Below are positions 1 to 64,000 of a stretch of 64,000 nt of DNA, piece by piece. This DNA is from Promethearchaeota archaeon (lineage in GTDB: Archaea; Asgardarchaeota; Lokiarchaeia; Sigyniarchaeales; SOKP01). The first letter of the stretch is position 1. The number at the start of each line of letters is the position of its first letter. Below the pieces are notes generated by a model. The model saw nothing but the letters and a program-made list of their open reading frames with translations, was not told the origin of the DNA and did not search any database. Position numbers and translations under genes: made by a program. Location: the NCBI GenBank assembly GCA_016840085.1, contig JAEOTA010000018.1, forward strand, positions 64,001 through 128,000, in the 5' to 3' direction.

Positions 1-590
1 TTGTTATTTTTATTATTCAAATAGCAATTTTAAGTTTATTAATATATATATTTAATTATAGATTTGTGTTAAATCTTCAATTATATCCTCCTACCTCTGA
101 TACTACAGAAGATCAAATCGCTATTATTGAGTTTTTAGCAGCCTATTTAATGTATGAAGACTTAACTGATGCATTTTTTATATATATATGCTGGTCCTTA
201 ATTTCAATAATTCCTACTATTATTTATGATGATTATATAAAAGCTTTTAAGATGAATTTAATTACATTTCTATTTCTTAATTTCTTTTTTTATATTTTCT
301 TATACAGGCATGTAAATTACTATTTTAGAGAAAATTTTTCAATTATATTTACAAAAACCTATATTACAGGAATAATAATTACAATTTTATCTATAGAGAT
401 CTCTTTAATTTTAAAAAAATTCAGAAAACCTAAATCTGAAGAAGAATTAGAAGATTTACAAATTATTACAAATAAGATTAGAACAAAATGTCCAAATTGT
501 GGAACTGAATTTAATTCTATTCCTCAATTTTGTTATAACTGTAATACAAGAATCATTAAAGACACAGAAAAAAATGTTAGAATCGAATAG
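1..590 (+). CDS. Membrane protein with C-terminal zinc ribbon (5'-truncated)
   Basis: Frame is open from the window start; several hydrophobic segments; C-terminal CPNCG-x9-CYNC. Confidence 0.7.
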   Translation, partial: VIFIIQIAILSLLIYIFNYRFVLNLQLYPPTSDTTEDQIAIIEFLAAYLMYEDLTDAFFIYICWSLISIIPTIIYDDYIKAFKMNLITFLFLNFFFYIFLYRHVNYYFRENFSIIFTKTYITGIIITILSIEISLILKKFRKPKSEEELEDLQIITNKIRTKCPNCGTEFNSIPQFCYNCNTRIIKDTEKNVRIE

Positions 591-2040
591 AAATATACAG
601 TCTTTAGAATTGTTGTTTAAACCTAGAAATGTAGTAATTTATAGAGTGAGCAAGGCGGTTGATTTTTTTGTAAAAGGATTTAAACGACAAGGATTTAACT
701 TAGAAAAGTTATATTTGATATCCCCTAAGGAAGATTCATTTTTAGGGCTTAAATGTTATAAAACCTTTGATGAGATTCCAGTAGAAACGATTGACCTTGT
801 TATATTATCTATTAGAAGAGACTTACTTATTCAAACTCTACAAGAGGTCCTTTCAAAAAAGAAGATACATTTCATTCATATCTTTACTGCGGGTACAGGG
901 GAATTTGACGATATAGGTATGGAAATTGAAAGGAATTTAAAAAAGATATTAGAGGATTATAGCAATACCAGAAGTATTGGACCTAATTGTATGGGAATTT
1001 ATAGTCCACAAGGGAAAACCGCTTATTATTCCTCTTTTCCTGTAGAACCCGGAAATATTGGTTTAATCTTTCAATCTGGAGATTTACACTCAAAAATGAT
1101 TAAATTTGGTTCTCGTAGATATAATCTTTGCTTTTCTATTGGTGTAAGTATTGGTAATTGTGTGGATATTCAAATTTCTGAAATTTTGAGTTATTTGAAT
1201 GAAGATGATAATACTGATGTAATTTGCGTTTATTTTGAAGGGATATCTCCCTTTCATAAAAATGAAGGGAAAAAATTATTAGAAGTTTTAAGAAAAATAA
1301 AAAAACCCGTTCTATTTATGAGAGGTGGAAAGACTGAACGAGGACAGACTGCTGTTTTATCACATACAGGATCTATGGCAACAAAGAAGAATATCTGGAA
1401 CGCTATATATAAACAAACACCTATTATAGAAGTTCCTTCCTCATTAGACGATTTAATTGATATTGTTTATTTGTTTTCTAATTATTTTAATCGTTACAAG
1501 AAGCTTAAAAAAAAGATTGAATATCCTATTAATAAACGGTCATTAGTTATCCTTTGGTCAGGTGGTTTTGGAATATTAGCTACTGATATGCTAATAGAAT
1601 TAGGCTTAGAAGTACCTCATTTCAAAGGTGAAACTCTGAAAAAACTTAATGAGATCTATCCAATACGAGTAGGTAGTTTATCTAATCCTTTAGATCTACC
1701 TTTTGTAACATACCAAAAAGAACTTGTAGAAGTTACTAAAGCCGCTATCGATGAAAACATTAGTTTGGTATTACTAGAAACAGATGCTTGGAAGAATATA
1801 GAAGGTGAGCGTTTTAAAGGATATTATAAGAACCTATTAGAAATAAAAGATTATGTAGAAAACCAAAATAAAATTTTTGTTATCATCTTACATCAATATC
1901 CTAGCGAATCTCGAAAAATATTCAGTGATATGCTTCTTAAAGACAATTTTCTTGTTTACCCCTCCCTTGAAGCTGCGGCTAAATCATTTCTGAAATTATA
2001 TGAATATGGGGAAGAAGTAAGGAATTCGAAGAAATCTTAA
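574..2040 (+). CDS. Acyl-CoA synthetase (NDP-forming) alpha-subunit-like, CoA-binding protein
   Basis: LFKPRNV, GPNCMG, QSG, GN, YFEG, SHTG (phospho-His), SGG, NPLDL motifs; ATG at 574 preferred over the track start at 499. Confidence 0.85.
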   Translation: MLESNRNIQSLELLFKPRNVVIYRVSKAVDFFVKGFKRQGFNLEKLYLISPKEDSFLGLKCYKTFDEIPVETIDLVILSIRRDLLIQTLQEVLSKKKIHFIHIFTAGTGEFDDIGMEIERNLKKILEDYSNTRSIGPNCMGIYSPQGKTAYYSSFPVEPGNIGLIFQSGDLHSKMIKFGSRRYNLCFSIGVSIGNCVDIQISEILSYLNEDDNTDVICVYFEGISPFHKNEGKKLLEVLRKIKKPVLFMRGGKTERGQTAVLSHTGSMATKKNIWNAIYKQTPIIEVPSSLDDLIDIVYLFSNYFNRYKKLKKKIEYPINKRSLVILWSGGFGILATDMLIELGLEVPHFKGETLKKLNEIYPIRVGSLSNPLDLPFVTYQKELVEVTKAAIDENISLVLLETDAWKNIEGERFKGYYKNLLEIKDYVENQNKIFVIILHQYPSESRKIFSDMLLKDNFLVYPSLEAAAKSFLKLYEYGEEVRNSKKS

Positions 2041-2211
2041 GTAGAATTAAGGATTGAAATTTATAATTGTAGAATTTTTCTCTATGTTTTTAGAATATTT
2101 AATTTCAATTTAATTAGAGTTATATAGAATATAATCTAAAAATCTAAAATAAATGATTAATTTGAAAATAATTAAAATATCTTTCTAATAGACATAATAG
2201 TTGTATTGCTC

Positions 2212-3690
2212 ATGACTGAAGCTAGAGAGGGAAAATCTTTAGAATTTTTGTTCAAACCTAGAAATGTAGTTATATTTGAAGCAAAAGAGAAGTTAGGATA
2301 CTTTATAGGAGGTTTTAGATCACAAGGATACAATATGGATAACCTATATTTAATTTCCCCTTCCAAAGATGAATTATTTGGGATAAAGTGTTATAAATCT
2401 CTTGATGATATTCCTACTGACACAATTGATCTATTGATTTTAGCTATAAGAAGAGAGTTCCTAATTGAATCTTTGCAAGATATCACATCTAAGAAGAAGG
2501 TCAATTTTATTCATATTTTTACAGCTGGAACTGGGGAATTTGATGAAGTTGGATTAAATATTGAAACTCAATTGAAGGAATTTTTCGATAATCATGTTGA
2601 AATACGTGCTGTAGGTCCAAATTGCATGGGTATTTATTGTCCAACAGGGCATAGCGCATATCTACCTATGTTCCCTACAGATGATGGAAATATAGGCTTA
2701 ATATATCATTCTGGGGATTTACATTCTAGAGTTATTAGGTATGGGTATAGTAGATACCGTCTCACATTTTCGAAAGGAGCCAGCATAGGCAATTGTGTTA
2801 GTTTGCAAGTTGCAGATTTTTTAGATTATTATAATAAAGATGAAGATATTGATATTATAAGCATATATTTTGAAGGTTTCCCTAGATATCAAGAATATGA
2901 AGGGAGAAAATTATTTAATCTCGCGAAATCTATGCGAAAACCTATTTTATTCTTAAGAGGAGGAATAACAAAACGGGCACAAGCAGCTGTCTTATCACAT
3001 ACATGTTCTCTGGGAACAAGCGATAGAATTTGGAAGGCTGTATATGAACAAACTCCATTAATCGAAGTTGGAAGTTCTTTAGACGAAATGATCGATGATA
3101 TGTTTATTTTTCATAGTTTTTTTAAAAAGTATAGAGATTTGCCATTAAAAGAGCAAATTAAAAGATATCCGCAAGGGAAAGACGCTTTAGTTATTTTATG
3201 GTCAGGAGGATTGGGAATACTTGATACAGATACTTTAACTAAAATTGGGATTAATTTGCCTTTATTTGATGAAAACGCCATAGAAAGATTAAGAAAAGTT
3301 TATCCTATTAGTGTTGGTTCTCTAAATAATCCGCTAGATCTGCCTTGGGTTTCTCGATCTCAACAATATTTAGATTTATGTAAAGCTGTAATAACAGAAA
3401 ATGTAGATCTTGTAATATTGCATACTAATGCTTGGGGCGGAAGAAATAAAGAGAGATTTGAAAAACATTTTAATAATCTAAAGCAAATAAGAGATCATAC
3501 CGAATCTTTAGGCAAGATGCTAATCTTAATCTTAGCTGAAACACCACATCAGTATCGAAATGATTATTATGAGCTTCTTATCAATCATGATTTTATTGTC
3601 TATCCTACCCTTGAAAGAGGAGCGAAATCTTTTTTAAAATTATATGAATTTGGTAAGAGATTAGAAAGATTAAATAAAAAGGATAACTAA
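2212..3690 (+). CDS. Acyl-CoA synthetase (NDP-forming) alpha-subunit-like paralog 2
   Basis: Same motif set (GPNCMG, SHTC, SGG, NPLDLP); clear tandem paralog of the upstream gene. Confidence 0.85.
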   Translation: MTEAREGKSLEFLFKPRNVVIFEAKEKLGYFIGGFRSQGYNMDNLYLISPSKDELFGIKCYKSLDDIPTDTIDLLILAIRREFLIESLQDITSKKKVNFIHIFTAGTGEFDEVGLNIETQLKEFFDNHVEIRAVGPNCMGIYCPTGHSAYLPMFPTDDGNIGLIYHSGDLHSRVIRYGYSRYRLTFSKGASIGNCVSLQVADFLDYYNKDEDIDIISIYFEGFPRYQEYEGRKLFNLAKSMRKPILFLRGGITKRAQAAVLSHTCSLGTSDRIWKAVYEQTPLIEVGSSLDEMIDDMFIFHSFFKKYRDLPLKEQIKRYPQGKDALVILWSGGLGILDTDTLTKIGINLPLFDENAIERLRKVYPISVGSLNNPLDLPWVSRSQQYLDLCKAVITENVDLVILHTNAWGGRNKERFEKHFNNLKQIRDHTESLGKMLILILAETPHQYRNDYYELLINHDFIVYPTLERGAKSFLKLYEFGKRLERLNKKDN

Positions 3691-3694
3691 TTCA

Positions 3695-4672
3695 ATGCTA
3701 GGAGAACTTATCGCGATTTTAGCTGTGCTGACATTTGTCGGATCTAATGTTATATTTCGCAAAACTGAGAAGGAAGTTAGTCCAACTTTTATAAACTTCT
3801 TTCGAACAGGTATAGGCACTTTAACATTTTTTCTTATAATTATCTTTTTGAACCAATTAAATCTTATTTTCATAATTCCATGGGAATTATGGTTTCTATT
3901 AATCTTGAGTTTCATCTTTGGTCAAGTGATCGGAGATACAGCTTATTTCACTGCTCAGAAAGAGCTTGGAACAACCATAACTCTTGCTATTTCAATGACA
4001 TTTCCCCTTTTTACCTTCATATTATCTTTAATTTTTCTTAAAAGTCCGTTTAAATTCAATTTGATTTTATCACTAATTTTGATTGGATTTGGAATAACTA
4101 TTATTGGAAGTTCCAAAATAAATTCTGAAAATTCAAAACAGGAAAAGAATCTTACCTTAAATAGCTCTATTAAAAATAGATTTCGAGACATTTTTAGGAA
4201 GGATGTAATCAAAGCAATAGGTTTTTGTTTTATAGCGTCTCTCGGGTGGGCAGTTGGGGCTGTTATAATTGAATTTGCAACTGCTCAAATAGATCAGATT
4301 ATTCATATTGAAGAACTAAGTTCTATTGTAGGAAATGTAATCAGATTCCCATTTGCACTATTAATCTTAGGCTCAATGGTGTTGAGAGAAAATTATTTAA
4401 ACAAAAATAATGAAATTTTATCTAATAAAAAGAAGTCTCTTCGCACCTGGATTTTATTGATAGTTGCCTCAATTATTGGGACTTCTTTGGGAGCATATCT
4501 ATATACTGAATCCGTACATATAGCAGGAGCAAATATTGTATCATTGATTGCTAGCGCGAGCCCTTTATTCGCACTCCCGTTGACATACTTAGTAAATAAG
4601 GAAAAAATTTCTAAATTTGGTTTTATTGGCGTAATTTTAACTATTGCAGGCGTATTAGTTATCTTGATATAA
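3695..4672 (+). CDS. EamA/DMT family transporter
   Basis: About 10 TM helices in two repeats; SP..INFFR, PLFT and SPLFA...KEK motifs. Confidence 0.85.
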   Translation: MLGELIAILAVLTFVGSNVIFRKTEKEVSPTFINFFRTGIGTLTFFLIIIFLNQLNLIFIIPWELWFLLILSFIFGQVIGDTAYFTAQKELGTTITLAISMTFPLFTFILSLIFLKSPFKFNLILSLILIGFGITIIGSSKINSENSKQEKNLTLNSSIKNRFRDIFRKDVIKAIGFCFIASLGWAVGAVIIEFATAQIDQIIHIEELSSIVGNVIRFPFALLILGSMVLRENYLNKNNEILSNKKKSLRTWILLIVASIIGTSLGAYLYTESVHIAGANIVSLIASASPLFALPLTYLVNKEKISKFGFIGVILTIAGVLVILI

Positions 4673-4677
4673 ACCTA

Positions 4678-5757
4678 TTATATATAATATTGCTCAAAGA
4701 GTTTTATTTCATGCTCTATATCTTTAAGCGTCTCCAATTCTTCTTTAGTAGGAGATTCTTCTTCATAAATATCATATATCTTTAAATTTAAATTCTTTCT
4801 GACTAATTTTTCTAATTTATTAATCTTTTGTTTAGTAGCAAAAAATTTAATCATTTTAAATTTCAACTTTGTCATCTTTTTTTCCCATTCTTTTGTGAAC
4901 TCTCCATTTTGAATATTTTTTAAAATAGATTCCATCACTGGTTTTACAGGCAGCTTCCTAAATTTGATTCCTCTGCTCATTGCCCCATATTGACTTGTTT
5001 GCGAATGGAAATCGACTTGTTTTATTAATCCAACATCAGCCATTTTTTTATACGTATAGGACATTTCATTGCTCATATACATCTCAACTAATACTGCCTC
5101 AGGAGGATATCCAGCATCTATGAGCGTATAAATAGCTGATAATAGTACTCGACCAAATGCAGGCCCAAATCCTTGTTCATTAAATAAATCTAATTCTGCT
5201 TCTTGTTTAAAAGTCAATTCTATTGCTCCTTTCTTCAAAGTTCCGATTGCTTTAGCTAAAGCTAGTAAAATTTCTAATGCGTTTCCAGAAAAGTCTTTCT
5301 CAATAGCTATAAAACTAAAAAAACCATTTTTATTGAGATAATTTTCTCTAACACCTACACCAATCATTCTCGGAGCTAATAACAATATATCCACATCTTT
5401 AGGATGTTTAATTAGTTTAAATCCTATGTTATATCCACTAGCAAAAACTAAAGCACTCTGAGATTTCAAGTTTGGTCTAATCTGAGTTTCAAATACAACA
5501 TTCATAATTTCATCGGGAATAAGAAGAAAAGTTATATCACTCTTGTTGACAGCTTCCTCAATTGAGAATGTAGAAAATCCATCGTTTATTGCCATTTGTT
5601 TAAACCTATCCGATCTATTACCAATAATTACATTTAAACCAGAATCTCTTAAATTAAGTGCTTGGGCTCTTCCTTGATTGCCATAACCTATCATGGCAAT
5701 CGTTTTATCTTTTAAAAATGAAAGATTTCCATCATTCTCATGATATATATTTACCAT
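4678..5757 (-). CDS. ilvC: Ketol-acid reductoisomerase
   Basis: IGYGNQGRAQALNLRDSG, LIPDE, TFKQEAELDLFNEQ, GYPPE, SQTSQYG. Confidence 0.92.
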   Translation of the reverse strand: MVNIYHENDGNLSFLKDKTIAMIGYGNQGRAQALNLRDSGLNVIIGNRSDRFKQMAINDGFSTFSIEEAVNKSDITFLLIPDEIMNVVFETQIRPNLKSQSALVFASGYNIGFKLIKHPKDVDILLLAPRMIGVGVRENYLNKNGFFSFIAIEKDFSGNALEILLALAKAIGTLKKGAIELTFKQEAELDLFNEQGFGPAFGRVLLSAIYTLIDAGYPPEAVLVEMYMSNEMSYTYKKMADVGLIKQVDFHSQTSQYGAMSRGIKFRKLPVKPVMESILKNIQNGEFTKEWEKKMTKLKFKMIKFFATKQKINKLEKLVRKNLNLKIYDIYEEESPTKEELETLKDIEHEIKLFEQYYI

Positions 5758-5832
5758 TCTAATAAACCTCTAATATAAAGAGTATCTTGAAAAATATCTC
5801 CGAAAAAATAATAACTCGATTACATAACTTTA

Positions 5833-6438
5833 TTAAATTTTGTCGTAATCCAAATTATTTTTCTCTAAAATCTTAGTAACTAATTCTTTAAAAATAAGAT
5901 CGATATTATAATTCTCTTTTGAAGATGTCTTATAAAAATCTGCTTCTTTATGTCGTTTCATAAATCGATTTACAACTAAGTCATCTACTCTTGTTTTCTC
6001 ATCAGCAATTTTAACAAGATCATATTTAGTACCAACACACATCCTTGATGTCTCACCATGATTATATTCGCCTAATCTCTCATACCACCAATCCAATCTT
6101 AAGAGAGTTTGAAGATCTACTAAATCAAAAACCATAAATATTCCATTTGCACCATTAATATAATATGGAAACAGCTTTTTAAATTGTTCACGTCCACCAA
6201 AATCCCAAATACTAATTCTCACATATGTTTCTTCGCCATTTACTATTATTGGAAGATCATATGTGTAAAACTCGATTCCTAATGTTTCTTTTGTATTAAC
6301 ATCAAATGTATCGAAACATAATCGTTTTGCAATACATGTTTTCCCTACTCTTTCTTGCCCCAAAATGACGATCTTAAAAATATAGATTGGTTTCTTCCTA
6401 TTTTCAACGCTAGAGAGTGGGTTTTCTTCTGCGGTCAT
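5833..6438 (-). CDS. Rab/Ras-like small GTPase
   Basis: G1 GQERVGKT, G2 TLG, G3 WDFGG, G4 TKYD, G5 TSSK. Confidence 0.9.
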   Translation of the reverse strand: MTAEENPLSSVENRKKPIYIFKIVILGQERVGKTCIAKRLCFDTFDVNTKETLGIEFYTYDLPIIVNGEETYVRISIWDFGGREQFKKLFPYYINGANGIFMVFDLVDLQTLLRLDWWYERLGEYNHGETSRMCVGTKYDLVKIADEKTRVDDLVVNRFMKRHKEADFYKTSSKENYNIDLIFKELVTKILEKNNLDYDKI

Positions 6439-6632
6439 AAAAAAATTTAATAGTGTGTTAATTAATAAATTTTAAACTTTATAATAAAAAAACAATAAGG
6501 GATTTATAAATTTTTAACATTCTAATTTAAATTATTATTTTTTTCACTTAGTTTTTAAATCTTTTAATAATATTTTTAGACTATATCTAGAAATTATTTT
6601 TTATTAAAATTTTCTGTAATTAATGATTCTAT

Positions 6633-7409
6633 GTGATGGATGTGAAAAACGAAGATTTGCTCAATTTTTTCATATCTGAAGCTGACCACCCGTTCTCAGG
6701 GTGGGATTTTTCCTATATTAGCGACAGAGTTGTAAATACACCTTTAACTTGGAGTTATACAAGTAATATATTACCACAAATAAGGAAGGTAGATTCTCTT
6801 TTAGATATAGGGACAGGTGGTGGAGAATATTTATCTTCATTTGTACCTCTACCAAATCATACATGCGCAACTGAAGGATATAAACCCAATGTACCTATAG
6901 CAAGAAATCAATTAGAACCATTAGGGGTGAAAGTGGTATACTGTAAAGATGATGAGAATCTTCCCTTTAATGATGGAGAATTTGATTTAGTCATTAATCG
7001 GCATGAATCCTATTCCCCCAAGGAAGTTTATAGAATCCTTAAGTCTGAAGGAGTGTTTATTACCCAACAAGTTGGAGATAAAAATGATTCAAAACTCCGA
7101 CTTGTGTTAACCGGTAAAGAAGAATTAGAAGTCTTTATAGAATGGAATTTGGATTTCGCATCAAAAGAATTAGAACAAATTGGTTTCCAAATAATAGAAG
7201 GTTATGAAGATATAACATCGACGCGAATCTTTGATGTCGGAGCCATAGTGTTTTATTTTAAAGCTATACCCTGGGAATTACCTGACTTCTCCGTAAAGAA
7301 ATATTATAATAAATTGATTGAAATTCATAACCATATTGCTGATAAGGGATACTTAGATTTAGACGATAATAATCACAGATTTTTAATAAAAGCAAAAAAA
7401 CCTAAATAA
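6633..7409 (+). CDS. Class I SAM-dependent methyltransferase
   Basis: LLDIGTGGGE, LPF.DGEFDLVINRH, GWDFS N-terminal motif. Confidence 0.88.
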   Translation: MMDVKNEDLLNFFISEADHPFSGWDFSYISDRVVNTPLTWSYTSNILPQIRKVDSLLDIGTGGGEYLSSFVPLPNHTCATEGYKPNVPIARNQLEPLGVKVVYCKDDENLPFNDGEFDLVINRHESYSPKEVYRILKSEGVFITQQVGDKNDSKLRLVLTGKEELEVFIEWNLDFASKELEQIGFQIIEGYEDITSTRIFDVGAIVFYFKAIPWELPDFSVKKYYNKLIEIHNHIADKGYLDLDDNNHRFLIKAKKPK

Positions 7410-7423
7410 GAGTGTCGATCTAA

Positions 7424-8485
7424 TTATGATTTTTCTAAAGATTTTAAATTAATTTTTCCCTTGTGGAGAATTTCTGCATAAGAAGGTTGTATGTGTTGCC
7501 AAGCTCCATCATTTATTATTTCTATTTGTTGAGTGTTAATAGTTATATTGGATATTCCCTTGTGATGAGAATGCCCATATATAACATGATTTACTTTTGA
7601 AAAATCATATTCTTCATCCACTAAGAACTCTTTTATTTCATCAAGATAATAATCAGGTTTACTCGCACGTTCCCATTTTTTCATTATTCGCATGTTCGCT
7701 TTAATTAAATTAAATTCTAAAATGCTAAGCTCCGAAAAAAGTGCATCAATTGATTCTGAAGATACCTTTTTTAATCTTGCTAATTCTTCTTTCATTTCTT
7801 CGAATCTAATAGGTTTTATTTTTCTCCCATTCTTAATTACTTCGTTCCAGAAATAATCATAAGTCTCTTTTACTTCAAACTTATTATTAGAAATTAATGA
7901 TTTCCATATTTGTCCTACAAAAAATCGGTATATATTACTATCAAACTGATAGCCATGTGTCATTAAACACTTGTAATCACTGTCTAAATCAAGTCCCTCA
8001 ACTTTTACTTTCTTAAGTGGTTTATTTTCAATTTGATCTCGCGAATTGTACATTAAGAGCATGTCTTCATTATTCCACTTTGTTAGTATTATGTATTGAT
8101 AGAATAACTCACCGTTAAACAATTCAAAGAAATTACTGTGCTTAAATTTATTTAAAAACTTTTTTTTTCTGCGTTCAAATTTCTCATCGTAGTCTCCGGT
8201 AACAGGAATTTCATGATTTCCAAGAACAAAAATTAGGTTCATATTATTTTTAATCTGAAGTATTAGTGTAAAAATTTCTTGAATTTTTTCCCTTTTTAAA
8301 ATTGCTATAGGCGTATCAGTACATAAATCAATAAAATCTCCTAATATTATAAGAACTTGCAAATCATTCCCGAACTCTCCATTAATAATATCACTTAAAA
8401 ATTGAATAAATAAATCTCTTTCACTATCTAAGGAACCTAAATGTATGTCTGACACAACTAATATTTTAGGATTCATTTCACTCAT
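7424..8485 (-). CDS. Calcineurin-like metallophosphoesterase (LpxH-like motif set)
   Basis: SDIHLG, LGDFID, GNHE, THG, GHSH, NDGAW. Confidence 0.88.
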   Translation of the reverse strand: MSEMNPKILVVSDIHLGSLDSERDLFIQFLSDIINGEFGNDLQVLIILGDFIDLCTDTPIAILKREKIQEIFTLILQIKNNMNLIFVLGNHEIPVTGDYDEKFERRKKKFLNKFKHSNFFELFNGELFYQYIILTKWNNEDMLLMYNSRDQIENKPLKKVKVEGLDLDSDYKCLMTHGYQFDSNIYRFFVGQIWKSLISNNKFEVKETYDYFWNEVIKNGRKIKPIRFEEMKEELARLKKVSSESIDALFSELSILEFNLIKANMRIMKKWERASKPDYYLDEIKEFLVDEEYDFSKVNHVIYGHSHHKGISNITINTQQIEIINDGAWQHIQPSYAEILHKGKINLKSLEKS

Positions 8486-9050
8486 TTTTTAATGCTCCAC
8501 TTTTAGTTAAATTATTTTAATATTATTAAAATAAAATTTAATCGAATTATTAAGAAGTTTGCCTAATTTTTAAATTAGTGTAAAAAAAAAAAATAAAAGA
8601 AATTAAGAAAAATTCTAATCATTGCTTCAAAAATGTTTTGTTGTAGATTTTTGAAATTATAAATACTTTAATCTTTTATCTCCCATAATATTTACCATAA
8701 AAGCGTCAATAGATTTCACCTTATCCTAGAGTTTTACTTTTTCAACTTACTAAAACATGCTCATCTGAAATCAAAAATTGATCATTTCCAATTAACTGAA
8801 CTCACTAGTAAAAAATTTGTTAATTATTTTCATCAATTTTTTTTGTCGACCATATTTGATTGATCACATTTATCGAATTAATCATAATCAACCAACACAT
8901 TTAAATATAAGAAATAACAATTTAGTTATAAATACATCAGTTTTTATTAAATTTATTACAAAATTAAAAATTAAAATCCTTACTCCTTTCATAAAAAAGG
9001 TTAAGGAAATTAACCAAAATTAAGAATTCGTGGAGGATTGAAAAAATATC

Positions 9051-9257
9051 ATGGCAGCATTCGCTTGGTCTCCTTTGCGCGCTTTAATGAAGAAAGCAGG
9101 GGCTGAAATCGTAAGTCGCGCAGCGGTTGACAAATTAATGGATTTCTTAGAAGAGTACGCAAAAAATCTTACAGGATGCGCACTCGATATTGCTAAGCAT
9201 TCCGGAAGAAAGAAAGTAACTGCAGCAGATATGAAAATCGCTATTGGATTAGTTTAA
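9051..9257 (+). CDS. Archaeal histone (HMf-like fold, no tail)
   Basis: PLRALMKKAGA..VS, A...AKHSGRKKV...D; GGAGG upstream. Confidence 0.95.
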   Translation: MAAFAWSPLRALMKKAGAEIVSRAAVDKLMDFLEEYAKNLTGCALDIAKHSGRKKVTAADMKIAIGLV

Positions 9258-9275
9258 AGCGATTATCTGCTATTC

Positions 9276-9297
9276 TTTCGGGTTGCTTAACTCGAAA
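9276..9297. terminator. Hairpin between the convergent histone and Zn-finger genes
   Basis: TTTCGGGTT-GCTT-AACTCGAAA, 9-bp stem with one G-U pair. Confidence 0.45.
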
Positions 9298-9299
9298 AA

Positions 9300-9656
9300 T
9301 TAAATAATTTCTTTTTTTTTTTTATTTTCTTTTATACTATCTAAACAGTCGACACATATCCAACACTTGCCACTAGGAACATAATCCATATCCTTTATAC
9401 TAGAACTACAAACAGCACATAAACATATTGAATGTGTTAAAGCTCTATATAACATGTATCTCTCTTCCCTGACAGCTTTGAACCTTTTCATTTGAGAATT
9501 AGTCAAATTTATCTTAGAAAGATAAATATTACATAAAGAAGTAAGACGATTATACTCGTTCTCTGTAAATATTAAAAACAACTTTCTAAGATTATCTCTT
9601 ACTTTTCTTAACTTAGGATCTCTTATAACAACTAATTTACTAAAAATTGTTTCCAT
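9300..9656 (-). CDS. Hypothetical protein with C-terminal Cys4 zinc finger
   Basis: CAVC...WICVDC. Confidence 0.7.
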   Translation of the reverse strand: METIFSKLVVIRDPKLRKVRDNLRKLFLIFTENEYNRLTSLCNIYLSKINLTNSQMKRFKAVREERYMLYRALTHSICLCAVCSSSIKDMDYVPSGKCWICVDCLDSIKENKKKKEII

Positions 9657-9808
9657 TCTCTTTTATTCCCTAATTCTTCTTCATTTACAATCTGAATAGG
9701 ATGGCCAGAATGTAATGAATCAAACATTTCCAATTTTTCTTTATTGATATAATTATCCTCAAGAATCGGTACATATTCATGACATTTAAAACATACTTTT
9801 AGCCTTAT
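9632..9808 (-). CDS. Small CxxC...HxxH zinc-finger protein, 58 aa, ATA start (not in ORF track)
   Basis: Manual translation (M)RLKVCFKCHEYVPILEDNYINKEKLEMFDSLHSGHPIQIVNEEELGNKREWKQFLVN; in-frame TAA directly before the ATA; GAAGTGA SD-like motif. Confidence 0.65.
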   Translation of the reverse strand: MRLKVCFKCHEYVPILEDNYINKEKLEMFDSLHSGHPIQIVNEEELGNKREWKQFLVN

Positions 9809-9972
9809 TTAAGTCACTTCCTTTCTTTATATTAATATTTGTACTCATGCTTATATATCGACACAGTTATAAAATAAATTTCCAAAAAGTAGTATGGAGA
9901 ATATATTAACACCATATCCTGATTTACTTAAATTTAATTTTTATTATTTACCTAAATTCTGACATAAAGAGA

Positions 9973-10097
9973 AGGGAAGAGAAAAGAAATCTGAGCAATC
10001 ATAAAAAAATCAGGGAGAGATTAAACTCAATAGAGTTTAATAGAGGGCGAAATCCAATGTATAGCTCACATTATCTTTGAATAAATTTCTCTTCCCT
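9973..10097. other. Candidate structured element (ncRNA or MITE-like) bounded by a 12-bp perfect inverted repeat
   Basis: AGGGAAGAGAAA (9973-9984) / TTTCTCTTCCCT (10086-10097); internal 9-bp hairpin at 10020-10041. Confidence 0.35.
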
Positions 10098-10259
10098 ATT
10101 TTTATAGATACATTCAAATATACAAACATTTACATTTTTCTGAACGTGACTCAATAAGTTGCTATTTTATTCTTCTTAAAATATTTACTAAAATTTTTGA
10201 AAAATCAATAATTATTCAGAAACAATGAGAGAAAATTAAATTGACTTACATTTAAGTAA

Positions 10260-10523
10260 TTACTCTTCTTCTTTTTCTTCCTCTTTCTCTTCTTTCTCTT
10301 CTTCCTTTTCTTCTTCTTTCTCTTGTTCCTTTACTTCTTCCTTTACTTCTTCTTTCTCTTCTTCCTTTACTTCTTCCTTTTCTTCTTCTTTCTCTTGTTC
10401 CTTTACTTCTTCCTTTTCTTCTTCTTTCTCTTGTTCCTCCTCTTCTTTCTCTTCTTCCTTCTCTTCTTGCTTCACTTTCTTTTTCTTTTCTTTCTTTTTC
10501 TTTTCTTTCTTTTTCTTAACCAT
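10260..10523 (-). CDS. Lys/Glu-rich low-complexity repeat protein (87 aa)
   Basis: ATG preceded by GAGGT SD; basic N-terminus followed by KE[EQ][EV] tetrapeptide repeats. Confidence 0.6.
   Translation of the reverse strand: MVKKKKEKKKKEKKKKVKQEEKEEEKEEEEQEKEEEKEEVKEQEKEEEKEEVKEEEKEEVKEEVKEQEKEEEKEEEKEEKEEEKEEE
10263..10475. repeat. Degenerate 12-nt tandem repeat coding KE[EQ][EV]
   Basis: Units such as TTCTTTCTCTTG, TTCCTTTACTTC, TTCCTTTTCTTC. Confidence 0.8.
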
Positions 10524-10828
10524 TTATTTACCTCTTTATTTTTAATTGCTTTTTATACACTTTTTAGGAATAATCTTTATTTTTGTTCATTGAATATTTA
10601 GAGAGAACAACATTTAAATCTTTACTTTGATGTCCAAAATGATCAATTTTAACTAATTTTTGTAAGAAAAAGAAAAAAAAAGTGAATCAAAAGTATCTAA
10701 ACCAACCAAAATTTCAAATCTTTACTTTTACTTCTAATCACCTTTCTCTCTATTAAAAAAAATAATTATTTTAATTTAGAATAAAGATCTTCAAAATTTT
10801 ACCAAAAAATAAAAAAAGAAGTAAATTT

Positions 10829-11494
10829 TTATTTCTTTTCCTGATTTTTTCCAACTGGACAAGATCCAATACATTTATTGCACCAAATAACAGTATAATC
10901 CGAAAGTGCTTTCCAATTAGCGTAATTATATTCAAGACATAACTCCTTATTATATTTTCCTTCAGGAAATGCTTTTGCTGGACAGGAATGAATACAAATA
11001 TTACATTCTTTACAATATTCACTTTCATATATAGGTTTTCCACAAATTAAGGGTGCGGATGTTGCAAGTGCCCTTAATCTTACTTGAGAGCCATATTTTT
11101 TAGTTATTAATAGATTGTTTTTACCAATAGGTCCTACTCCCGCCAAAGCAGCACAATCTTTTAAATATAATCCCGGGTTATAGGAAATGATTTTAGATTC
11201 ATATCCTTGCTTATCGAGAAATTTATTAATTGAATGACAAAAATTTACTAAAATTGAATCAGCAAACTGGAAATTTTTTCCATTTTCCTCATTCTTACTC
11301 CATGCATCCAATGTTATATCGTATAAATGGATTCCTATTATAATAACTGTCTTTGTTTTTGGTAAAAATGCAAATGGTTGATTTTCTTCAAGAAATCGAT
11401 CAAATAAATTTGGATCAGCGAACCCTATGATATCTATACCTATTTTATTACTATACTCAATTAATTTATCGGTTAATTCTTTATGTTGATCCAT
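10829..11494 (-). CDS. QueG/reductive-dehalogenase-like 2x[4Fe-4S] protein
   Basis: IGFA, AALAGVGPIGKNNLL...YG..VRL, CxxCxxCxxxCP and CxxCxxxCP. Confidence 0.8.
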   Translation of the reverse strand: MDQHKELTDKLIEYSNKIGIDIIGFADPNLFDRFLEENQPFAFLPKTKTVIIIGIHLYDITLDAWSKNEENGKNFQFADSILVNFCHSINKFLDKQGYESKIISYNPGLYLKDCAALAGVGPIGKNNLLITKKYGSQVRLRALATSAPLICGKPIYESEYCKECNICIHSCPAKAFPEGKYNKELCLEYNYANWKALSDYTVIWCNKCIGSCPVGKNQEKK

Positions 11495-11545
11495 TGAGTT
11501 TTCATTACGGTTTATTAAATTGAAAAAAAGAATTATTTTCTACTT

Positions 11546-13204
11546 TTATTTTTTTTTCTTTTCCATTCTCTTCTTTAAAGCATTCGATGATATTCTTGCT
11601 CTTTGCTGCCCCTTTGCTGCCCAATAACTCTTTGCTGGTGCTTGTGCGACTTCTTTTTCTTCCATTTCGATTTCTTCTAATTCGTCGTCTAAATAAGATA
11701 AGCCCTCTGTAAAATCTTGTTCAGCGAAAGACATATTTACTGATCGTAAGCGATTTAACTCATTCATCATTTCTTTTTTCAACCCTGTTAATCGGTTTTT
11801 CGATTCAGAAGCTTTTCCTGCATAATATCCAGTTCCAGCAGCTTGAATGTTCATCATTACGTTAAGTTTTTGGTCATATTCTGCCGTAAATTCATCCTCA
11901 TCTTTAGTAACCTTTACTTTATCGTTTATAACTCTCATTCTTTTTCGACCTTCAGTATCGAGATATTCTACTTGGAATTGAACAGGGATTTCTTCATGTT
12001 CTCTCAATTCCTTACTTGAATCTAGTTCTAAAAATAATTCTCTATCTTCTGTAATTGCTCCTAAATTTATTACTGATCCATCAATAGTACCTTTCGAACT
12101 ATAAGCCCCTGTAATGTTTTTTATCATTATGGTTGGTGGAGTGATAATTTTTACTTTAACATCTTTACCTATATATCTCATTTGTCTCATCTCTGAGAAA
12201 ATAGCCTCCATCTCTGAGCTTGAAATTAAATACAACATTCCCCCTGTCTTATCTGTGAGTTTTCCTAGAGTTTCAAGACCCATTTCATTATTATCTCCAG
12301 AAACTGATACTCCTACCACATCCACAATAATTTTAAATTCATTACATAAATCAGCCATATCCTCGTAAAATTTTTCTGCTCCAGGGCTTGTTCCTGAAAG
12401 ATTACCTATTCCTTGGTTTGCAAGACCATCAGTTAACAATGTTATTCTTCCAGTATATTTGAAAATTTCAAAAGAAACGATAGCAAAATATAATGCAGGA
12501 CCTAATGCTGTCATATCCATAGATCTAAGGTCTTCAACTGTTCTTATCCAACCATCAGCAAATTCGCTAATGGATCCTAAAAACTTTTCTTTCTTTGTGG
12601 ATTTTTTTAATTGGGCTTTCATACCTTCTAAAGAAAATAGTAATTCACCACTAAAATTTAATGGATTTTTATCGTATCTTAGATAATAATAAACTGAACT
12701 CTCAAATGCTATTAAAATATATTTAGTTGAAGGCGAGTTAATCTTAAAATCTTTTAAAGTTTGAACTAGAGATTTTTTTACGGCCTCAATTTTAGCCCCA
12801 CTCATACTCCCCGAGATGTCAATCACAGAAATATAGAGATCTCCCGCTGTAACATCCATTTTTGTTATTTTTTCTTCTTCTTTTGATTTTTTAGTTAAAG
12901 CTTCTATTAAAATAAAATCAATATCATTAGGTAATTTCTCCTTTACTTTAGATTTATCTACTATATTAATTGTCCCACAAAATTCACATATATAGTAAGA
13001 TCCTTTTTGTGTATCTACCTGAATTAAATCTATATCAGTAAAAATAGCACCACATGAATTACATTTAATAGGTTCATCTTTTGTCTCATATTTTGGTTTT
13101 CCAAGTTCTCTAAAAGCAATGGAATATAAATAGGGATATAATTCTTTTTTAGATGGTTTTTTAGAAAGAAATTTTTTAAATGCTCTATTAAACATAAATT
13201 TCAC
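11546..13204 (-). CDS. Sec23/Sec24-type zinc finger + vWA domain protein
   Basis: PIKCNSCGA...YICEFCGTIN finger; vWA MIDAS DISGS, TALGPAL, LLTDGLANQGIG, TGG. Confidence 0.8.
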   Translation of the reverse strand: MKFMFNRAFKKFLSKKPSKKELYPYLYSIAFRELGKPKYETKDEPIKCNSCGAIFTDIDLIQVDTQKGSYYICEFCGTINIVDKSKVKEKLPNDIDFILIEALTKKSKEEEKITKMDVTAGDLYISVIDISGSMSGAKIEAVKKSLVQTLKDFKINSPSTKYILIAFESSVYYYLRYDKNPLNFSGELLFSLEGMKAQLKKSTKKEKFLGSISEFADGWIRTVEDLRSMDMTALGPALYFAIVSFEIFKYTGRITLLTDGLANQGIGNLSGTSPGAEKFYEDMADLCNEFKIIVDVVGVSVSGDNNEMGLETLGKLTDKTGGMLYLISSSEMEAIFSEMRQMRYIGKDVKVKIITPPTIMIKNITGAYSSKGTIDGSVINLGAITEDRELFLELDSSKELREHEEIPVQFQVEYLDTEGRKRMRVINDKVKVTKDEDEFTAEYDQKLNVMMNIQAAGTGYYAGKASESKNRLTGLKKEMMNELNRLRSVNMSFAEQDFTEGLSYLDDELEEIEMEEKEVAQAPAKSYWAAKGQQRARISSNALKKRMEKKKK

Positions 13205-13302
13205 TAATTTAGAAGTTTAAATTGTTAATAAAAAATGGATAATAAATAATTTTGTAAGGTTTAAATAAAAAAGAATCTTAATCCCAAAACCTTTGCTAGG
13301 CA

Positions 13303-13339
13303 GTCTTCGAACGTCTCATTTTTTTACATGCGAATCATT
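13303..13339 (-). promoter_or_regulatory. Eukaryote-type SECIS element in the 3' UTR of the Prx-like selenoprotein gene
   Basis: Minus strand AUGA-UUCGCAUGU-AAAAAAAUGAG-ACGUUCGAA-GA: AUGA/GA core, 9-bp stem with one mismatch, A-rich apical loop, starting 2 nt after the TAA stop. Confidence 0.8.
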
Positions 13340-13340
13340 C

Positions 13341-13873
13341 TTATTTGGGATTTATTAAATATTTATCAATAATTTTAATCATCATTTCTATTGTAGGTCT
13401 ATCTGTCTTATCTTTACCAATATATTTCCAAATAATTTTACCATCTTTATTAATTAAGAACTTACTAGGCACAGCTTGTTTTATCTTATAATCTAAGCCC
13501 GCAACAGGGGCAAACCAGTATGCATCATATTGTTTAGCAATTTTAGCTCCACGATCGGAAATAATATCAACATTAAACTCGTTATCTTCTTTGAATTTTG
13601 TCAAAAGTCTAGCACTATCGCTTGCTATCGATATTAACTTAATCTTTCGCTTGTTAAATTCAGAAATATGTTCCGTTAATAGTTTTAAATGTGCTTTGCA
13701 ATGACTTCACCAATTTCCTCTAAAAAAGTCGATTAGTACACCATTAAACTTTTTGAGAAGGTCATTAAGATTTATAGGATTATCGTATATATTTACAGTA
13801 TCTATCAAGGGAGCTTTAGTCTCTATATCTAATCTTTAGGTCTTGGAGGTTCTTCAGCATTCATTTTACTCAT
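13341..13873 (-). CDS. Peroxiredoxin-like (AhpC/TSA, thioredoxin fold) selenoprotein; Sec at TGA 13707-13709; apparent 1-nt frameshift near 13833
   Basis: Reading through TGA gives ...KAPLIDTVNIYDNPINLNDLLKKFNGVLIDFFRGNW-U-SHCKAHL...LISIASD...IISD...AVPSKFLINKDGKIIWKY..DRP; the ORF track shows only the C-terminal 87 aa. Confidence 0.85.
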
Positions 13874-14063
13874 CTCTTTCTTTTTACATATAATTTTTAC
13901 GAATATAAGATGCAGATACAATCAGAAATTATAAATATACGTCTTTAAAAATATAATCTTTCTCCCCGAAGTTTGTAATTCTAAGCAAACAACTCTAAAA
14001 ACTGCCTCAATTTAAGTTTTACTTAAATCTAAGAGAGTGAACTAAAAAAGTCTATATTTATTT

Positions 14064-14588
14064 TTATTTAGAGTATCTTTCAAAAAGGATTTCTGTCATA
14101 TCATAGAACGATTTCTCAACATTTTCTCCTGTTTTCGAAGATAATTCAATAAAAGAAGTAAGATTATATTTTTTGGTCGCTAATATGCCATCTTCGGTTG
14201 GTACTGCTCTAAACTCATCCAAGTCTAATTTTGAGCCAATTAACATTATTGGAATATCACCTGCATTCTCTCTAACTATTTGGGTCCAATCAGGGAGATG
14301 ATCTAATGAAATTTGATTAGTAATGTCAAATAAGAAGAAAGCACCATTTGCTCCCTTACAATATTGAGATAGCAAGAATCGAAATCTCTCTTCACCACCA
14401 AAATCCCAAATTTGCAGTTTAACTTTATTATCAATGAAATCAATTGTCTTACTATAGAAATCAACCCCTATAGTTAACTTTAGATCCTCCATAAAAAATC
14501 CAGAAATATATCTAAGGGTGAGTGACGTTTTCCCAACAGAAGCATCTCCTAACATCAAGATTTTATAAGTAAAATCGTAACTGGTCAT
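14064..14588 (-). CDS. Rab-like small GTPase
   Basis: YKILMLGDASVGKTS, TIGVDF, KLQIWDFGGEERFR, SKLD, ELSSKTGENV. Confidence 0.93.
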   Translation of the reverse strand: MTSYDFTYKILMLGDASVGKTSLTLRYISGFFMEDLKLTIGVDFYSKTIDFIDNKVKLQIWDFGGEERFRFLLSQYCKGANGAFFLFDITNQISLDHLPDWTQIVRENAGDIPIMLIGSKLDLDEFRAVPTEDGILATKKYNLTSFIELSSKTGENVEKSFYDMTEILFERYSK

Positions 14589-14734
14589 TTTTTTCAATGG
14601 ATAGGCAGCGAAATAATTTCTAATTATATTATAAAATTTTAGAAAAATTCACTTTAAAAATATAATATTATTATAACCTTATTATAATTAATTTTTGCTA
14701 AATTTAAATGTATTATTTTCAAATAAAGCAGATA

Positions 14735-15376
14735 TTATAGAATTAAAATAAGAATATTAAAACAAGAATGTGCAATTGAACAAGGAATTAATGAATAATC
14801 AAAATAGACAAAAATCGTTGCCAATAAGATGCCAAATGAAAAATAATAACCAAAATAAGTCATAATGGTTGTGAACGGCACTAAAAACAGAGGAACATGG
14901 TAAAAAGAAAAAAAAAATGATGAAATAATGATTGAGAGACTAATTTTTATTTTTTGATTTAATTTCTTTATTAAAAAGCCTCTAAAAAAAGCTTCTTCAC
15001 AAGGACCTATTATTAATAATTGTAAACTTATCAAAATTATTATTTGACCTATATTAGGGTGTGTAGGAGTTGTACTTATCGCGCTTTCTTGCCCCTCTTG
15101 TACAAACTGAGCACCAAAAATATTTTCAACTATAATATTTCTAAAAAAAAACATAAGATACACTGAGGAGAAGAAAAATAAAATTCCAAATCCTAATCCC
15201 GCGATTACCTTTATAAAAATATCTTCATTTTTTTGAAATCCCATCTCAACTATAACTTCTTTAAAACGTTTTTTTTCAATTTTACTCGAAATAAAGGCAG
15301 GTAATAGAACAAATAAAATTTCAAGGCATGTTAAGACGATTAAAATCCATGGATTTTCTCCTAAATTAATGGTCAT
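14735..15376 (-). CDS. CPBP/Abi (type II CAAX, Rce1-like) intramembrane protease
   Basis: EEAFFRG, FSFYH and AHSCFN intact; ATG 15376 avoids overlap with the divergent gene. Confidence 0.85.
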   Translation of the reverse strand: MTINLGENPWILIVLTCLEILFVLLPAFISSKIEKKRFKEVIVEMGFQKNEDIFIKVIAGLGFGILFFFSSVYLMFFFRNIIVENIFGAQFVQEGQESAISTTPTHPNIGQIIILISLQLLIIGPCEEAFFRGFLIKKLNQKIKISLSIIISSFFFSFYHVPLFLVPFTTIMTYFGYYFSFGILLATIFVYFDYSLIPCSIAHSCFNILILIL

Positions 15377-15468
15377 AATAGTTTGATAACTTTTCTTTAA
15401 ACTTCTAAAAATCAAAAAATTGAATATCTCATTATTATTATTTTTATCTCTAATTTTTTGTTCTTTTA

Positions 15469-16749
15469 ATGACAATTCGAAACAACTTTATTGACATTGA
15501 AAATAAAGATTTAAATTTTCTTTCAAGAGAAAAAAAAGTAAAAAACAATTTCGGATTTACAAAAGAACAGCTTCTACTTAATAATTTAAAAGCTCTAGCC
15601 AAAGAATATAAAGAGCTTGAAAAATTGAAAAATGATTTTTCTAAAATTATTTTAAAAAATTTAAGGAATTTAGATTTTTCGAGATTAATAGATTATCCAA
15701 GGTTTTATATTAAAGAGAAATTTCTGAAAAAAGCAGTTACAGCCTCTAACATCACAGGATTAAATGTTATTAGTGTTGATGGAAGCTCAGTCTCGAAAAA
15801 GTTTATGAATGTAGATTTCTCATTTTTAAAAGCTATTGCGGTTAAATATTATTTCAAAAAAAATACAGTTGCTAACATCAAATACTATCCTGATTTAAAT
15901 GGTTTCAATAATTATTTTGTTCAAGGAAATTTCTTTAATCGAGATGAAAATGCGGTAGATACTAAGATCTCAATGGATATGAGACATATGGAAATTAATT
16001 TGTTAAATAATGTAATTGAAAGATCTTCTGATACTGATGTGATTATTATTGATGGACCAATCGTTATTACTCCCATTAATTTATTATTTTCAAAAGATCC
16101 TGAAATTTCTAAAAGATATGATGATTTATTAAAAGAATATCATAAATTATACTCATTTTGTAAGGATGAAGGAATAATTTTAATTGGCTCAATTAAAGAT
16201 ACGAGAACATCAGCTTTATCAAATCTTTTATCTGAAGCAATTCAATTATTAAAATCTAATCATTCCAATTTAGCAGATTTCATCAAACTTAATTATCGGC
16301 ATATAATCGAATTTTTCTCTGATATAGATTTGTTTAATCGATTATTAGAAAATAACGAGAGAAGCTGTATTTTTAATTGTAAAAATGAAATTGATAAGAT
16401 CAGAGATACAGGCATTAAAAAAGAAATCCCTTATTATTTTCCTCTCTCCTTTTATGCCTTTTATCTGAAAACCGCAAGATACGACACTCCTTGCAGAATA
16501 GAGTTTTTTATGGACGAAACTCATTCGATTAAAAAAGCTTCTGAAAAAGCTGACCTAATTACTTCAATATTACTACCAATATCAAGTCTAAATGAGCACT
16601 ACGGCTTACCAATTCCCCAAATCGAAGCTCATAAGCGAGCTGTATTTAAAAAAAATGAAGTAGATCTTTTATTCAATAATTTAATCAGAACTTTGAGTAA
16701 GTATGGTATTACACTATTAGAGAAAAGAAGAAATAGAAGACCATTTTAG
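15469..16749 (+). CDS. nurA: NurA-domain nuclease
   Basis: SVDGS, IIIDGP, IGSIKD, RIEF, YGLPIPQIEAHKRA. Confidence 0.8.
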   Translation: MTIRNNFIDIENKDLNFLSREKKVKNNFGFTKEQLLLNNLKALAKEYKELEKLKNDFSKIILKNLRNLDFSRLIDYPRFYIKEKFLKKAVTASNITGLNVISVDGSSVSKKFMNVDFSFLKAIAVKYYFKKNTVANIKYYPDLNGFNNYFVQGNFFNRDENAVDTKISMDMRHMEINLLNNVIERSSDTDVIIIDGPIVITPINLLFSKDPEISKRYDDLLKEYHKLYSFCKDEGIILIGSIKDTRTSALSNLLSEAIQLLKSNHSNLADFIKLNYRHIIEFFSDIDLFNRLLENNERSCIFNCKNEIDKIRDTGIKKEIPYYFPLSFYAFYLKTARYDTPCRIEFFMDETHSIKKASEKADLITSILLPISSLNEHYGLPIPQIEAHKRAVFKKNEVDLLFNNLIRTLSKYGITLLEKRRNRRPF

Positions 16750-17441
16750 CTTTTAAGACATTTTAATCTGTGTAAAAAAATATCTTCAAAGAAATAATGT
16801 TTTTTTTCTATTATTTCGTTATTATATCCTAATTTCATGATTTTTTTACTTAAATCCTCAATTATAGTTCTGCTAGAGCTTAAGCAATATATATAATGTT
16901 CTTTACCTAAGTTTAGAAACTCTTTTGCTTCTTTAAGGAACTGTATTAATATTTCAAATCCTTTTAATCCACCATCCCAACTATAATCAATAAGTTGTTT
17001 ATTTTTTCTATTTTTAATATATTCTGAGGAGGGTAAATATGGTGGATTAAAAATAATTATGTTAAAAGATGATTTCAATTTATCAGGAAAAGATTTAAAT
17101 AAATCTGATTGCAAAAATATAATTTCATTGTTGAAGTTATTTAGCATTTCATTTTCTTTAGCACACGTTATTGCATCTTCTAAAATATCAGATGCAAATA
17201 TCCTTGGATTAAAGTTTTGGTTTTGAGATTTTATCAATTGAAGAAAAATAGCTATAATTCCAGTTCCAGTACCCAGATCTAAAACATTCTCAATTTCACT
17301 TAATTCAATTCCATCAAAATAATTATCATTAATCTTTTTTTTGAAATACTCAATCAATAAAAAGGAATCCTGTGAAGGATAATATACCTTCTCATGATCA
17401 CATTCGATTAAAGGATCCGTTATAAAATAAAAAGTGATCAT
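16746..17441 (-). CDS. HemK2/Mtq2-like N5-glutamine methyltransferase
   Basis: VYYPSQDSFLL, LDLGTGTG, SDLF, FNPPYLP, WDGG. Confidence 0.88.
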   Translation of the reverse strand: MITFYFITDPLIECDHEKVYYPSQDSFLLIEYFKKKINDNYFDGIELSEIENVLDLGTGTGIIAIFLQLIKSQNQNFNPRIFASDILEDAITCAKENEMLNNFNNEIIFLQSDLFKSFPDKLKSSFNIIIFNPPYLPSSEYIKNRKNKQLIDYSWDGGLKGFEILIQFLKEAKEFLNLGKEHYIYCLSSSRTIIEDLSKKIMKLGYNNEIIEKKHYFFEDIFLHRLKCLKS

Positions 17442-17458
17442 CTCGTTTTAATAATTTT

Positions 17459-18295
17459 TTAAGTATAAAAGAGGCTGCTTATGTCTATTAAGTCTTCTAT
17501 GGGGTAACTGAAAATTTTTTTGTTTCCGTAGTTTTTTTCTTGCAATATGCTTGAAATTCTTTCTTTGTTATAATTATTATCATTAATCGCTTTAAAAAAC
17601 ATTACTAATGCATTTACGATATTTTTATTTTTGTAGGGCATGATCCCCGCTATAAATTTTAAGAAGAAAGAAGCTCTTTTTTTTTCTAATAAAAATGTAT
17701 GTAATTCTTCCTTTGGAACTAATTTAATTAGATTTAAATCGATTTTTGGAGCAGGATAAAAGCTATTTCGGGAAACGTCATGCTTTAATACTGGTTTCAA
17801 GTAGGCATTCACACCAACGCTAATTCTAGAAAATTCTTTATAACTTCCAGTTAAAAAGATTCGATTTGTGATACTTTTTTCAATAATCAATACTCCTTGG
17901 GAGGGAGCTTGGTTGAAAAATACTTTCTCAAAGAGAGGACCCGTGATTGTATATGGAATATTCGATATCACTTTATTATGTGAAGGAATATCCATTTTTA
18001 AGATATCACAGTTTATAATTTCACAGTTGTTATATACCGAAAATTTTTCTGAGAGAAATTTATAAAGAATAGAGTCAATTTCAATAGCATATACTTTTTT
18101 GGCTTTTTTAATTAAGGGTTCGGTTAAGGCGCCTAAACCGGGTCCAATTTCTAAAATAGTATCATCTTTTGAGACTTCAGATAATAAAATTATTTTTTTT
18201 AATAAATTATCATCAATTAAAAAATTTTGACTTAGATGCTTTTTAGGTCGTAAATTTAATTTGTTTAGAGTAAGCTTTACTTCTGTATAATTCAT
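17459..18295 (-). CDS. rsmA: 16S rRNA adenine dimethyltransferase (KsgA/Dim1)
   Basis: PKKHLSQNFL, LEIGPGLGALT, SNIPYTIT, SFYPAPKID. Confidence 0.93.
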   Translation of the reverse strand: MNYTEVKLTLNKLNLRPKKHLSQNFLIDDNLLKKIILLSEVSKDDTILEIGPGLGALTEPLIKKAKKVYAIEIDSILYKFLSEKFSVYNNCEIINCDILKMDIPSHNKVISNIPYTITGPLFEKVFFNQAPSQGVLIIEKSITNRIFLTGSYKEFSRISVGVNAYLKPVLKHDVSRNSFYPAPKIDLNLIKLVPKEELHTFLLEKKRASFFLKFIAGIMPYKNKNIVNALVMFFKAINDNNYNKERISSILQEKNYGNKKIFSYPIEDLIDISSLFYT

Positions 18296-18300
18296 TTTAA

Positions 18301-18942
18301 TTATTCATATTTCTGAGTTTTACTGAACAGGTAATATTTTACATCTCTCGAAAGTTCTTTAATAATTCTTTGTGCGATAAGTTTAGTAGGGTGAGAAATA
18401 CTTGTTCTATCAGCAATATCTTGAAAGTTACCAAATTTTTGTCTTTCTCTTGCCTCAAGAAGCTCCCACATATGCTTTTGTCCAATCCCAGGCAATAATT
18501 TTAAAGCATGCATCCGAGGAGTAATAGAAGTGGAATTGTTGAAGAAATTGATGAACTCTTCTTCAAATTTTAATACTTCTTTTTCTAGAATTGGTTGAAT
18601 AAGTGCTTTTGAAGTGGTAGTTAGATCATTATAATTAATCTTTTTCAAAACGTCTCTTAATTTATCTTCATTTAAGAATTCTTCATACGTTTTTTGTTCT
18701 TGGACTTGAATATCAGAGTTTTTATTTACCTTTACCTCATAAAGAACAAAATCTGGAAAAGTTAGAACTTGAGCTATTGGTGTTTTTGCCCAACTAGGCT
18801 TATCTTCTTCGGGATGACCATGAATTAATACATCTAATATAACAACATCCCGAAATTTTTTTATAAATTGTTTTTTTTTCTTTGGACCTCCTCGATAGGG
18901 TCTTCTCCGGGGAGGACCTCTGTACCGCTCTCTTCTTTCCAT
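18301..18942 (-). CDS. DUF655 family putative nucleic-acid-binding protein
   Basis: ILD, FINFFN...ITPRMHALKLLPGIG, RI..EL....KY; usual position after rpo4. Confidence 0.85.
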   Translation of the reverse strand: MERRERYRGPPRRRPYRGGPKKKKQFIKKFRDVVILDVLIHGHPEEDKPSWAKTPIAQVLTFPDFVLYEVKVNKNSDIQVQEQKTYEEFLNEDKLRDVLKKINYNDLTTTSKALIQPILEKEVLKFEEEFINFFNNSTSITPRMHALKLLPGIGQKHMWELLEARERQKFGNFQDIADRTSISHPTKLIAQRIIKELSRDVKYYLFSKTQKYE

Positions 18943-19088
18943 CTTTACCAATTATCTTCCTTTCTACTTTTCCAATAACCATTTCAAAATTTTAATTTTT
19001 ATAAACTAACTCTATGAGTAAGGATAGCTCATTGAATTTAAAACAATTTAGACTTATTAATTTTACTATAAAGAAATTATAATTATAG

Positions 19089-19454
19089 TTAAGATGTTTT
19101 TATATCTTCTATACTCTCCAATATCACTTCTAATTGTTCGTCATCTAACGTTTTTCCAACAAAGGATTTCTCTAATATCATTCTTAACTCTGGAACGGAT
19201 TGCGGGTCTATGTTTACGATGTTAATTGCGTAGATTTCCTCAATTTCATAATCATTTATCAAAAATTTTATAATTTTTTTTGCTGTTCGAGCATCAATCT
19301 TTGCGAACTTGTTTACATAATTATACGTAATTTCTTGAAAGTGCGACATTCCCTCCTCAGAATCAATTTCTAGCATTTTTTCTTTTACATATTCCATAAT
19401 CTCCTTTACTTCTGGAATAGAAACTGTTCTCTCGTCTTTCTTTCTTCCTGACAT
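19089..19454 (-). CDS. rpo4: RNA polymerase subunit Rpo4 (F)
   Basis: VSIPEVKEI, YVNKFAK, AINIVNIDP...ELRMIL; operon context. Confidence 0.85.
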   Translation of the reverse strand: MSGRKKDERTVSIPEVKEIMEYVKEKMLEIDSEEGMSHFQEITYNYVNKFAKIDARTAKKIIKFLINDYEIEEIYAINIVNIDPQSVPELRMILEKSFVGKTLDDEQLEVILESIEDIKTS

Positions 19455-19475
19455 ATTTGTGCTACCTATTGAGAT

Positions 19476-19787
19476 TTATTCTTTATTTACAGAAATAGGA
19501 TTTAATCTTAAATGATCTTTCCCAATTATTAAGGTTTTTTTTGATCTCCCCAATTTAAGTTCCACCAAATAACAACGCCCTCTTTGACCTATAACTGTCC
19601 CTGTGCGACCATGATATCTGGAATGAGGCATTCCACGCACATGAACAGAGGGATCGGTAATTATATCTACTTTATCATTGATTTTGTAATCTATCAGATA
19701 TTTTTCAACTGAACCTAACCCTCTTTTGCGAACATTTTTCCTGTGCTTGTGTCTAGTCTTTTTTCTATACCCTTTATGGAGAGTAAT
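19476..19787 (-). CDS. rpl21e: Ribosomal protein eL21 (L21e), ATT start (not in ORF track)
   Basis: Manual translation (M)TLHKGYRKKTRHKHRKNVRKRGL...DKVDIITDPSVHVRGMPHSRYHGRTGTVIGQRGRCYLV...KTLIIGKDHL; lies between pus10 and rpo4. Confidence 0.92.
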   Translation of the reverse strand: MTLHKGYRKKTRHKHRKNVRKRGLGSVEKYLIDYKINDKVDIITDPSVHVRGMPHSRYHGRTGTVIGQRGRCYLVELKLGRSKKTLIIGKDHLRLNPISVNKE

Positions 19788-19879
19788 AATAATACACCAA
19801 ATATTTAGTTTAATAGAAGTATGAATAATAGTTTATTTATTTTTTGATTTTATATCTATGTAAATATCAAAAACAGAAC

Positions 19880-21244
19880 TTAAAGAAGGATTTTTAATAC
19901 ATCTAATTCTTTACATAATAAATCTGTTTTAAAGATTTCAGAAAATGATGGAGAAGTGCGTCCTTCATCACCATTAATGAGTTCTTTTATATAAGTGCCC
20001 CCTTGAGTTTCGATTGTAAATTCAAATAAATTCGACTTAAGATACTTTCCTTCAATTTTAAAAACAAATTTTTCTCTAATTCTATCACTACGACGATGAG
20101 ATACGCGATAAGGTGTTCTTTGTTTGATTTCTTGATTTTCAAATATTCGTTTCAGTTCATTTACTTTTTCTTCAAAAATCTCCTTAGATATCTTATCTTG
20201 AGTACTTACTAATGCTCTATAAATCTTTCTTATATTCTTTGATTCTGCTTTAAGTAAGATTACTTCTTTTTTATTGGTATATCTTAAATCATGAATTTTT
20301 ATTTTTTTTTTACTCTTTTTATTAATTTTTTTTTCACTTTTAACTAAATCAAGATTTCTGATTTTAGGATTTCTTAATTCTAAAATAAAAGGCCTCCCTG
20401 TACCCAACATTCTAACATCTATATCTTCTCTTCCAGCACCATGAAATTTAGAACTCGATGCTTTTGATTCTTTAAGGAATTCTGGACTAATTAACTCTTC
20501 CACACTCGTTAAATATTGTTTCCCCGTAAAATTACATAATTTACATCCGTTTCCCATACAATTTTTACAAAACCAATGAGTTTGGGGTATTCCTCGAATA
20601 AGTTTATTATATTTTCCAAATATGAAAAGAGATTTTAGTTTTAATTCTATATCAAATGAATCGAAACTCAGAGAAAAAATAATTAATATATCTGGATTGT
20701 TAAATTCAGGAGGCTTTTCAATTGAAATCATCAATTCCTTTCCTAAAACACGATTAAAATGACTCTTAAAAGATTCAGCTTCTAAAATATTGAATTCTGT
20801 TTTAAAATTATCTGCTTGATTTACTATTTGAGCTAGGGGTCTTGTACCAACCAAAAAGGTTTCAAATTCAATTTCTTTAAGCTTTTGTTTTGTTTTTTCA
20901 ATAAACTCATCAATATGTGAAAAAATATTATGACATAAATAACAAATAGGATTTAAATCATTCTTTTCATATTCAAATCCTTCGTTTTGTAACACTTTTT
21001 GAGCAGGTAAAAAATTCGCATTCTCAGCTAATAATTTCAAACTTTCCAATGCTTTTTCTTGTTCTGTTTCGTTATTAGATAAAAATTTTCTATGATTTTC
21101 CATAGTTAATGAGAGTAATAATGAACTACCTCTTTCTTGGTTCGTGGTATGAGACCCTAGAAGAGAAAACTGTCGACCTAAACACGCAGGACATATGAAG
21201 TATTTTTGGTAGATCTTTAAAACTTTGTCAAAAATCATGTTCAC
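19880..21244 (-). CDS. pus10: tRNA pseudouridine(54/55) synthase Pus10
   Basis: CPACLGRQF, GKYNKLIRGIPQTHW, FHGAGREDIDVRMLG.GRPF, QRTPYRVSHRR, GGTYIKELI.GD.GRT.PS. Confidence 0.95.
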   Translation of the reverse strand: MNMIFDKVLKIYQKYFICPACLGRQFSLLGSHTTNQERGSSLLLSLTMENHRKFLSNNETEQEKALESLKLLAENANFLPAQKVLQNEGFEYEKNDLNPICYLCHNIFSHIDEFIEKTKQKLKEIEFETFLVGTRPLAQIVNQADNFKTEFNILEAESFKSHFNRVLGKELMISIEKPPEFNNPDILIIFSLSFDSFDIELKLKSLFIFGKYNKLIRGIPQTHWFCKNCMGNGCKLCNFTGKQYLTSVEELISPEFLKESKASSSKFHGAGREDIDVRMLGTGRPFILELRNPKIRNLDLVKSEKKINKKSKKKIKIHDLRYTNKKEVILLKAESKNIRKIYRALVSTQDKISKEIFEEKVNELKRIFENQEIKQRTPYRVSHRRSDRIREKFVFKIEGKYLKSNLFEFTIETQGGTYIKELINGDEGRTSPSFSEIFKTDLLCKELDVLKILL

Positions 21245-21429
21245 ATAAAATAAATTGTTTATTCTTTATTGATTTTATTTAATTTTAAGAGAAAATGTGT
21301 TTTAAAAAAATTTTAAAAGAAAAATTTATTTTCCTATATAATTTTAATTTACAATACCTATAGGAAATAAAACAATACTATTTACGCTAATTTTATATTA
21401 TTTTAATAATCAATATTGGAGAATATTAA

Positions 21430-21663
21430 ATGTCTAAAAGGATGAGAGGGATTGTTAAGTGGTTTGCCGCAAAGAAGGGCTATGGGTTCATAACTGTTGA
21501 GGGTCAAGAAGATATTTTTGTACATTTTTCTAATATCGATATGGACAGTTTTAAAAAACTTGATATGGGGGATGAAGTAGAATTTGAAATCAAGGATTCT
21601 AAAGAAGGAAAAGGACCTGAGGCATTAAACGTTAAAATAGTATCAAAAGATAGGAGATATTAA
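21430..21663 (+). CDS. Cold-shock domain protein
   Basis: GIVKWF...KGYGFI (RNP1), DIFVHFSNI (RNP2), KGPEALNV. Confidence 0.93.
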
Positions 21664-21770
21664 ATTTTCCTGTAAATTATCAAGTAAGTCAATTTCACTC
21701 TTTTTATTTTATAAGGCCTAAGCTATAAAGAGATAAAAATTAAAAAAAAAAAAAAAGAAATTAGTTTTGT

Positions 21771-23153
21771 TTATTCAATTTTTCGTTCTTTTTTCTCCCA
21801 ATCAAAATCCAATTTAACATATTTTTTTGTATAGAGGTAAGATACAAGTAAAATGATAGAGACGATAGGGCCAAATATGGCTAAACCTATTGAATATTCT
21901 GCGTCCACAGCTCCTGTGGGATTAACAAGTGGTAATGACAAAATAGAACCGATGAAAAATGCGCCTGCAGCTTGAAAGAGATTAAGTATAATTGAAGGAA
22001 ATCCTGCATATATTCCTGCTTTTAATTCTCCTGTAGTTTTTTCATCATCTTCTGCTACATCAGCATATACAATATAAGGGAATAAGAACCACCCTCCTAG
22101 AATTGCACCTATACCAATAATAAAAATTATACCCAACACTAAATATGATTCCATTGGGATTAATCCTAACAAAGAGATTGGCATAAAAACTACTGCTGCA
22201 ATAAAAACATATAATAGAGTCTGTTTCTTTCCCCTTTTTTGTATTAATCTTCTCCATAAATATAGAAATATGAAAATGGATAGAAGAAGAGCTACAGCGG
22301 CAATAATGTAATCCATAGTACCCATACTTAAGGCATCTTGAAGATATTTTAACATAGTTGTAGCTACCATAGACCAACCTAAACCCGATATACCAACCAT
22401 AAGAACAATCAACATAAAATTCTTGTTTTTTACAATGATCTTCAAATTTTCAATTAAGTTTGATTTGATTTCATAGTAGGGTTCAGTTGGCATCTTAAAA
22501 GCAATGATATAAAATAAGACAATCGTTAAAATACCAAATCCAAAGATAGAAATACTTATACTTGATGGAATTGGAATGTTTAGATCTACTGCTCCGTCTA
22601 AAGCATCAATATAACTTGTAAGAACAATCATTGAGAAAAGAGCCATTATCCCATTTCCAAGATAATTAAAAGTATTTTGAAATTGAGAGACTTTTGGGCG
22701 TTCTTCTACAGGGAATTCTTCTGCCATCCAAGCTTGATAAGGTGTTGTGACTGCATAACTAGCTCTAAAAATTATCTCCCATATTAGCATCCATATAAAT
22801 AGTGTTCCTGTATCGTTTAAATCAAGTACTAATCCGGGTAAGATTAAGAAAATAATTGAAATTCCTAATAGAGGGGCAAAAACTATTATATATGGTTTTC
22901 GTCTACCCCATTTCGTATATTTAGCATCACTAATCCATCCTAATAAAAACTGTGAGAGAGCAATAGTTAAATAACCCATGGCAATGGCAAATCCGGCGAG
23001 AAAAGGGTGTAATCCATAGCCACTTGTATAGAGTGTAAGTAGTGCCCATCCTTCTATCCCCAATACTATAGAAGTGCCTATTCTTGGAGATCCAAAGAGT
23101 ACTTTCCTACCACGGCTTGTTTCTTCCCTCCTAATTTCTTCTGATTCACTCAT
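21771..23153 (-). CDS. MFS/GPH (MelB-like) transporter
   Basis: GWISD...TKWGRRKPY, about 12 TM helices, ADVAEDDE..TG...AG.Y. Confidence 0.88.
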   Translation of the reverse strand: MSESEEIRREETSRGRKVLFGSPRIGTSIVLGIEGWALLTLYTSGYGLHPFLAGFAIAMGYLTIALSQFLLGWISDAKYTKWGRRKPYIIVFAPLLGISIIFLILPGLVLDLNDTGTLFIWMLIWEIIFRASYAVTTPYQAWMAEEFPVEERPKVSQFQNTFNYLGNGIMALFSMIVLTSYIDALDGAVDLNIPIPSSISISIFGFGILTIVLFYIIAFKMPTEPYYEIKSNLIENLKIIVKNKNFMLIVLMVGISGLGWSMVATTMLKYLQDALSMGTMDYIIAAVALLLSIFIFLYLWRRLIQKRGKKQTLLYVFIAAVVFMPISLLGLIPMESYLVLGIIFIIGIGAILGGWFLFPYIVYADVAEDDEKTTGELKAGIYAGFPSIILNLFQAAGAFFIGSILSLPLVNPTGAVDAEYSIGLAIFGPIVSIILLVSYLYTKKYVKLDFDWEKKERKIE

Positions 23154-23325
23154 TTCATTTCACGATTATTTTAATTTTTAGAATTTTTAAGTATAATTTT
23201 GATTATGTATAGATTAGAGAAAACCTTATTTAAAAGTTTTTAACGATATAAAGATGAATATATAAAATCTACTTAAAAACAATACATAGAATGAATTTTG
23301 AAATTATCTTTGCTAATATTAAATT

Positions 23326-24321
23326 TTAATCTTCTTCTTCATCCCATCCAAGGTCTTTTAATACAGAGCCCAATGCCTCCGATTCTTCTTCTAATACAAA
23401 TTCAGTATCATATTCAGAAGCTGAAAATTCTGTATCAAAATCTGGAGGTGACAATTCATCCAATGAGGGGAGGGGAGTTCCTGAAGGAGTTAATTCCTCA
23501 GTAGGAGTAGGTAGTTCTTCAGTAGGTGTAGGTTGTTCAGAAACCGGTTCTTCTTCGATTTCCATAGGTGTGTAATCTTCGAGGGGGATTGGGGGCACTT
23601 CATCATCATACACCTTAAATTCGAGATGTGTTTCATCAACGGAACTTTCAGAAATTTGTGGAATAGCAGGTACCGCTGCTGCTTTTACTTCTTTATCAAT
23701 TCCAAGTCCAATAGACTTTGGAATTGAGACAATGCCACTTTCAGTCGAAGCTTCAAGTTCTTCAAATTCAACACCTTCTTTTTCCCAATCGTCTAAAAAG
23801 CCTAATAAATCATCTAAAGCAGCTTTATCTTGTTCAACTGAGGGTTTTATTATAGCTTTAGCTTCTTCCATTTCTTTTTGCTCTTGAATTTTTTCTAGCT
23901 CTCTTGTTTCTAATGAAAGCATCATTTCAGTTTCTTTATCTCCAGAAAGAAGTCTGTTTAACTTTCTAGCTAATTCTCTCAAATATCCTAAATAATAACC
24001 AATTCGATAAATAGCTCTTAATCCTCCAAAAACTATGAAATCATCATTTATAGCCATTAAAATACTATATCCAGAAGTATTATGTAAAATAATTTCTGTT
24101 AGAGCTCCATGGTCAGTGGCTTGATTTAATCTTAACCCTAAGTCAATTAAAGCTGTGCTAGAGGCGGAAGTTGCATCAGCATCTTCTTCTGAAGTGACAG
24201 CACTAACTATTTTAGTTCCTATTCTTGATAAAACAGCTAAATTCTCCAAATCTGTTTTATCTTCTTCTTCTTTTAAGGTATACATCATTTTCTGTCGTAT
24301 GTCACCAGGAATTGTCGACAT
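23326..24321 (-). CDS. Roadblock/LC7-like domain protein with long acidic disordered tail
   Basis: N-terminal ~125 aa with a roadblock pattern (AVLSRIG..IVS, SA...L..LG, G.L.EIIL....G); E/D/P-rich C-terminus. Confidence 0.7.
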   Translation of the reverse strand: MSTIPGDIRQKMMYTLKEEEDKTDLENLAVLSRIGTKIVSAVTSEEDADATSASSTALIDLGLRLNQATDHGALTEIILHNTSGYSILMAINDDFIVFGGLRAIYRIGYYLGYLRELARKLNRLLSGDKETEMMLSLETRELEKIQEQKEMEEAKAIIKPSVEQDKAALDDLLGFLDDWEKEGVEFEELEASTESGIVSIPKSIGLGIDKEVKAAAVPAIPQISESSVDETHLEFKVYDDEVPPIPLEDYTPMEIEEEPVSEQPTPTEELPTPTEELTPSGTPLPSLDELSPPDFDTEFSASEYDTEFVLEEESEALGSVLKDLGWDEEED

Positions 24322-24419
24322 TTTTAATACCTCAATAATGTATAATAAAATTGAACAAGATTCTTTGTAAAGATTTATGTATTAATAGAATGTCTGTTTT
24401 AATATATTTTATCATTATC

Positions 24420-25136
24420 TTATTTTAGGAACTTTTTTAAGTTCATTTGAGTAGTAGAAGGCTGTTTTATTTTTTCAAAAGTATATCCAGATAAATCAGT
24501 AAGAATTTTCTTAATTTTATTAATAATTTCTTCTAAAGCTAACTCATTTGTGTCAATTGTAAACACATTTTTTCGAGTTGAAAAATATTGTTCATAGAAA
24601 GAGAGAATTTTCAATAAATATTTTTTATCATCTTCATTCCATTCTCTTCTAATTCGCTCTAATGAGCCTCTTTGAATTATCCGTTTCAATATAGTATCAG
24701 GTTCTGCAGTTAAAAATATAGTATAATCTTCTTTCCATATAATAGAATTATAAGTATCTAAAATGAGATTAAAATCTTTCTCCTTCAAATTCAAGCTTTT
24801 TGAATATATAAGCACACATATAGGAGTTCTATCCAAGATAATGATTCTTCCATTATATCTATTATCAAAATTCATAATATTTTGATTTCTTTTAATAAAT
24901 TGTTGAAGGAAATGAAGTTCACTCCTAAAACTAATCTGTTTATTAGATGATCCAAAAGGAAAAGGAGGTTTTTTCACATATCTTTCAGGAAAAAATTTAA
25001 ATTTATTATTATCTTTAATCATCTTGGAATTTCTAATAAGATTGAATACAGTTGTTTTTCCTACTCCATGCGCACCGGCAAGGGAAATAACAATATTGTC
25101 CTTACTTCCCTTATTTCTATAAAAGGTTTTACTCAA
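24420..25136 (-). CDS. Deoxynucleoside/thymidylate kinase-like P-loop protein with C-terminal PIP-box
   Basis: ISLAGAHGVGKTT, ILDRT, RI.QRG; ends QMNLKKFLK. Confidence 0.8.
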   Translation of the reverse strand: MSKTFYRNKGSKDNIVISLAGAHGVGKTTVFNLIRNSKMIKDNNKFKFFPERYVKKPPFPFGSSNKQISFRSELHFLQQFIKRNQNIMNFDNRYNGRIIILDRTPICVLIYSKSLNLKEKDFNLILDTYNSIIWKEDYTIFLTAEPDTILKRIIQRGSLERIRREWNEDDKKYLLKILSFYEQYFSTRKNVFTIDTNELALEEIINKIKKILTDLSGYTFEKIKQPSTTQMNLKKFLK

Positions 25137-25266
25137 TCCTATATACTCCTAATCGATGAAGCTTTATCGTGTAAAACAAATAATAGTATTTAATATTAAT
25201 TCTAGAGAGATTATTGATTTTCTTATTATTAAAATTTTATATTTAAGGTATAATGAAAAGTTAAAA

Positions 25267-26337
25267 TTAAAGATAAATAAATAAAATTAAAAGAATATTA
25301 TATGAAATATTTGCTATGATAGTGCTAATAATGTTTCTATTCGTTAATTCAAAGATTGCTCCTAATACTATAAATGCTAAGAAATTCAGCAGGAAAAAAC
25401 TCGGATAATAAAATAATAACATTAACGCAGAATAAGCTAACGCTACTATAAGAATCACATATGGGTCTTTATTAAACTTTTGTTTCAATGCATTATGCAA
25501 TACCCCTCTAAATACGATTTCAGAAGAAGCTGCTCCAATACAGAGTAAAACTACTAGTAGGATTACCCAAATTAAATCAGCATCTCTAATAACTTGATTC
25601 TGTTCAGCTATATTTGTTTCAATATCAAAAAGATCTAACCCTATATCAGAGAAAAAAGTAATTATAGAATTAGAAAAGAAATTAACTAATACTAAAAGAG
25701 CTGCTCCTAATATTCCAAATATGACAGAGAGTAAGATTTTTTTTGAAGCGAAATCAAATCCTATTTTTTTAAAACTATGTTTTTTAGAATAGATATACCA
25801 AATTGGATATATAGCAAATAATAATTCGGGAAGTTGACTTAATAGGAACATGTGAATAGTTAATTCTACTGAAGTTGAACCACCTTGAAATGTTAGAATA
25901 GTAAAAAGTAAGAAAAAAACAATTACGTAGACATAGACACTCGTTACAGAAACATTTATGCCTTCTCTCAAATTCCATGTGTCCTTTTTTAATATAAATT
26001 TAGTTTCAAGTTCAAGTTTTTTATTTGTAAATATTAATCCAGGCTTTTTTTGAATTGCTATTTTCTTTGCTTCAGAAATCTTTTCTAATACCGTATTACA
26101 TATTGGACACTGGTCTAAAATCGTAGATGTAATAATAGATCCGCAACCAGGACATTTTCGTGAGATTGTCATCTTTTCCGGGGCGATGACTCTGGGTTTT
26201 GTCTCTAATTGAGTCGATTCTTTACTCGGTTGTAATTTAATAATTAATTTACCGCAATTAGGACAGTAGATCTCATCCTTAGGAACATTCGCTCCGCAAT
26301 ATACACAATACTTAATTTTTCCTTCGTTATTTGACAT
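25267..26337 (-). CDS. Double zinc-ribbon + CPBP-fold membrane protein with degenerate active site
   Basis: CVYCG/CPNCG and CPGCG/CPICN; SEIVFRG; both catalytic His missing. Confidence 0.78.
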   Translation of the reverse strand: MSNNEGKIKYCVYCGANVPKDEIYCPNCGKLIIKLQPSKESTQLETKPRVIAPEKMTISRKCPGCGSIITSTILDQCPICNTVLEKISEAKKIAIQKKPGLIFTNKKLELETKFILKKDTWNLREGINVSVTSVYVYVIVFFLLFTILTFQGGSTSVELTIHMFLLSQLPELLFAIYPIWYIYSKKHSFKKIGFDFASKKILLSVIFGILGAALLVLVNFFSNSIITFFSDIGLDLFDIETNIAEQNQVIRDADLIWVILLVVLLCIGAASSEIVFRGVLHNALKQKFNKDPYVILIVALAYSALMLLFYYPSFFLLNFLAFIVLGAIFELTNRNIISTIIANISYNILLILFIYL

Positions 26338-26500
26338 TTTTTAACAATTATATTAAAAACACTATTACGCCAGAAATTAGTAAAAGGCTTTTTAATTTTA
26401 TAATTTTGTTTAATATATTAACAAGGGATTAAATAATTTTTGTTTATATTTTTATTAGTAATCAATAACCAAGTTTAATTAGATTTTCTTTGAACCGTAA

Positions 26501-26583
26501 GGAAAGAGTATGAAGAGCATTTCATTTCGAAAAACCTGACTGTGTTCCAATGTCTTGTATGAGATTGAGTACTGATTTTTTCC
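26501..26583 (+). ncRNA. Possible box C/D sRNA
   Basis: ATGAAGA (C-like, 26510), CTGA (26536), CTGA (26572), terminal stem GGAAAG/TTTTCC; C' box poor. Confidence 0.25.
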
Positions 26584-26716
26584 CTATTACACAATTTCCA
26601 CTCCAGAAATGGCAACCTAAAATTTTTCCACCTCATATTCCTGTAAATTCAATTGGAAAACTACTATATAGTGGAATAACGTTCTTAATATTTGAATTTC
26701 AAAAAGTAAATATTAG

Positions 26717-27994
26717 TCACGTATTTTTATTCAGATTAAAGTTTTTTAAATTTTTTTTTGTAATGTTGTATAATTCCATAAGTAAAAGCCCATGATAATA
26801 AGAGATTGAATCAAAATATCCTTCTCCTAAATCTGATTTGCCAGCATGAACTAAAGCCATTTGAGCATTAAGTGCTGCTCTCATTAGTAATTCCACTCCC
26901 TTATAAATCAAATTGGGACTCCATATGCCACTTTGTGGATTCGACCACCAAACTGGGCAAGAATAAATACCTTGATCATAAAAATACCTAGCTGTGTTAT
27001 AATAATTTTCTACTTCCCAATCTAAGGTTAAATCTATCTTATCTGCTAAGTTCATCAAATTATTAAGACTTTTCATAAGTTTCCAATAATATTTATGAAC
27101 ATTATTATCTGGATGTTTCCATAATGGATAAGGAATCCCTGCCTGAATATCTTCATAGGTAGTACTCCAACTTGATTCCCGGGGTATGATTTTTTTATCA
27201 CTTATTGGAAAATGTTGATCAAGCTCTGAAATAAATAGCATGTTAATTTTTTCTTCCTCATAAATAAGATCTAACACTTTCTTTAGAAAGGTTTTTTCAT
27301 AATTTTTAATATGATGTCCGAAAGTTTCTGCGTCCATTCCAGTAATTACATATCTATCAATTTGTGTGGTTGATTTACTCTTTTCTTTTTTTTCTGGCTG
27401 GAAAATTTCTTTAATTGTTTTTACAAATTCTTTGGGTTTTATACTCTTAAAAGCGATCTTATTACTGAGAATATCGTCTCTAAAGAAAAGCTGTAATCCA
27501 TTAGGGGAGCAATAGATTTGATCATAAGGCCAATCGACTGGACAAGCGATACCGCTCATTATGACCCATTTGTATCCTAACTTCCGAATATATTTAGCAA
27601 CGCCTCCAGAGATTGCCATTTCTGGTGGAAAAAAGCCTTTTCTCTCCCAACGACCAAATTCTCTTCTGTTTATCTCTTCATTCATCTGAATTTGATGCTG
27701 AGTTTCTTTTTCAGGAATTAAAGGGAGGATTGGATGATATTTTGCTGTTCCCATTATTTCGATCTTACTTTCAGACACTAAATTCTTCAGTAATTCCATA
27801 GTATCTGATAATCCAAATTTATAAAACAATTCAATTAGAACTCCGTTAATATTTACACAAAATTTAGCATTCTCGTATTCCTCAAGTAGAGAAAATAAAG
27901 GTTTGTAGCATTCATTATCGATTCTTCTTAAAATTGTAAAATCCTGAGTGGGGGGTTGGTAGATGTGGAGACAGAAGCAAAGATAAGTTGTCAT
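26717..27994 (-). CDS. Glycoside hydrolase family 57 protein
   Basis: HIYQPP, YHPILPLIP, GFFPPEMA, RDDILSN, MDAETFGHH, SSW. Confidence 0.9.
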   Translation of the reverse strand: MTTYLCFCLHIYQPPTQDFTILRRIDNECYKPLFSLLEEYENAKFCVNINGVLIELFYKFGLSDTMELLKNLVSESKIEIMGTAKYHPILPLIPEKETQHQIQMNEEINRREFGRWERKGFFPPEMAISGGVAKYIRKLGYKWVIMSGIACPVDWPYDQIYCSPNGLQLFFRDDILSNKIAFKSIKPKEFVKTIKEIFQPEKKEKSKSTTQIDRYVITGMDAETFGHHIKNYEKTFLKKVLDLIYEEEKINMLFISELDQHFPISDKKIIPRESSWSTTYEDIQAGIPYPLWKHPDNNVHKYYWKLMKSLNNLMNLADKIDLTLDWEVENYYNTARYFYDQGIYSCPVWWSNPQSGIWSPNLIYKGVELLMRAALNAQMALVHAGKSDLGEGYFDSISYYHGLLLMELYNITKKNLKNFNLNKNT

Positions 27995-28117
27995 ATAACT
28001 TAATAACCTAGCTTAGAAATATATCTTTTTAATTATCAATAATATTAAATTAAAATTAGAATTATTCTAATAATATTTTTTCGTAAAATCTTACAGTTTT
28101 AATTTTAGTGATAAATA

Positions 28118-29236
28118 ATGAGTGAAATAAAATTTGGTCATCAATTATATTATCTTCATTCTTATGATTTTTTCCGAAAGAAAGTTTTAGCGGCAAGTAA
28201 AGAAAATTGGGATTCCCTTTGGCTTCCTGATCATCTAACTGGTATGGGTGGCACATTAATCGACGATTATTTAAGCCCTTGGGCACTATTTGGTGCAATG
28301 GCAGAATTAGTTAAAGGAAAAACTTTTGGAACCGCGGTTTCAGATCCTCATAGAATTCATCCCGCAGTCCTTGCACAGATATGTACCTCAATTAATCACC
28401 TCACAGACGGAAATTTTATTTTAGGGATTGGAGCAGGTGAAGCGATGAATTTAAAGGCTTATGGTATTCCGTCTGATCATGCACTTTCAAAAATGAGGGA
28501 ATCAATTAATTTTATGAAATTATTTTGGGAGAAAGGTAGAAATATTTCGTTTAAAGGACAACACTACAATGCAGAAAAAGCGATGCTAACCCCAAAACCC
28601 GTATCAGATATTCCTGTATGGATCGGAGCTAATAGTCCTAAAACATTAAATTTAACTGGAGAAATTGCGGATGGATGGATGCCTGTTGGAATTGATCACA
28701 TTACTTATAAACGAAAAAAGGAAAAAATTGTTACAGTATTGAAAAAAAAGGGAAGAGATTTGGATAAATTCTCATTCGGGTTGTTTCATTTTATTTTTAT
28801 AAATGATGATGAAAAAATAATCAACCAAAGAATACAAGGTAATAAATATGAATTATTGACGAATCCCCGAAGAATAAAGGAATTAGGATATTGGAAAGAT
28901 GAATATGAGGAATTATATCAAGATGTAACAGGATATAGAAGTGATGAAGTGAACATTTTAAAGATTGATCGAAATGATGTCGCGAGTTTTGATATTAGAA
29001 AATTAGATCCTATAATAAATGAAATTCCAGATGAGTTAATTCGTGAAAGTTTGATGATTGGAACAAAAGATCAAATTATTGAAAGAATTCGGAATTATGT
29101 AGATGCTGGTGCTGATCATTTTATATTTTCATCTCTTAATGGAGCTTCGAGTAAAAACGCACCATTTACTTACTGGGACGCTTCAAGAATAATAAGTGAA
29201 GAAATTATACCACTATTTAAAAATTCTAATGTCTAA
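28118..29236 (+). CDS. LLM-class flavin/F420-dependent oxidoreductase
   Basis: DSLWLPDH, RIHPAVLAQ, LGIGAGE, PVWIGA..PKTL...GEIADGWMP. Confidence 0.9.
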   Translation: MSEIKFGHQLYYLHSYDFFRKKVLAASKENWDSLWLPDHLTGMGGTLIDDYLSPWALFGAMAELVKGKTFGTAVSDPHRIHPAVLAQICTSINHLTDGNFILGIGAGEAMNLKAYGIPSDHALSKMRESINFMKLFWEKGRNISFKGQHYNAEKAMLTPKPVSDIPVWIGANSPKTLNLTGEIADGWMPVGIDHITYKRKKEKIVTVLKKKGRDLDKFSFGLFHFIFINDDEKIINQRIQGNKYELLTNPRRIKELGYWKDEYEELYQDVTGYRSDEVNILKIDRNDVASFDIRKLDPIINEIPDELIRESLMIGTKDQIIERIRNYVDAGADHFIFSSLNGASSKNAPFTYWDASRIISEEIIPLFKNSNV

Positions 29237-29260
29237 AAATCGTTAATTTTTTTACCTTAT

Positions 29261-30376
29261 TTATTTTTCTATTATAGTTTCTTTTATTACTGTACCAAAA
29301 TGAGTTGCCCCAGGTCCTATGTGAATTAAAACCTCATCTCCAACTTTAATATCGACGACAGGTTTAGCTTTACCATCTGCTCCTACTAGACGAATCGTTT
29401 CTGCATTTTGACAAATGCAACTTATCGGTATTATTTTATCTCCTTTTGAAACTTCCAATTCGAATCTCAACATTGGTCGAGTTTCAATTTTCACCCTTCC
29501 AATTGATACTATTCTAGCTTCACCTTTGTTAGTAACTGCTAAAACTTTATCTCCACCTTTCAACTCACTAAGATACTTTGTGCGATATAATTTTCCAGGA
29601 TCATCATCAGGTACCAATATATAGGCAGAGACATCTCCTGCATTAACCCTAAATGGTCTAGATGATACAAACTGGGTTTCAAATGTTTCAGAATGAATTA
29701 AACAAAATCCTGCAGCTGTTGATCCTACCAGTAACCCTTCTCCAATATGTAGAAGTGAAGAGGTGTCAACACAGACTCTTTCTGCTTCAGGTATATTCTG
29801 AATGTTGAGTACTTTTGCTTTGATAAGTTCAATATGAAAGGTGGTATGTACCAGTTTTTTAAGCTCTACAATATCATTCACCTTCTTTGGTGTAAAAAGA
29901 ATTCCATCTACTCCAATTTCTAAAGTTTTCAACATCAATTCAGCTTCTTTAGCATTATTTACTGTGGCAATTAATTCAGTATCGTTATCATGCATTTCTG
30001 CTATAAGATTTTCAAAAGGGATTATTTTCCAATCCTTAGCAGAGACAATAATAAAATCAACTTGTCTACTTTTTGAAAGCTCAACAATATCTTTCTCATC
30101 ATCTTTTGACTGTAGTTCTTTATAATATCCGATGAAGCATTCTGAATATTTTTTATTAGATAGTAATTCTTTCAGTTTCTCTTTATTATCAATTATAAAA
30201 TTATTAGCTGGAATATCCAGATATTTTGTAAATAGATTTATACGTTCAATTTGTTTAAACTCAGTATAAGTATCCGTTGAAACTAAAAAATTTAAAATAT
30301 CTTTATTGAACGCTTCTTGAACTAATTCTTTTAAATTTACACTTTTATTCTCAAAATTTAAGATTATTTTTTTCAT
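29261..30376 (-). CDS. aroB': 3-dehydroquinate synthase II (archaeal type)
   Basis: DWKIIPFENLIA, LEIGVDG, RVCVDT, GEGLLVGS, RPFRVNAG, RVKIETRP, QNAETIRL. Confidence 0.93.
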   Translation of the reverse strand: MKKIILNFENKSVNLKELVQEAFNKDILNFLVSTDTYTEFKQIERINLFTKYLDIPANNFIIDNKEKLKELLSNKKYSECFIGYYKELQSKDDEKDIVELSKSRQVDFIIVSAKDWKIIPFENLIAEMHDNDTELIATVNNAKEAELMLKTLEIGVDGILFTPKKVNDIVELKKLVHTTFHIELIKAKVLNIQNIPEAERVCVDTSSLLHIGEGLLVGSTAAGFCLIHSETFETQFVSSRPFRVNAGDVSAYILVPDDDPGKLYRTKYLSELKGGDKVLAVTNKGEARIVSIGRVKIETRPMLRFELEVSKGDKIIPISCICQNAETIRLVGADGKAKPVVDIKVGDEVLIHIGPGATHFGTVIKETIIEK

Positions 30377-30534
30377 AACATCAAATTGCTAGATTTTGGA
30401 CTATGAAAGTTTTTTTTTTAAGTAATTATTTTATTATTTTGTATTAGTTTATTATTAAATTTTTAAGTTAGTAAATTCATATTATTCATAATATAGGAAA
30501 TTAAAATATAACTTCTAAGTAGAGTGGAGTTAAA

Positions 30535-31182
30535 ATGGGTTTAAAAAAGAAGCTGTTCCCCAGAAAAGGAAAGGAAAAAGATGACTTAGTTGCTAAAGCA
30601 AAAGCTCATATTCACAAATTAAATGTAATGAATAGAAATTATACAAAACGCGCCGAGATAAGCCGAAAAAATGCAAAAATTGCTTTGAAACGGGGTGAAA
30701 AAGATCGAGCAAAGAATTATCTTATCCAGTACAAGTCATACAACGCAAAGGTTGATAGATCAAACAATATTAGAGGAAAAATAGAACGCCAAATTCAAGC
30801 AATTGAAGAAGGACAATTAATAAGTTCCACAGGGGATATCTTCGGGGGAATACGAGATGAATTAGAGTATATCGCTACAAAAGCGTCCCCCGCGAAAGTA
30901 GCGGAAATAGCGGAAGACTCTGAAGTATATGTTGCTGAAATTGAAGAAGCTGCAGATATTTTAGCAGGTGATCCTGAAATTGATCTTGCAATCGATGTTA
31001 CAGAAGAATTGAATCAGTTAGAAACAGAAATGCTCCTTGATCAAGGAGGTGCAATGCCTGAAGTTCCTTCAGATGAGCTACAATATATACCTGACTACGA
31101 GATTGAAGAGGAACCTGAGGTTAAATCGAAGGAAAAACTCCAAGATGAAATTGAAAAGCTAAGAAAAGAATTAGAAGGTTAA
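30535..31182 (+). CDS. Snf7/ESCRT-III family protein (Vps20/32/60-like)
   Basis: Basic helical N-half (AK.ALKRGEKDRAK..L), acidic C-half, EEL..LE, MPEVP, C-terminal amphipathic helix. Confidence 0.82.
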   Translation: MGLKKKLFPRKGKEKDDLVAKAKAHIHKLNVMNRNYTKRAEISRKNAKIALKRGEKDRAKNYLIQYKSYNAKVDRSNNIRGKIERQIQAIEEGQLISSTGDIFGGIRDELEYIATKASPAKVAEIAEDSEVYVAEIEEAADILAGDPEIDLAIDVTEELNQLETEMLLDQGGAMPEVPSDELQYIPDYEIEEEPEVKSKEKLQDEIEKLRKELEG

Positions 31183-31243
31183 ACCTTTTTCAATGAATTT
31201 CTTTTTCTTTTACGATTAAATAATATTGATTTAGATACTTTAA

Positions 31244-32260
31244 CTATTGTTTTAATTCATTTAGAGCTTTAACCATATTTTTTACTTTTTTAATAGCTAT
31301 TTCATAACCACCTTTCTCTCCAAAAGAATCTTTTAAAGGTAGAAAGCCACAATCAGGTTTTATAATTAAATTTTCTCCACCATATTGTTCTATTGCTTCT
31401 TTTATGTAATTTTTAAGAAAATCAACTCCTTCGATATAGTCATTAATTTTTTTTCCATTTACAGGTAAAAACTTTGATTTAACAGTTCCAAGAGCTAAAA
31501 ATTTATCATTTTTTTCGAAATGTTCTCTTTTGTAAATTTCAAAATTATCCTCATTTGTTGCAAATTCATGATCCAATATTTTTATATCTGTTTGGAGAAG
31601 TAGATCACGGCATTTAGGACTTATCCTTCCACATACATGAATTGAGGATAATGATTTTATTTCGGATACCGATTTATTCAGAATGTCTATAAGAAAATCT
31701 TCAGAATGGAATAATGGCTTTCTTCCTATTAGAAATCCTAATATTGGTTCATCGACGGAAATTATATTTATGCTCATATCATTATATGTTTTTGCCAATT
31801 GTTTTATGATTTCAGCAAGTTTTTCTACAATCCAATCCAACATTACTGCTCTAGGTTCAGAAAATACTCTGGGTTTGATACCTTTAGCGATTTCTCCTTT
31901 CAAAATTATTTCGCTAGCCAAAGTTAAAGGTCCTGTTATACAAGCTTTTGTTCCCTTGACTTGTTCTAAAAGATGAGGTCGTTCCATAAAAAAATTTTTG
32001 ATAAAAGCTCCATATTGTAACGCAACTGACTTTTTTGGAATTTTAAAATCATCATTTAAATAAAATTTATTACCAGCTTCTTCTAATTGAGTAATTACTT
32101 TTGCTAATGGAGATAAAAATTGGTTGATCATTGATATTAACTGGGGATAACATGGATAATCAACGCCTATTTGAATTAAATCTTCAAAGATCCTTATCAT
32201 ATTTTCTTCATTGTTAGTTAGAGGCCAACTTCCAACAACAGTAGTGAATGGATTATCCAT
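31244..32260 (-). CDS. Core (single-barrel) MetE-like methionine synthase
   Basis: TTVVGSWP, ITGPLTLA, VDEP, IHVCG, PDCG. Confidence 0.85.
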   Translation of the reverse strand: MDNPFTTVVGSWPLTNNEENMIRIFEDLIQIGVDYPCYPQLISMINQFLSPLAKVITQLEEAGNKFYLNDDFKIPKKSVALQYGAFIKNFFMERPHLLEQVKGTKACITGPLTLASEIILKGEIAKGIKPRVFSEPRAVMLDWIVEKLAEIIKQLAKTYNDMSINIISVDEPILGFLIGRKPLFHSEDFLIDILNKSVSEIKSLSSIHVCGRISPKCRDLLLQTDIKILDHEFATNEDNFEIYKREHFEKNDKFLALGTVKSKFLPVNGKKINDYIEGVDFLKNYIKEAIEQYGGENLIIKPDCGFLPLKDSFGEKGGYEIAIKKVKNMVKALNELKQ

Positions 32261-32327
32261 ATATAGTAAAAAAGTTCAAAGAATATAAAACTAGATAATA
32301 TAAATTAAAGTATGCTAAGCTAAAAAT

Positions 32328-34334
32328 CTAGGTATAAAATCTTTTATTATTAAAATTTCTGTTATTTTGTTTAATAGATTCTAATTCTTCCAAATTATGT
32401 TGTAAAGTTTGAATCTTCTTATCGATAAGATAAATTTCCTTGTTTAGATTTCTAAAAGTCCTAAAATAATCACTTTCTGATATCAAACCTTGATCAAACT
32501 TCTTTTCAAGTTTTTTTAATGTAGTTTTAAGACCATATCGCTCTTTTTCTAATTCGTTCATCTTTTTTTGATTTTCTTTATCTAACTTATAAAGCTTTCT
32601 TTTATTTCGAAAAGATTTACCTGTTAAAACATTATCACGGCTGAACAAAGAGGATAAATGATTTCTATTAAATTCTTGGAATGTAGATTCGTCATTTGAG
32701 ATAATTGGGTCTTCATTAAAACCGTGTGTTTCGTCCATCTTTCTCATTATATTATGTCGATTATTAATATTATTAAATTGGGGATTATAACGATTATTAG
32801 GTTGAGGATTATAATTCTGAAATCTGGTTGGATCGTAAAGATTTTGCATAAAGAATTTGCTTTGATATTGGTTTTGTGGTGAGTATTGATTTAAATGATT
32901 TCTATAATTGTGTAAAAGCGCAGGAGATTGAAATACTTCTGGAAAACTGTTTATATTTTCGGGAATATATTGATTGTTTGGATATGAAATCATAGGATTA
33001 TTTGGAATTGGTTGCCTTAAATTTTGGTTATATTGTGAAGAGAATTGAGGATACATCTGAGAAGTAATATTTTGGATTTGGTTGGGTTGAAAATTATGAG
33101 AAAGAACTTTATTATAATTTTGAGGATTCCCATATCCTTTATTATATTGACATTTTAAACTGAAAAATGAATTAATACTTTCTTCTATGAAATCTATTAA
33201 AATGTTTAAATCAATATCGATTTCCCACAGTTCCTCTGCAGATTTTTTATCAAATATAGTAGTTTCATCAAAAGTTCTTGCCAAAAGAATATATTCAATT
33301 ACTCTTTTAATTGCTTTTGGAGGGAGTGTAAATTCATATTTACCATATTCAAACTCAATATACAATTTTTTGAATAGTTTTCCTTTTTCCTTAATCCGAA
33401 TTAAATCTTTAACTGGGGCTTTAAAGCTTAATTCTACTTTTTTTTTAAGTAAACCAAATTCATGAATAAATGATAAATCAAAATTAGTAATAAATAAGAT
33501 ACCCTTATCTTTCTTATATCTTTCTTCATTATTTAAACCATTAGCTAATTTAGCATGAATAGCATAAACAGGCTTCTCTTTCTCTGCTAAGTTTAGATGT
33601 TTTTTAAAATTAGTAAAATAATACCCTATTTTGTCAATAAATTTTAGATTTTTTTCAAAAGATTCTATGGTTTCATTAAAAGTATTAACATTATTTAATA
33701 CAAAATCATTGATAGAATTATAGCTACGAATAAGATTATCAAAAATCCCTTCGATAATTGTAATGTTCGTGTTAGGTTGGGCATATATATCAAAATAATA
33801 TTCTTTATAAAGAATTAATTGATGAAAATGAGCATTTATTTTATCATATAAGGTATTTTGCACATATATAAAGAGTTTAAAGAGAGCTAATAGATCTGAT
33901 TCCATTTTTGGAAAATGGTAATATTTAATTGGAGGATCTCTTGCTGTTTTTATTTTTTGTTGATATTTATATAAAGTATTAAGAACATCTCTTAAAGGAT
34001 TAACAAATAACCTTGAATTCTTGATTAATTCTAAAAAGGATTTTTCTAATTCTTCTTTTTTCTCATAAATATTAATAATTTTATGTGAGCTACATTTTGG
34101 GCATGATTTTAAAAGTTGGTGATCTTTTACAATATTTTCATTTCCGCAATCTTTACATCTTATTGTTTTTTCAGAATCAGTAACTTCAATGTTTTTGGAA
34201 TTACAATCTTGACAGATATAACTATCAACTTTTTTCTCATGTAAACAGTCAGAACAACAATTAGCACCACATTCTTCACAATAGTAAGCTAACTTTACAT
34301 ATCGTTGACAAAAACGACAAATTTGCTCTGACAT
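32328..34334 (-). CDS. Multidomain protein: Cys-rich Zn fingers, coiled coil, PH/GRAM-like domain, Q/N/P/Y-rich region, steadiness-box-like C-terminus (ESCRT-I-related candidate)
   Basis: Six CxxC pairs in the first ~80 aa; GILFITNFDLSF; NQ-rich tract; LEKKFDQGLISESDYFRTFRNLNKEIYLI. Confidence 0.6.
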   Translation of the reverse strand: MSEQICRFCQRYVKLAYYCEECGANCCSDCLHEKKVDSYICQDCNSKNIEVTDSEKTIRCKDCGNENIVKDHQLLKSCPKCSSHKIINIYEKKEELEKSFLELIKNSRLFVNPLRDVLNTLYKYQQKIKTARDPPIKYYHFPKMESDLLALFKLFIYVQNTLYDKINAHFHQLILYKEYYFDIYAQPNTNITIIEGIFDNLIRSYNSINDFVLNNVNTFNETIESFEKNLKFIDKIGYYFTNFKKHLNLAEKEKPVYAIHAKLANGLNNEERYKKDKGILFITNFDLSFIHEFGLLKKKVELSFKAPVKDLIRIKEKGKLFKKLYIEFEYGKYEFTLPPKAIKRVIEYILLARTFDETTIFDKKSAEELWEIDIDLNILIDFIEESINSFFSLKCQYNKGYGNPQNYNKVLSHNFQPNQIQNITSQMYPQFSSQYNQNLRQPIPNNPMISYPNNQYIPENINSFPEVFQSPALLHNYRNHLNQYSPQNQYQSKFFMQNLYDPTRFQNYNPQPNNRYNPQFNNINNRHNIMRKMDETHGFNEDPIISNDESTFQEFNRNHLSSLFSRDNVLTGKSFRNKRKLYKLDKENQKKMNELEKERYGLKTTLKKLEKKFDQGLISESDYFRTFRNLNKEIYLIDKKIQTLQHNLEELESIKQNNRNFNNKRFYT

Positions 34335-34487
34335 TTTTTTAATTTAAACCCAACCTAATAAGATAAAAATTCGTTTATAATCGCTTTATCAGAAGAATAA
34401 CAAATTTCAAACCATAAAAAAAGTTATATTATTGTTATATTATCCAGATATGGTGAGTGAGAAAAATAAGTGTGAATCTTAAAAAAG

Positions 34488-34781
34488 TTATTTTATTATT
34501 TTTACTTTTTTTCCTAACGCTTGCCCAGGAACTCCTGCTTTTTTAAAATGAGCTCTTACAGCACCATTATTTCCATGCGCACGAGTTATTACACCTTTTA
34601 ATTCCTTACCTGAAGGAGTATCCCAAACAACGGTCCTTCCAATAAGTCTGTTTGCCTCTTTTCTTGTCCTTATATTTGGAAAAACTAAAATACAGTGTTT
34701 CTGATGAACTGTGTGACGACCCCTTTTATAATTTGATATAACTCCTTCCATACCCAAAATATCTAATTTACTTAATGACAT
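34488..34781 (-). CDS. rpl35ae: Ribosomal protein eL33 (L35Ae)
   Basis: GVISNYKRG, LIGRTVVW, GVITRAHGNNGAVRAHF, PGQALG. Confidence 0.95.
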   Translation of the reverse strand: MSLSKLDILGMEGVISNYKRGRHTVHQKHCILVFPNIRTRKEANRLIGRTVVWDTPSGKELKGVITRAHGNNGAVRAHFKKAGVPGQALGKKVKIIK

Positions 34782-34954
34782 AGATGACTAATCAGCAGTT
34801 AAATTTAATTTTCTGTATTAATAGGAAAAATACTCCAAAACTATTAAGTTTTTTCGATTATATTGTTATTTCTTAAAAAATAGGATTGAAATTAAGATAT
34901 TCATAGTATCTTAGTAAAAAACATTTTTGAACTTATCAAGTTTAATATAATTAA

Positions 34955-36358
34955 ATGAGAGTAGCTTTTAGTAAAATTAAACTTACACCAAAAAATTATA
35001 TTGGAAAATCCTTGGCAGGTTATACAAGAAAAGACCCTTGTTTGGGGAAATTAGATGATATCTATGCGTATGCTGTTTTAATTGATGGAACTTCAGAAGC
35101 TACTAAAAAAAGTATTTTATTATTGATTTCAATAGATACCTTAAAAATTCCGTTATCAATTTCAAAATATATTAAGAAAAAAATCAGTTCTAATCATCCC
35201 AAATTAGATTCTGAACATATTTTAATACATGCCACTCATACACATGCTTCTTTCGATCTTACTGGTGAGTTCTATAAACCAGGAGGTACTTTTAATGTGA
35301 TGAAGGGCATAATGTTTGGGGCGAATAGAAATGATAGTTATATAGTATGGTTTGCTAGAAAGATTATTAAAATGGTCAAGGAATTATTTAATAAACTAAA
35401 ACCATGTATCATTGCTTCTAAGAAAGAAAAATTTAATCCAGATATTGTAATCAATCGAAGACATCCTACAAGTAATACGAAACCACATTTAGGTGTTATT
35501 ACTTTTAAAAGCTTAGATACAAAAGAATTGGTTGGAATTATTGTTAATTATGCTTGTCATCCTACAACTCTATCCTATAAAAATAATAAACTATCAGCTG
35601 ATTATCCTGGACGAATAATTCATAAAATAGAAGAATTAACTAATGGTAGAATAAACACTATATATTTTAATGGTCCTTCGGGAGATTTAAATCCTATAAC
35701 TACTTGTGGAATAGATTATCCAAAATTAGAAGTTGACAAATCTCTTATATACGATCAACTTGGAACTTATGAAGACACAATTAGAATTGGAAATTCTATA
35801 GCAGAAGCGGCATTAAAATTGGCTAATAGTATTTCAGAGGAGGATTATTTTGATAGTATTGAAATTCAGCCCAATACAAAATATATCTGGATTCCTATGA
35901 AAGATTATAAATATATTTCGAAATTATGGTTAAAAAACAAGCTTATTTTTGCACTCAAGAAATATTTCTTATTAATGGTTGCTAGAGTTAATATACTCAA
36001 TTCAAATTTCCCAATCTTTATTTTAAATAAGAAAATTTTAGGGATAAAATGTAAGACTTTAATTCAAAATATTAAAATTAAAATCAGTAAAAAGTCTAAA
36101 TCAAAGGAGTTTAGCATTTTGACCATTCCAGGTGAATTATTTGAAGATATTGGCAAATTTTTATATAGATATTCAATAACAGGAATAATGAATACATATA
36201 TATTTCAAAATACTCAAGATTGGATTGCTTATTTATTTCCACTAAAAGAATACATTAATGAAGGAGGTTATGAGCCAATACCGAGTTTCAGTCCTATCTG
36301 TGGATATTATATAAAAAATGAGATGAGGAATCTTATAAATGATATAAAAAAAATATAG
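34955..36358 (+). CDS. Neutral/alkaline ceramidase-like hydrolase
   Basis: LAGY, HATHTHA, NRR, NYACHPT, SADYPG, NGPSGDLNP, PGELF, GGYE. Confidence 0.82.
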   Translation: MRVAFSKIKLTPKNYIGKSLAGYTRKDPCLGKLDDIYAYAVLIDGTSEATKKSILLLISIDTLKIPLSISKYIKKKISSNHPKLDSEHILIHATHTHASFDLTGEFYKPGGTFNVMKGIMFGANRNDSYIVWFARKIIKMVKELFNKLKPCIIASKKEKFNPDIVINRRHPTSNTKPHLGVITFKSLDTKELVGIIVNYACHPTTLSYKNNKLSADYPGRIIHKIEELTNGRINTIYFNGPSGDLNPITTCGIDYPKLEVDKSLIYDQLGTYEDTIRIGNSIAEAALKLANSISEEDYFDSIEIQPNTKYIWIPMKDYKYISKLWLKNKLIFALKKYFLLMVARVNILNSNFPIFILNKKILGIKCKTLIQNIKIKISKKSKSKEFSILTIPGELFEDIGKFLYRYSITGIMNTYIFQNTQDWIAYLFPLKEYINEGGYEPIPSFSPICGYYIKNEMRNLINDIKKI

Positions 36359-36366
36359 TTTTATTT

Positions 36367-37533
36367 CTACTCACTAAGATTTTCAGCTTTTATCCAAGCT
36401 TCTTGATTAATCTTATTTAATTCAGTGATAATATTTTCTTTAGTTAAATAGGGCTTCTCTTGTATTATTTTCTCTACTTTAGATAATAAATCAGATTCTA
36501 AACTTCTTAGTTTAGAAATGTTTATTCGTGATTTTGACATAGTATGTTTACACCAATACCATTCTAGATCAACGTTTTTATATGGCCCAGGTTCATAATA
36601 TTTTTGTCCTTCTACAGGAAAAATATAAGGTTTATAGATGCTAAGACACGGTAACGTGGTCCCAGTGAACCAATGTATTGATTGTTTTCCTTTCCTTAGA
36701 TGTGAAACTTGAGAACCTGTGGATTCAAAACCTCCATGCATACAAATTCCTGCATCATGTTCTCTAAGAAATTTCATCATCATTTCATGAGTTATATTCC
36801 CTTTATTTTCGTTCAAAAGTAGTGCTGATTTTCCACCTCGAGATAATGGAGATGGTTTGTCAGAGATATAAGATCCTGAAAAGGATACTGCGAAATCAAA
36901 ATCATTATCATCTTTACAATAACCTTTTTCTATAGCATGCTGGATAATCCCATCGCTGCGAATATCTCCTTTACCTCTAATTGAAATGCCATTTGATATT
37001 GATCTTACATCCTTTACTTTTTCAGCGACCCACCACACGTCAGCAGTTTCTAATACAAACGCTTCATTAGGATCGGCAATTAAAAATGAATTATGATACA
37101 TCCAATTCGGATCGTTATAAGCACATCCTCCACCTTGTCCATATTTTTCTAATAAAGCAACAATGATAGTTAATGCTTCTTTTGCCGTTTTCCCTCTTTC
37201 AAGGCCTAGTCTTAATACATCCATGCCTAATAATCCAATAGATCTTAACGATTCATGAGTATATACGGCTTCATTCCCAATCGCAACACCACATTCATTA
37301 ACACCCATTTCTGCCCCCCACATCCACCATGGTTGGCTCAATAACACAGCATAAGTTTCAGAAACTTGAGGAATTGAGATATAAGTACATTTTAATTCTT
37401 CTCCCTTTGAATGCATAGCTCCTGGATTATATGTTATTAATTGGACCTCATTATAAGGTCTATCAGAATTTTTTCCAAATATAATGTTTCTATCTTTTGT
37501 AGAATTACCAAGTGCTACTAATGTGTCACACAT
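36367..37533 (-). CDS. Peptidase C69 family (secernin/dipeptidase, Ntn hydrolase)
   Basis: N-terminal CDTLVA, FGKNSDRP, WMWGAEMGVNE, GLLGMD..RLGLERG, YHNSFLIAD. Confidence 0.92.
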   Translation of the reverse strand: MCDTLVALGNSTKDRNIIFGKNSDRPYNEVQLITYNPGAMHSKGEELKCTYISIPQVSETYAVLLSQPWWMWGAEMGVNECGVAIGNEAVYTHESLRSIGLLGMDVLRLGLERGKTAKEALTIIVALLEKYGQGGGCAYNDPNWMYHNSFLIADPNEAFVLETADVWWVAEKVKDVRSISNGISIRGKGDIRSDGIIQHAIEKGYCKDDNDFDFAVSFSGSYISDKPSPLSRGGKSALLLNENKGNITHEMMMKFLREHDAGICMHGGFESTGSQVSHLRKGKQSIHWFTGTTLPCLSIYKPYIFPVEGQKYYEPGPYKNVDLEWYWCKHTMSKSRINISKLRSLESDLLSKVEKIIQEKPYLTKENIITELNKINQEAWIKAENLSE

Positions 37534-37556
37534 AATCCTTTTTTCGGAATGTTTGT

Positions 37557-38777
37557 TTATTTGAGGTAATTTAAGGCCGTAAGCGCAAAAATTTTTGTTA
37601 CATTTATAACATCTTCGATATAAACAAACTCATCAGTGGAGTGAATATTACTCTCCCCTCGAAAAGATCCTATTAATATTGTTTCTATTCCTTTTTGTTG
37701 AAAAAAATGGGCGTCTGTAGTAGGGAGAAGGGCTTTAAACTCTCTCTCTTCATTATATACTGTCTTGAATGCATTTTTAACTATTTTAGCAAAATTTGAG
37801 TTAATATCTGTTATTTGTGGTTCAATATAAACTGGAATTTGAACGATTATGTTTAAATCTGGATCTTTTCTCTTTAAATCCTCAACAAAATCTAGTATTC
37901 TTGTTTTTAAATCCTCCAAATTTTGTTCTGGTATAGTATTTATTAAGCAATTTAAAATGCATTTATCAGGTATTGAAGTAACTGAAACTCCTCCTTCTAT
38001 TGATGTAAAATTAACACTACTAATTTTAGATGGCATATCCGGAGGAAGCGGATATTTTGTTTCCTTAAATTTTAATTCTTCTTGTATCTCCATTAGAAAA
38101 TTCATAATTAGAAGCATTTTATTAATTGCATTTATCCCGGAATATTTATTACGATTAGGGGAGAGTAAATCGGGCCATCCTTGTGCATGTCTACGTATTC
38201 CTTTAATATTAAAACTTATTTGAAACGTTCCTCCTCGAAAAGCCACTGGATAATCACTAATGGAATCACCCAATAAACAAGCATCTCCTTTTACAATCTC
38301 CTCATTAACAAGATATTTAGCTCCTAGGAAACCTCCAATCTCCTCATTTATTACTGCCGTTATGATTAATTTTCCATTTAAATCAAATCCAGCATCTAAT
38401 AAAGCTTTGGTTGCAAAAATTTCGGCAGCTATACAAGATTTATCATCAGCAGTTCCACGACCATATATCCTATCTCCTATTTTTTCAGCCCCATGCGGTT
38501 TTTTTGTCCAACCGTTATAAGTAGCAACTGTATCAAGATGGGCATTAAATATTAAAGTGGGACCTTTATCATTGCCTATTTCACCTATAACATTATGCCT
38601 TTTCCTTTGAGTATTTATTCCAAGCTCGCTTATTTTAGAAGCGATAAATTTAGATATTTCTTTATATTTGCCGGGAGGAACTTCTGAAGGGATTTTTATA
38701 AGTTCTTGAAGAAATTCAATAATTTCTCCTTTCATATTGTCAATTTTTTCTAGAACTATTTTTTCTATACCATTCAT
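37557..38777 (-). CDS. M20 family metallopeptidase (ArgE/DapE-like)
   Basis: NAHLDTV, YGRGTADDK, EEIGG, TDA, H..DE. Confidence 0.92.
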   Translation of the reverse strand: MNGIEKIVLEKIDNMKGEIIEFLQELIKIPSEVPPGKYKEISKFIASKISELGINTQRKRHNVIGEIGNDKGPTLIFNAHLDTVATYNGWTKKPHGAEKIGDRIYGRGTADDKSCIAAEIFATKALLDAGFDLNGKLIITAVINEEIGGFLGAKYLVNEEIVKGDACLLGDSISDYPVAFRGGTFQISFNIKGIRRHAQGWPDLLSPNRNKYSGINAINKMLLIMNFLMEIQEELKFKETKYPLPPDMPSKISSVNFTSIEGGVSVTSIPDKCILNCLINTIPEQNLEDLKTRILDFVEDLKRKDPDLNIIVQIPVYIEPQITDINSNFAKIVKNAFKTVYNEEREFKALLPTTDAHFFQQKGIETILIGSFRGESNIHSTDEFVYIEDVINVTKIFALTALNYLK

Positions 38778-39026
38778 ATTCTCTAAATTTTTTTTAATTT
38801 AAGGATATAAGTAATAATATTACATATTATCAATATTAGAAAATAAAAAACTTTTATGAGTAAATTTTAAGATATTACTATTTCTGTCATAATTTCTCAT
38901 ACAAATCCAAATTTAATTAAGTTTTAATAAAATTCTTATTTTAAAGAATTAAATAATACTATACTTAGATTAATAGATTTATTATTTTTATTCCGCTAAT
39001 AAGAGTCTTTTTAAAAGAATTGAAAT

Positions 39027-40841
39027 ATGTTGAAAGAGACTAAAGAAAATATTTGGATATTTACATTTGAATATGCAGGAATAGCTAAAGTGGGGGGTCT
39101 TGGAGAAGTTCCTGCAAATCAAGCCAAACACCTTGCTAATGATTTTAATATCACTGTATTTATTCCCTCTCACGGGCAAATTGATCGGTTAAGAAAAAAG
39201 CATATCCTTGAAAAATTACCCTTTAATTGTGTGGGACAAATTAACCCTTTAATTTTTGGAATTAATGAACCAGAAGAAAATTACAATATATCTTTTTTTA
39301 AATTAAGAATAAATAATGTTAACATCATTTTATTATCTGGTGAAAACATATTTACACGTAGGTTTTTGGATGATTCTATTGTTTACAACCCAGATACGCT
39401 TGATGGGAAAATATGTCTTTTTAGCATTGGAATGCGATGTTTTATTGATTTTCTAATTGATGCTCATAAATCTGATTTACCAAACGCAATACATCTACAT
39501 GATTATCATGCTGTTATACCATTTATAGGAATAAAGCAAAGATTAATTAAAAATGGTTTAGATGTACCTTCAATTATTACAATCCATTTATTGACTTGGC
39601 CAAGGTATAATATTGATTTTTATTACGCTTGTGGAATTGATCAAACACCAATAACCATCCTTTTCAAAGATGGAATTAAATCTTTAACTTTAAATGAAAT
39701 TTTTAAAATTCATCAAAATTCAGATCATTACAACGATGTATATCAAAATCCTACAGTTGAACAAATTGGGGCACTTATTTGTGATATAATCACTACAGTA
39801 AGCCAATCCTATTTGATCTCCCATATTATTCCTAACTGTGGAAAATATTTAATTGAATTTAAATCCGATTTTGTCTGGGATGGTTGTGATTGGGATTTTG
39901 AAGAGATTTATCAAAATGTCAATCAAGTTATGGGATATGAAGTGCGGGAGGTGCTTAAAATCCCATATCAACAAAAGCTAACTAAATCTAATTTAAAAGA
40001 ATATTTACTTACCTACAAAATTAGCCATTTAAGCCAAAGTCCATTAATCAATTCAGCTAAAGTATTAGCAACTATTAATGAAATTTCAAATGGAAATCCT
40101 TTTAAAAAAAATGGAATGGTAAAACCCTTTTCTGATTCAGGACCATTAGTTATCACTACAGGAAGAATATCTCCTCAAAAGGGTTTTGATATTGTATTTA
40201 AGGCAGTCCCAGAGGTCTTGGATGTGGTATCTAATGCGAAATTTCTTTTTCTTATATTACCTACTGATTATAGCTTGAATGAAATTAGAGAGTATTCTTA
40301 TTATGTAAAAAAATATCCCCGCAATATTAGAATCATTTTTGGGGTTGCTTCTGAAATTTTTAATTTAGCACATTTGGCTGCAGATGTCTATTGTGCGTTA
40401 TCAAGATGGGAACCCTTTGGTATTATGGCCTTAGAAGCTATGGCGTCGAAGCTTCCAATAATAGCGACAAAGGTTGGAGGGCTCCAAGAAACTATTATAG
40501 ATATGAGAATATATCCTGAAATTGGCACGGGTATTTTAATAGAAAAAGATAATCCCTCGCAATTTTCTGATGCATTAATTTCACTTTTTAAAGCATTAGA
40601 AGTTGCTGATAGAGTAGAAGTTTCTGAAACTCATACGGTTTATGATGCTGATACATTTAAAATTGTAAATCAAATTCCAGATGATATTATTAAATCTCGC
40701 GTTTTGATTGATGCTAACTATTTTTATCAGATAAGAGAGAATTGTATCAAGAGAGTGATAAATAATTTCACATGGAAAAATGTTTCACAAAAATTAATTG
40801 AGTTATATTCCAAAATACAGAAGATTCATAATCTAACATAA
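39027..40841 (+). CDS. glgA: Glycogen/starch synthase (GT5)
   Basis: KVGGLG, HLHDYH, TIH, TTVS, GRISPQKG, SRWEPFG..ALEAMA, VGGL. Confidence 0.85.
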   Translation: MLKETKENIWIFTFEYAGIAKVGGLGEVPANQAKHLANDFNITVFIPSHGQIDRLRKKHILEKLPFNCVGQINPLIFGINEPEENYNISFFKLRINNVNIILLSGENIFTRRFLDDSIVYNPDTLDGKICLFSIGMRCFIDFLIDAHKSDLPNAIHLHDYHAVIPFIGIKQRLIKNGLDVPSIITIHLLTWPRYNIDFYYACGIDQTPITILFKDGIKSLTLNEIFKIHQNSDHYNDVYQNPTVEQIGALICDIITTVSQSYLISHIIPNCGKYLIEFKSDFVWDGCDWDFEEIYQNVNQVMGYEVREVLKIPYQQKLTKSNLKEYLLTYKISHLSQSPLINSAKVLATINEISNGNPFKKNGMVKPFSDSGPLVITTGRISPQKGFDIVFKAVPEVLDVVSNAKFLFLILPTDYSLNEIREYSYYVKKYPRNIRIIFGVASEIFNLAHLAADVYCALSRWEPFGIMALEAMASKLPIIATKVGGLQETIIDMRIYPEIGTGILIEKDNPSQFSDALISLFKALEVADRVEVSETHTVYDADTFKIVNQIPDDIIKSRVLIDANYFYQIRENCIKRVINNFTWKNVSQKLIELYSKIQKIHNLT

Positions 40842-40971
40842 ATCGAGGGATGAGCTTATTTTATTTATTTTTAATGTCTTTAAACTTCACATTGTATCAA
40901 GAATTGACAATATATAATTATAAATATTTCACCTTTTACAATGTAATAACTGTTGTAGGTTGGTTTCTTGG

Positions 40972-42246
40972 CTATAACCAAAACACGAGCAAAAGACCTA
41001 TAAGAGGGATTAAAGCGGCAAAAGGCAAAACCAAAGTAGGAGAATAAATAATCCAAATAAATGCAAATACTTGGTAAGAAATAATTTTAGCTACTTGAAG
41101 ATCTGTAATCCAAATACCCATATAAAATGCTCTATCCATAGGAGCTCGGTTTATTATATATTTCACAGCTCCTGTATATATACATCCCCAACCAAAACCA
41201 AGGCAAATCTGACCAATTATGAAATAGATTAGAAGACCCGTAGCAGAACCGCCCGCATAACAAAGTAAGGTTAATGCTGACAAGCTAAATCCAACAGCGA
41301 GCATTAATTTTTCTGAGACTTTTGGATTATCTACGATTCTTCCCATAATCACCATAGCTAGCACTTGTAAAATAGGGTTAAGAGCAATAACAACACCAAT
41401 TAACCCTATAGAAATACCTGCGTCAGTTAGTATAAGGCTTATTATCTGAAGGAAAGGTATAACACCGAATTGGCGAAAAAAGACACTAATAAAGAGAAGG
41501 AATTTGACCTTTGCTCTTTTTCTTGTGTTTTTCAATTTTCCCTGTACCGACTCTTGTATTAATAATTCTTCTTTAATAATTTCAGTCTCACTGTCATTAA
41601 TTGTCATTTCTTCCTTCTTTATATCTCGCACGGGTATAGCAAATAATAGGGCTATCATTGTTGCTATTATCAAGAAGAGGACTAACGATCCTACTCCAAA
41701 AATTGAAATAATGAAACTTGAACTTAAAACTCCAATAGCCCAACCAGTGCTTTTAGTTGCATTAAGAAGTGATAGCTGAGCTCCACTAACTTCAATTGTA
41801 TCTAAATTTGCATCAAATTCATTTTTTTTATTTGCTTTTTCCACAATATCAGCAAATAAAGCATTCGATGCAGGCATTCTCATCCCTAATAGAGAACCCC
41901 TAAAAAAATTTAATATACTATAAAATATAATATGATTAATCAGATTTAACAATAAAAATACAATAATTTGAGAAAATAAGGCAAAAATGAAAAATAATTT
42001 TCTACGACCTGTTCTGTCGCTTATTCTTCCAAATAACCATGAAAAGATGGCCATACCGACGCCCATCCAAGTCAAAATAAATATTATTTCTCCAGCAGAG
42101 AAACCTTTTGAATCTAAAAATAACGGTAAGAATGCAAAATAAGCATAACCAGCTATACCTGCAAAAAACACAGCAATTGTAAGGGAAATCTTGTTTATAG
42201 TGAATTTTTGTTCATCAGATTCAATCTGAATCTTCAGTAGCTTCAT
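40972..42246 (-). CDS. MFS transporter
   Basis: FGRISDRTGRR (motif A); about 12 TM helices. Confidence 0.9.
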   Translation of the reverse strand: MKLLKIQIESDEQKFTINKISLTIAVFFAGIAGYAYFAFLPLFLDSKGFSAGEIIFILTWMGVGMAIFSWLFGRISDRTGRRKLFFIFALFSQIIVFLLLNLINHIIFYSILNFFRGSLLGMRMPASNALFADIVEKANKKNEFDANLDTIEVSGAQLSLLNATKSTGWAIGVLSSSFIISIFGVGSLVLFLIIATMIALLFAIPVRDIKKEEMTINDSETEIIKEELLIQESVQGKLKNTRKRAKVKFLLFISVFFRQFGVIPFLQIISLILTDAGISIGLIGVVIALNPILQVLAMVIMGRIVDNPKVSEKLMLAVGFSLSALTLLCYAGGSATGLLIYFIIGQICLGFGWGCIYTGAVKYIINRAPMDRAFYMGIWITDLQVAKIISYQVFAFIWIIYSPTLVLPFAALIPLIGLLLVFWL

Positions 42247-42456
42247 GTTAATTGAAATTATTATTTAATTATTAATTTAATTGATGATGAAAGTATTATT
42301 GATTTTTTTTATAAATACAGTATCGCTTCTTAAGATAGGAATTTTACAATTTAATAAATCTTTAAGACAGTAAACATTAAAAAAGATTATTAACGATTTT
42401 TCTATTATTATCCACTCTAAGTATCTTTATAAAATTTCAACCAAAACAAAAAATAC

Positions 42457-44421
42457 TCACGAATTCCAAAAAGGATTTAGATTCTTAAATATAGCATCAG
42501 GTCTATCAGGGATTATTTCCAATTCTTTTCTTATCCACTCTGATATCCATTTATATTTTGTTTTAAATCTACTGTCCATAAAAATTATTGCTCCTTTATC
42601 AGCAATTTTTCTTATTGGTCTTCCGGAAGCTTGATTTGCTCGTTGAATAGCTGGATATAAATATGCAAAATTCCAGCCTTGTCTATTAAATACCTTGTCG
42701 TAATATTTTATTTTTGCCTCAACTCGAGGAGTTGGTAGATGATACGGGAAACCTGCTATTATAACAGAATTCATAAAATTCCCCGGATAGTCTTCTCCTT
42801 CTGAATTTCTCCCACCACAAACTCCTAATAAGACTGCACCTCCATTTGAAGCCATGTTTTTGAAGTCATCCACTAATAAAGCATTTTCAGAGGCTGACAA
42901 ACCAGATTCCTCAAAAAATAATTTTTTATTATTTTTTTCTATTACAAATTCTATCCCATTCCTTATGAGTCCTCTAAGAATTTGATAAGAAGCACAAAAA
43001 ATTCCAATATTTGCAGGAGTTGTACATATCACTTCATTAATTTTATCAATCATTTTTTTAAACATGATTGGTGTTCTATTAACTCTTTTAGTATTTACTC
43101 CTTCAGTTATAATAGCCTTAATATTTTTCTTACTAAATGGGGAATCTGCGATTATTCCTTTATAACTCTTTCCACAATCATTTAATCCCATTAAATTATT
43201 ATAAACATATGGATTAACAGTTCCAGAGAGATTTAAAGAGGTATAACCTCTTTTCAAGATGGGAATAACAATTTCTCTAGGATCCAATGCTACAATTTCA
43301 AGTGAGATTGATTTTCTTCCTTTAACTTCTTTAACATTATAACAGAAAAAATAGTTATCTAAGGAATATGTGTTCAACCATTTCAACCAAAATTCTGCCA
43401 AGTAACCAACAAAATCTCTTGAAATTTCACCATTTGCTAGTTTTTCCTCATGTATTGAAAGGCCAAAATCATTAAAATCTTCAATAAAATTCTTAAATCT
43501 GTTTAGATCATTAAAACCTAATTTTTTATAAATTATTTCTAAAAACTTATCAGGTTTAATTGCCTTTTCTTCAATTCTTAGATCTTCTTTTTGCGTGTTT
43601 AATTGATCTATTAATATTTTAGCAAAACTCTGCATTAGAATAGGAGATCTATACATTTCTAGATCTTTCAAACATAACCTTAATGAATATGGTGTAATTT
43701 TTTTTGAACTTACTTCTGTAGCAACGTCTATTACATTATGACATTCATCTATTACTAAAATACAACTTTGAAGTTCTTTACCAATAAATTCTAAAAAAGA
43801 TTCACGAATAAATGGATTAAAAATCCATTGATAATTGCATATAATAACTTTCATTTTCTCAAGTAAGAACTTACTTAAAAAATAAGGACAAAATTTTTTT
43901 TCCTTACAGAACATTATGAGTTCTTCGGCATCTATAGGTTTATTAAACAATTCTGGTGCAATTAATAAGGGATTTTCAGTTTGTCCTTTTTTTTTTAATA
44001 AGTTGATAAAATGTCTGCAACTCCTATTTTTCCGTAAATCGCTACAAACTGACATTGCTTCTCTTGGATTTAACTTAAGAGATAATAAAGTTTCATTTAG
44101 GCACATCTCATTTCTACCTCTTATCGAAAGCCCATTAATCTTAACTCCAAGATGGGCATCGTTTATTTTTTGTGAGATCTTTATCAATTCTTTGATTATC
44201 CGCCGATTTTGAGAATGTGTTCTGCACATATAAATAATTTTAAGATCTTTTTCAAAAGCTAAAGGTAGAAGTCCACAGAGAGCAATTATTGTCTTTCCTG
44301 TTCCATTAGGGGCTGATAATAAAGTGATCTTTTTTGATCTTGAACTCAATTCGATCTGCTTAGTAATATTCTCTTGATTTTCTCTGAATTGCTTGTATGG
44401 AAAAAAAGATAAATAATCTAT
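42457..44421 (-). CDS. xpd: XPD/Rad3/DinG-family Fe-S DNA helicase; ATA start restores the Q-motif
   Basis: FPYKQFRENQ upstream of the track start, APNGTGKT, RTHSQ, Fe-S Cys (MCLN, CSDL, SC, CPY), DECHN, SGT, GRNSEG.DY, QASGRPIR...DKG. Confidence 0.9.
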   Translation of the reverse strand: MDYLSFFPYKQFRENQENITKQIELSSRSKKITLLSAPNGTGKTIIALCGLLPLAFEKDLKIIYMCRTHSQNRRIIKELIKISQKINDAHLGVKINGLSIRGRNEMCLNETLLSLKLNPREAMSVCSDLRKNRSCRHFINLLKKKGQTENPLLIAPELFNKPIDAEELIMFCKEKKFCPYFLSKFLLEKMKVIICNYQWIFNPFIRESFLEFIGKELQSCILVIDECHNVIDVATEVSSKKITPYSLRLCLKDLEMYRSPILMQSFAKILIDQLNTQKEDLRIEEKAIKPDKFLEIIYKKLGFNDLNRFKNFIEDFNDFGLSIHEEKLANGEISRDFVGYLAEFWLKWLNTYSLDNYFFCYNVKEVKGRKSISLEIVALDPREIVIPILKRGYTSLNLSGTVNPYVYNNLMGLNDCGKSYKGIIADSPFSKKNIKAIITEGVNTKRVNRTPIMFKKMIDKINEVICTTPANIGIFCASYQILRGLIRNGIEFVIEKNNKKLFFEESGLSASENALLVDDFKNMASNGGAVLLGVCGGRNSEGEDYPGNFMNSVIIAGFPYHLPTPRVEAKIKYYDKVFNRQGWNFAYLYPAIQRANQASGRPIRKIADKGAIIFMDSRFKTKYKWISEWIRKELEIIPDRPDAIFKNLNPFWNS

Positions 44422-44519
44422 CCTAGTACACCAAATTCTAATATATAAAATTGATACGATTTTAACCCTTATATTACCATAGACTATAAAAATTTATTTA
44501 TTAAGAATAGGCAGTAAAG

Positions 44520-45956
44520 TTAATCATGTAATACAGGTTTTCTCGCAGCAAGAACAGCATCTAAACGTTTAACAGGCATGCGATAGGGGGCATTTTTTAA
44601 AAGTTCTGGATTATCTTTTGCTTCTTCTTTAATTTTATTCATTATTTCAACAAAAGAATCTAGAGATTTTTTTGATTCAGTTTCAGTAGGCTCTATCATT
44701 AAAGCACCTTGAACTATTAATGGAAAATAAATGGTTGGTGCGTATATTCCATAATCTAAAATACGTTTAGCAATATCTTCTGTAGTGATATCATTTGCCA
44801 TATCTCTATCTGAAAGTATAAATTCATGTTTACAGATTCTGTTGTATGGAAGATTATAATTCTGCTGTAATAAAACTCTTAAATAATTTGCATTTAAAAC
44901 CGCAATCTGACCAACTTTTTTCAGTCCGTCAGCGCCTAGTGCTAAAATATATGCATAAGCTCTTATAATTACTCCGAAATTGCCCCAAAATGCTTTAATT
45001 CTTCCAATTGATTTGTCATTGCTTTCTCGACATATTATCCCGTCCTTAGTTGAGATTAAAAAGGGTTCAGGAAGAAAATCAATTAATTCATTTACAACGC
45101 CAATAGGTCCAGATCCTGGTCCACCCCCACCATGTGGTGTAGAAAAAGTCTTATGTAGATTTAGATGAACAATATCAAATCCCATATCCTTAGGACGGCA
45201 TATTCCTAACATTGGATTTAGGTTTGCTCCATCATAATAACATAATCCACCATTATCATGTACAATTCGTGTGATCTCCTTTATTTGTCTATCAAAAACT
45301 CCTAAAGTATTAGGATTAGTAAGCATAATTCCAGCAACATCGCCTTCTAGCATAGCAAATTCCAATTGATCCAATGGAACCTCTCCATTTTCATCTGACT
45401 TTAATTCTATAATCGAGAATCCTGCCATTTTTGCAGAAGCAGGATTAGTGCCATGTGCAGAATCGGGAATTATTATTTTTCCTTTTTTGAGGTTTTTATT
45501 CTCAAAATACTTTTTTATAATTAATAATCCGACTAATTCTCCATGAGCTCCCGCTGCTGGTTGTAAAGTGAACCCTTCCATCCCAGTTATTTCTTCTAAT
45601 GATTCTGATAATCTATGCATAATTTCCAGAGCACCATGATTTTTTTCTTGTAATGGATGAATTTGGGAAAATTCTGGCAAACGGGCAATAATTTCATTAA
45701 TTTTTGGATTATATTTCATAGTGCAGGATCCTAAGGGATAAATTCCTGTATCAACACCATAATTTTTTTGGCTTAAGTTGATGAAATGACGAACTATCTC
45801 TACTTCTGGAACATTAGGAATGGAAATGTCTTTCCTTTGAAGCGTTTTAGGAATAATTTCGTCCAGATTAATGGTCCTAATATCCATAGCTGGTATAAAA
45901 TTGCATAGTTCATTCTCATTTCCTTTTTCAAAAATTGACGTTGGTTTTGAGTTTAT
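44520..45956 (-). CDS. gcvPB: Glycine dehydrogenase (decarboxylating) subunit 2
   Basis: YPLGSCTMKYNP, QPAAGAHGE, SAHGTNPASA, HLNLHKTFSTPHGGGGPG, IEPTETE; N-terminal SIFEKG needs the ATA start at 45956. Confidence 0.95.
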   Translation of the reverse strand: MNSKPTSIFEKGNENELCNFIPAMDIRTINLDEIIPKTLQRKDISIPNVPEVEIVRHFINLSQKNYGVDTGIYPLGSCTMKYNPKINEIIARLPEFSQIHPLQEKNHGALEIMHRLSESLEEITGMEGFTLQPAAGAHGELVGLLIIKKYFENKNLKKGKIIIPDSAHGTNPASAKMAGFSIIELKSDENGEVPLDQLEFAMLEGDVAGIMLTNPNTLGVFDRQIKEITRIVHDNGGLCYYDGANLNPMLGICRPKDMGFDIVHLNLHKTFSTPHGGGGPGSGPIGVVNELIDFLPEPFLISTKDGIICRESNDKSIGRIKAFWGNFGVIIRAYAYILALGADGLKKVGQIAVLNANYLRVLLQQNYNLPYNRICKHEFILSDRDMANDITTEDIAKRILDYGIYAPTIYFPLIVQGALMIEPTETESKKSLDSFVEIMNKIKEEAKDNPELLKNAPYRMPVKRLDAVLAARKPVLHD

Positions 45957-47299
45957 ATTCTTTCACCATCCTCGTTATTTTTTAAAGCTATTTTAGCTGC
46001 CTTTATAAAATTATCTATAGATTTTTTTGAATTCATTTCAGTGACGCAAACTAATGCAGTACCTTTCATTTCGGGGTAAAATTTTGTAATTTTCAGAGGT
46101 GGAAGTAAATTCATCTTATAGCAATGCTCAATGAAAGCATCTAAATTAGGACATTGGATTAAAAATTCATTGTACGTTGGTTTAACATTTAAAATTTTAT
46201 AACCTGGAACTTTACTAAGCTCTCTTTTTACGTAATTGGATTTTTGAATATTCTGAATCGCAACTTTCCGAAGACCAGTTCTACCTAAAGCTAAAAGGTA
46301 CGTCAGTGCTGCTAACGAGCATAATGCTTGGTTAGTACAGATATTCGAAGATGCTTTCTCTCGTCGAATATGTTGTTCACGTGCTTGTAATGTTAAAAGA
46401 AATCCTTCTTTTTCACCGTTAATTTCTTTAGTCTTTCCTATCAATCTTCCGGGAATTTTTCTCAAAAATTTCTGTTTTGTAGCAAAAATTCCTAAACCAG
46501 GCCCACCGAAAGATGGATTTATTCCAAAAGATTGCCCTTCTGCTACAAAAATATCTATATTTGTTTCTCCTGGAGGTTTCAAAATTCCTAGACATGTAGG
46601 ATCAGTCATGACTTGAATTAATAAACAGTTAGGGAACTTTTGCTTTACATCCTTTGCTAACTGTGAAATATCATTAATATCTCCGAAAAAATTAGGATTT
46701 TGAAATAGTACTGCTGCATCATCATTATCTAATTTATTTAATAGATTATCTTCTGTTGCTGATTTTATTAAAATATTTTGACCCCAACAATATGTTTTTA
46801 CAACCTCTAAATATTCTGGGTGAATTCCTTCAAGCATCATTATAGATTTTTTGTTAGTAATGATTGTAGCCATAATTGCAGCTTCTGCAAGAGCCGTGGA
46901 TCCATCATACATACTTGCATTGGCTACATCCATTTGAGTAAGTCGTGAAATAATTGTTTGATATTCATAAATAGCTTGTAAATATCCCTGACTTGCTTCA
47001 GCTTGATATGGTGTATAAGATGTATAAAATTCCGATCTAGAAATAACAAAATCTACTAATGAAGGAATATAATGATAATAACATCCTGCTCCTAAAAAAG
47101 CACTTGAATATAATTTATTTTTATTTGCTATTTCTTCTAATTTTCGTAAAAGATCTGGTTCTGAAAGAGATGAAGGTAAATCTAACTTTTCCAAATGCAA
47201 ATCTTTTGGAATGTCGTGAAATAAATCATCTAATTTACTAACACCTATTATTTTTAACATTTCTTTTACACTTAAATCATCATGAGGTACAAAATCCAT
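45953..47299 (-). CDS. gcvPA: Glycine dehydrogenase (decarboxylating) subunit 1
   Basis: FLGAG.Y.HYIP, EFYTSYTPYQAEASQG, NASMYDG, LQAREQHIRREKASSNICTNQ; GAGGTG SD before ATG 47299. Confidence 0.95.
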   Translation of the reverse strand: MDFVPHDDLSVKEMLKIIGVSKLDDLFHDIPKDLHLEKLDLPSSLSEPDLLRKLEEIANKNKLYSSAFLGAGCYYHYIPSLVDFVISRSEFYTSYTPYQAEASQGYLQAIYEYQTIISRLTQMDVANASMYDGSTALAEAAIMATIITNKKSIMMLEGIHPEYLEVVKTYCWGQNILIKSATEDNLLNKLDNDDAAVLFQNPNFFGDINDISQLAKDVKQKFPNCLLIQVMTDPTCLGILKPPGETNIDIFVAEGQSFGINPSFGGPGLGIFATKQKFLRKIPGRLIGKTKEINGEKEGFLLTLQAREQHIRREKASSNICTNQALCSLAALTYLLALGRTGLRKVAIQNIQKSNYVKRELSKVPGYKILNVKPTYNEFLIQCPNLDAFIEHCYKMNLLPPLKITKFYPEMKGTALVCVTEMNSKKSIDNFIKAAKIALKNNEDGERI

Positions 47300-47359
47300 C
47301 CAAGACACCTCAAACATAAAAATTATGAGTAGTTAATTTAAAAAAGAAGAAAAAAAACA

Positions 47360-47764
47360 TTAATGATCCTCTTGTTCGATCAATTCTTTATATTGTTCGA
47401 GTGACAGAAGATCTCCTATTTCATCATTATGATTAACTTTTATTTTTATTATCCAACCATCTTCATATGGAGATTTATTTATTAATTCTGGGTTATTGGT
47501 AAGGTTTTCATTGGTTTCAATAATTTCTCCTGACAGTGGCATTAAAACATCACCTACAGCTTTTACAGACTCAATTTCTGCAGTGTTACTGCCCTTTTCA
47601 AATACCATACCAACATCAGGGAGCTCAATGAAAACAATATCTCCTAGTTGATGTTGTGCATAGTCAGTAATCCCTACTGTACCAATATTATCTTTGATTT
47701 TTATCCATTCGTGAGTAGAGGTATAATTTATATCATTAGGTAATTTGTAATCCATAATTTTCAC
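47360..47764 (-). CDS. gcvH: Glycine cleavage system H protein
   Basis: HEW, VGITDYAQHQLGDIVFIELP, ESVKA (lipoyl-Lys), PYEDGW. Confidence 0.96.
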   Translation of the reverse strand: MKIMDYKLPNDINYTSTHEWIKIKDNIGTVGITDYAQHQLGDIVFIELPDVGMVFEKGSNTAEIESVKAVGDVLMPLSGEIIETNENLTNNPELINKSPYEDGWIIKIKVNHNDEIGDLLSLEQYKELIEQEDH

Positions 47765-47793
47765 TTATTTTCTAAAACTTTAATTATTTGTCC

Positions 47794-48891
47794 TTACACA
47801 TTTCTATAAAAAGGCGTTTGTACGATGATTCCTCTTAAAAGTTTGTTTCTAATTTCAATTTCCAATTCTGTACCAACTTCCTTATATTGAGTTTTTATTA
47901 GACCTAAACCAATAGTCTTCTCTAGAGTTGGTGAATAACCACCAGAAGTTACATACCCAATTTCATTTTCATCTTTAAAAATTTTATAGTTTTCTCTTAT
48001 AATACCCTTATCTATTAAGTTTAGTCCAACTAATGTTCTTTCTGTTCCTTCTGATTTCTGTTTCATTAATACTTCTTTACCAAGATAATCTATTGCTTCT
48101 TTTGGTTTGGCTAACCAATTAAGCCCAGCTTCAATAGGAGTAATTGAATCACTAATCTCATGACCATATAATGAATAACATGCCTCTAATCTCAAGGAGT
48201 CTCTTGCACCTAATCCAGCAGGAGTTGCACCTATTTCTATTAAAATGTTCCAGATTTTCACAGCATATTTATTCTCAAGTGAAAGTTCAAACCCACGTTC
48301 CCCTGTGTATCCTGTTCTTGTAATAAAAATAGGTATGTTATTTAACTTACAATGTGCAAAATAGAATCTATTTATCTTTGCTAAATCAACATCTACTAAT
48401 GGTTGTAAGAGAGTATCGCTTTCTGGACCCTGAAAGGCTAACCTAGATCGTTCATTTGAAAGGTTTGATATCTTTACATCTTGATTCTTAATATGTTTAT
48501 TTAACCATTGCTGATCCTTTTCAATATTAACAGCATTCACAATCATTCTAAAAAAGTCTTCATTTTCCTCATAGTAAACTAAGTCATCAACAACTGTACC
48601 ATTCTCATAGCACATACAAGAATATTGCCCTTTTGATTTCTCTAATAAATTCAAATCATTTATCATTATATATTGAAGAAAAGGGATAATATCTCTACCT
48701 TTTAGAATAAATTCTCCCATATGTGAGATATCAAACACTCCAGCTTTAGATCTAACTGCGTTATGCTCCTTTATGATACTCTCGTATTGTACTGGCATAA
48801 AAAAGTTAGCAAACTCAACCATTCTTGCGCCAAGTTTTATATGTTCCTCATAAAGTGGAGTTTTTTTCAATATCTTGTGTTCTTCATTCAT
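47794..48891 (-). CDS. gcvT: Aminomethyltransferase (T protein)
   Basis: KTPLY..H, FDISHMGE, RTGYTGE.GFE, GLGARDSLRLEA. Confidence 0.96.
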   Translation of the reverse strand: MNEEHKILKKTPLYEEHIKLGARMVEFANFFMPVQYESIIKEHNAVRSKAGVFDISHMGEFILKGRDIIPFLQYIMINDLNLLEKSKGQYSCMCYENGTVVDDLVYYEENEDFFRMIVNAVNIEKDQQWLNKHIKNQDVKISNLSNERSRLAFQGPESDTLLQPLVDVDLAKINRFYFAHCKLNNIPIFITRTGYTGERGFELSLENKYAVKIWNILIEIGATPAGLGARDSLRLEACYSLYGHEISDSITPIEAGLNWLAKPKEAIDYLGKEVLMKQKSEGTERTLVGLNLIDKGIIRENYKIFKDENEIGYVTSGGYSPTLEKTIGLGLIKTQYKEVGTELEIEIRNKLLRGIIVQTPFYRNV

Positions 48892-49056
48892 TTTTACTAC
48901 ACTCTTTTAATAGCATTAATGTGTAAATCATTAATATAAATTAATGATTAAATTAAATTTTTAGGGTTAAATGTAATCCTTTATTTAAGATTAATACTGA
49001 AAAATCAATATCAATAATCATAAAAGTTTAATTATTAAGCTTATTTTTATAAAAAA

Positions 49057-49962
49057 ATGAATGATGATAAAAATAATAAGAATTATTTCTTATCTTTTAT
49101 AGATATAATAAATGAGAGCTTAATAAGAGACTTCATTTTATTCAGCTTCCTTTTTGTATTAGTATTAACTCAAGTATGGGACAATATTTTTTTATTGTTA
49201 TTTCCTTTAATTACATTTTCATTTTCATTATTTTTTAGAGTAATTAACACAAATAAATGGAGAACTGAATTTGATAATAGTCCTATTATTTACAATCCTT
49301 TAGGATTAGAAAAAAAACATGCGAATCGATTATTTTTTTCAGCTTTAATCCAATTGCTCTTAATATTTTGGATGGGGAGTGAGTCTTTATATCATCCACA
49401 TTTGATTACAGAATATATTCCGTACTTTACGATTTTATTTATTTTCTCATATACTTTTGGATTTTTTTGGATTTTTCTTGATTTTTGGAAATATTCTAAA
49501 ATAGAGATAACTACCAGATCAAATGATCTAAAATCTTCTCAAGAGAGTGAGAAAGCTTTTTCTCATGATTTAAGCAAAGTCATATCTTTCTTAAAAATGA
49601 AAGAGTTTATAATAATTTCTATTGTTAATTTTTCGGTATTTGTTGTTTTAAATCTTATAAATTTGATATCTATGATACTTATACAAAATAATTTCCCTTT
49701 GAGATTAGAGCTTAATTTACCAGGAACAAGAAGCCAAGGGTCAAATCCAATAACCTTACCATTAAGTTTCTACGGTTTCCTTATTATTTCACCTGTATTA
49801 ACAATTATTTTTCTAATTTTTAATTATAGATTTATTAACAATATTAATATAGAAAAACTACATGAGATTCTTGAGTCCTTACCAAGAACCATTCAAATAA
49901 AAGTAATTGAAAACCTTAAAACATTGAATAACAAAATAGAAGAAGATTTGAAAATTGAATAA
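49057..49962 (+). CDS. Hypothetical membrane protein
   Basis: 301-aa ORF with about 6 hydrophobic segments. Confidence 0.65.
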   Translation: MNDDKNNKNYFLSFIDIINESLIRDFILFSFLFVLVLTQVWDNIFLLLFPLITFSFSLFFRVINTNKWRTEFDNSPIIYNPLGLEKKHANRLFFSALIQLLLIFWMGSESLYHPHLITEYIPYFTILFIFSYTFGFFWIFLDFWKYSKIEITTRSNDLKSSQESEKAFSHDLSKVISFLKMKEFIIISIVNFSVFVVLNLINLISMILIQNNFPLRLELNLPGTRSQGSNPITLPLSFYGFLIISPVLTIIFLIFNYRFINNINIEKLHEILESLPRTIQIKVIENLKTLNNKIEEDLKIE

Positions 49963-50026
49963 AATTTAATTAAATCAAGTTTAATATTAATAATAATAGT
50001 GTTTAGATTAAATTTGGATCTTGATT

Positions 50027-50557
50027 ATGGCTCAGCAAAAGCTATTATTCAAAGTCGTCGTTGTAGGTGATGGCGGAATTGGTAAAAGCACTATGGTTCA
50101 GAGATTGACAACGGGTCAATTCATTCCGCAAAAGATTACAATAGGAACAGATCTAGCGGTAGAAGAGATCCAAGTTAATGAGAGGATTACAGTGCGACTT
50201 CAAATATGGGATTTTGCAGGAGAACGACGGTTTAGACTCTTTTTACCTAATTATTCAAGAGGTGCTACTGGTTGTTTATTATGTTATGATATAACCCGGC
50301 GAAGTAGCTTTGATAACTTGATTGAATGGTATGATATTGTAAGTAATAATGCTGATAATCCCGTAATTATTTTAGTTGGAGAAAAACTTGATTTAGTAGA
50401 TGTTAGAAGGAGTGTTGACTATGAACAAGCCGAAGAGTTTAAAGAAAAATATAATTTAGATTATTTTTTTGAAACATCTTCCAAGAGTGGTGAAAATAAT
50501 AATGCAGTTTTTACAACATTAACAAGCTCTATTTTGAAAAAACGGGGATATATATAA
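50027..50557 (+). CDS. Rab-like small GTPase
   Basis: FKVVVVGDGGIGKS, TIGTD, LQIWDFAGE.RF, YDIT, EKLD, ETSSKSG. Confidence 0.93.
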   Translation: MAQQKLLFKVVVVGDGGIGKSTMVQRLTTGQFIPQKITIGTDLAVEEIQVNERITVRLQIWDFAGERRFRLFLPNYSRGATGCLLCYDITRRSSFDNLIEWYDIVSNNADNPVIILVGEKLDLVDVRRSVDYEQAEEFKEKYNLDYFFETSSKSGENNNAVFTTLTSSILKKRGYI

Positions 50558-50649
50558 TGATTTAAATTTAGTTGTGACGAAAATCAACTAAGATTTAATT
50601 AAAATAAATATAAAAAAAATATTAGTAAAAATAGTATTTATTATTTCTA

Positions 50650-51594
50650 TTACTCTTCAAGTATATCTTTTAATTCATCAACATTAAAATTAAGATACTT
50701 AGCTGTTATTAAATCTTTCCCAAGAAGAGTTAAAAAATTTTTCTTTCGCTTTTTATTTAGGAATTTTTTCATCTCAGATAAATCTGGATTTGGATCAGTG
50801 ATTTCAAGCAATTTCTTCTTAAGCGCAGTATCAACAACTTTTTGCCCTATATCTGTTCTAATAATAAGAAAAGCTTCCCCAGATCCTTTTGGAGCGCCCC
50901 AGGGGGAGTAAGATATGTCTGAAAATTCTCCAGAAAAGTCAGTACAATATTTGCATCCTGTCATACCACCTGAAGAGCAGGCAAACGCAATCTTTAGGCT
51001 TGTTCGCTCAGCTCCCGTGTTAAAGTCTGAAGTAAGAATTTTCGCAAGACCTTGGAGATGACATGGATTACCTATGATTCCAATATCACGTTTATAATCT
51101 TTGTAAGCCTGTCCTATACCAGTAATTAATGGTCCTGCATTATCCATTGTCTTCTTTGGGATGTATTTTTTCGCATCTTTAACATTATCAACTACAACTG
51201 GGAAAGCAACTGGAGGTTTTTTGCTTTTAGGTTCACTTAAAACCATATGTTTTACAATACCCGCATCAAATGCAGCAACTACAAGATTATACAAGATATC
51301 ATTCTTATTACTTGATTTAACTTGAATTATATCATTGTAAACGCCAACACCTAAATCAACACGTGTTTTACCATATAATTTTTGTTCCATTTCTGATATT
51401 CGTAAAAAACTCCTTGGACACGCATTATAACATAAACCTATCGTTTCAGCACATTCATCTACAACAAAAGCTTCTCCCGTTTCTTGGTTAAAATCCATAT
51501 GTGGGCAAAAGGCATTACAACTTCCACAATGAATGCATAGTCCAGCATATATTACCTCATTTTCGAGATCTTGACTTGATTTTTCGACTTTCAT
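50650..51594 (-). CDS. FrhB/FdhB-like (F420-interacting beta subunit) protein with N-terminal ferredoxin
   Basis: CIHCGSCNAFCP, CYNACP, IGNPCH, GCKYCTDFSGEFSDIS, IIRT..G. Confidence 0.8.
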   Translation of the reverse strand: MKVEKSSQDLENEVIYAGLCIHCGSCNAFCPHMDFNQETGEAFVVDECAETIGLCYNACPRSFLRISEMEQKLYGKTRVDLGVGVYNDIIQVKSSNKNDILYNLVVAAFDAGIVKHMVLSEPKSKKPPVAFPVVVDNVKDAKKYIPKKTMDNAGPLITGIGQAYKDYKRDIGIIGNPCHLQGLAKILTSDFNTGAERTSLKIAFACSSGGMTGCKYCTDFSGEFSDISYSPWGAPKGSGEAFLIIRTDIGQKVVDTALKKKLLEITDPNPDLSEMKKFLNKKRKKNFLTLLGKDLITAKYLNFNVDELKDILEE

Positions 51595-51614
51595 TTAATT
51601 ATAACACATACTTC

Positions 51615-51658
51615 ATTATTTCTGTTTGTGTGAAACTTCACACTATAATAGAAATAAT
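51615..51658. promoter_or_regulatory. Imperfect palindrome in the divergent promoter region (candidate operator or 5' UTR hairpin)
   Basis: ATTATTTCT...GTGTGAA-AC-TTCACAC...AGAAATAAT. Confidence 0.4.
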
Positions 51659-51765
51659 AGAACACAAAATATAAAGTTTAAACTTTCCTTTTAACAGACT
51701 AAAAATATAAGATAATTGCTTTTTTCATTATATTCAAAAAAATCAAATAAATTATATAGTTAAAA

Positions 51766-53031
51766 ATGAATAAAGAAATAAAGGAAGCGTATGATCTAGC
51801 TTCTAAAAAGTATGAAAATCTTGGAATTAATACAGAAAAAATATTGGAACACCTAAAGGAAATTCCAATCTCAATTCATGCTTGGCAGGGTGATGATGTT
51901 GGAGGTTTTGAAAGACCTAATGCAGAACTAACCGGAGGAGGAATTATAGCTACAGGAAATTATTTCGGAAAAGCAAGAAATATACAAGAACTTAAGTTAG
52001 ACTTAGAAAAAGCACTTTCTTTAATTCCAGGGAATCATCGCATAAACTTACATTCTTTTCATGGTGATTTTGGAGGAAAATTTGTTGATCGTAATCAATA
52101 TAAGATTGAGTATTTTCACTCTTGGATTGACTGGGCTGATGAAAAAGAAGTAAAATTAGATCTTAATAGTACTCTCTTTTCGCATCCGAAAGCCGATGAT
52201 GGATTTACTTTGAGTAGTAAAGTAAAAGAAATTCGTCAATTCTGGATGGAACATGTTTGTAGATGTCGAGAAATAAGTGCTGAAATTGGAAGACAATTAA
52301 AAAGCCCTTGTATTCATAATATCTGGATACCTGACGGTTTAAAAGACATCCCTATCGATAGAAAGGGATATAGAGAATTATTAAAAGACTCTTTAGATGA
52401 GATTCTAAGAGATAAATATCCTTCTTCTATAATGAAAGATTCTCTTGAGGGCAAGCTTTTTGGCATTGGTAGTGAAGCGTTTGTAGTTGGAAGCAATGAA
52501 TTCTATTTATGTTATGCTATCGCCAACCAAAAAATGTTAACTCTTGATACGGGACATTTTCATCCCACTGAATCTGTAGGAGATAAAATATCTGCAATTC
52601 TCCCATTTATCCCAGAATTAATGCTTCATATAAGCCGTGGTGTAAGATGGGACAGCGATCATGTTGTAATTTTGAGTGATGATCTAATTCAACTAGCTGA
52701 AGAAATAGTAAAAAGTCAGGCTATGGATAAAATACATATAGCATTAGATTATTTTGACGCATCAATTAATCGTATTAGTGCCTGGGTGATCGGCACACGA
52801 GCAGTTCAAAAAAGCCTATTATATGCTCTGCTTCAACCATGGGATATGTTAAGAGAGTATGAAGAGAATGGACAATATTTTCAAAGACTTGCCTTTTTAG
52901 AAGAATTAAAAACACTTCCATTTGGTGCTGTATGGGACTTTTTTTGTTTAAAAAATGATGTTCCAGTAGGATATTCTTGGATTAAAGAAATCGAGAAATA
53001 TGAAATGACCGTATTACGAGAGAGAAGTTAA
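51766..53031 (+). CDS. rhaA: L-rhamnose isomerase
   Basis: ISIHAWQGDDVGGFE, TGNY.GKAR, NIWIPDG.KD, KLFGIGSE..VVGSNEFY, LDTGHFHPTE, HISRGVRWDSDHV, LDYFDASINR. Confidence 0.93.
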   Translation: MNKEIKEAYDLASKKYENLGINTEKILEHLKEIPISIHAWQGDDVGGFERPNAELTGGGIIATGNYFGKARNIQELKLDLEKALSLIPGNHRINLHSFHGDFGGKFVDRNQYKIEYFHSWIDWADEKEVKLDLNSTLFSHPKADDGFTLSSKVKEIRQFWMEHVCRCREISAEIGRQLKSPCIHNIWIPDGLKDIPIDRKGYRELLKDSLDEILRDKYPSSIMKDSLEGKLFGIGSEAFVVGSNEFYLCYAIANQKMLTLDTGHFHPTESVGDKISAILPFIPELMLHISRGVRWDSDHVVILSDDLIQLAEEIVKSQAMDKIHIALDYFDASINRISAWVIGTRAVQKSLLYALLQPWDMLREYEENGQYFQRLAFLEELKTLPFGAVWDFFCLKNDVPVGYSWIKEIEKYEMTVLRERS

Positions 53032-53041
53032 TTATAAGAGA

Positions 53042-53332
53042 TTAACTCTCCTCATCAGAGTCCTCTAAAAAACGAGAACAGGTATCATCCAGTTTTTTAA
53101 TTAAGTGGTCTCGATCTTTCCAAGAAATCCAAGTATTTCCTGATTTTTCAAAATTAAAACCCTCGTATTCTTCATTTATCTTAGCTAAAGTTTTTTTAAT
53201 AAAACTCCAAGAAAAACCTGTGTCTTCCACTATTTTTGCTATAGCAATAGGATGATTAATTTCAAGATGATTATTAAAATAATCGATTATTTTTTCAAAT
53301 CCAGATTTAGGAGATGTATTTGTTTCAGACAT
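53042..53332 (-). CDS. Small winged-helix-like protein
   Basis: KIIDYF...IAKIVEDTGFSWSFIKKTL followed by a beta-hairpin. Confidence 0.55.
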   Translation of the reverse strand: MSETNTSPKSGFEKIIDYFNNHLEINHPIAIAKIVEDTGFSWSFIKKTLAKINEEYEGFNFEKSGNTWISWKDRDHLIKKLDDTCSRFLEDSDEES

Positions 53333-53416
53333 CTTAATTAGATATTAATAAGTATTCAAATAATTAAATTCCTTGTATTATTAAAAGTAATATAAAAAAA
53401 GTGTTATTAAAGAAGT

Positions 53417-54433
53417 TTATTTCGATTTTTTCCCTTCTTTATGGAAGAAAATAGCGTAGAGCCCAAATAATAATGTACAAATTAAAAATATACCTAATAA
53501 CCAAAGATGAAGGTTTATAATAACTTCAGTAGGAGTAGGAGATCCTGTAATAATTGGTATGATTTTTGTTAATTGAGCATATAATTTCATTATTATAACA
53601 AATAATGCTATTGTATCTGCTCTAAATATTATAAGTTTGCTTTTTAAATATTGTACTTTATCGAATATGGAGCCAACAATAAAGAGAAAAAGGAATAAGT
53701 CGATTAAAAATGAAATCCAAGCATATGATGGAGTAATTGGAAATAATAGTTCGGCAATAGTGTCAATAATTATGAACAGGATATACAGAAAGGTTAATAT
53801 GTAAAATAAAGGGATGAAAGCTGCTAGTTTTTGAACAAATAGCAGTCTTATTAAAACAAAAGCCAATAGAATTAGATCAACAAAAAACATTGTGCGGAAT
53901 ATATTAGCACTTACAGTATCAATAGGGGAGGGCATAGTTTGGAAAAATTTCCAAAAATACCAAAAAGCTAATAATCCAAAAATACCAAAAACTACAAATT
54001 CTAGTGGTCGTGTAATTTTTCTCGATTTTTTTTTATTATACAAATAATCATCAATTTTAGTAGAGGAATCAATGCACAATTTAAAGGCAAAGCCAGCAGT
54101 TAGTATTTGGTTTGATATTAAGAAAAAATTCCTAAAAAACTCCGTTTTCATTATATTTTCGAATACGAAAATTATTGTTAATGATAATAAAAATAAAATA
54201 AGAATTATCACATTACTTAATTTATCAATGGGTCTTAGGAATGAAATTATTAACAATAGAAAAGCAAAAAACCCTAAAACACCAATAAATTGTAAAATAA
54301 AGAAGTTATACCCATAAGCGGGAATATACGCATATCCAATTAATAGCAGAAACCAGGCTGTGATAAATAATATTATTATAATAGCAAAAATGGGTTTTTT
54401 AAATAGATTTTTTAATCCCGCTATAAATGACAT
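53417..54433 (-). CDS. Hypothetical polytopic membrane protein
   Basis: About 10 hydrophobic segments; no recognised motif. Confidence 0.7.
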   Translation of the reverse strand: MSFIAGLKNLFKKPIFAIIIILFITAWFLLLIGYAYIPAYGYNFFILQFIGVLGFFAFLLLIISFLRPIDKLSNVIILILFLLSLTIIFVFENIMKTEFFRNFFLISNQILTAGFAFKLCIDSSTKIDDYLYNKKKSRKITRPLEFVVFGIFGLLAFWYFWKFFQTMPSPIDTVSANIFRTMFFVDLILLAFVLIRLLFVQKLAAFIPLFYILTFLYILFIIIDTIAELLFPITPSYAWISFLIDLFLFLFIVGSIFDKVQYLKSKLIIFRADTIALFVIIMKLYAQLTKIIPIITGSPTPTEVIINLHLWLLGIFLICTLLFGLYAIFFHKEGKKSK

Positions 54434-54628
54434 TTTAATAGTCTCTTATTAATGATTTTGAATTTTGTATATTAAATACAATATAAGTTTTTTGATAAAA
54501 TAACATTTTCTCGATAAGAATTGACAAAAAGTTAAAAATACTATAAATTAATCCTTATTACAATTAAATATTTATTTAATTTCCAGTTTATTAATTCTAA
54601 TACATATCTGATTTCAGTTTAATTAATT

Positions 54629-55885
54629 TTGAATGTTTCATCAACACCAGAAGAAATCGAGCAGTATTTTACAGATAATTTAATGAGTAAAGAAGAAGCT
54701 CACTCAATATTTAGCACATTTATTGAAAACTGTGATTCTGATAGAATTAGAGCCAAATTCCTTGAAACATTTACAAAAATGGCTCCTAAAAATGAAAATA
54801 CTTTTAAAATTCTTGAAAATTGTTTAATTTCAGATGAAAGTCCTTTAGTAAGAAGCACTGCTGCTCGCTACATTTTACGTGAGTTCCCCAAATTTAGCTT
54901 AATACCATTACGTTATATGATTCACAATGACAGATCCATTATTGTATTAAAGATCTTTTTAGATCTTTTAGAATACCCAAATAATCAATATTCTTATGAG
55001 TTGAAAAAGGAATTATTTAACAAATTAGCAAAATCATATCAAGTTGTTCTTGAAGAATCAAAATTTATGTTAGAAATAGAAAGTATGATAAATAGAAATT
55101 CGGATATTAATTTTTCTAAACCAATAATAAGCAAAAATCATGTTACAGCTTTAGATTTTGCAGGACAAAAATTAAAAAAGATTCCTGACTCCATTGGTTC
55201 TGTTTCAAAATTACAGTATTTAAATTTATGGGATAATAATTTAACTACACTACCAAAATCAATTGAACTTCTATCAAACCTTAAGTATCTCTTCTTAGAT
55301 TGGAATAGATTCACTAAATTTCCAGATTTAAGATGGGATAAATTAATATCATTAGAAAAAATGAGTATCACAAATAATTTTAAATTGAGGGAATTTCCCA
55401 ACTCGTTATTTTTACTTATTAAACAAAACCTCATTAAAAAATATATTAACGAAGGAGTTCATTCGAATGACGCATTTGTTTTGGGATTATTAGAGATTCT
55501 GACTGGTATGAAATTAAGAAAATTAACAAAAAACAAATTACCTAGATTATATACGTGTAGTTATAAAGTTGATTTAGATGGGCATATCATTGGAATATAT
55601 TTATATGGTTACCACAGTTTTCAAATTAATTTAATACCAATCCAGATATGCAGATTGAAGCACCTTGAAGAACTTATATTACGAGGTCAAAATATTCAAA
55701 TTATTCCAGAATGCATTAAAAGCTTAAAATCATTAAAGCATTTAGATTTATTCCAAAATGATATTAGATTTGTTCCTGATTATCTTAAAGAATTGCATGC
55801 ATTAGAATTATTAGATTTAGGAGAAAATAAAATTAGAGAGATTCCTGAATCATTAACACAATTAAAACTAGAATTTTGGGTATAA
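54629..55885 (+). CDS. HEAT-repeat + leucine-rich-repeat protein
   Basis: LENCLISDESPLVRSTAA (HEAT); repeated LxxLxLxxNxLxxLP in two blocks. Confidence 0.85.
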   Translation: MNVSSTPEEIEQYFTDNLMSKEEAHSIFSTFIENCDSDRIRAKFLETFTKMAPKNENTFKILENCLISDESPLVRSTAARYILREFPKFSLIPLRYMIHNDRSIIVLKIFLDLLEYPNNQYSYELKKELFNKLAKSYQVVLEESKFMLEIESMINRNSDINFSKPIISKNHVTALDFAGQKLKKIPDSIGSVSKLQYLNLWDNNLTTLPKSIELLSNLKYLFLDWNRFTKFPDLRWDKLISLEKMSITNNFKLREFPNSLFLLIKQNLIKKYINEGVHSNDAFVLGLLEILTGMKLRKLTKNKLPRLYTCSYKVDLDGHIIGIYLYGYHSFQINLIPIQICRLKHLEELILRGQNIQIIPECIKSLKSLKHLDLFQNDIRFVPDYLKELHALELLDLGENKIREIPESLTQLKLEFWV

Positions 55886-55913
55886 ATTGACTTAAAATAC
55901 TTAAAATTTATTA

Positions 55914-57101
55914 TTATTCTTTCATATTAATAAACGCACCAGATTTCATTAAATTACAAGGTTTTAAATATTCTAAACCTGATCTATGTGCAAAATCATC
56001 TAATAGTTTTGTCCATTCCTTATAATTTCTCTTCCCTGCTCCAAATGGTCCAGGCATATCCATCCCAGCTATCATAGAATCGTCTATTACTTTATAACCA
56101 CTAACAATGCCTTCCTCCAAAAGTTTACAACCTTCATTTAATTGAATTGCATAATATAATTCTAAGTTGAAAAGATTTGCTTTTTCGTCGCTATTAATGA
56201 TGTGTTTACCTTCTTTCCACTCATAAAGTCCTTTTCCTGTCTTTTTTCCTAATTTTTCCTCTTTTAATAAAGTTCTAAGAGTTTTTCCTGGAGTAAATTC
56301 AGGAGATAATTCTTTAGCGAAATAATTATGAGTATCACATACTACATCAATACCGAAATAATCCCATTTTGCAAATGGTCCTATAGCGGGATAAGAGACA
56401 ACGTCATTATCAATAGTTTCTACCGGAATGCCTTTTTCCATAGCCATATCAAGAAGCCAATTTAGATATAAACTAGTACCTATAGTTAATCTATTAACTA
56501 TGAATCCAGGACTCTCTTTTTCAATTTTTGCTATGTATCTTTTACCTTTTAACGCCGGAAATTTCTTACCTAGTGTAATACTAGTATCAAATGTTTCTTG
56601 GGAAGTATGAGCCCCTTTAATAACTTCAATCAATCTAAGAACTACGATAGGGGTAAGAAAATGCATACCAATAACCTTATCTGCTCTTCCAGAAGCCTCT
56701 GCTATCTTTGTTATACTCATGGTTGATGTATTAGTTGCTAGAATAGCATGCTTAGGAGCGAAGTTCCCTAATTTTTTAAAAATCTCTTGTTTGAGATTCA
56801 TATTTTCTGGAACAGATTCGATTACGAAATCAGCATTCTCAACAGTTTTTTCTATATCCCTATTTAAAATGAGATTTTTCATTAGTAACTCTGGAGTAAC
56901 TCCCTCATCAAGAGCACCTTTTGATTTAAGTTTTTTTAAACCATTTTCAATAAAATTTTTTGCTTTAGTAATTGTTTCTATCGATCTACTATATAAAAAA
57001 ACCTTCTCAAAACCCGCCATAAGTGCAACCTGAGCAATTTCGCGTCCCATTGTTCCAGCTCCTACTACTGCGATTTTTTTGATATAACTTATATCAGCCA
57101 T
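55914..57101 (-). CDS. 3-hydroxyacyl-CoA dehydrogenase with duplicated C-terminal domain
   Basis: VVGAGTMG, VIESVPE..LKQ, ATNTST, GMHF, PGFIVNR, GKKTGKG.Y. Confidence 0.92.
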   Translation of the reverse strand: MADISYIKKIAVVGAGTMGREIAQVALMAGFEKVFLYSRSIETITKAKNFIENGLKKLKSKGALDEGVTPELLMKNLILNRDIEKTVENADFVIESVPENMNLKQEIFKKLGNFAPKHAILATNTSTMSITKIAEASGRADKVIGMHFLTPIVVLRLIEVIKGAHTSQETFDTSITLGKKFPALKGKRYIAKIEKESPGFIVNRLTIGTSLYLNWLLDMAMEKGIPVETIDNDVVSYPAIGPFAKWDYFGIDVVCDTHNYFAKELSPEFTPGKTLRTLLKEEKLGKKTGKGLYEWKEGKHIINSDEKANLFNLELYYAIQLNEGCKLLEEGIVSGYKVIDDSMIAGMDMPGPFGAGKRNYKEWTKLLDDFAHRSGLEYLKPCNLMKSGAFINMKE

Positions 57102-57189
57102 AATATTCAACTGTTTTTCTTATCTATATTATTTTTAGAAGTTTGTTATTTAATAAATTAAATATAAATTAAACTTTAAAGTTTTAAAT

Positions 57190-58230
57190 TCATAATATTG
57201 AGAATAAATACCAAGATAATAACATCGTTCCAATACCAAGAAAGATAGAAATAGGCAAACCAGGTAAAATTTTATTACGTTTCAATCCTGTAATCGTTAT
57301 TCCTGTCCCAATAATTATAGCAATTGAAGTTAAAACCATAACGAGTAAATTATTTGTCTGAACTAGTGCACTAGAAGTAAGCATGCTATAAAAAGCCAAA
57401 TCTCCAATTCCAATCTCTAATTTAGAGGTATCATAGGCATATTCACCACTTTTAATTTTTCCTTTTATTTCCTCTCCCGATAATACCTCTTCATCATTTG
57501 ATTGCGACGCAATATCAATTAATTGCTTAATAGGTCCATGTTTATAAAACACAGCAAAAATATCCCAACATGAAATCCCAATTAAGATAGCTAATGTAGT
57601 CCAGAGGGGCATTAACACACCCATGGATGCTCCAATTAATAATCCTATATATAATACGATAAAATTTTTAGTGTTAATTGATTTTGAAGTAAAATACCTA
57701 TAAATCATAACAATAGTGAAAATAGCTGTAAAGAAAATTAATTCAATATCTAATAAATAAAACAAATTAGCATTATTATAAAAAATTAAATACAATATAA
57801 TTTCACCAAAAAACCAAGTTTGGAAAAAGGCTACTAACCCAAAACCCACTCCAAAAATATACATTAAGATGCCTATTCCTTTTCTCTTTATTAAAAAGAT
57901 TATAATAAATGCTGTAAATGCTGCTATAGTTGTATAAATTAAACCGTTTAGAAGTCCACCAACGGCACCAAGTTCACTTTCAGAAAAATATCCACCATCA
58001 ATTTGTACCCCTGCTTCTATATAAGTTAAATAAGCTAAAATACCCGCTATTACCACAACAACTACTATAGGAAAGGGATATAACTTCCTTTTAATTCTAT
58101 AAGTCGGAAAGAAATGAGGAATAAAATCTTTTTGAATAACTTTGTCATCTGATTTATTTTCCTCATAAGAATCTTTAATTCTTTCTGTCTTTAACTCTAT
58201 ATCCTCTGAACTTTCAGAATTCTCTGCCAT
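57190..58230 (-). CDS. Presenilin-family (GxGD) intramembrane aspartyl protease
   Basis: WDIFAV..GP, IGIGDLAFYS, LPGLPISI; about 9 TM helices. Confidence 0.88.
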   Translation of the reverse strand: MAENSESSEDIELKTERIKDSYEENKSDDKVIQKDFIPHFFPTYRIKRKLYPFPIVVVVVIAGILAYLTYIEAGVQIDGGYFSESELGAVGGLLNGLIYTTIAAFTAFIIIFLIKRKGIGILMYIFGVGFGLVAFFQTWFFGEIILYLIFYNNANLFYLLDIELIFFTAIFTIVMIYRYFTSKSINTKNFIVLYIGLLIGASMGVLMPLWTTLAILIGISCWDIFAVFYKHGPIKQLIDIASQSNDEEVLSGEEIKGKIKSGEYAYDTSKLEIGIGDLAFYSMLTSSALVQTNNLLVMVLTSIAIIIGTGITITGLKRNKILPGLPISIFLGIGTMLLSWYLFSIL

Positions 58231-58379
58231 ACTCTTGAATTTAATTAATAATGTAAATAAATTAATTTATTTTATAATATTATTACTGATTTAAATACCT
58301 AATAATTATGAAATTAAATATTTCATAATAGTTTTATATTTAATGAAATAGAATTAATTCAAATCCAATTATTCTTATA

Positions 58380-59153
58380 ATGAAGAAATTTCGGAAATCT
58401 GAACAAAAATTATCTAAATATATTAAAAAATTATCAAAATTAAGATTTAAAGAAAAAGCAAGAAAGTTTGTTTTTAGGATAGGAATATATCATGCTGCTG
58501 ATTTTGAATTAATTAAAGAAACTCCAAGTCAAAAAATATTTCCTTGTCATGCAGGAGTTTTATATACAGGGGATTTTAGCAATAATCTTTTTGAAAAAAT
58601 TAAGTTGTATTTGGATCAAATTTTTAATTCGTTCTTCTATAGTGTTAGAAATTTAGGGGAATACACCTTTTCTAAAGTGCTTTTTTTTAAAGGTATAAAA
58701 AAAGAATTTAAAGAAAAAAGAAAAAATAATAAAAAATTAAAATTACATCCTACAAATAAATTTTATAAGATTCTCATAGAAAAGAAAAAAGAAGAGGATC
58801 TTGATATGATATGCGTTATTACTGAGCTTCCAATATTTTCAAGTAAAGATGATAAAATTATTTTTTTATTTGGAGAAGCTCAACTACAACATCAGTGTTG
58901 TATAGTATCGACATTAACACTAAAGGAAACGTTCTATAACAGGATTGAAGACCAAAATTTATTTGAACAGAGGATAATTAAAGAAATTACACATGAAATC
59001 GGTCATTTAATTCTTGGTCCGAACCATTGTCAAAATAATTCTTGTGTTATGAGATTTTCCAAAGAGGTTGAAGAAATTGATCAGAAATCCTATAAGTTAT
59101 GTGAAAATTGTAGAAATAACCTAAACGAGATTAGAGAACGATTTAATTTCTAA
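58380..59153 (+). CDS. amzA: Archaemetzincin (peptidase M54)
   Basis: FLFGEA, HEIGHL.LG..HC...SCVM.FS....EID.K....C..C. Confidence 0.85.
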   Translation: MKKFRKSEQKLSKYIKKLSKLRFKEKARKFVFRIGIYHAADFELIKETPSQKIFPCHAGVLYTGDFSNNLFEKIKLYLDQIFNSFFYSVRNLGEYTFSKVLFFKGIKKEFKEKRKNNKKLKLHPTNKFYKILIEKKKEEDLDMICVITELPIFSSKDDKIIFLFGEAQLQHQCCIVSTLTLKETFYNRIEDQNLFEQRIIKEITHEIGHLILGPNHCQNNSCVMRFSKEVEEIDQKSYKLCENCRNNLNEIRERFNF

Positions 59154-59171
59154 TAAATCGCAAAACAAAAA

Positions 59172-60422
59172 TTAGAAACTAACAATAGGTAATTTTTGAA
59201 TGAATTCCTTAACCAAATTTACTCTTTCTTTCCTTTCCTTTTTGTAATATCTAAGCGGGTAAAGTTCATTAATCAGAAATTTATATATTTTTATCCAAAT
59301 TTTCGCAATATTACTTATTCTATAATTCTCAGCCATTTTTTGTGCATTATTTCCCATTTCCATTCGAAGATCATCATCTTTAAAAAGTCTTACAGTGTTC
59401 TCTTTAAACTCATCCAAATTATTTGCTAAATAGCCAGTTTTTCCATGTTTAATTACGTCTGAAATGCCACAACTATTTGCACCCACGCATGGAGTGCCTT
59501 GTGCCATGCTTTCTAAAAGAACTAATCCCTCAGCCTCTATCCAAGACCAAAGGCAAGAGAGATCAGCGGTATTATACAATTTTAATAAATCTGTAAAAGG
59601 TACTCTACCCAAATAGGAAACATAATCTCTATACTGCTTCTTTTTAATTAATTTTAGAATATGTGATGTTGATGGGCCATCGCTTCCTACAAGAACTAAA
59701 TGTGAATCTGGTACCTCTTTATGGATTTTCTTGAACGTTTTTATAATGTTTAATTGATGTTTCTCAGGAGAAAGTCTTGAAGCGTAAAGCATAATTTTAT
59801 TACTATCTAAGTCGTACTTATCTCTTATACCATTTTCCTTTATGTCTGTATAATATAAATCTGATATGCCATTGGATAAGCAAATAATGGGTTCTTTGAA
59901 TCTCTGTTTTCTTAATAAATCTTTTTTAGACATAGTTGGAACTGAAACAAGATCATATTTGTCTAAAACATGTCTTTCATATCGCCACACCCAATCCATC
60001 CTCGACAACAATTTCCCTACAATAGGAATATATTGGGAAGTATAGTATGAAAGTGGAGAATTATGAGTACCACACATTGGAATTCCAATATATTTTGCCC
60101 AATTTATCGCCATTGAACCAAAACTGGCATGTGTGTGAATATGGGCGATATCCAGATAATCATGTTGACAGAAGAAGTATTTATGTAACGGTAAACTCAG
60201 AACAAAACCAGTTTTAGGTGAAATTTTTGCTCCAAAAAAATTATGAAGACATAGATTTTTAGGTCCATTTTTTGGTTTTTGAATACCAGGGGCATACACA
60301 TGAACAGTATGGTCAGTATATTTTGCGATTGCTTCGGCTAGGTTTCTACAAGCAATAGCTGTTCCGTTGAGTTGTGAGTACATGCTTGTAAAAAATCCAA
60401 TATCGAGCATTTGTTTTGCCAA
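59172..60422 (-). CDS. GT4 family glycosyltransferase
   Basis: NGTA, HIHT, SNGI, SRLSPEK, EAEGLVLLESMAQGTP, GYL. Confidence 0.9.
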   Translation of the reverse strand: MAKQMLDIGFFTSMYSQLNGTAIACRNLAEAIAKYTDHTVHVYAPGIQKPKNGPKNLCLHNFFGAKISPKTGFVLSLPLHKYFFCQHDYLDIAHIHTHASFGSMAINWAKYIGIPMCGTHNSPLSYYTSQYIPIVGKLLSRMDWVWRYERHVLDKYDLVSVPTMSKKDLLRKQRFKEPIICLSNGISDLYYTDIKENGIRDKYDLDSNKIMLYASRLSPEKHQLNIIKTFKKIHKEVPDSHLVLVGSDGPSTSHILKLIKKKQYRDYVSYLGRVPFTDLLKLYNTADLSCLWSWIEAEGLVLLESMAQGTPCVGANSCGISDVIKHGKTGYLANNLDEFKENTVRLFKDDDLRMEMGNNAQKMAENYRISNIAKIWIKIYKFLINELYPLRYYKKERKERVNLVKEFIQKLPIVSF

Positions 60423-60912
60423 GGCGGACGTCCCTAAAAATTTAGTTAAGTATTTGTTATTTTATCTAGATAAGTATTTGAATATTTAATTGATTTAACA
60501 ACAAAAATCAATAATTCCTTTTAAGTTATTTCTTTTAATAAAAAAAAATCAAATTTTTAATAAGAAGTAGAAATCTTAAAACAATGGATTATTACGATGT
60601 TATATGTTATAATTCATTTAATGAAGGATATTCAATTTAAGGTAAAAATTATCTATAGTTATCAATTTATCTCCCATCTTTTTATCATTTTCATTTAATT
60701 ATAAGTAACAGGTAGAAATTGAAGAAAAGTCGTTGAATTTCTTCAAGCGACTTTAATATTGTATTATATGTAAGAATAATAGAATAATGAGTTATTTATG
60801 TTTTTGAAATTCAGCTTTCTTGGAGGTTTCGTTAGATTTACAATTTTTTTGAACCATCAACTTATTAGCTTAATTAATAAAATTTTTTTGATATAAATAA
60901 TATCTCCTATTT

Positions 60913-61089
60913 ATGGACCCAGTAGAAGAAAAAATGATAATTATAGATATTTTGAAAAAGCGAAGATTATCTTATTCGATTGAAATTTTAGATGTGCAAG
61001 GAGATAGATATACTGTTCGTAATAATTTTGGATCAACTATAGTATATATAAAGAAAAATAACGATTATTTCTTAGAATCAGAATTTTAA
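60913..61089 (+). CDS. Small hypothetical protein (58 aa, below the track cut-off)
   Basis: MDPVEEKMIIIDILKKRRLSYSIEILDVQGDRYTVRNNFGSTIVYIKKNNDYFLESEF; ATG start, protein-like composition. Confidence 0.6.
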   Translation: MDPVEEKMIIIDILKKRRLSYSIEILDVQGDRYTVRNNFGSTIVYIKKNNDYFLESEF

Positions 61090-61288
61090 TGAAAAATTAC
61101 TAATTTTTCAGTGTTTTAATAGATATATTAAACGAAATAGAAAAAGAAATTAATTCTTTTAAGATTTTATTTTTTCAAACTAATATAATAAAGGTATTAA
61201 TATTTATTATTAGATAAGAATTTAAGATAAAAATATTATAAATAAATTAACTAATAGTAAAATTATAAAAATAATTAGTTGATTTAAT

Positions 61289-62422
61289 ATTCGACGTAGA
61301 AGAGTAGGTTCAGAAAATACTGAAAGTAAGTTCATTGAAAAGTTTAGAGCAGTTATTGATGACCATACATCTCTTTCGATATATAATAAAAAAAAAAGAT
61401 CTGTTTGTGTTATTCGAAAAGATTTAGCCAAATCTTATGAAATTGAAGTAGATGCTTCTGAAGCTCCTGTGTTGAATAAAATATTAAGTGATCCAGAACC
61501 ATATGAGATTTCTATTGCTGATTTGAAAATCTTAGAGGAAGAAATATTCCCTATAAATGAAGCTTTACAGAAAGTGTTTGGATCAGAAAAAGACCTGAAA
61601 TTAAATGCGATAAAATTAGCTATTGGGAGTACTTATACAGATTATGTTACCATTGGAGAGAATGATTTAATTAGATTCGATGTTAAGCCTACCCTTAATG
61701 GGTTAAATGAATTTATTAAAGAAAATAAAGAGAGTATTTTAGGATTTTTAGATTGTGAGTATATTAGCGAAGAGGGTAATGTTATATATTTGAATTGTAG
61801 CAAAAAAAATGTGTCTGAAAATATCTACTCAATAAAGTTATTAATTCTGGCATCTATGCAACAAAGAGGATTTTTCCTTCAACAAGAGCATAAATATTAT
61901 GGGCTCCAACTCTATATTATAATTGAATCTAGAAAGCCTAATGAAAATAAATTGTTGGAATTTTTAAAAGAACTTAATATTGATTGGGAAGTTATATTTT
62001 TCAGAAGAAAACTAGCGATCCATGATTGGACAGAGATAGAGTGTGAAAGAAATAGTGAAAATCTAAAAAGTTTTCTCCGTGGAAAATATGATACATTAAA
62101 TTATTTTGACGTAAACAATATAATTCGTCTAATAGTGAAGAACCAATTACCTTTTAAAGTAGCTGATAAAATGGCATCTCTTTTATATAAAATGAAAAGT
62201 GAAAGAGCAAGTCGCTTTCATGATAGAAAATATAATGAAATCGCTTATCAGGATGATCAGTTACAACAAGATGAATATTCAGTAACACTAAAAAAAGCAG
62301 AAGTTGCCGCAGCTGCTAAACTCGCATGTGCTTATTTAGGAATACATAATAAAATTAATTTTGATAGAGATATTTCTATAGATGAAATTCTAAAATATCA
62401 AGAAGAATTATCAAATATCTAG
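61289..62422 (+). CDS. Hypothetical protein, probable ATT start at 61289
   Basis: Frame is open 60 codons upstream of the track start (61469), back to TGA-TTT-AAT-ATT. Confidence 0.6.
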   Translation: MRRRRVGSENTESKFIEKFRAVIDDHTSLSIYNKKKRSVCVIRKDLAKSYEIEVDASEAPVLNKILSDPEPYEISIADLKILEEEIFPINEALQKVFGSEKDLKLNAIKLAIGSTYTDYVTIGENDLIRFDVKPTLNGLNEFIKENKESILGFLDCEYISEEGNVIYLNCSKKNVSENIYSIKLLILASMQQRGFFLQQEHKYYGLQLYIIIESRKPNENKLLEFLKELNIDWEVIFFRRKLAIHDWTEIECERNSENLKSFLRGKYDTLNYFDVNNIIRLIVKNQLPFKVADKMASLLYKMKSERASRFHDRKYNEIAYQDDQLQQDEYSVTLKKAEVAAAAKLACAYLGIHNKINFDRDISIDEILKYQEELSNI

Positions 62423-62490
62423 ATATTTCTATTATATTAATATAAAAAAATAAATTTATAAAAAATATCCCAATTTTAATCTTGTTTTTT

Positions 62491-63486
62491 TTAAATTAAT
62501 CCATAGGATTGTTTTAATAATTCATGATTTGCATTCCCTACTGTTATACTTTTACCTGTCTTAATATTTGTGATCGTATAGATTGCTGGTGCAAATAATC
62601 CTGGATCAATATCATAGAAATTATAATCTGCTGCTTTAAATGTGTCAATGAAAGGTTTTCCATAACTAGAAGAAGTGTTTGCTGGTGCCTTATTAACGAT
62701 TTCAAATAATTCTGCTTCTTTTTCTTTCTCGACATTTATTGTATAATAAGTTATTCCCCCAGCAATTATTGAGTCATTAGTACGTCCCATAGCACCAAGA
62801 TCATCTTTAGCAATTGGTGCAATAGTAGTTGTTCCAAAACCATCATGGATTACTTCAATTGGAAAATTGATTTCATGTAATTTATGAATACCTGTTTCAA
62901 CAATTCTTGCAGCTACTTGGATTGATCCTATAAGACAGGCAGTTGGAGCACAAATTGCGTATGTATTCTTCACTTCTATTCCACATTTATTTGCTACAAT
63001 TTCCATAACTTCTTCATTCGGTAATCTTGGAGTCTCAAAAACGATGATTGCACAATCGGAATTATCTGTATAATTAATTTCTTCAAATAATTTTTCAACT
63101 TTACTTTTAGCTCGAGCTGGTCCTGAACCCAGTGATTGAAAAATAACTTTCTTCTTTTTTACTCCCTCTTTTTCTACTTCTTTTTTTAATTTAATATTCC
63201 AACCAGCTAATTGAGAAGCCATGCAAGCAATTATGGGATCTGAAGTATAAACATTAACACTTGGTATAATTTGTCCATCTAAGTCGTAATATGAAAAATC
63301 TACGGTACCTAAACCCCCCATACAAATTTCTCCAACTAATTTACCTCCTAACCAAGAAGAATTTGACATGTCTAGAATTATGGCATCATTATCTAATTTG
63401 TGAATTTCAGCCTTATAGATTTCGTTATGATCTATTATTTTATCAACGATATTCCTTGCAAGTTCATTTATTTTTATATGATGCAC
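62491..63486 (-). CDS. mch: Methenyl-H4MPT cyclohydrolase
   Basis: ICMGGLG, ACMASQLAGW, LGSGPARA, APTA.L.GSIQVAARIVETGIHKL, AMGRTND, YGKPF, FY.IDPGLFAPA. Confidence 0.95.
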   Translation of the reverse strand: MHHIKINELARNIVDKIIDHNEIYKAEIHKLDNDAIILDMSNSSWLGGKLVGEICMGGLGTVDFSYYDLDGQIIPSVNVYTSDPIIACMASQLAGWNIKLKKEVEKEGVKKKKVIFQSLGSGPARAKSKVEKLFEEINYTDNSDCAIIVFETPRLPNEEVMEIVANKCGIEVKNTYAICAPTACLIGSIQVAARIVETGIHKLHEINFPIEVIHDGFGTTTIAPIAKDDLGAMGRTNDSIIAGGITYYTINVEKEKEAELFEIVNKAPANTSSSYGKPFIDTFKAADYNFYDIDPGLFAPAIYTITNIKTGKSITVGNANHELLKQSYGLI

Positions 63487-63599
63487 TTATTTTCACCTTA
63501 TTAAAATTTCTTTTTTTAATTGAGTATTTAATATTAATTTGATATATAATTATAATATATTTTTAATTTTGAATATATGATAATCAAACTCTCTATAAT

Positions 63600-64000
63600 A
63601 TGAAAAACGCCGAAGAAAAATTAAGTAAGCTAAATAAAGATCTTGCGAAAGCTAAAACTTTTTTCTTAGATAATATAAAAGATATAGATTCTCCAATTCA
63701 TATTTATACTCATTTAGATGCTGATGGTTTAAGTTCAGGAGCTATCCTTGGAAAAGCTCTGTATCGAGAAAGATTACCATTTCAAATTACTGTGCTTAGA
63801 CAATTAGAAAAAAGCGAAATTCAGAGTCTTTCTAATAAAATTAAAGATAATAATGGTTTTCTTTTCTTTTGCGACCTTGGAAGTGGGCAATATTTAGAAT
63901 TACAAAAAAACTTAATAATTAATAAAAAATTCACTTCCTTTTTAATTCTGGACCATCATCTTCCTCAAGATATATCTAATAAAGAAGAAATTGATTCAAT
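63600..64000 (+). CDS. DHH-family phosphoesterase (RecJ/GAN/Cdc45-like), 3'-truncated
   Basis: Manual translation shows THLDADG, CDLGSG and ILDHH. Confidence 0.85.
   Translation, partial: MKNAEEKLSKLNKDLAKAKTFFLDNIKDIDSPIHIYTHLDADGLSSGAILGKALYRERLPFQITVLRQLEKSEIQSLSNKIKDNNGFLFFCDLGSGQYLELQKNLIINKKFTSFLILDHHLPQDISNKEEIDS

Follow-up and report, generated by a model that had tools for sequence, protein, structure and literature searches.

Five genes in the window, the whole 64,000 nucleotide stretch of Promethearchaeota archaeon DNA that was analysed, almost certainly begin at ATT or ATA behind a ribosome-binding site. Judged by the sequence comparisons described below, about 3-7% of the genes in this genome and in its genus almost certainly start at AUU, AUA, AUC or CUG. 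The window has a G+C content of 28.8% and lies on contig C4 of an assembly of 4.68 Mb, which is 98.8% complete with a contamination of 7.6%. NCBI names close homologues of its aIF1 and eL21 as Promethearchaeota or Lokiarchaeota, which identifies a Loki-type Asgard archaeon. A sequence-only reading of the window had pointed out five genes with ATA or ATT behind an SD-like motif and without a canonical start; all five contexts are exactly as it described them, and in none of the five is there an in-frame ATG, GTG or TTG after the upstream stop and before the proposed start.

The five genes and their orthologues

The gene rpl21e for ribosomal protein eL21 (19476..19787, minus strand) is present in a single copy and encodes 103 aa from its ATT start codon (19785..19787, minus strand). 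This codon is the third of three tandem ATT codons, the register among them being set by orthologues with ATG or TTG at that position. The GGTG core of its Shine-Dalgarno sequence (SD; 19795..19798, minus strand) is located 7 nt upstream of the ATT. GGTG or a near variant is found at the same place in nearly all orthologues of the genus, which often also contain an in-frame stop just upstream of the start. The first canonical codon is the GTG at codon 50. The helicase gene xpd (42457..44421, minus strand) encodes 654 aa from ATA, with a GGTG SD (44429..44432, minus strand) 7 nt upstream. The gene gcvPB for glycine dehydrogenase subunit 2 (44520..45956, minus strand) encodes 478 aa from an ATA which overlaps the TAA stop of gcvPA (45953-45955) as ATAA; its GGTGA SD (45963..45967, minus strand) lies 6 nt upstream of the ATA, within the end of gcvPA. 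A CxxC/HxxH protein of 58 aa (9632..9808, minus strand) starts at ATA with an in-frame TAA directly upstream and an SD-like GAAGTGA site (9814..9820, minus strand) at a distance of 5 nt. It had been labelled a Zn-finger gene; its start stands, and the label holds at motif level only, as no Pfam or NCBIfam match was found. The fifth gene (61289..62422, plus strand, hereafter the 61289 gene) encodes a conserved protein of 377 aa from ATT. Its SD-like site AGTTGA (61277..61282, plus strand), 6 nt upstream, is weak, pairs via UGA(U), and is kept as GTTGAT or GCTGAT in orthologues.

The next canonical codon follows after 49 codons in eL21, 24 in xpd, 23 in gcvPB, 25 in the Zn gene and 60 in the 61289 gene. 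The Pfam L21e match begins at residue 3 of eL21 and the ResIII/DEAD matches of XPD begin at residues 11-15, in both cases within the stretch lost by a canonical start. Systematic mis-annotation, which had been predicted, was found in the protein collection, where the entries for this contig are truncated to 317 aa (61289 gene, from GTG), 455 aa (gcvPB) and 630 aa (xpd, from TTG).

The 16S rRNA in the assembly comprises only the last ~130 bases, which include the 3' tail GGAUCACCUCCU. This tail is complementary to GGUGA-type SD sequences, in agreement with the pairing proposed for GGTGA; the sequence with which it pairs is AGGAGGUGAUC. GGTG, GGAG and similar words are most frequent 5-11 nt upstream of ATG starts, and the SD of the near-cognate starts can pair with the 16S tail and is spaced as at canonical starts, as had been suggested. 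Pairing of -4.4 kcal/mol or lower was found at 44% of confident starts versus 8.5% of the background, and SD-like pairing occurs at ~44-60% of genes genome-wide. For this genus, such a frequency is at odds with the view in the literature that Lokiarchaea seldom have SDs; according to published statements, SDs are not prevalent in Lokiarchaea and archaea use AUG, GUG and UUG (PMC7531240, PMC12993045).

The codon aligned with Met1 of eL21 in 23 genomes of the genus is ATA in 10, ATT in 5, ATC in 5, TTG in 2, CTG in 1 and ATG in none; in seven sister-family genomes it is ATG (4) or TTG (3). The start of xpd in the genus is ATA in 19 genomes, ATT in 1 and ATG in 1, and in the sole ATG-started orthologue GCTG replaces GGTG, so that the SD is lost. 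The start of gcvPB is ATG in 12 orthologues, GTG in 7 and ATA in 4, and that of the Zn gene, among paralogues and orthologues, is ATG in 5 and ATA in 4. All 25 genus loci of the 61289 gene have ATT, preceded by a stop at a distance of 2-3 codons. The start of this gene is based on this invariance and on the adjacent upstream stop, the N-termini of the sister-family orthologues being different; the 60 residues that would be dropped by the GTG start contain invariant residues and predicted strands. The near-cognate codons of eL21, xpd, gcvPB and the Zn gene align with canonical start codons of orthologues. The start positions of the five genes vary among start-type codons and avoid TTA, GTT, GTA and CTT, which are common replacements of internal Ile codons. 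Sequencing error is excluded because the variation stays within start-type codons across orthologues. The trait is common to more than 20 other assemblies per gene (21-25), and a separately assembled public contig, which may come from the source sample, equals window positions 19300-20100 without difference. The five ATT/ATA sites are very probably real translation starts. An ACG swap at gene 18942 was only apparent and corresponds to an offset ATG.

The protein of the 61289 gene is found order-wide, in 40 of 41 genomes, and was assigned to no family by Pfam, NCBIfam, Atlas or Foldseek. Its N-terminal part is beta-rich, and its predicted C-terminal domain resembles cyclin-box/TFIIB folds (best Z 9.8, rmsd 2.1, 87 residues). 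A further gene of the window (13341-13873, minus strand) is peroxiredoxin-like, with weak NCBIfam matches to SelL-related and thiol peroxidase models. It is a probable selenoprotein gene, to judge from a W-*-S-H-C (UxxC-like) motif that contains an in-frame TGA, and a GGTGA over the TGA misleads the start model described below. Upstream, just one frame has an ATG (MSKMNAEEPPRPK), and it is shifted by one base against the main frame near 13835; the split 5' end may be due to a non-canonical start, a frameshift or an indel in the assembly.

Genome-wide extent and affected core genes

Start sites of 3555 ORFs were modeled with a mixture of intergenic and coding backgrounds, an SD matrix, spacing, and free start-codon weights, which in the EM procedure were begun flat over 58 non-canonical codons. 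The weight of SD-led starts was 1514 for ATG, 323 for TTG, 133 for ATT, 87 for GTG, 63 for ATA, 38 for ATC and 18 for CTG, and at most 7 for any further codon. The class without SD contained only scatter, without enrichment of ATT, ATA or ATC (ATH); this, like the conservation of the SDs, makes leaderless initiation appear less likely. According to the model, ATT, ATA, ATC and CTG starts account for ~7% of genes and occur almost only behind an SD. At a posterior of 0.8 there are 126 near-cognate calls (3.5%), of which 90 lack a canonical codon upstream; re-starting at a canonical codon would cost a median of 27 residues. In a model-free test on 406 ORFs without a canonical codon in the first 20 codons, an SD followed by ATH was found in frame in 63 cases versus 14 and 8 out of frame, and control codons had no in-frame excess, which gives a floor of ~50 genes. 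The ~5 of ~55 genes estimated from the window correspond to a rate near the top of the range of 3-7% found genome-wide. Relaxed start-codon selection, as put forward by the sequence-only reading, is thus supported by the orthologue codons, by the start-site model and by the model-free test.

In another genome of the genus, of which 1.2 Mb was sampled, the near-cognate rate is 8.5%. Two sister-family genomes with a canonical aIF1 start gave 1.8% and 4.4% in 400 kb samples; these rates are near noise and are to be taken as rough, since the noise floor of fixed-motif fits at 400 kb is 2.6-6%. The genome G038 has canonical starts of both eL21 and aIF1 and a low ATH rate. Near-cognate starts are mostly common to both genus genomes, with ATG/near-cognate pair swaps that lack a nearby canonical codon in only 4 and 2 cases.

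An orthologue could be aligned for 15 of the high-confidence calls. In 14 of them it has a start-type codon at the call, and at least one of the 15 is probably false (an Ile inside an SDR protein). Conservation steps from 0.24 upstream to 0.66 downstream of near-cognate calls, compared with 0.21 and 0.70 at canonical starts. The residue following ATH starts is Ser in 24%, Lys in 11% and Pro in 10%, although the model has no N-terminal term; the corresponding values are 19% Ser and 12% Lys after ATG starts, and 7% Ser after internal ATH. The ratio ATT:ATA:ATC is 54:31:15 at starts versus 52:34:13 in internal Ile use. This equality suggests that there is hardly any inspection of position 3 and that the majority of sites are close to neutral. 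Three SD-led calls concern GTA, which has two mismatches to AUG; they are located on C83 and C69 (two sites), and one faces CTG in an orthologue.

The core genes with near-cognate starts whose identity was confirmed with Pfam are eL21, eL34, eS26 (ATT), eL8 (ATT), uL16 (ATC), uS10 (ATA) and aIF1. uL1 probably starts at CTG, a GTG being situated within its SD. At least six ribosomal proteins have near-cognate starts, and most ribosomal proteins have ATG. The genes for eL21, eL34, eS26 and aIF1 are single copy and would lose about half of their length with the next canonical codon, which in uS10, eL8 and rpoN costs only 4-11 residues. Several TFB-like genes have near-cognate starts as well, and the 144 listed near-cognate calls have unrelated functions. 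uL16 is represented by an intact ATC-started copy and a truncated, ATG-started paralogue of 92 aa (C3:34198, plus strand; C75:23.8-24.0k, minus strand). An eS6-like frame on C3 (minus strand, strand position ~40299) opens right after two stops and has no obvious start, possibly owing to a frameshift or an assembly error.

Initiation factors and proposed mechanism

Genes for aIF1, two aIF1A, aIF2-beta, aIF2-gamma and uS9 are present, and all except aIF1 start at ATG. aIF1 starts at ATT in all 21 readable genomes of the genus. An in-frame stop precedes this ATT by 1-3 codons, the Zn knuckle follows it immediately, and a canonical codon does not appear before codon 59. None of the eight internal all-Ile columns of aIF1 has a single codon, and with these columns as control the ATT is conserved beyond neutral expectation. 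Outside the genus the start is ATA in two sister-family genera and canonical in others. A phylum-wide search detected the gene in 142 of 151 genomes. An out-of-frame TAA (ATT AAA) was rejected as the constraint on the ATT, since the sole ORF available in that frame begins at GTG, is five codons long and lacks a usable SD; no such overlap exists in the 61289 gene.

The initiator tRNA is ordinary (CAT anticodon, A1-T72, GGG/CCC anticodon stem) in a tRNA set that was incompletely recovered. Its gene on C22 (minus strand, ~51652-51786) contains two introns, in the anticodon loop and at the variable/T-arm junction, and is located ~1 kb upstream of aIF2-beta. A variant with a changed anticodon or with loss of the identity elements A1-U72 and three G-C pairs was not found in this gene. 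Of the altered aIF1/aIF2 or initiator tRNA that had been proposed, a changed tRNA sequence is thus not borne out, and aIF1 is intact yet starts at an invariant ATT. Internal ATA codons face Ile in 66.7% and Met in 2.9% of cases in the genus comparison, with similar values against the sister family, and a mitochondrial-type reading of ATA as Met is ruled out by this result. Two full-length aIF1A paralogues are found (C60:57.7k, plus strand; C43:42.6-42.8k, minus strand), one of which may be foreign in view of the contamination.

The 16S tail pairs with the GGUG(A)-type SD, and both the pairing and the spacing are seen in the sequence; the 30S subunit would thereby be held such that the codon 5-8 nt downstream occupies the P site. 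There the ordinary Met-tRNAi (CAU) would accept one mismatch, either at position 3 (AUU, AUA, AUC) or at position 1 (UUG, GUG, CUG), and Met would remain the first residue. Low proofreading by aIF1 would permit the mismatch, and the AUU start of aIF1 itself would provide an infC-like negative feedback that keeps proofreading at a permissive level. aIF1 makes the 30S complex of S. solfataricus reject AUU in vitro, and both IF3 and eIF1 autoregulate via weak starts (PMC4705826). Under low stringency, A+T-biased drift from ATG to ATH would occur where the SD compensates; the drift pattern is observed, and low stringency is its presumed cause. Most ATH starts would then be near-neutral and a few, those of aIF1 and the 61289 gene, selected. 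The strength of the SD increases from ATG to TTG/GTG to ATH (medians -3.7, -5.6 and -7.4 kcal/mol), an order that is partly circular for model-called starts; a homology-defined set has the same direction for ATG versus ATH. Translational coupling was rejected as a general cause, an upstream stop within 20 nt being present at 18% of ATH starts versus 20% of SD-led ATG starts.

The full mechanism, consisting of SD-positioned Met-tRNAi initiation, lax proofreading by aIF1 and self-limitation of aIF1, is considered somewhat probable. The link between the aIF1 start and the genome-wide rate covers two genomes per side, with kinship as a factor. The feedback would steady the stringency but leaves the permissive set point unexplained, for which a cis change in the ribosome or in the factors may be needed.

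In a rather unlikely alternative, the starts are real, the laxity is built into a divergent aIF1, aIF2, 16S P site or a modification of the tRNAi anticodon, and all ATH starts, that of aIF1 among them, are a by-product of drift without feedback. The equal use of ATT, ATA and ATC at starts and inside genes fits this alternative, as do unusual features of the factors. The loop-1 residue Trp38 of the Loki aIF1 occupies a position that is Tyr/Phe in 68% and Trp in 12% of 150 distant representatives, and Phe47 for Gly and Ala62 for Leu are further departures at conserved positions. Tyr32 of P. abyssi aIF1, which matches Trp38, stabilises the 30S:mRNA complex (PMC6237735). aIF2-gamma (C60, minus strand, ~48059-48310) has a long N-terminal extension of ~115 residues with a helix-hairpin-helix-like part and a KP-rich linker. 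However, Trp38 and Phe47 also occur in families f2 and f4 and Ala62 in f2, and the sampled f2 genomes have lower near-cognate rates; Trp is common to all three sampled families and was rejected as a sufficient cause. The sequence of tRNAi is standard, and pure drift leaves the fixation of ATT in aIF1 (21/21) and in the 61289 gene (25/25) unexplained, while every internal Ile column varies.

A second alternative, to which little probability is given, holds that the ATH starts form a deliberate regulon in which a stringency switch (e.g. starvation or slow growth) acts on ribosomal proteins, TFB paralogues and metabolic genes. The near-cognate starts of at least six ribosomal proteins, of aIF1 and of several TFB-like genes point in this direction, as do the lack of ATG in eL21 of 23 genomes and the ATA in 19 of 21 xpd genes. 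They are opposed by the ATG starts of most ribosomal proteins, by the unrelated functions of the listed calls and by the free exchange of ATA with ATG and GTG in gcvPB and the Zn gene; in eL21 the absence of ATG is near the expectation of A+T-biased drift among kin. The deliberate control layer that had been suggested is therefore supported for aIF1 and the 61289 gene only, and not genome-wide, drift being indicated in eL21, gcvPB and the Zn gene. That there is no near-cognate initiation at all, but sequencing error, pseudogenes, downstream canonical starts, ATA read as Met or RNA editing to AUG, is very improbable: uS10, eL8 and rpoN would lose little, but the pattern is common to more than 20 independent assemblies per gene, the single-copy genes eL21, eL34, eS26 and aIF1 would lose about half their length, internal ATA faces Ile, and no single editing chemistry can make AUG from the ATA, ATT, ATC, TTG and CTG found at the eL21 start.

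Known systems and significance

Among known systems, the bacterial infC gene is similar: it codes for a start-codon fidelity factor and has a conserved, SD-led AUU start. This start and the autoregulation of infC were reported by Butler et al. 1987 (cited after PMC4705826). The factor is IF3 there and aIF1, a member of the SUI1 family, here, where the feedback is putative and deduced from the conserved start. In bacteria only a few genes have AUU starts, whereas ATH and CTG serve 3-7% of genes here. The autoregulation of eukaryotic eIF1 involves a homologous factor whose mRNA likewise has a conserved weak start (PMC4705826; PMC6237735), but that start is an AUG reached by scanning and set in a poor Kozak context, unlike the SD-positioned near-cognate codon of aIF1. 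In the Asgard archaea, the N-terminus of atubA of Kariarchaeaceae also needs an ATT at a plausible distance from a ribosome-binding site (PMC13394414); that report concerns one gene of another Asgard class, calls the case 'rare' and makes no genome-wide or mechanistic claim. Ribo-seq of Haloferax placed archaeal ribosomes at near-cognate codons in ~30% of 160 putative alternative sites (PMC7261190). Those sites are secondary and were set aside as possible false positives, whereas here the near-cognate codons are the sole starts of essential single-copy genes.

NCBI translation table 11 contains the same set of alternative initiators (ATT, ATC, ATA and CTG), which are treated as rare exceptions rescued by homology, and other pipelines truncate such genes: 53 of 120 aIF1 matches lack the N-terminal Zn knuckle, and three genes of the window are shortened. 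NCBI annotates some orthologues of the genus in full, namely eL21 P0287 at ATC and aIF1 P0004 at ATT. In mitochondria, whose genomes are A+T-rich, ATT, ATA and ATC serve as starts. The present system differs by the lack of reassignment of ATA to Met, by its dependence on an SD and by its occurrence in a 4.7 Mb cellular genome with a fidelity factor. Near-cognate initiation as such is known, but no description was found of an archaeal lineage in which several percent of genes, essential ribosomal proteins and aIF1 among them, have only a near-cognate start. The searchable literature, in which subscription journals are mostly outside coverage, yielded no genome-wide or lineage-wide report of non-canonical starts in Asgard or other archaea. 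It is possible, and proposed only tentatively, that this lineage has both the most permissive start rule described for a cellular prokaryote (up to ~7% ATH/CTG in addition to TTG/GTG, and a few GTA) and the first archaeal aIF1 autoregulatory loop.

Standard gene callers would shorten or miss 100-280 proteins per genome, and such truncation has consequences for phylogenies built on marker genes, for estimates of completeness and for structural studies of Asgard proteins. Start-codon stringency is a main difference in initiation between prokaryotes and eukaryotes, and the Asgard archaea stand at that transition. A lineage that keeps aIF1, aIF1A and aIF2 and yet appears to start essential genes at AUU, AUA and AUC offers a natural test of aIF1 in vivo and a candidate archaeal loop. 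If the proposed loop is real, the feedback logic would be common to the three domains (IF3 with AUU, aIF1 with AUU, eIF1 with a poor context) and would be found in relatives of the ancestor of eukaryotes.
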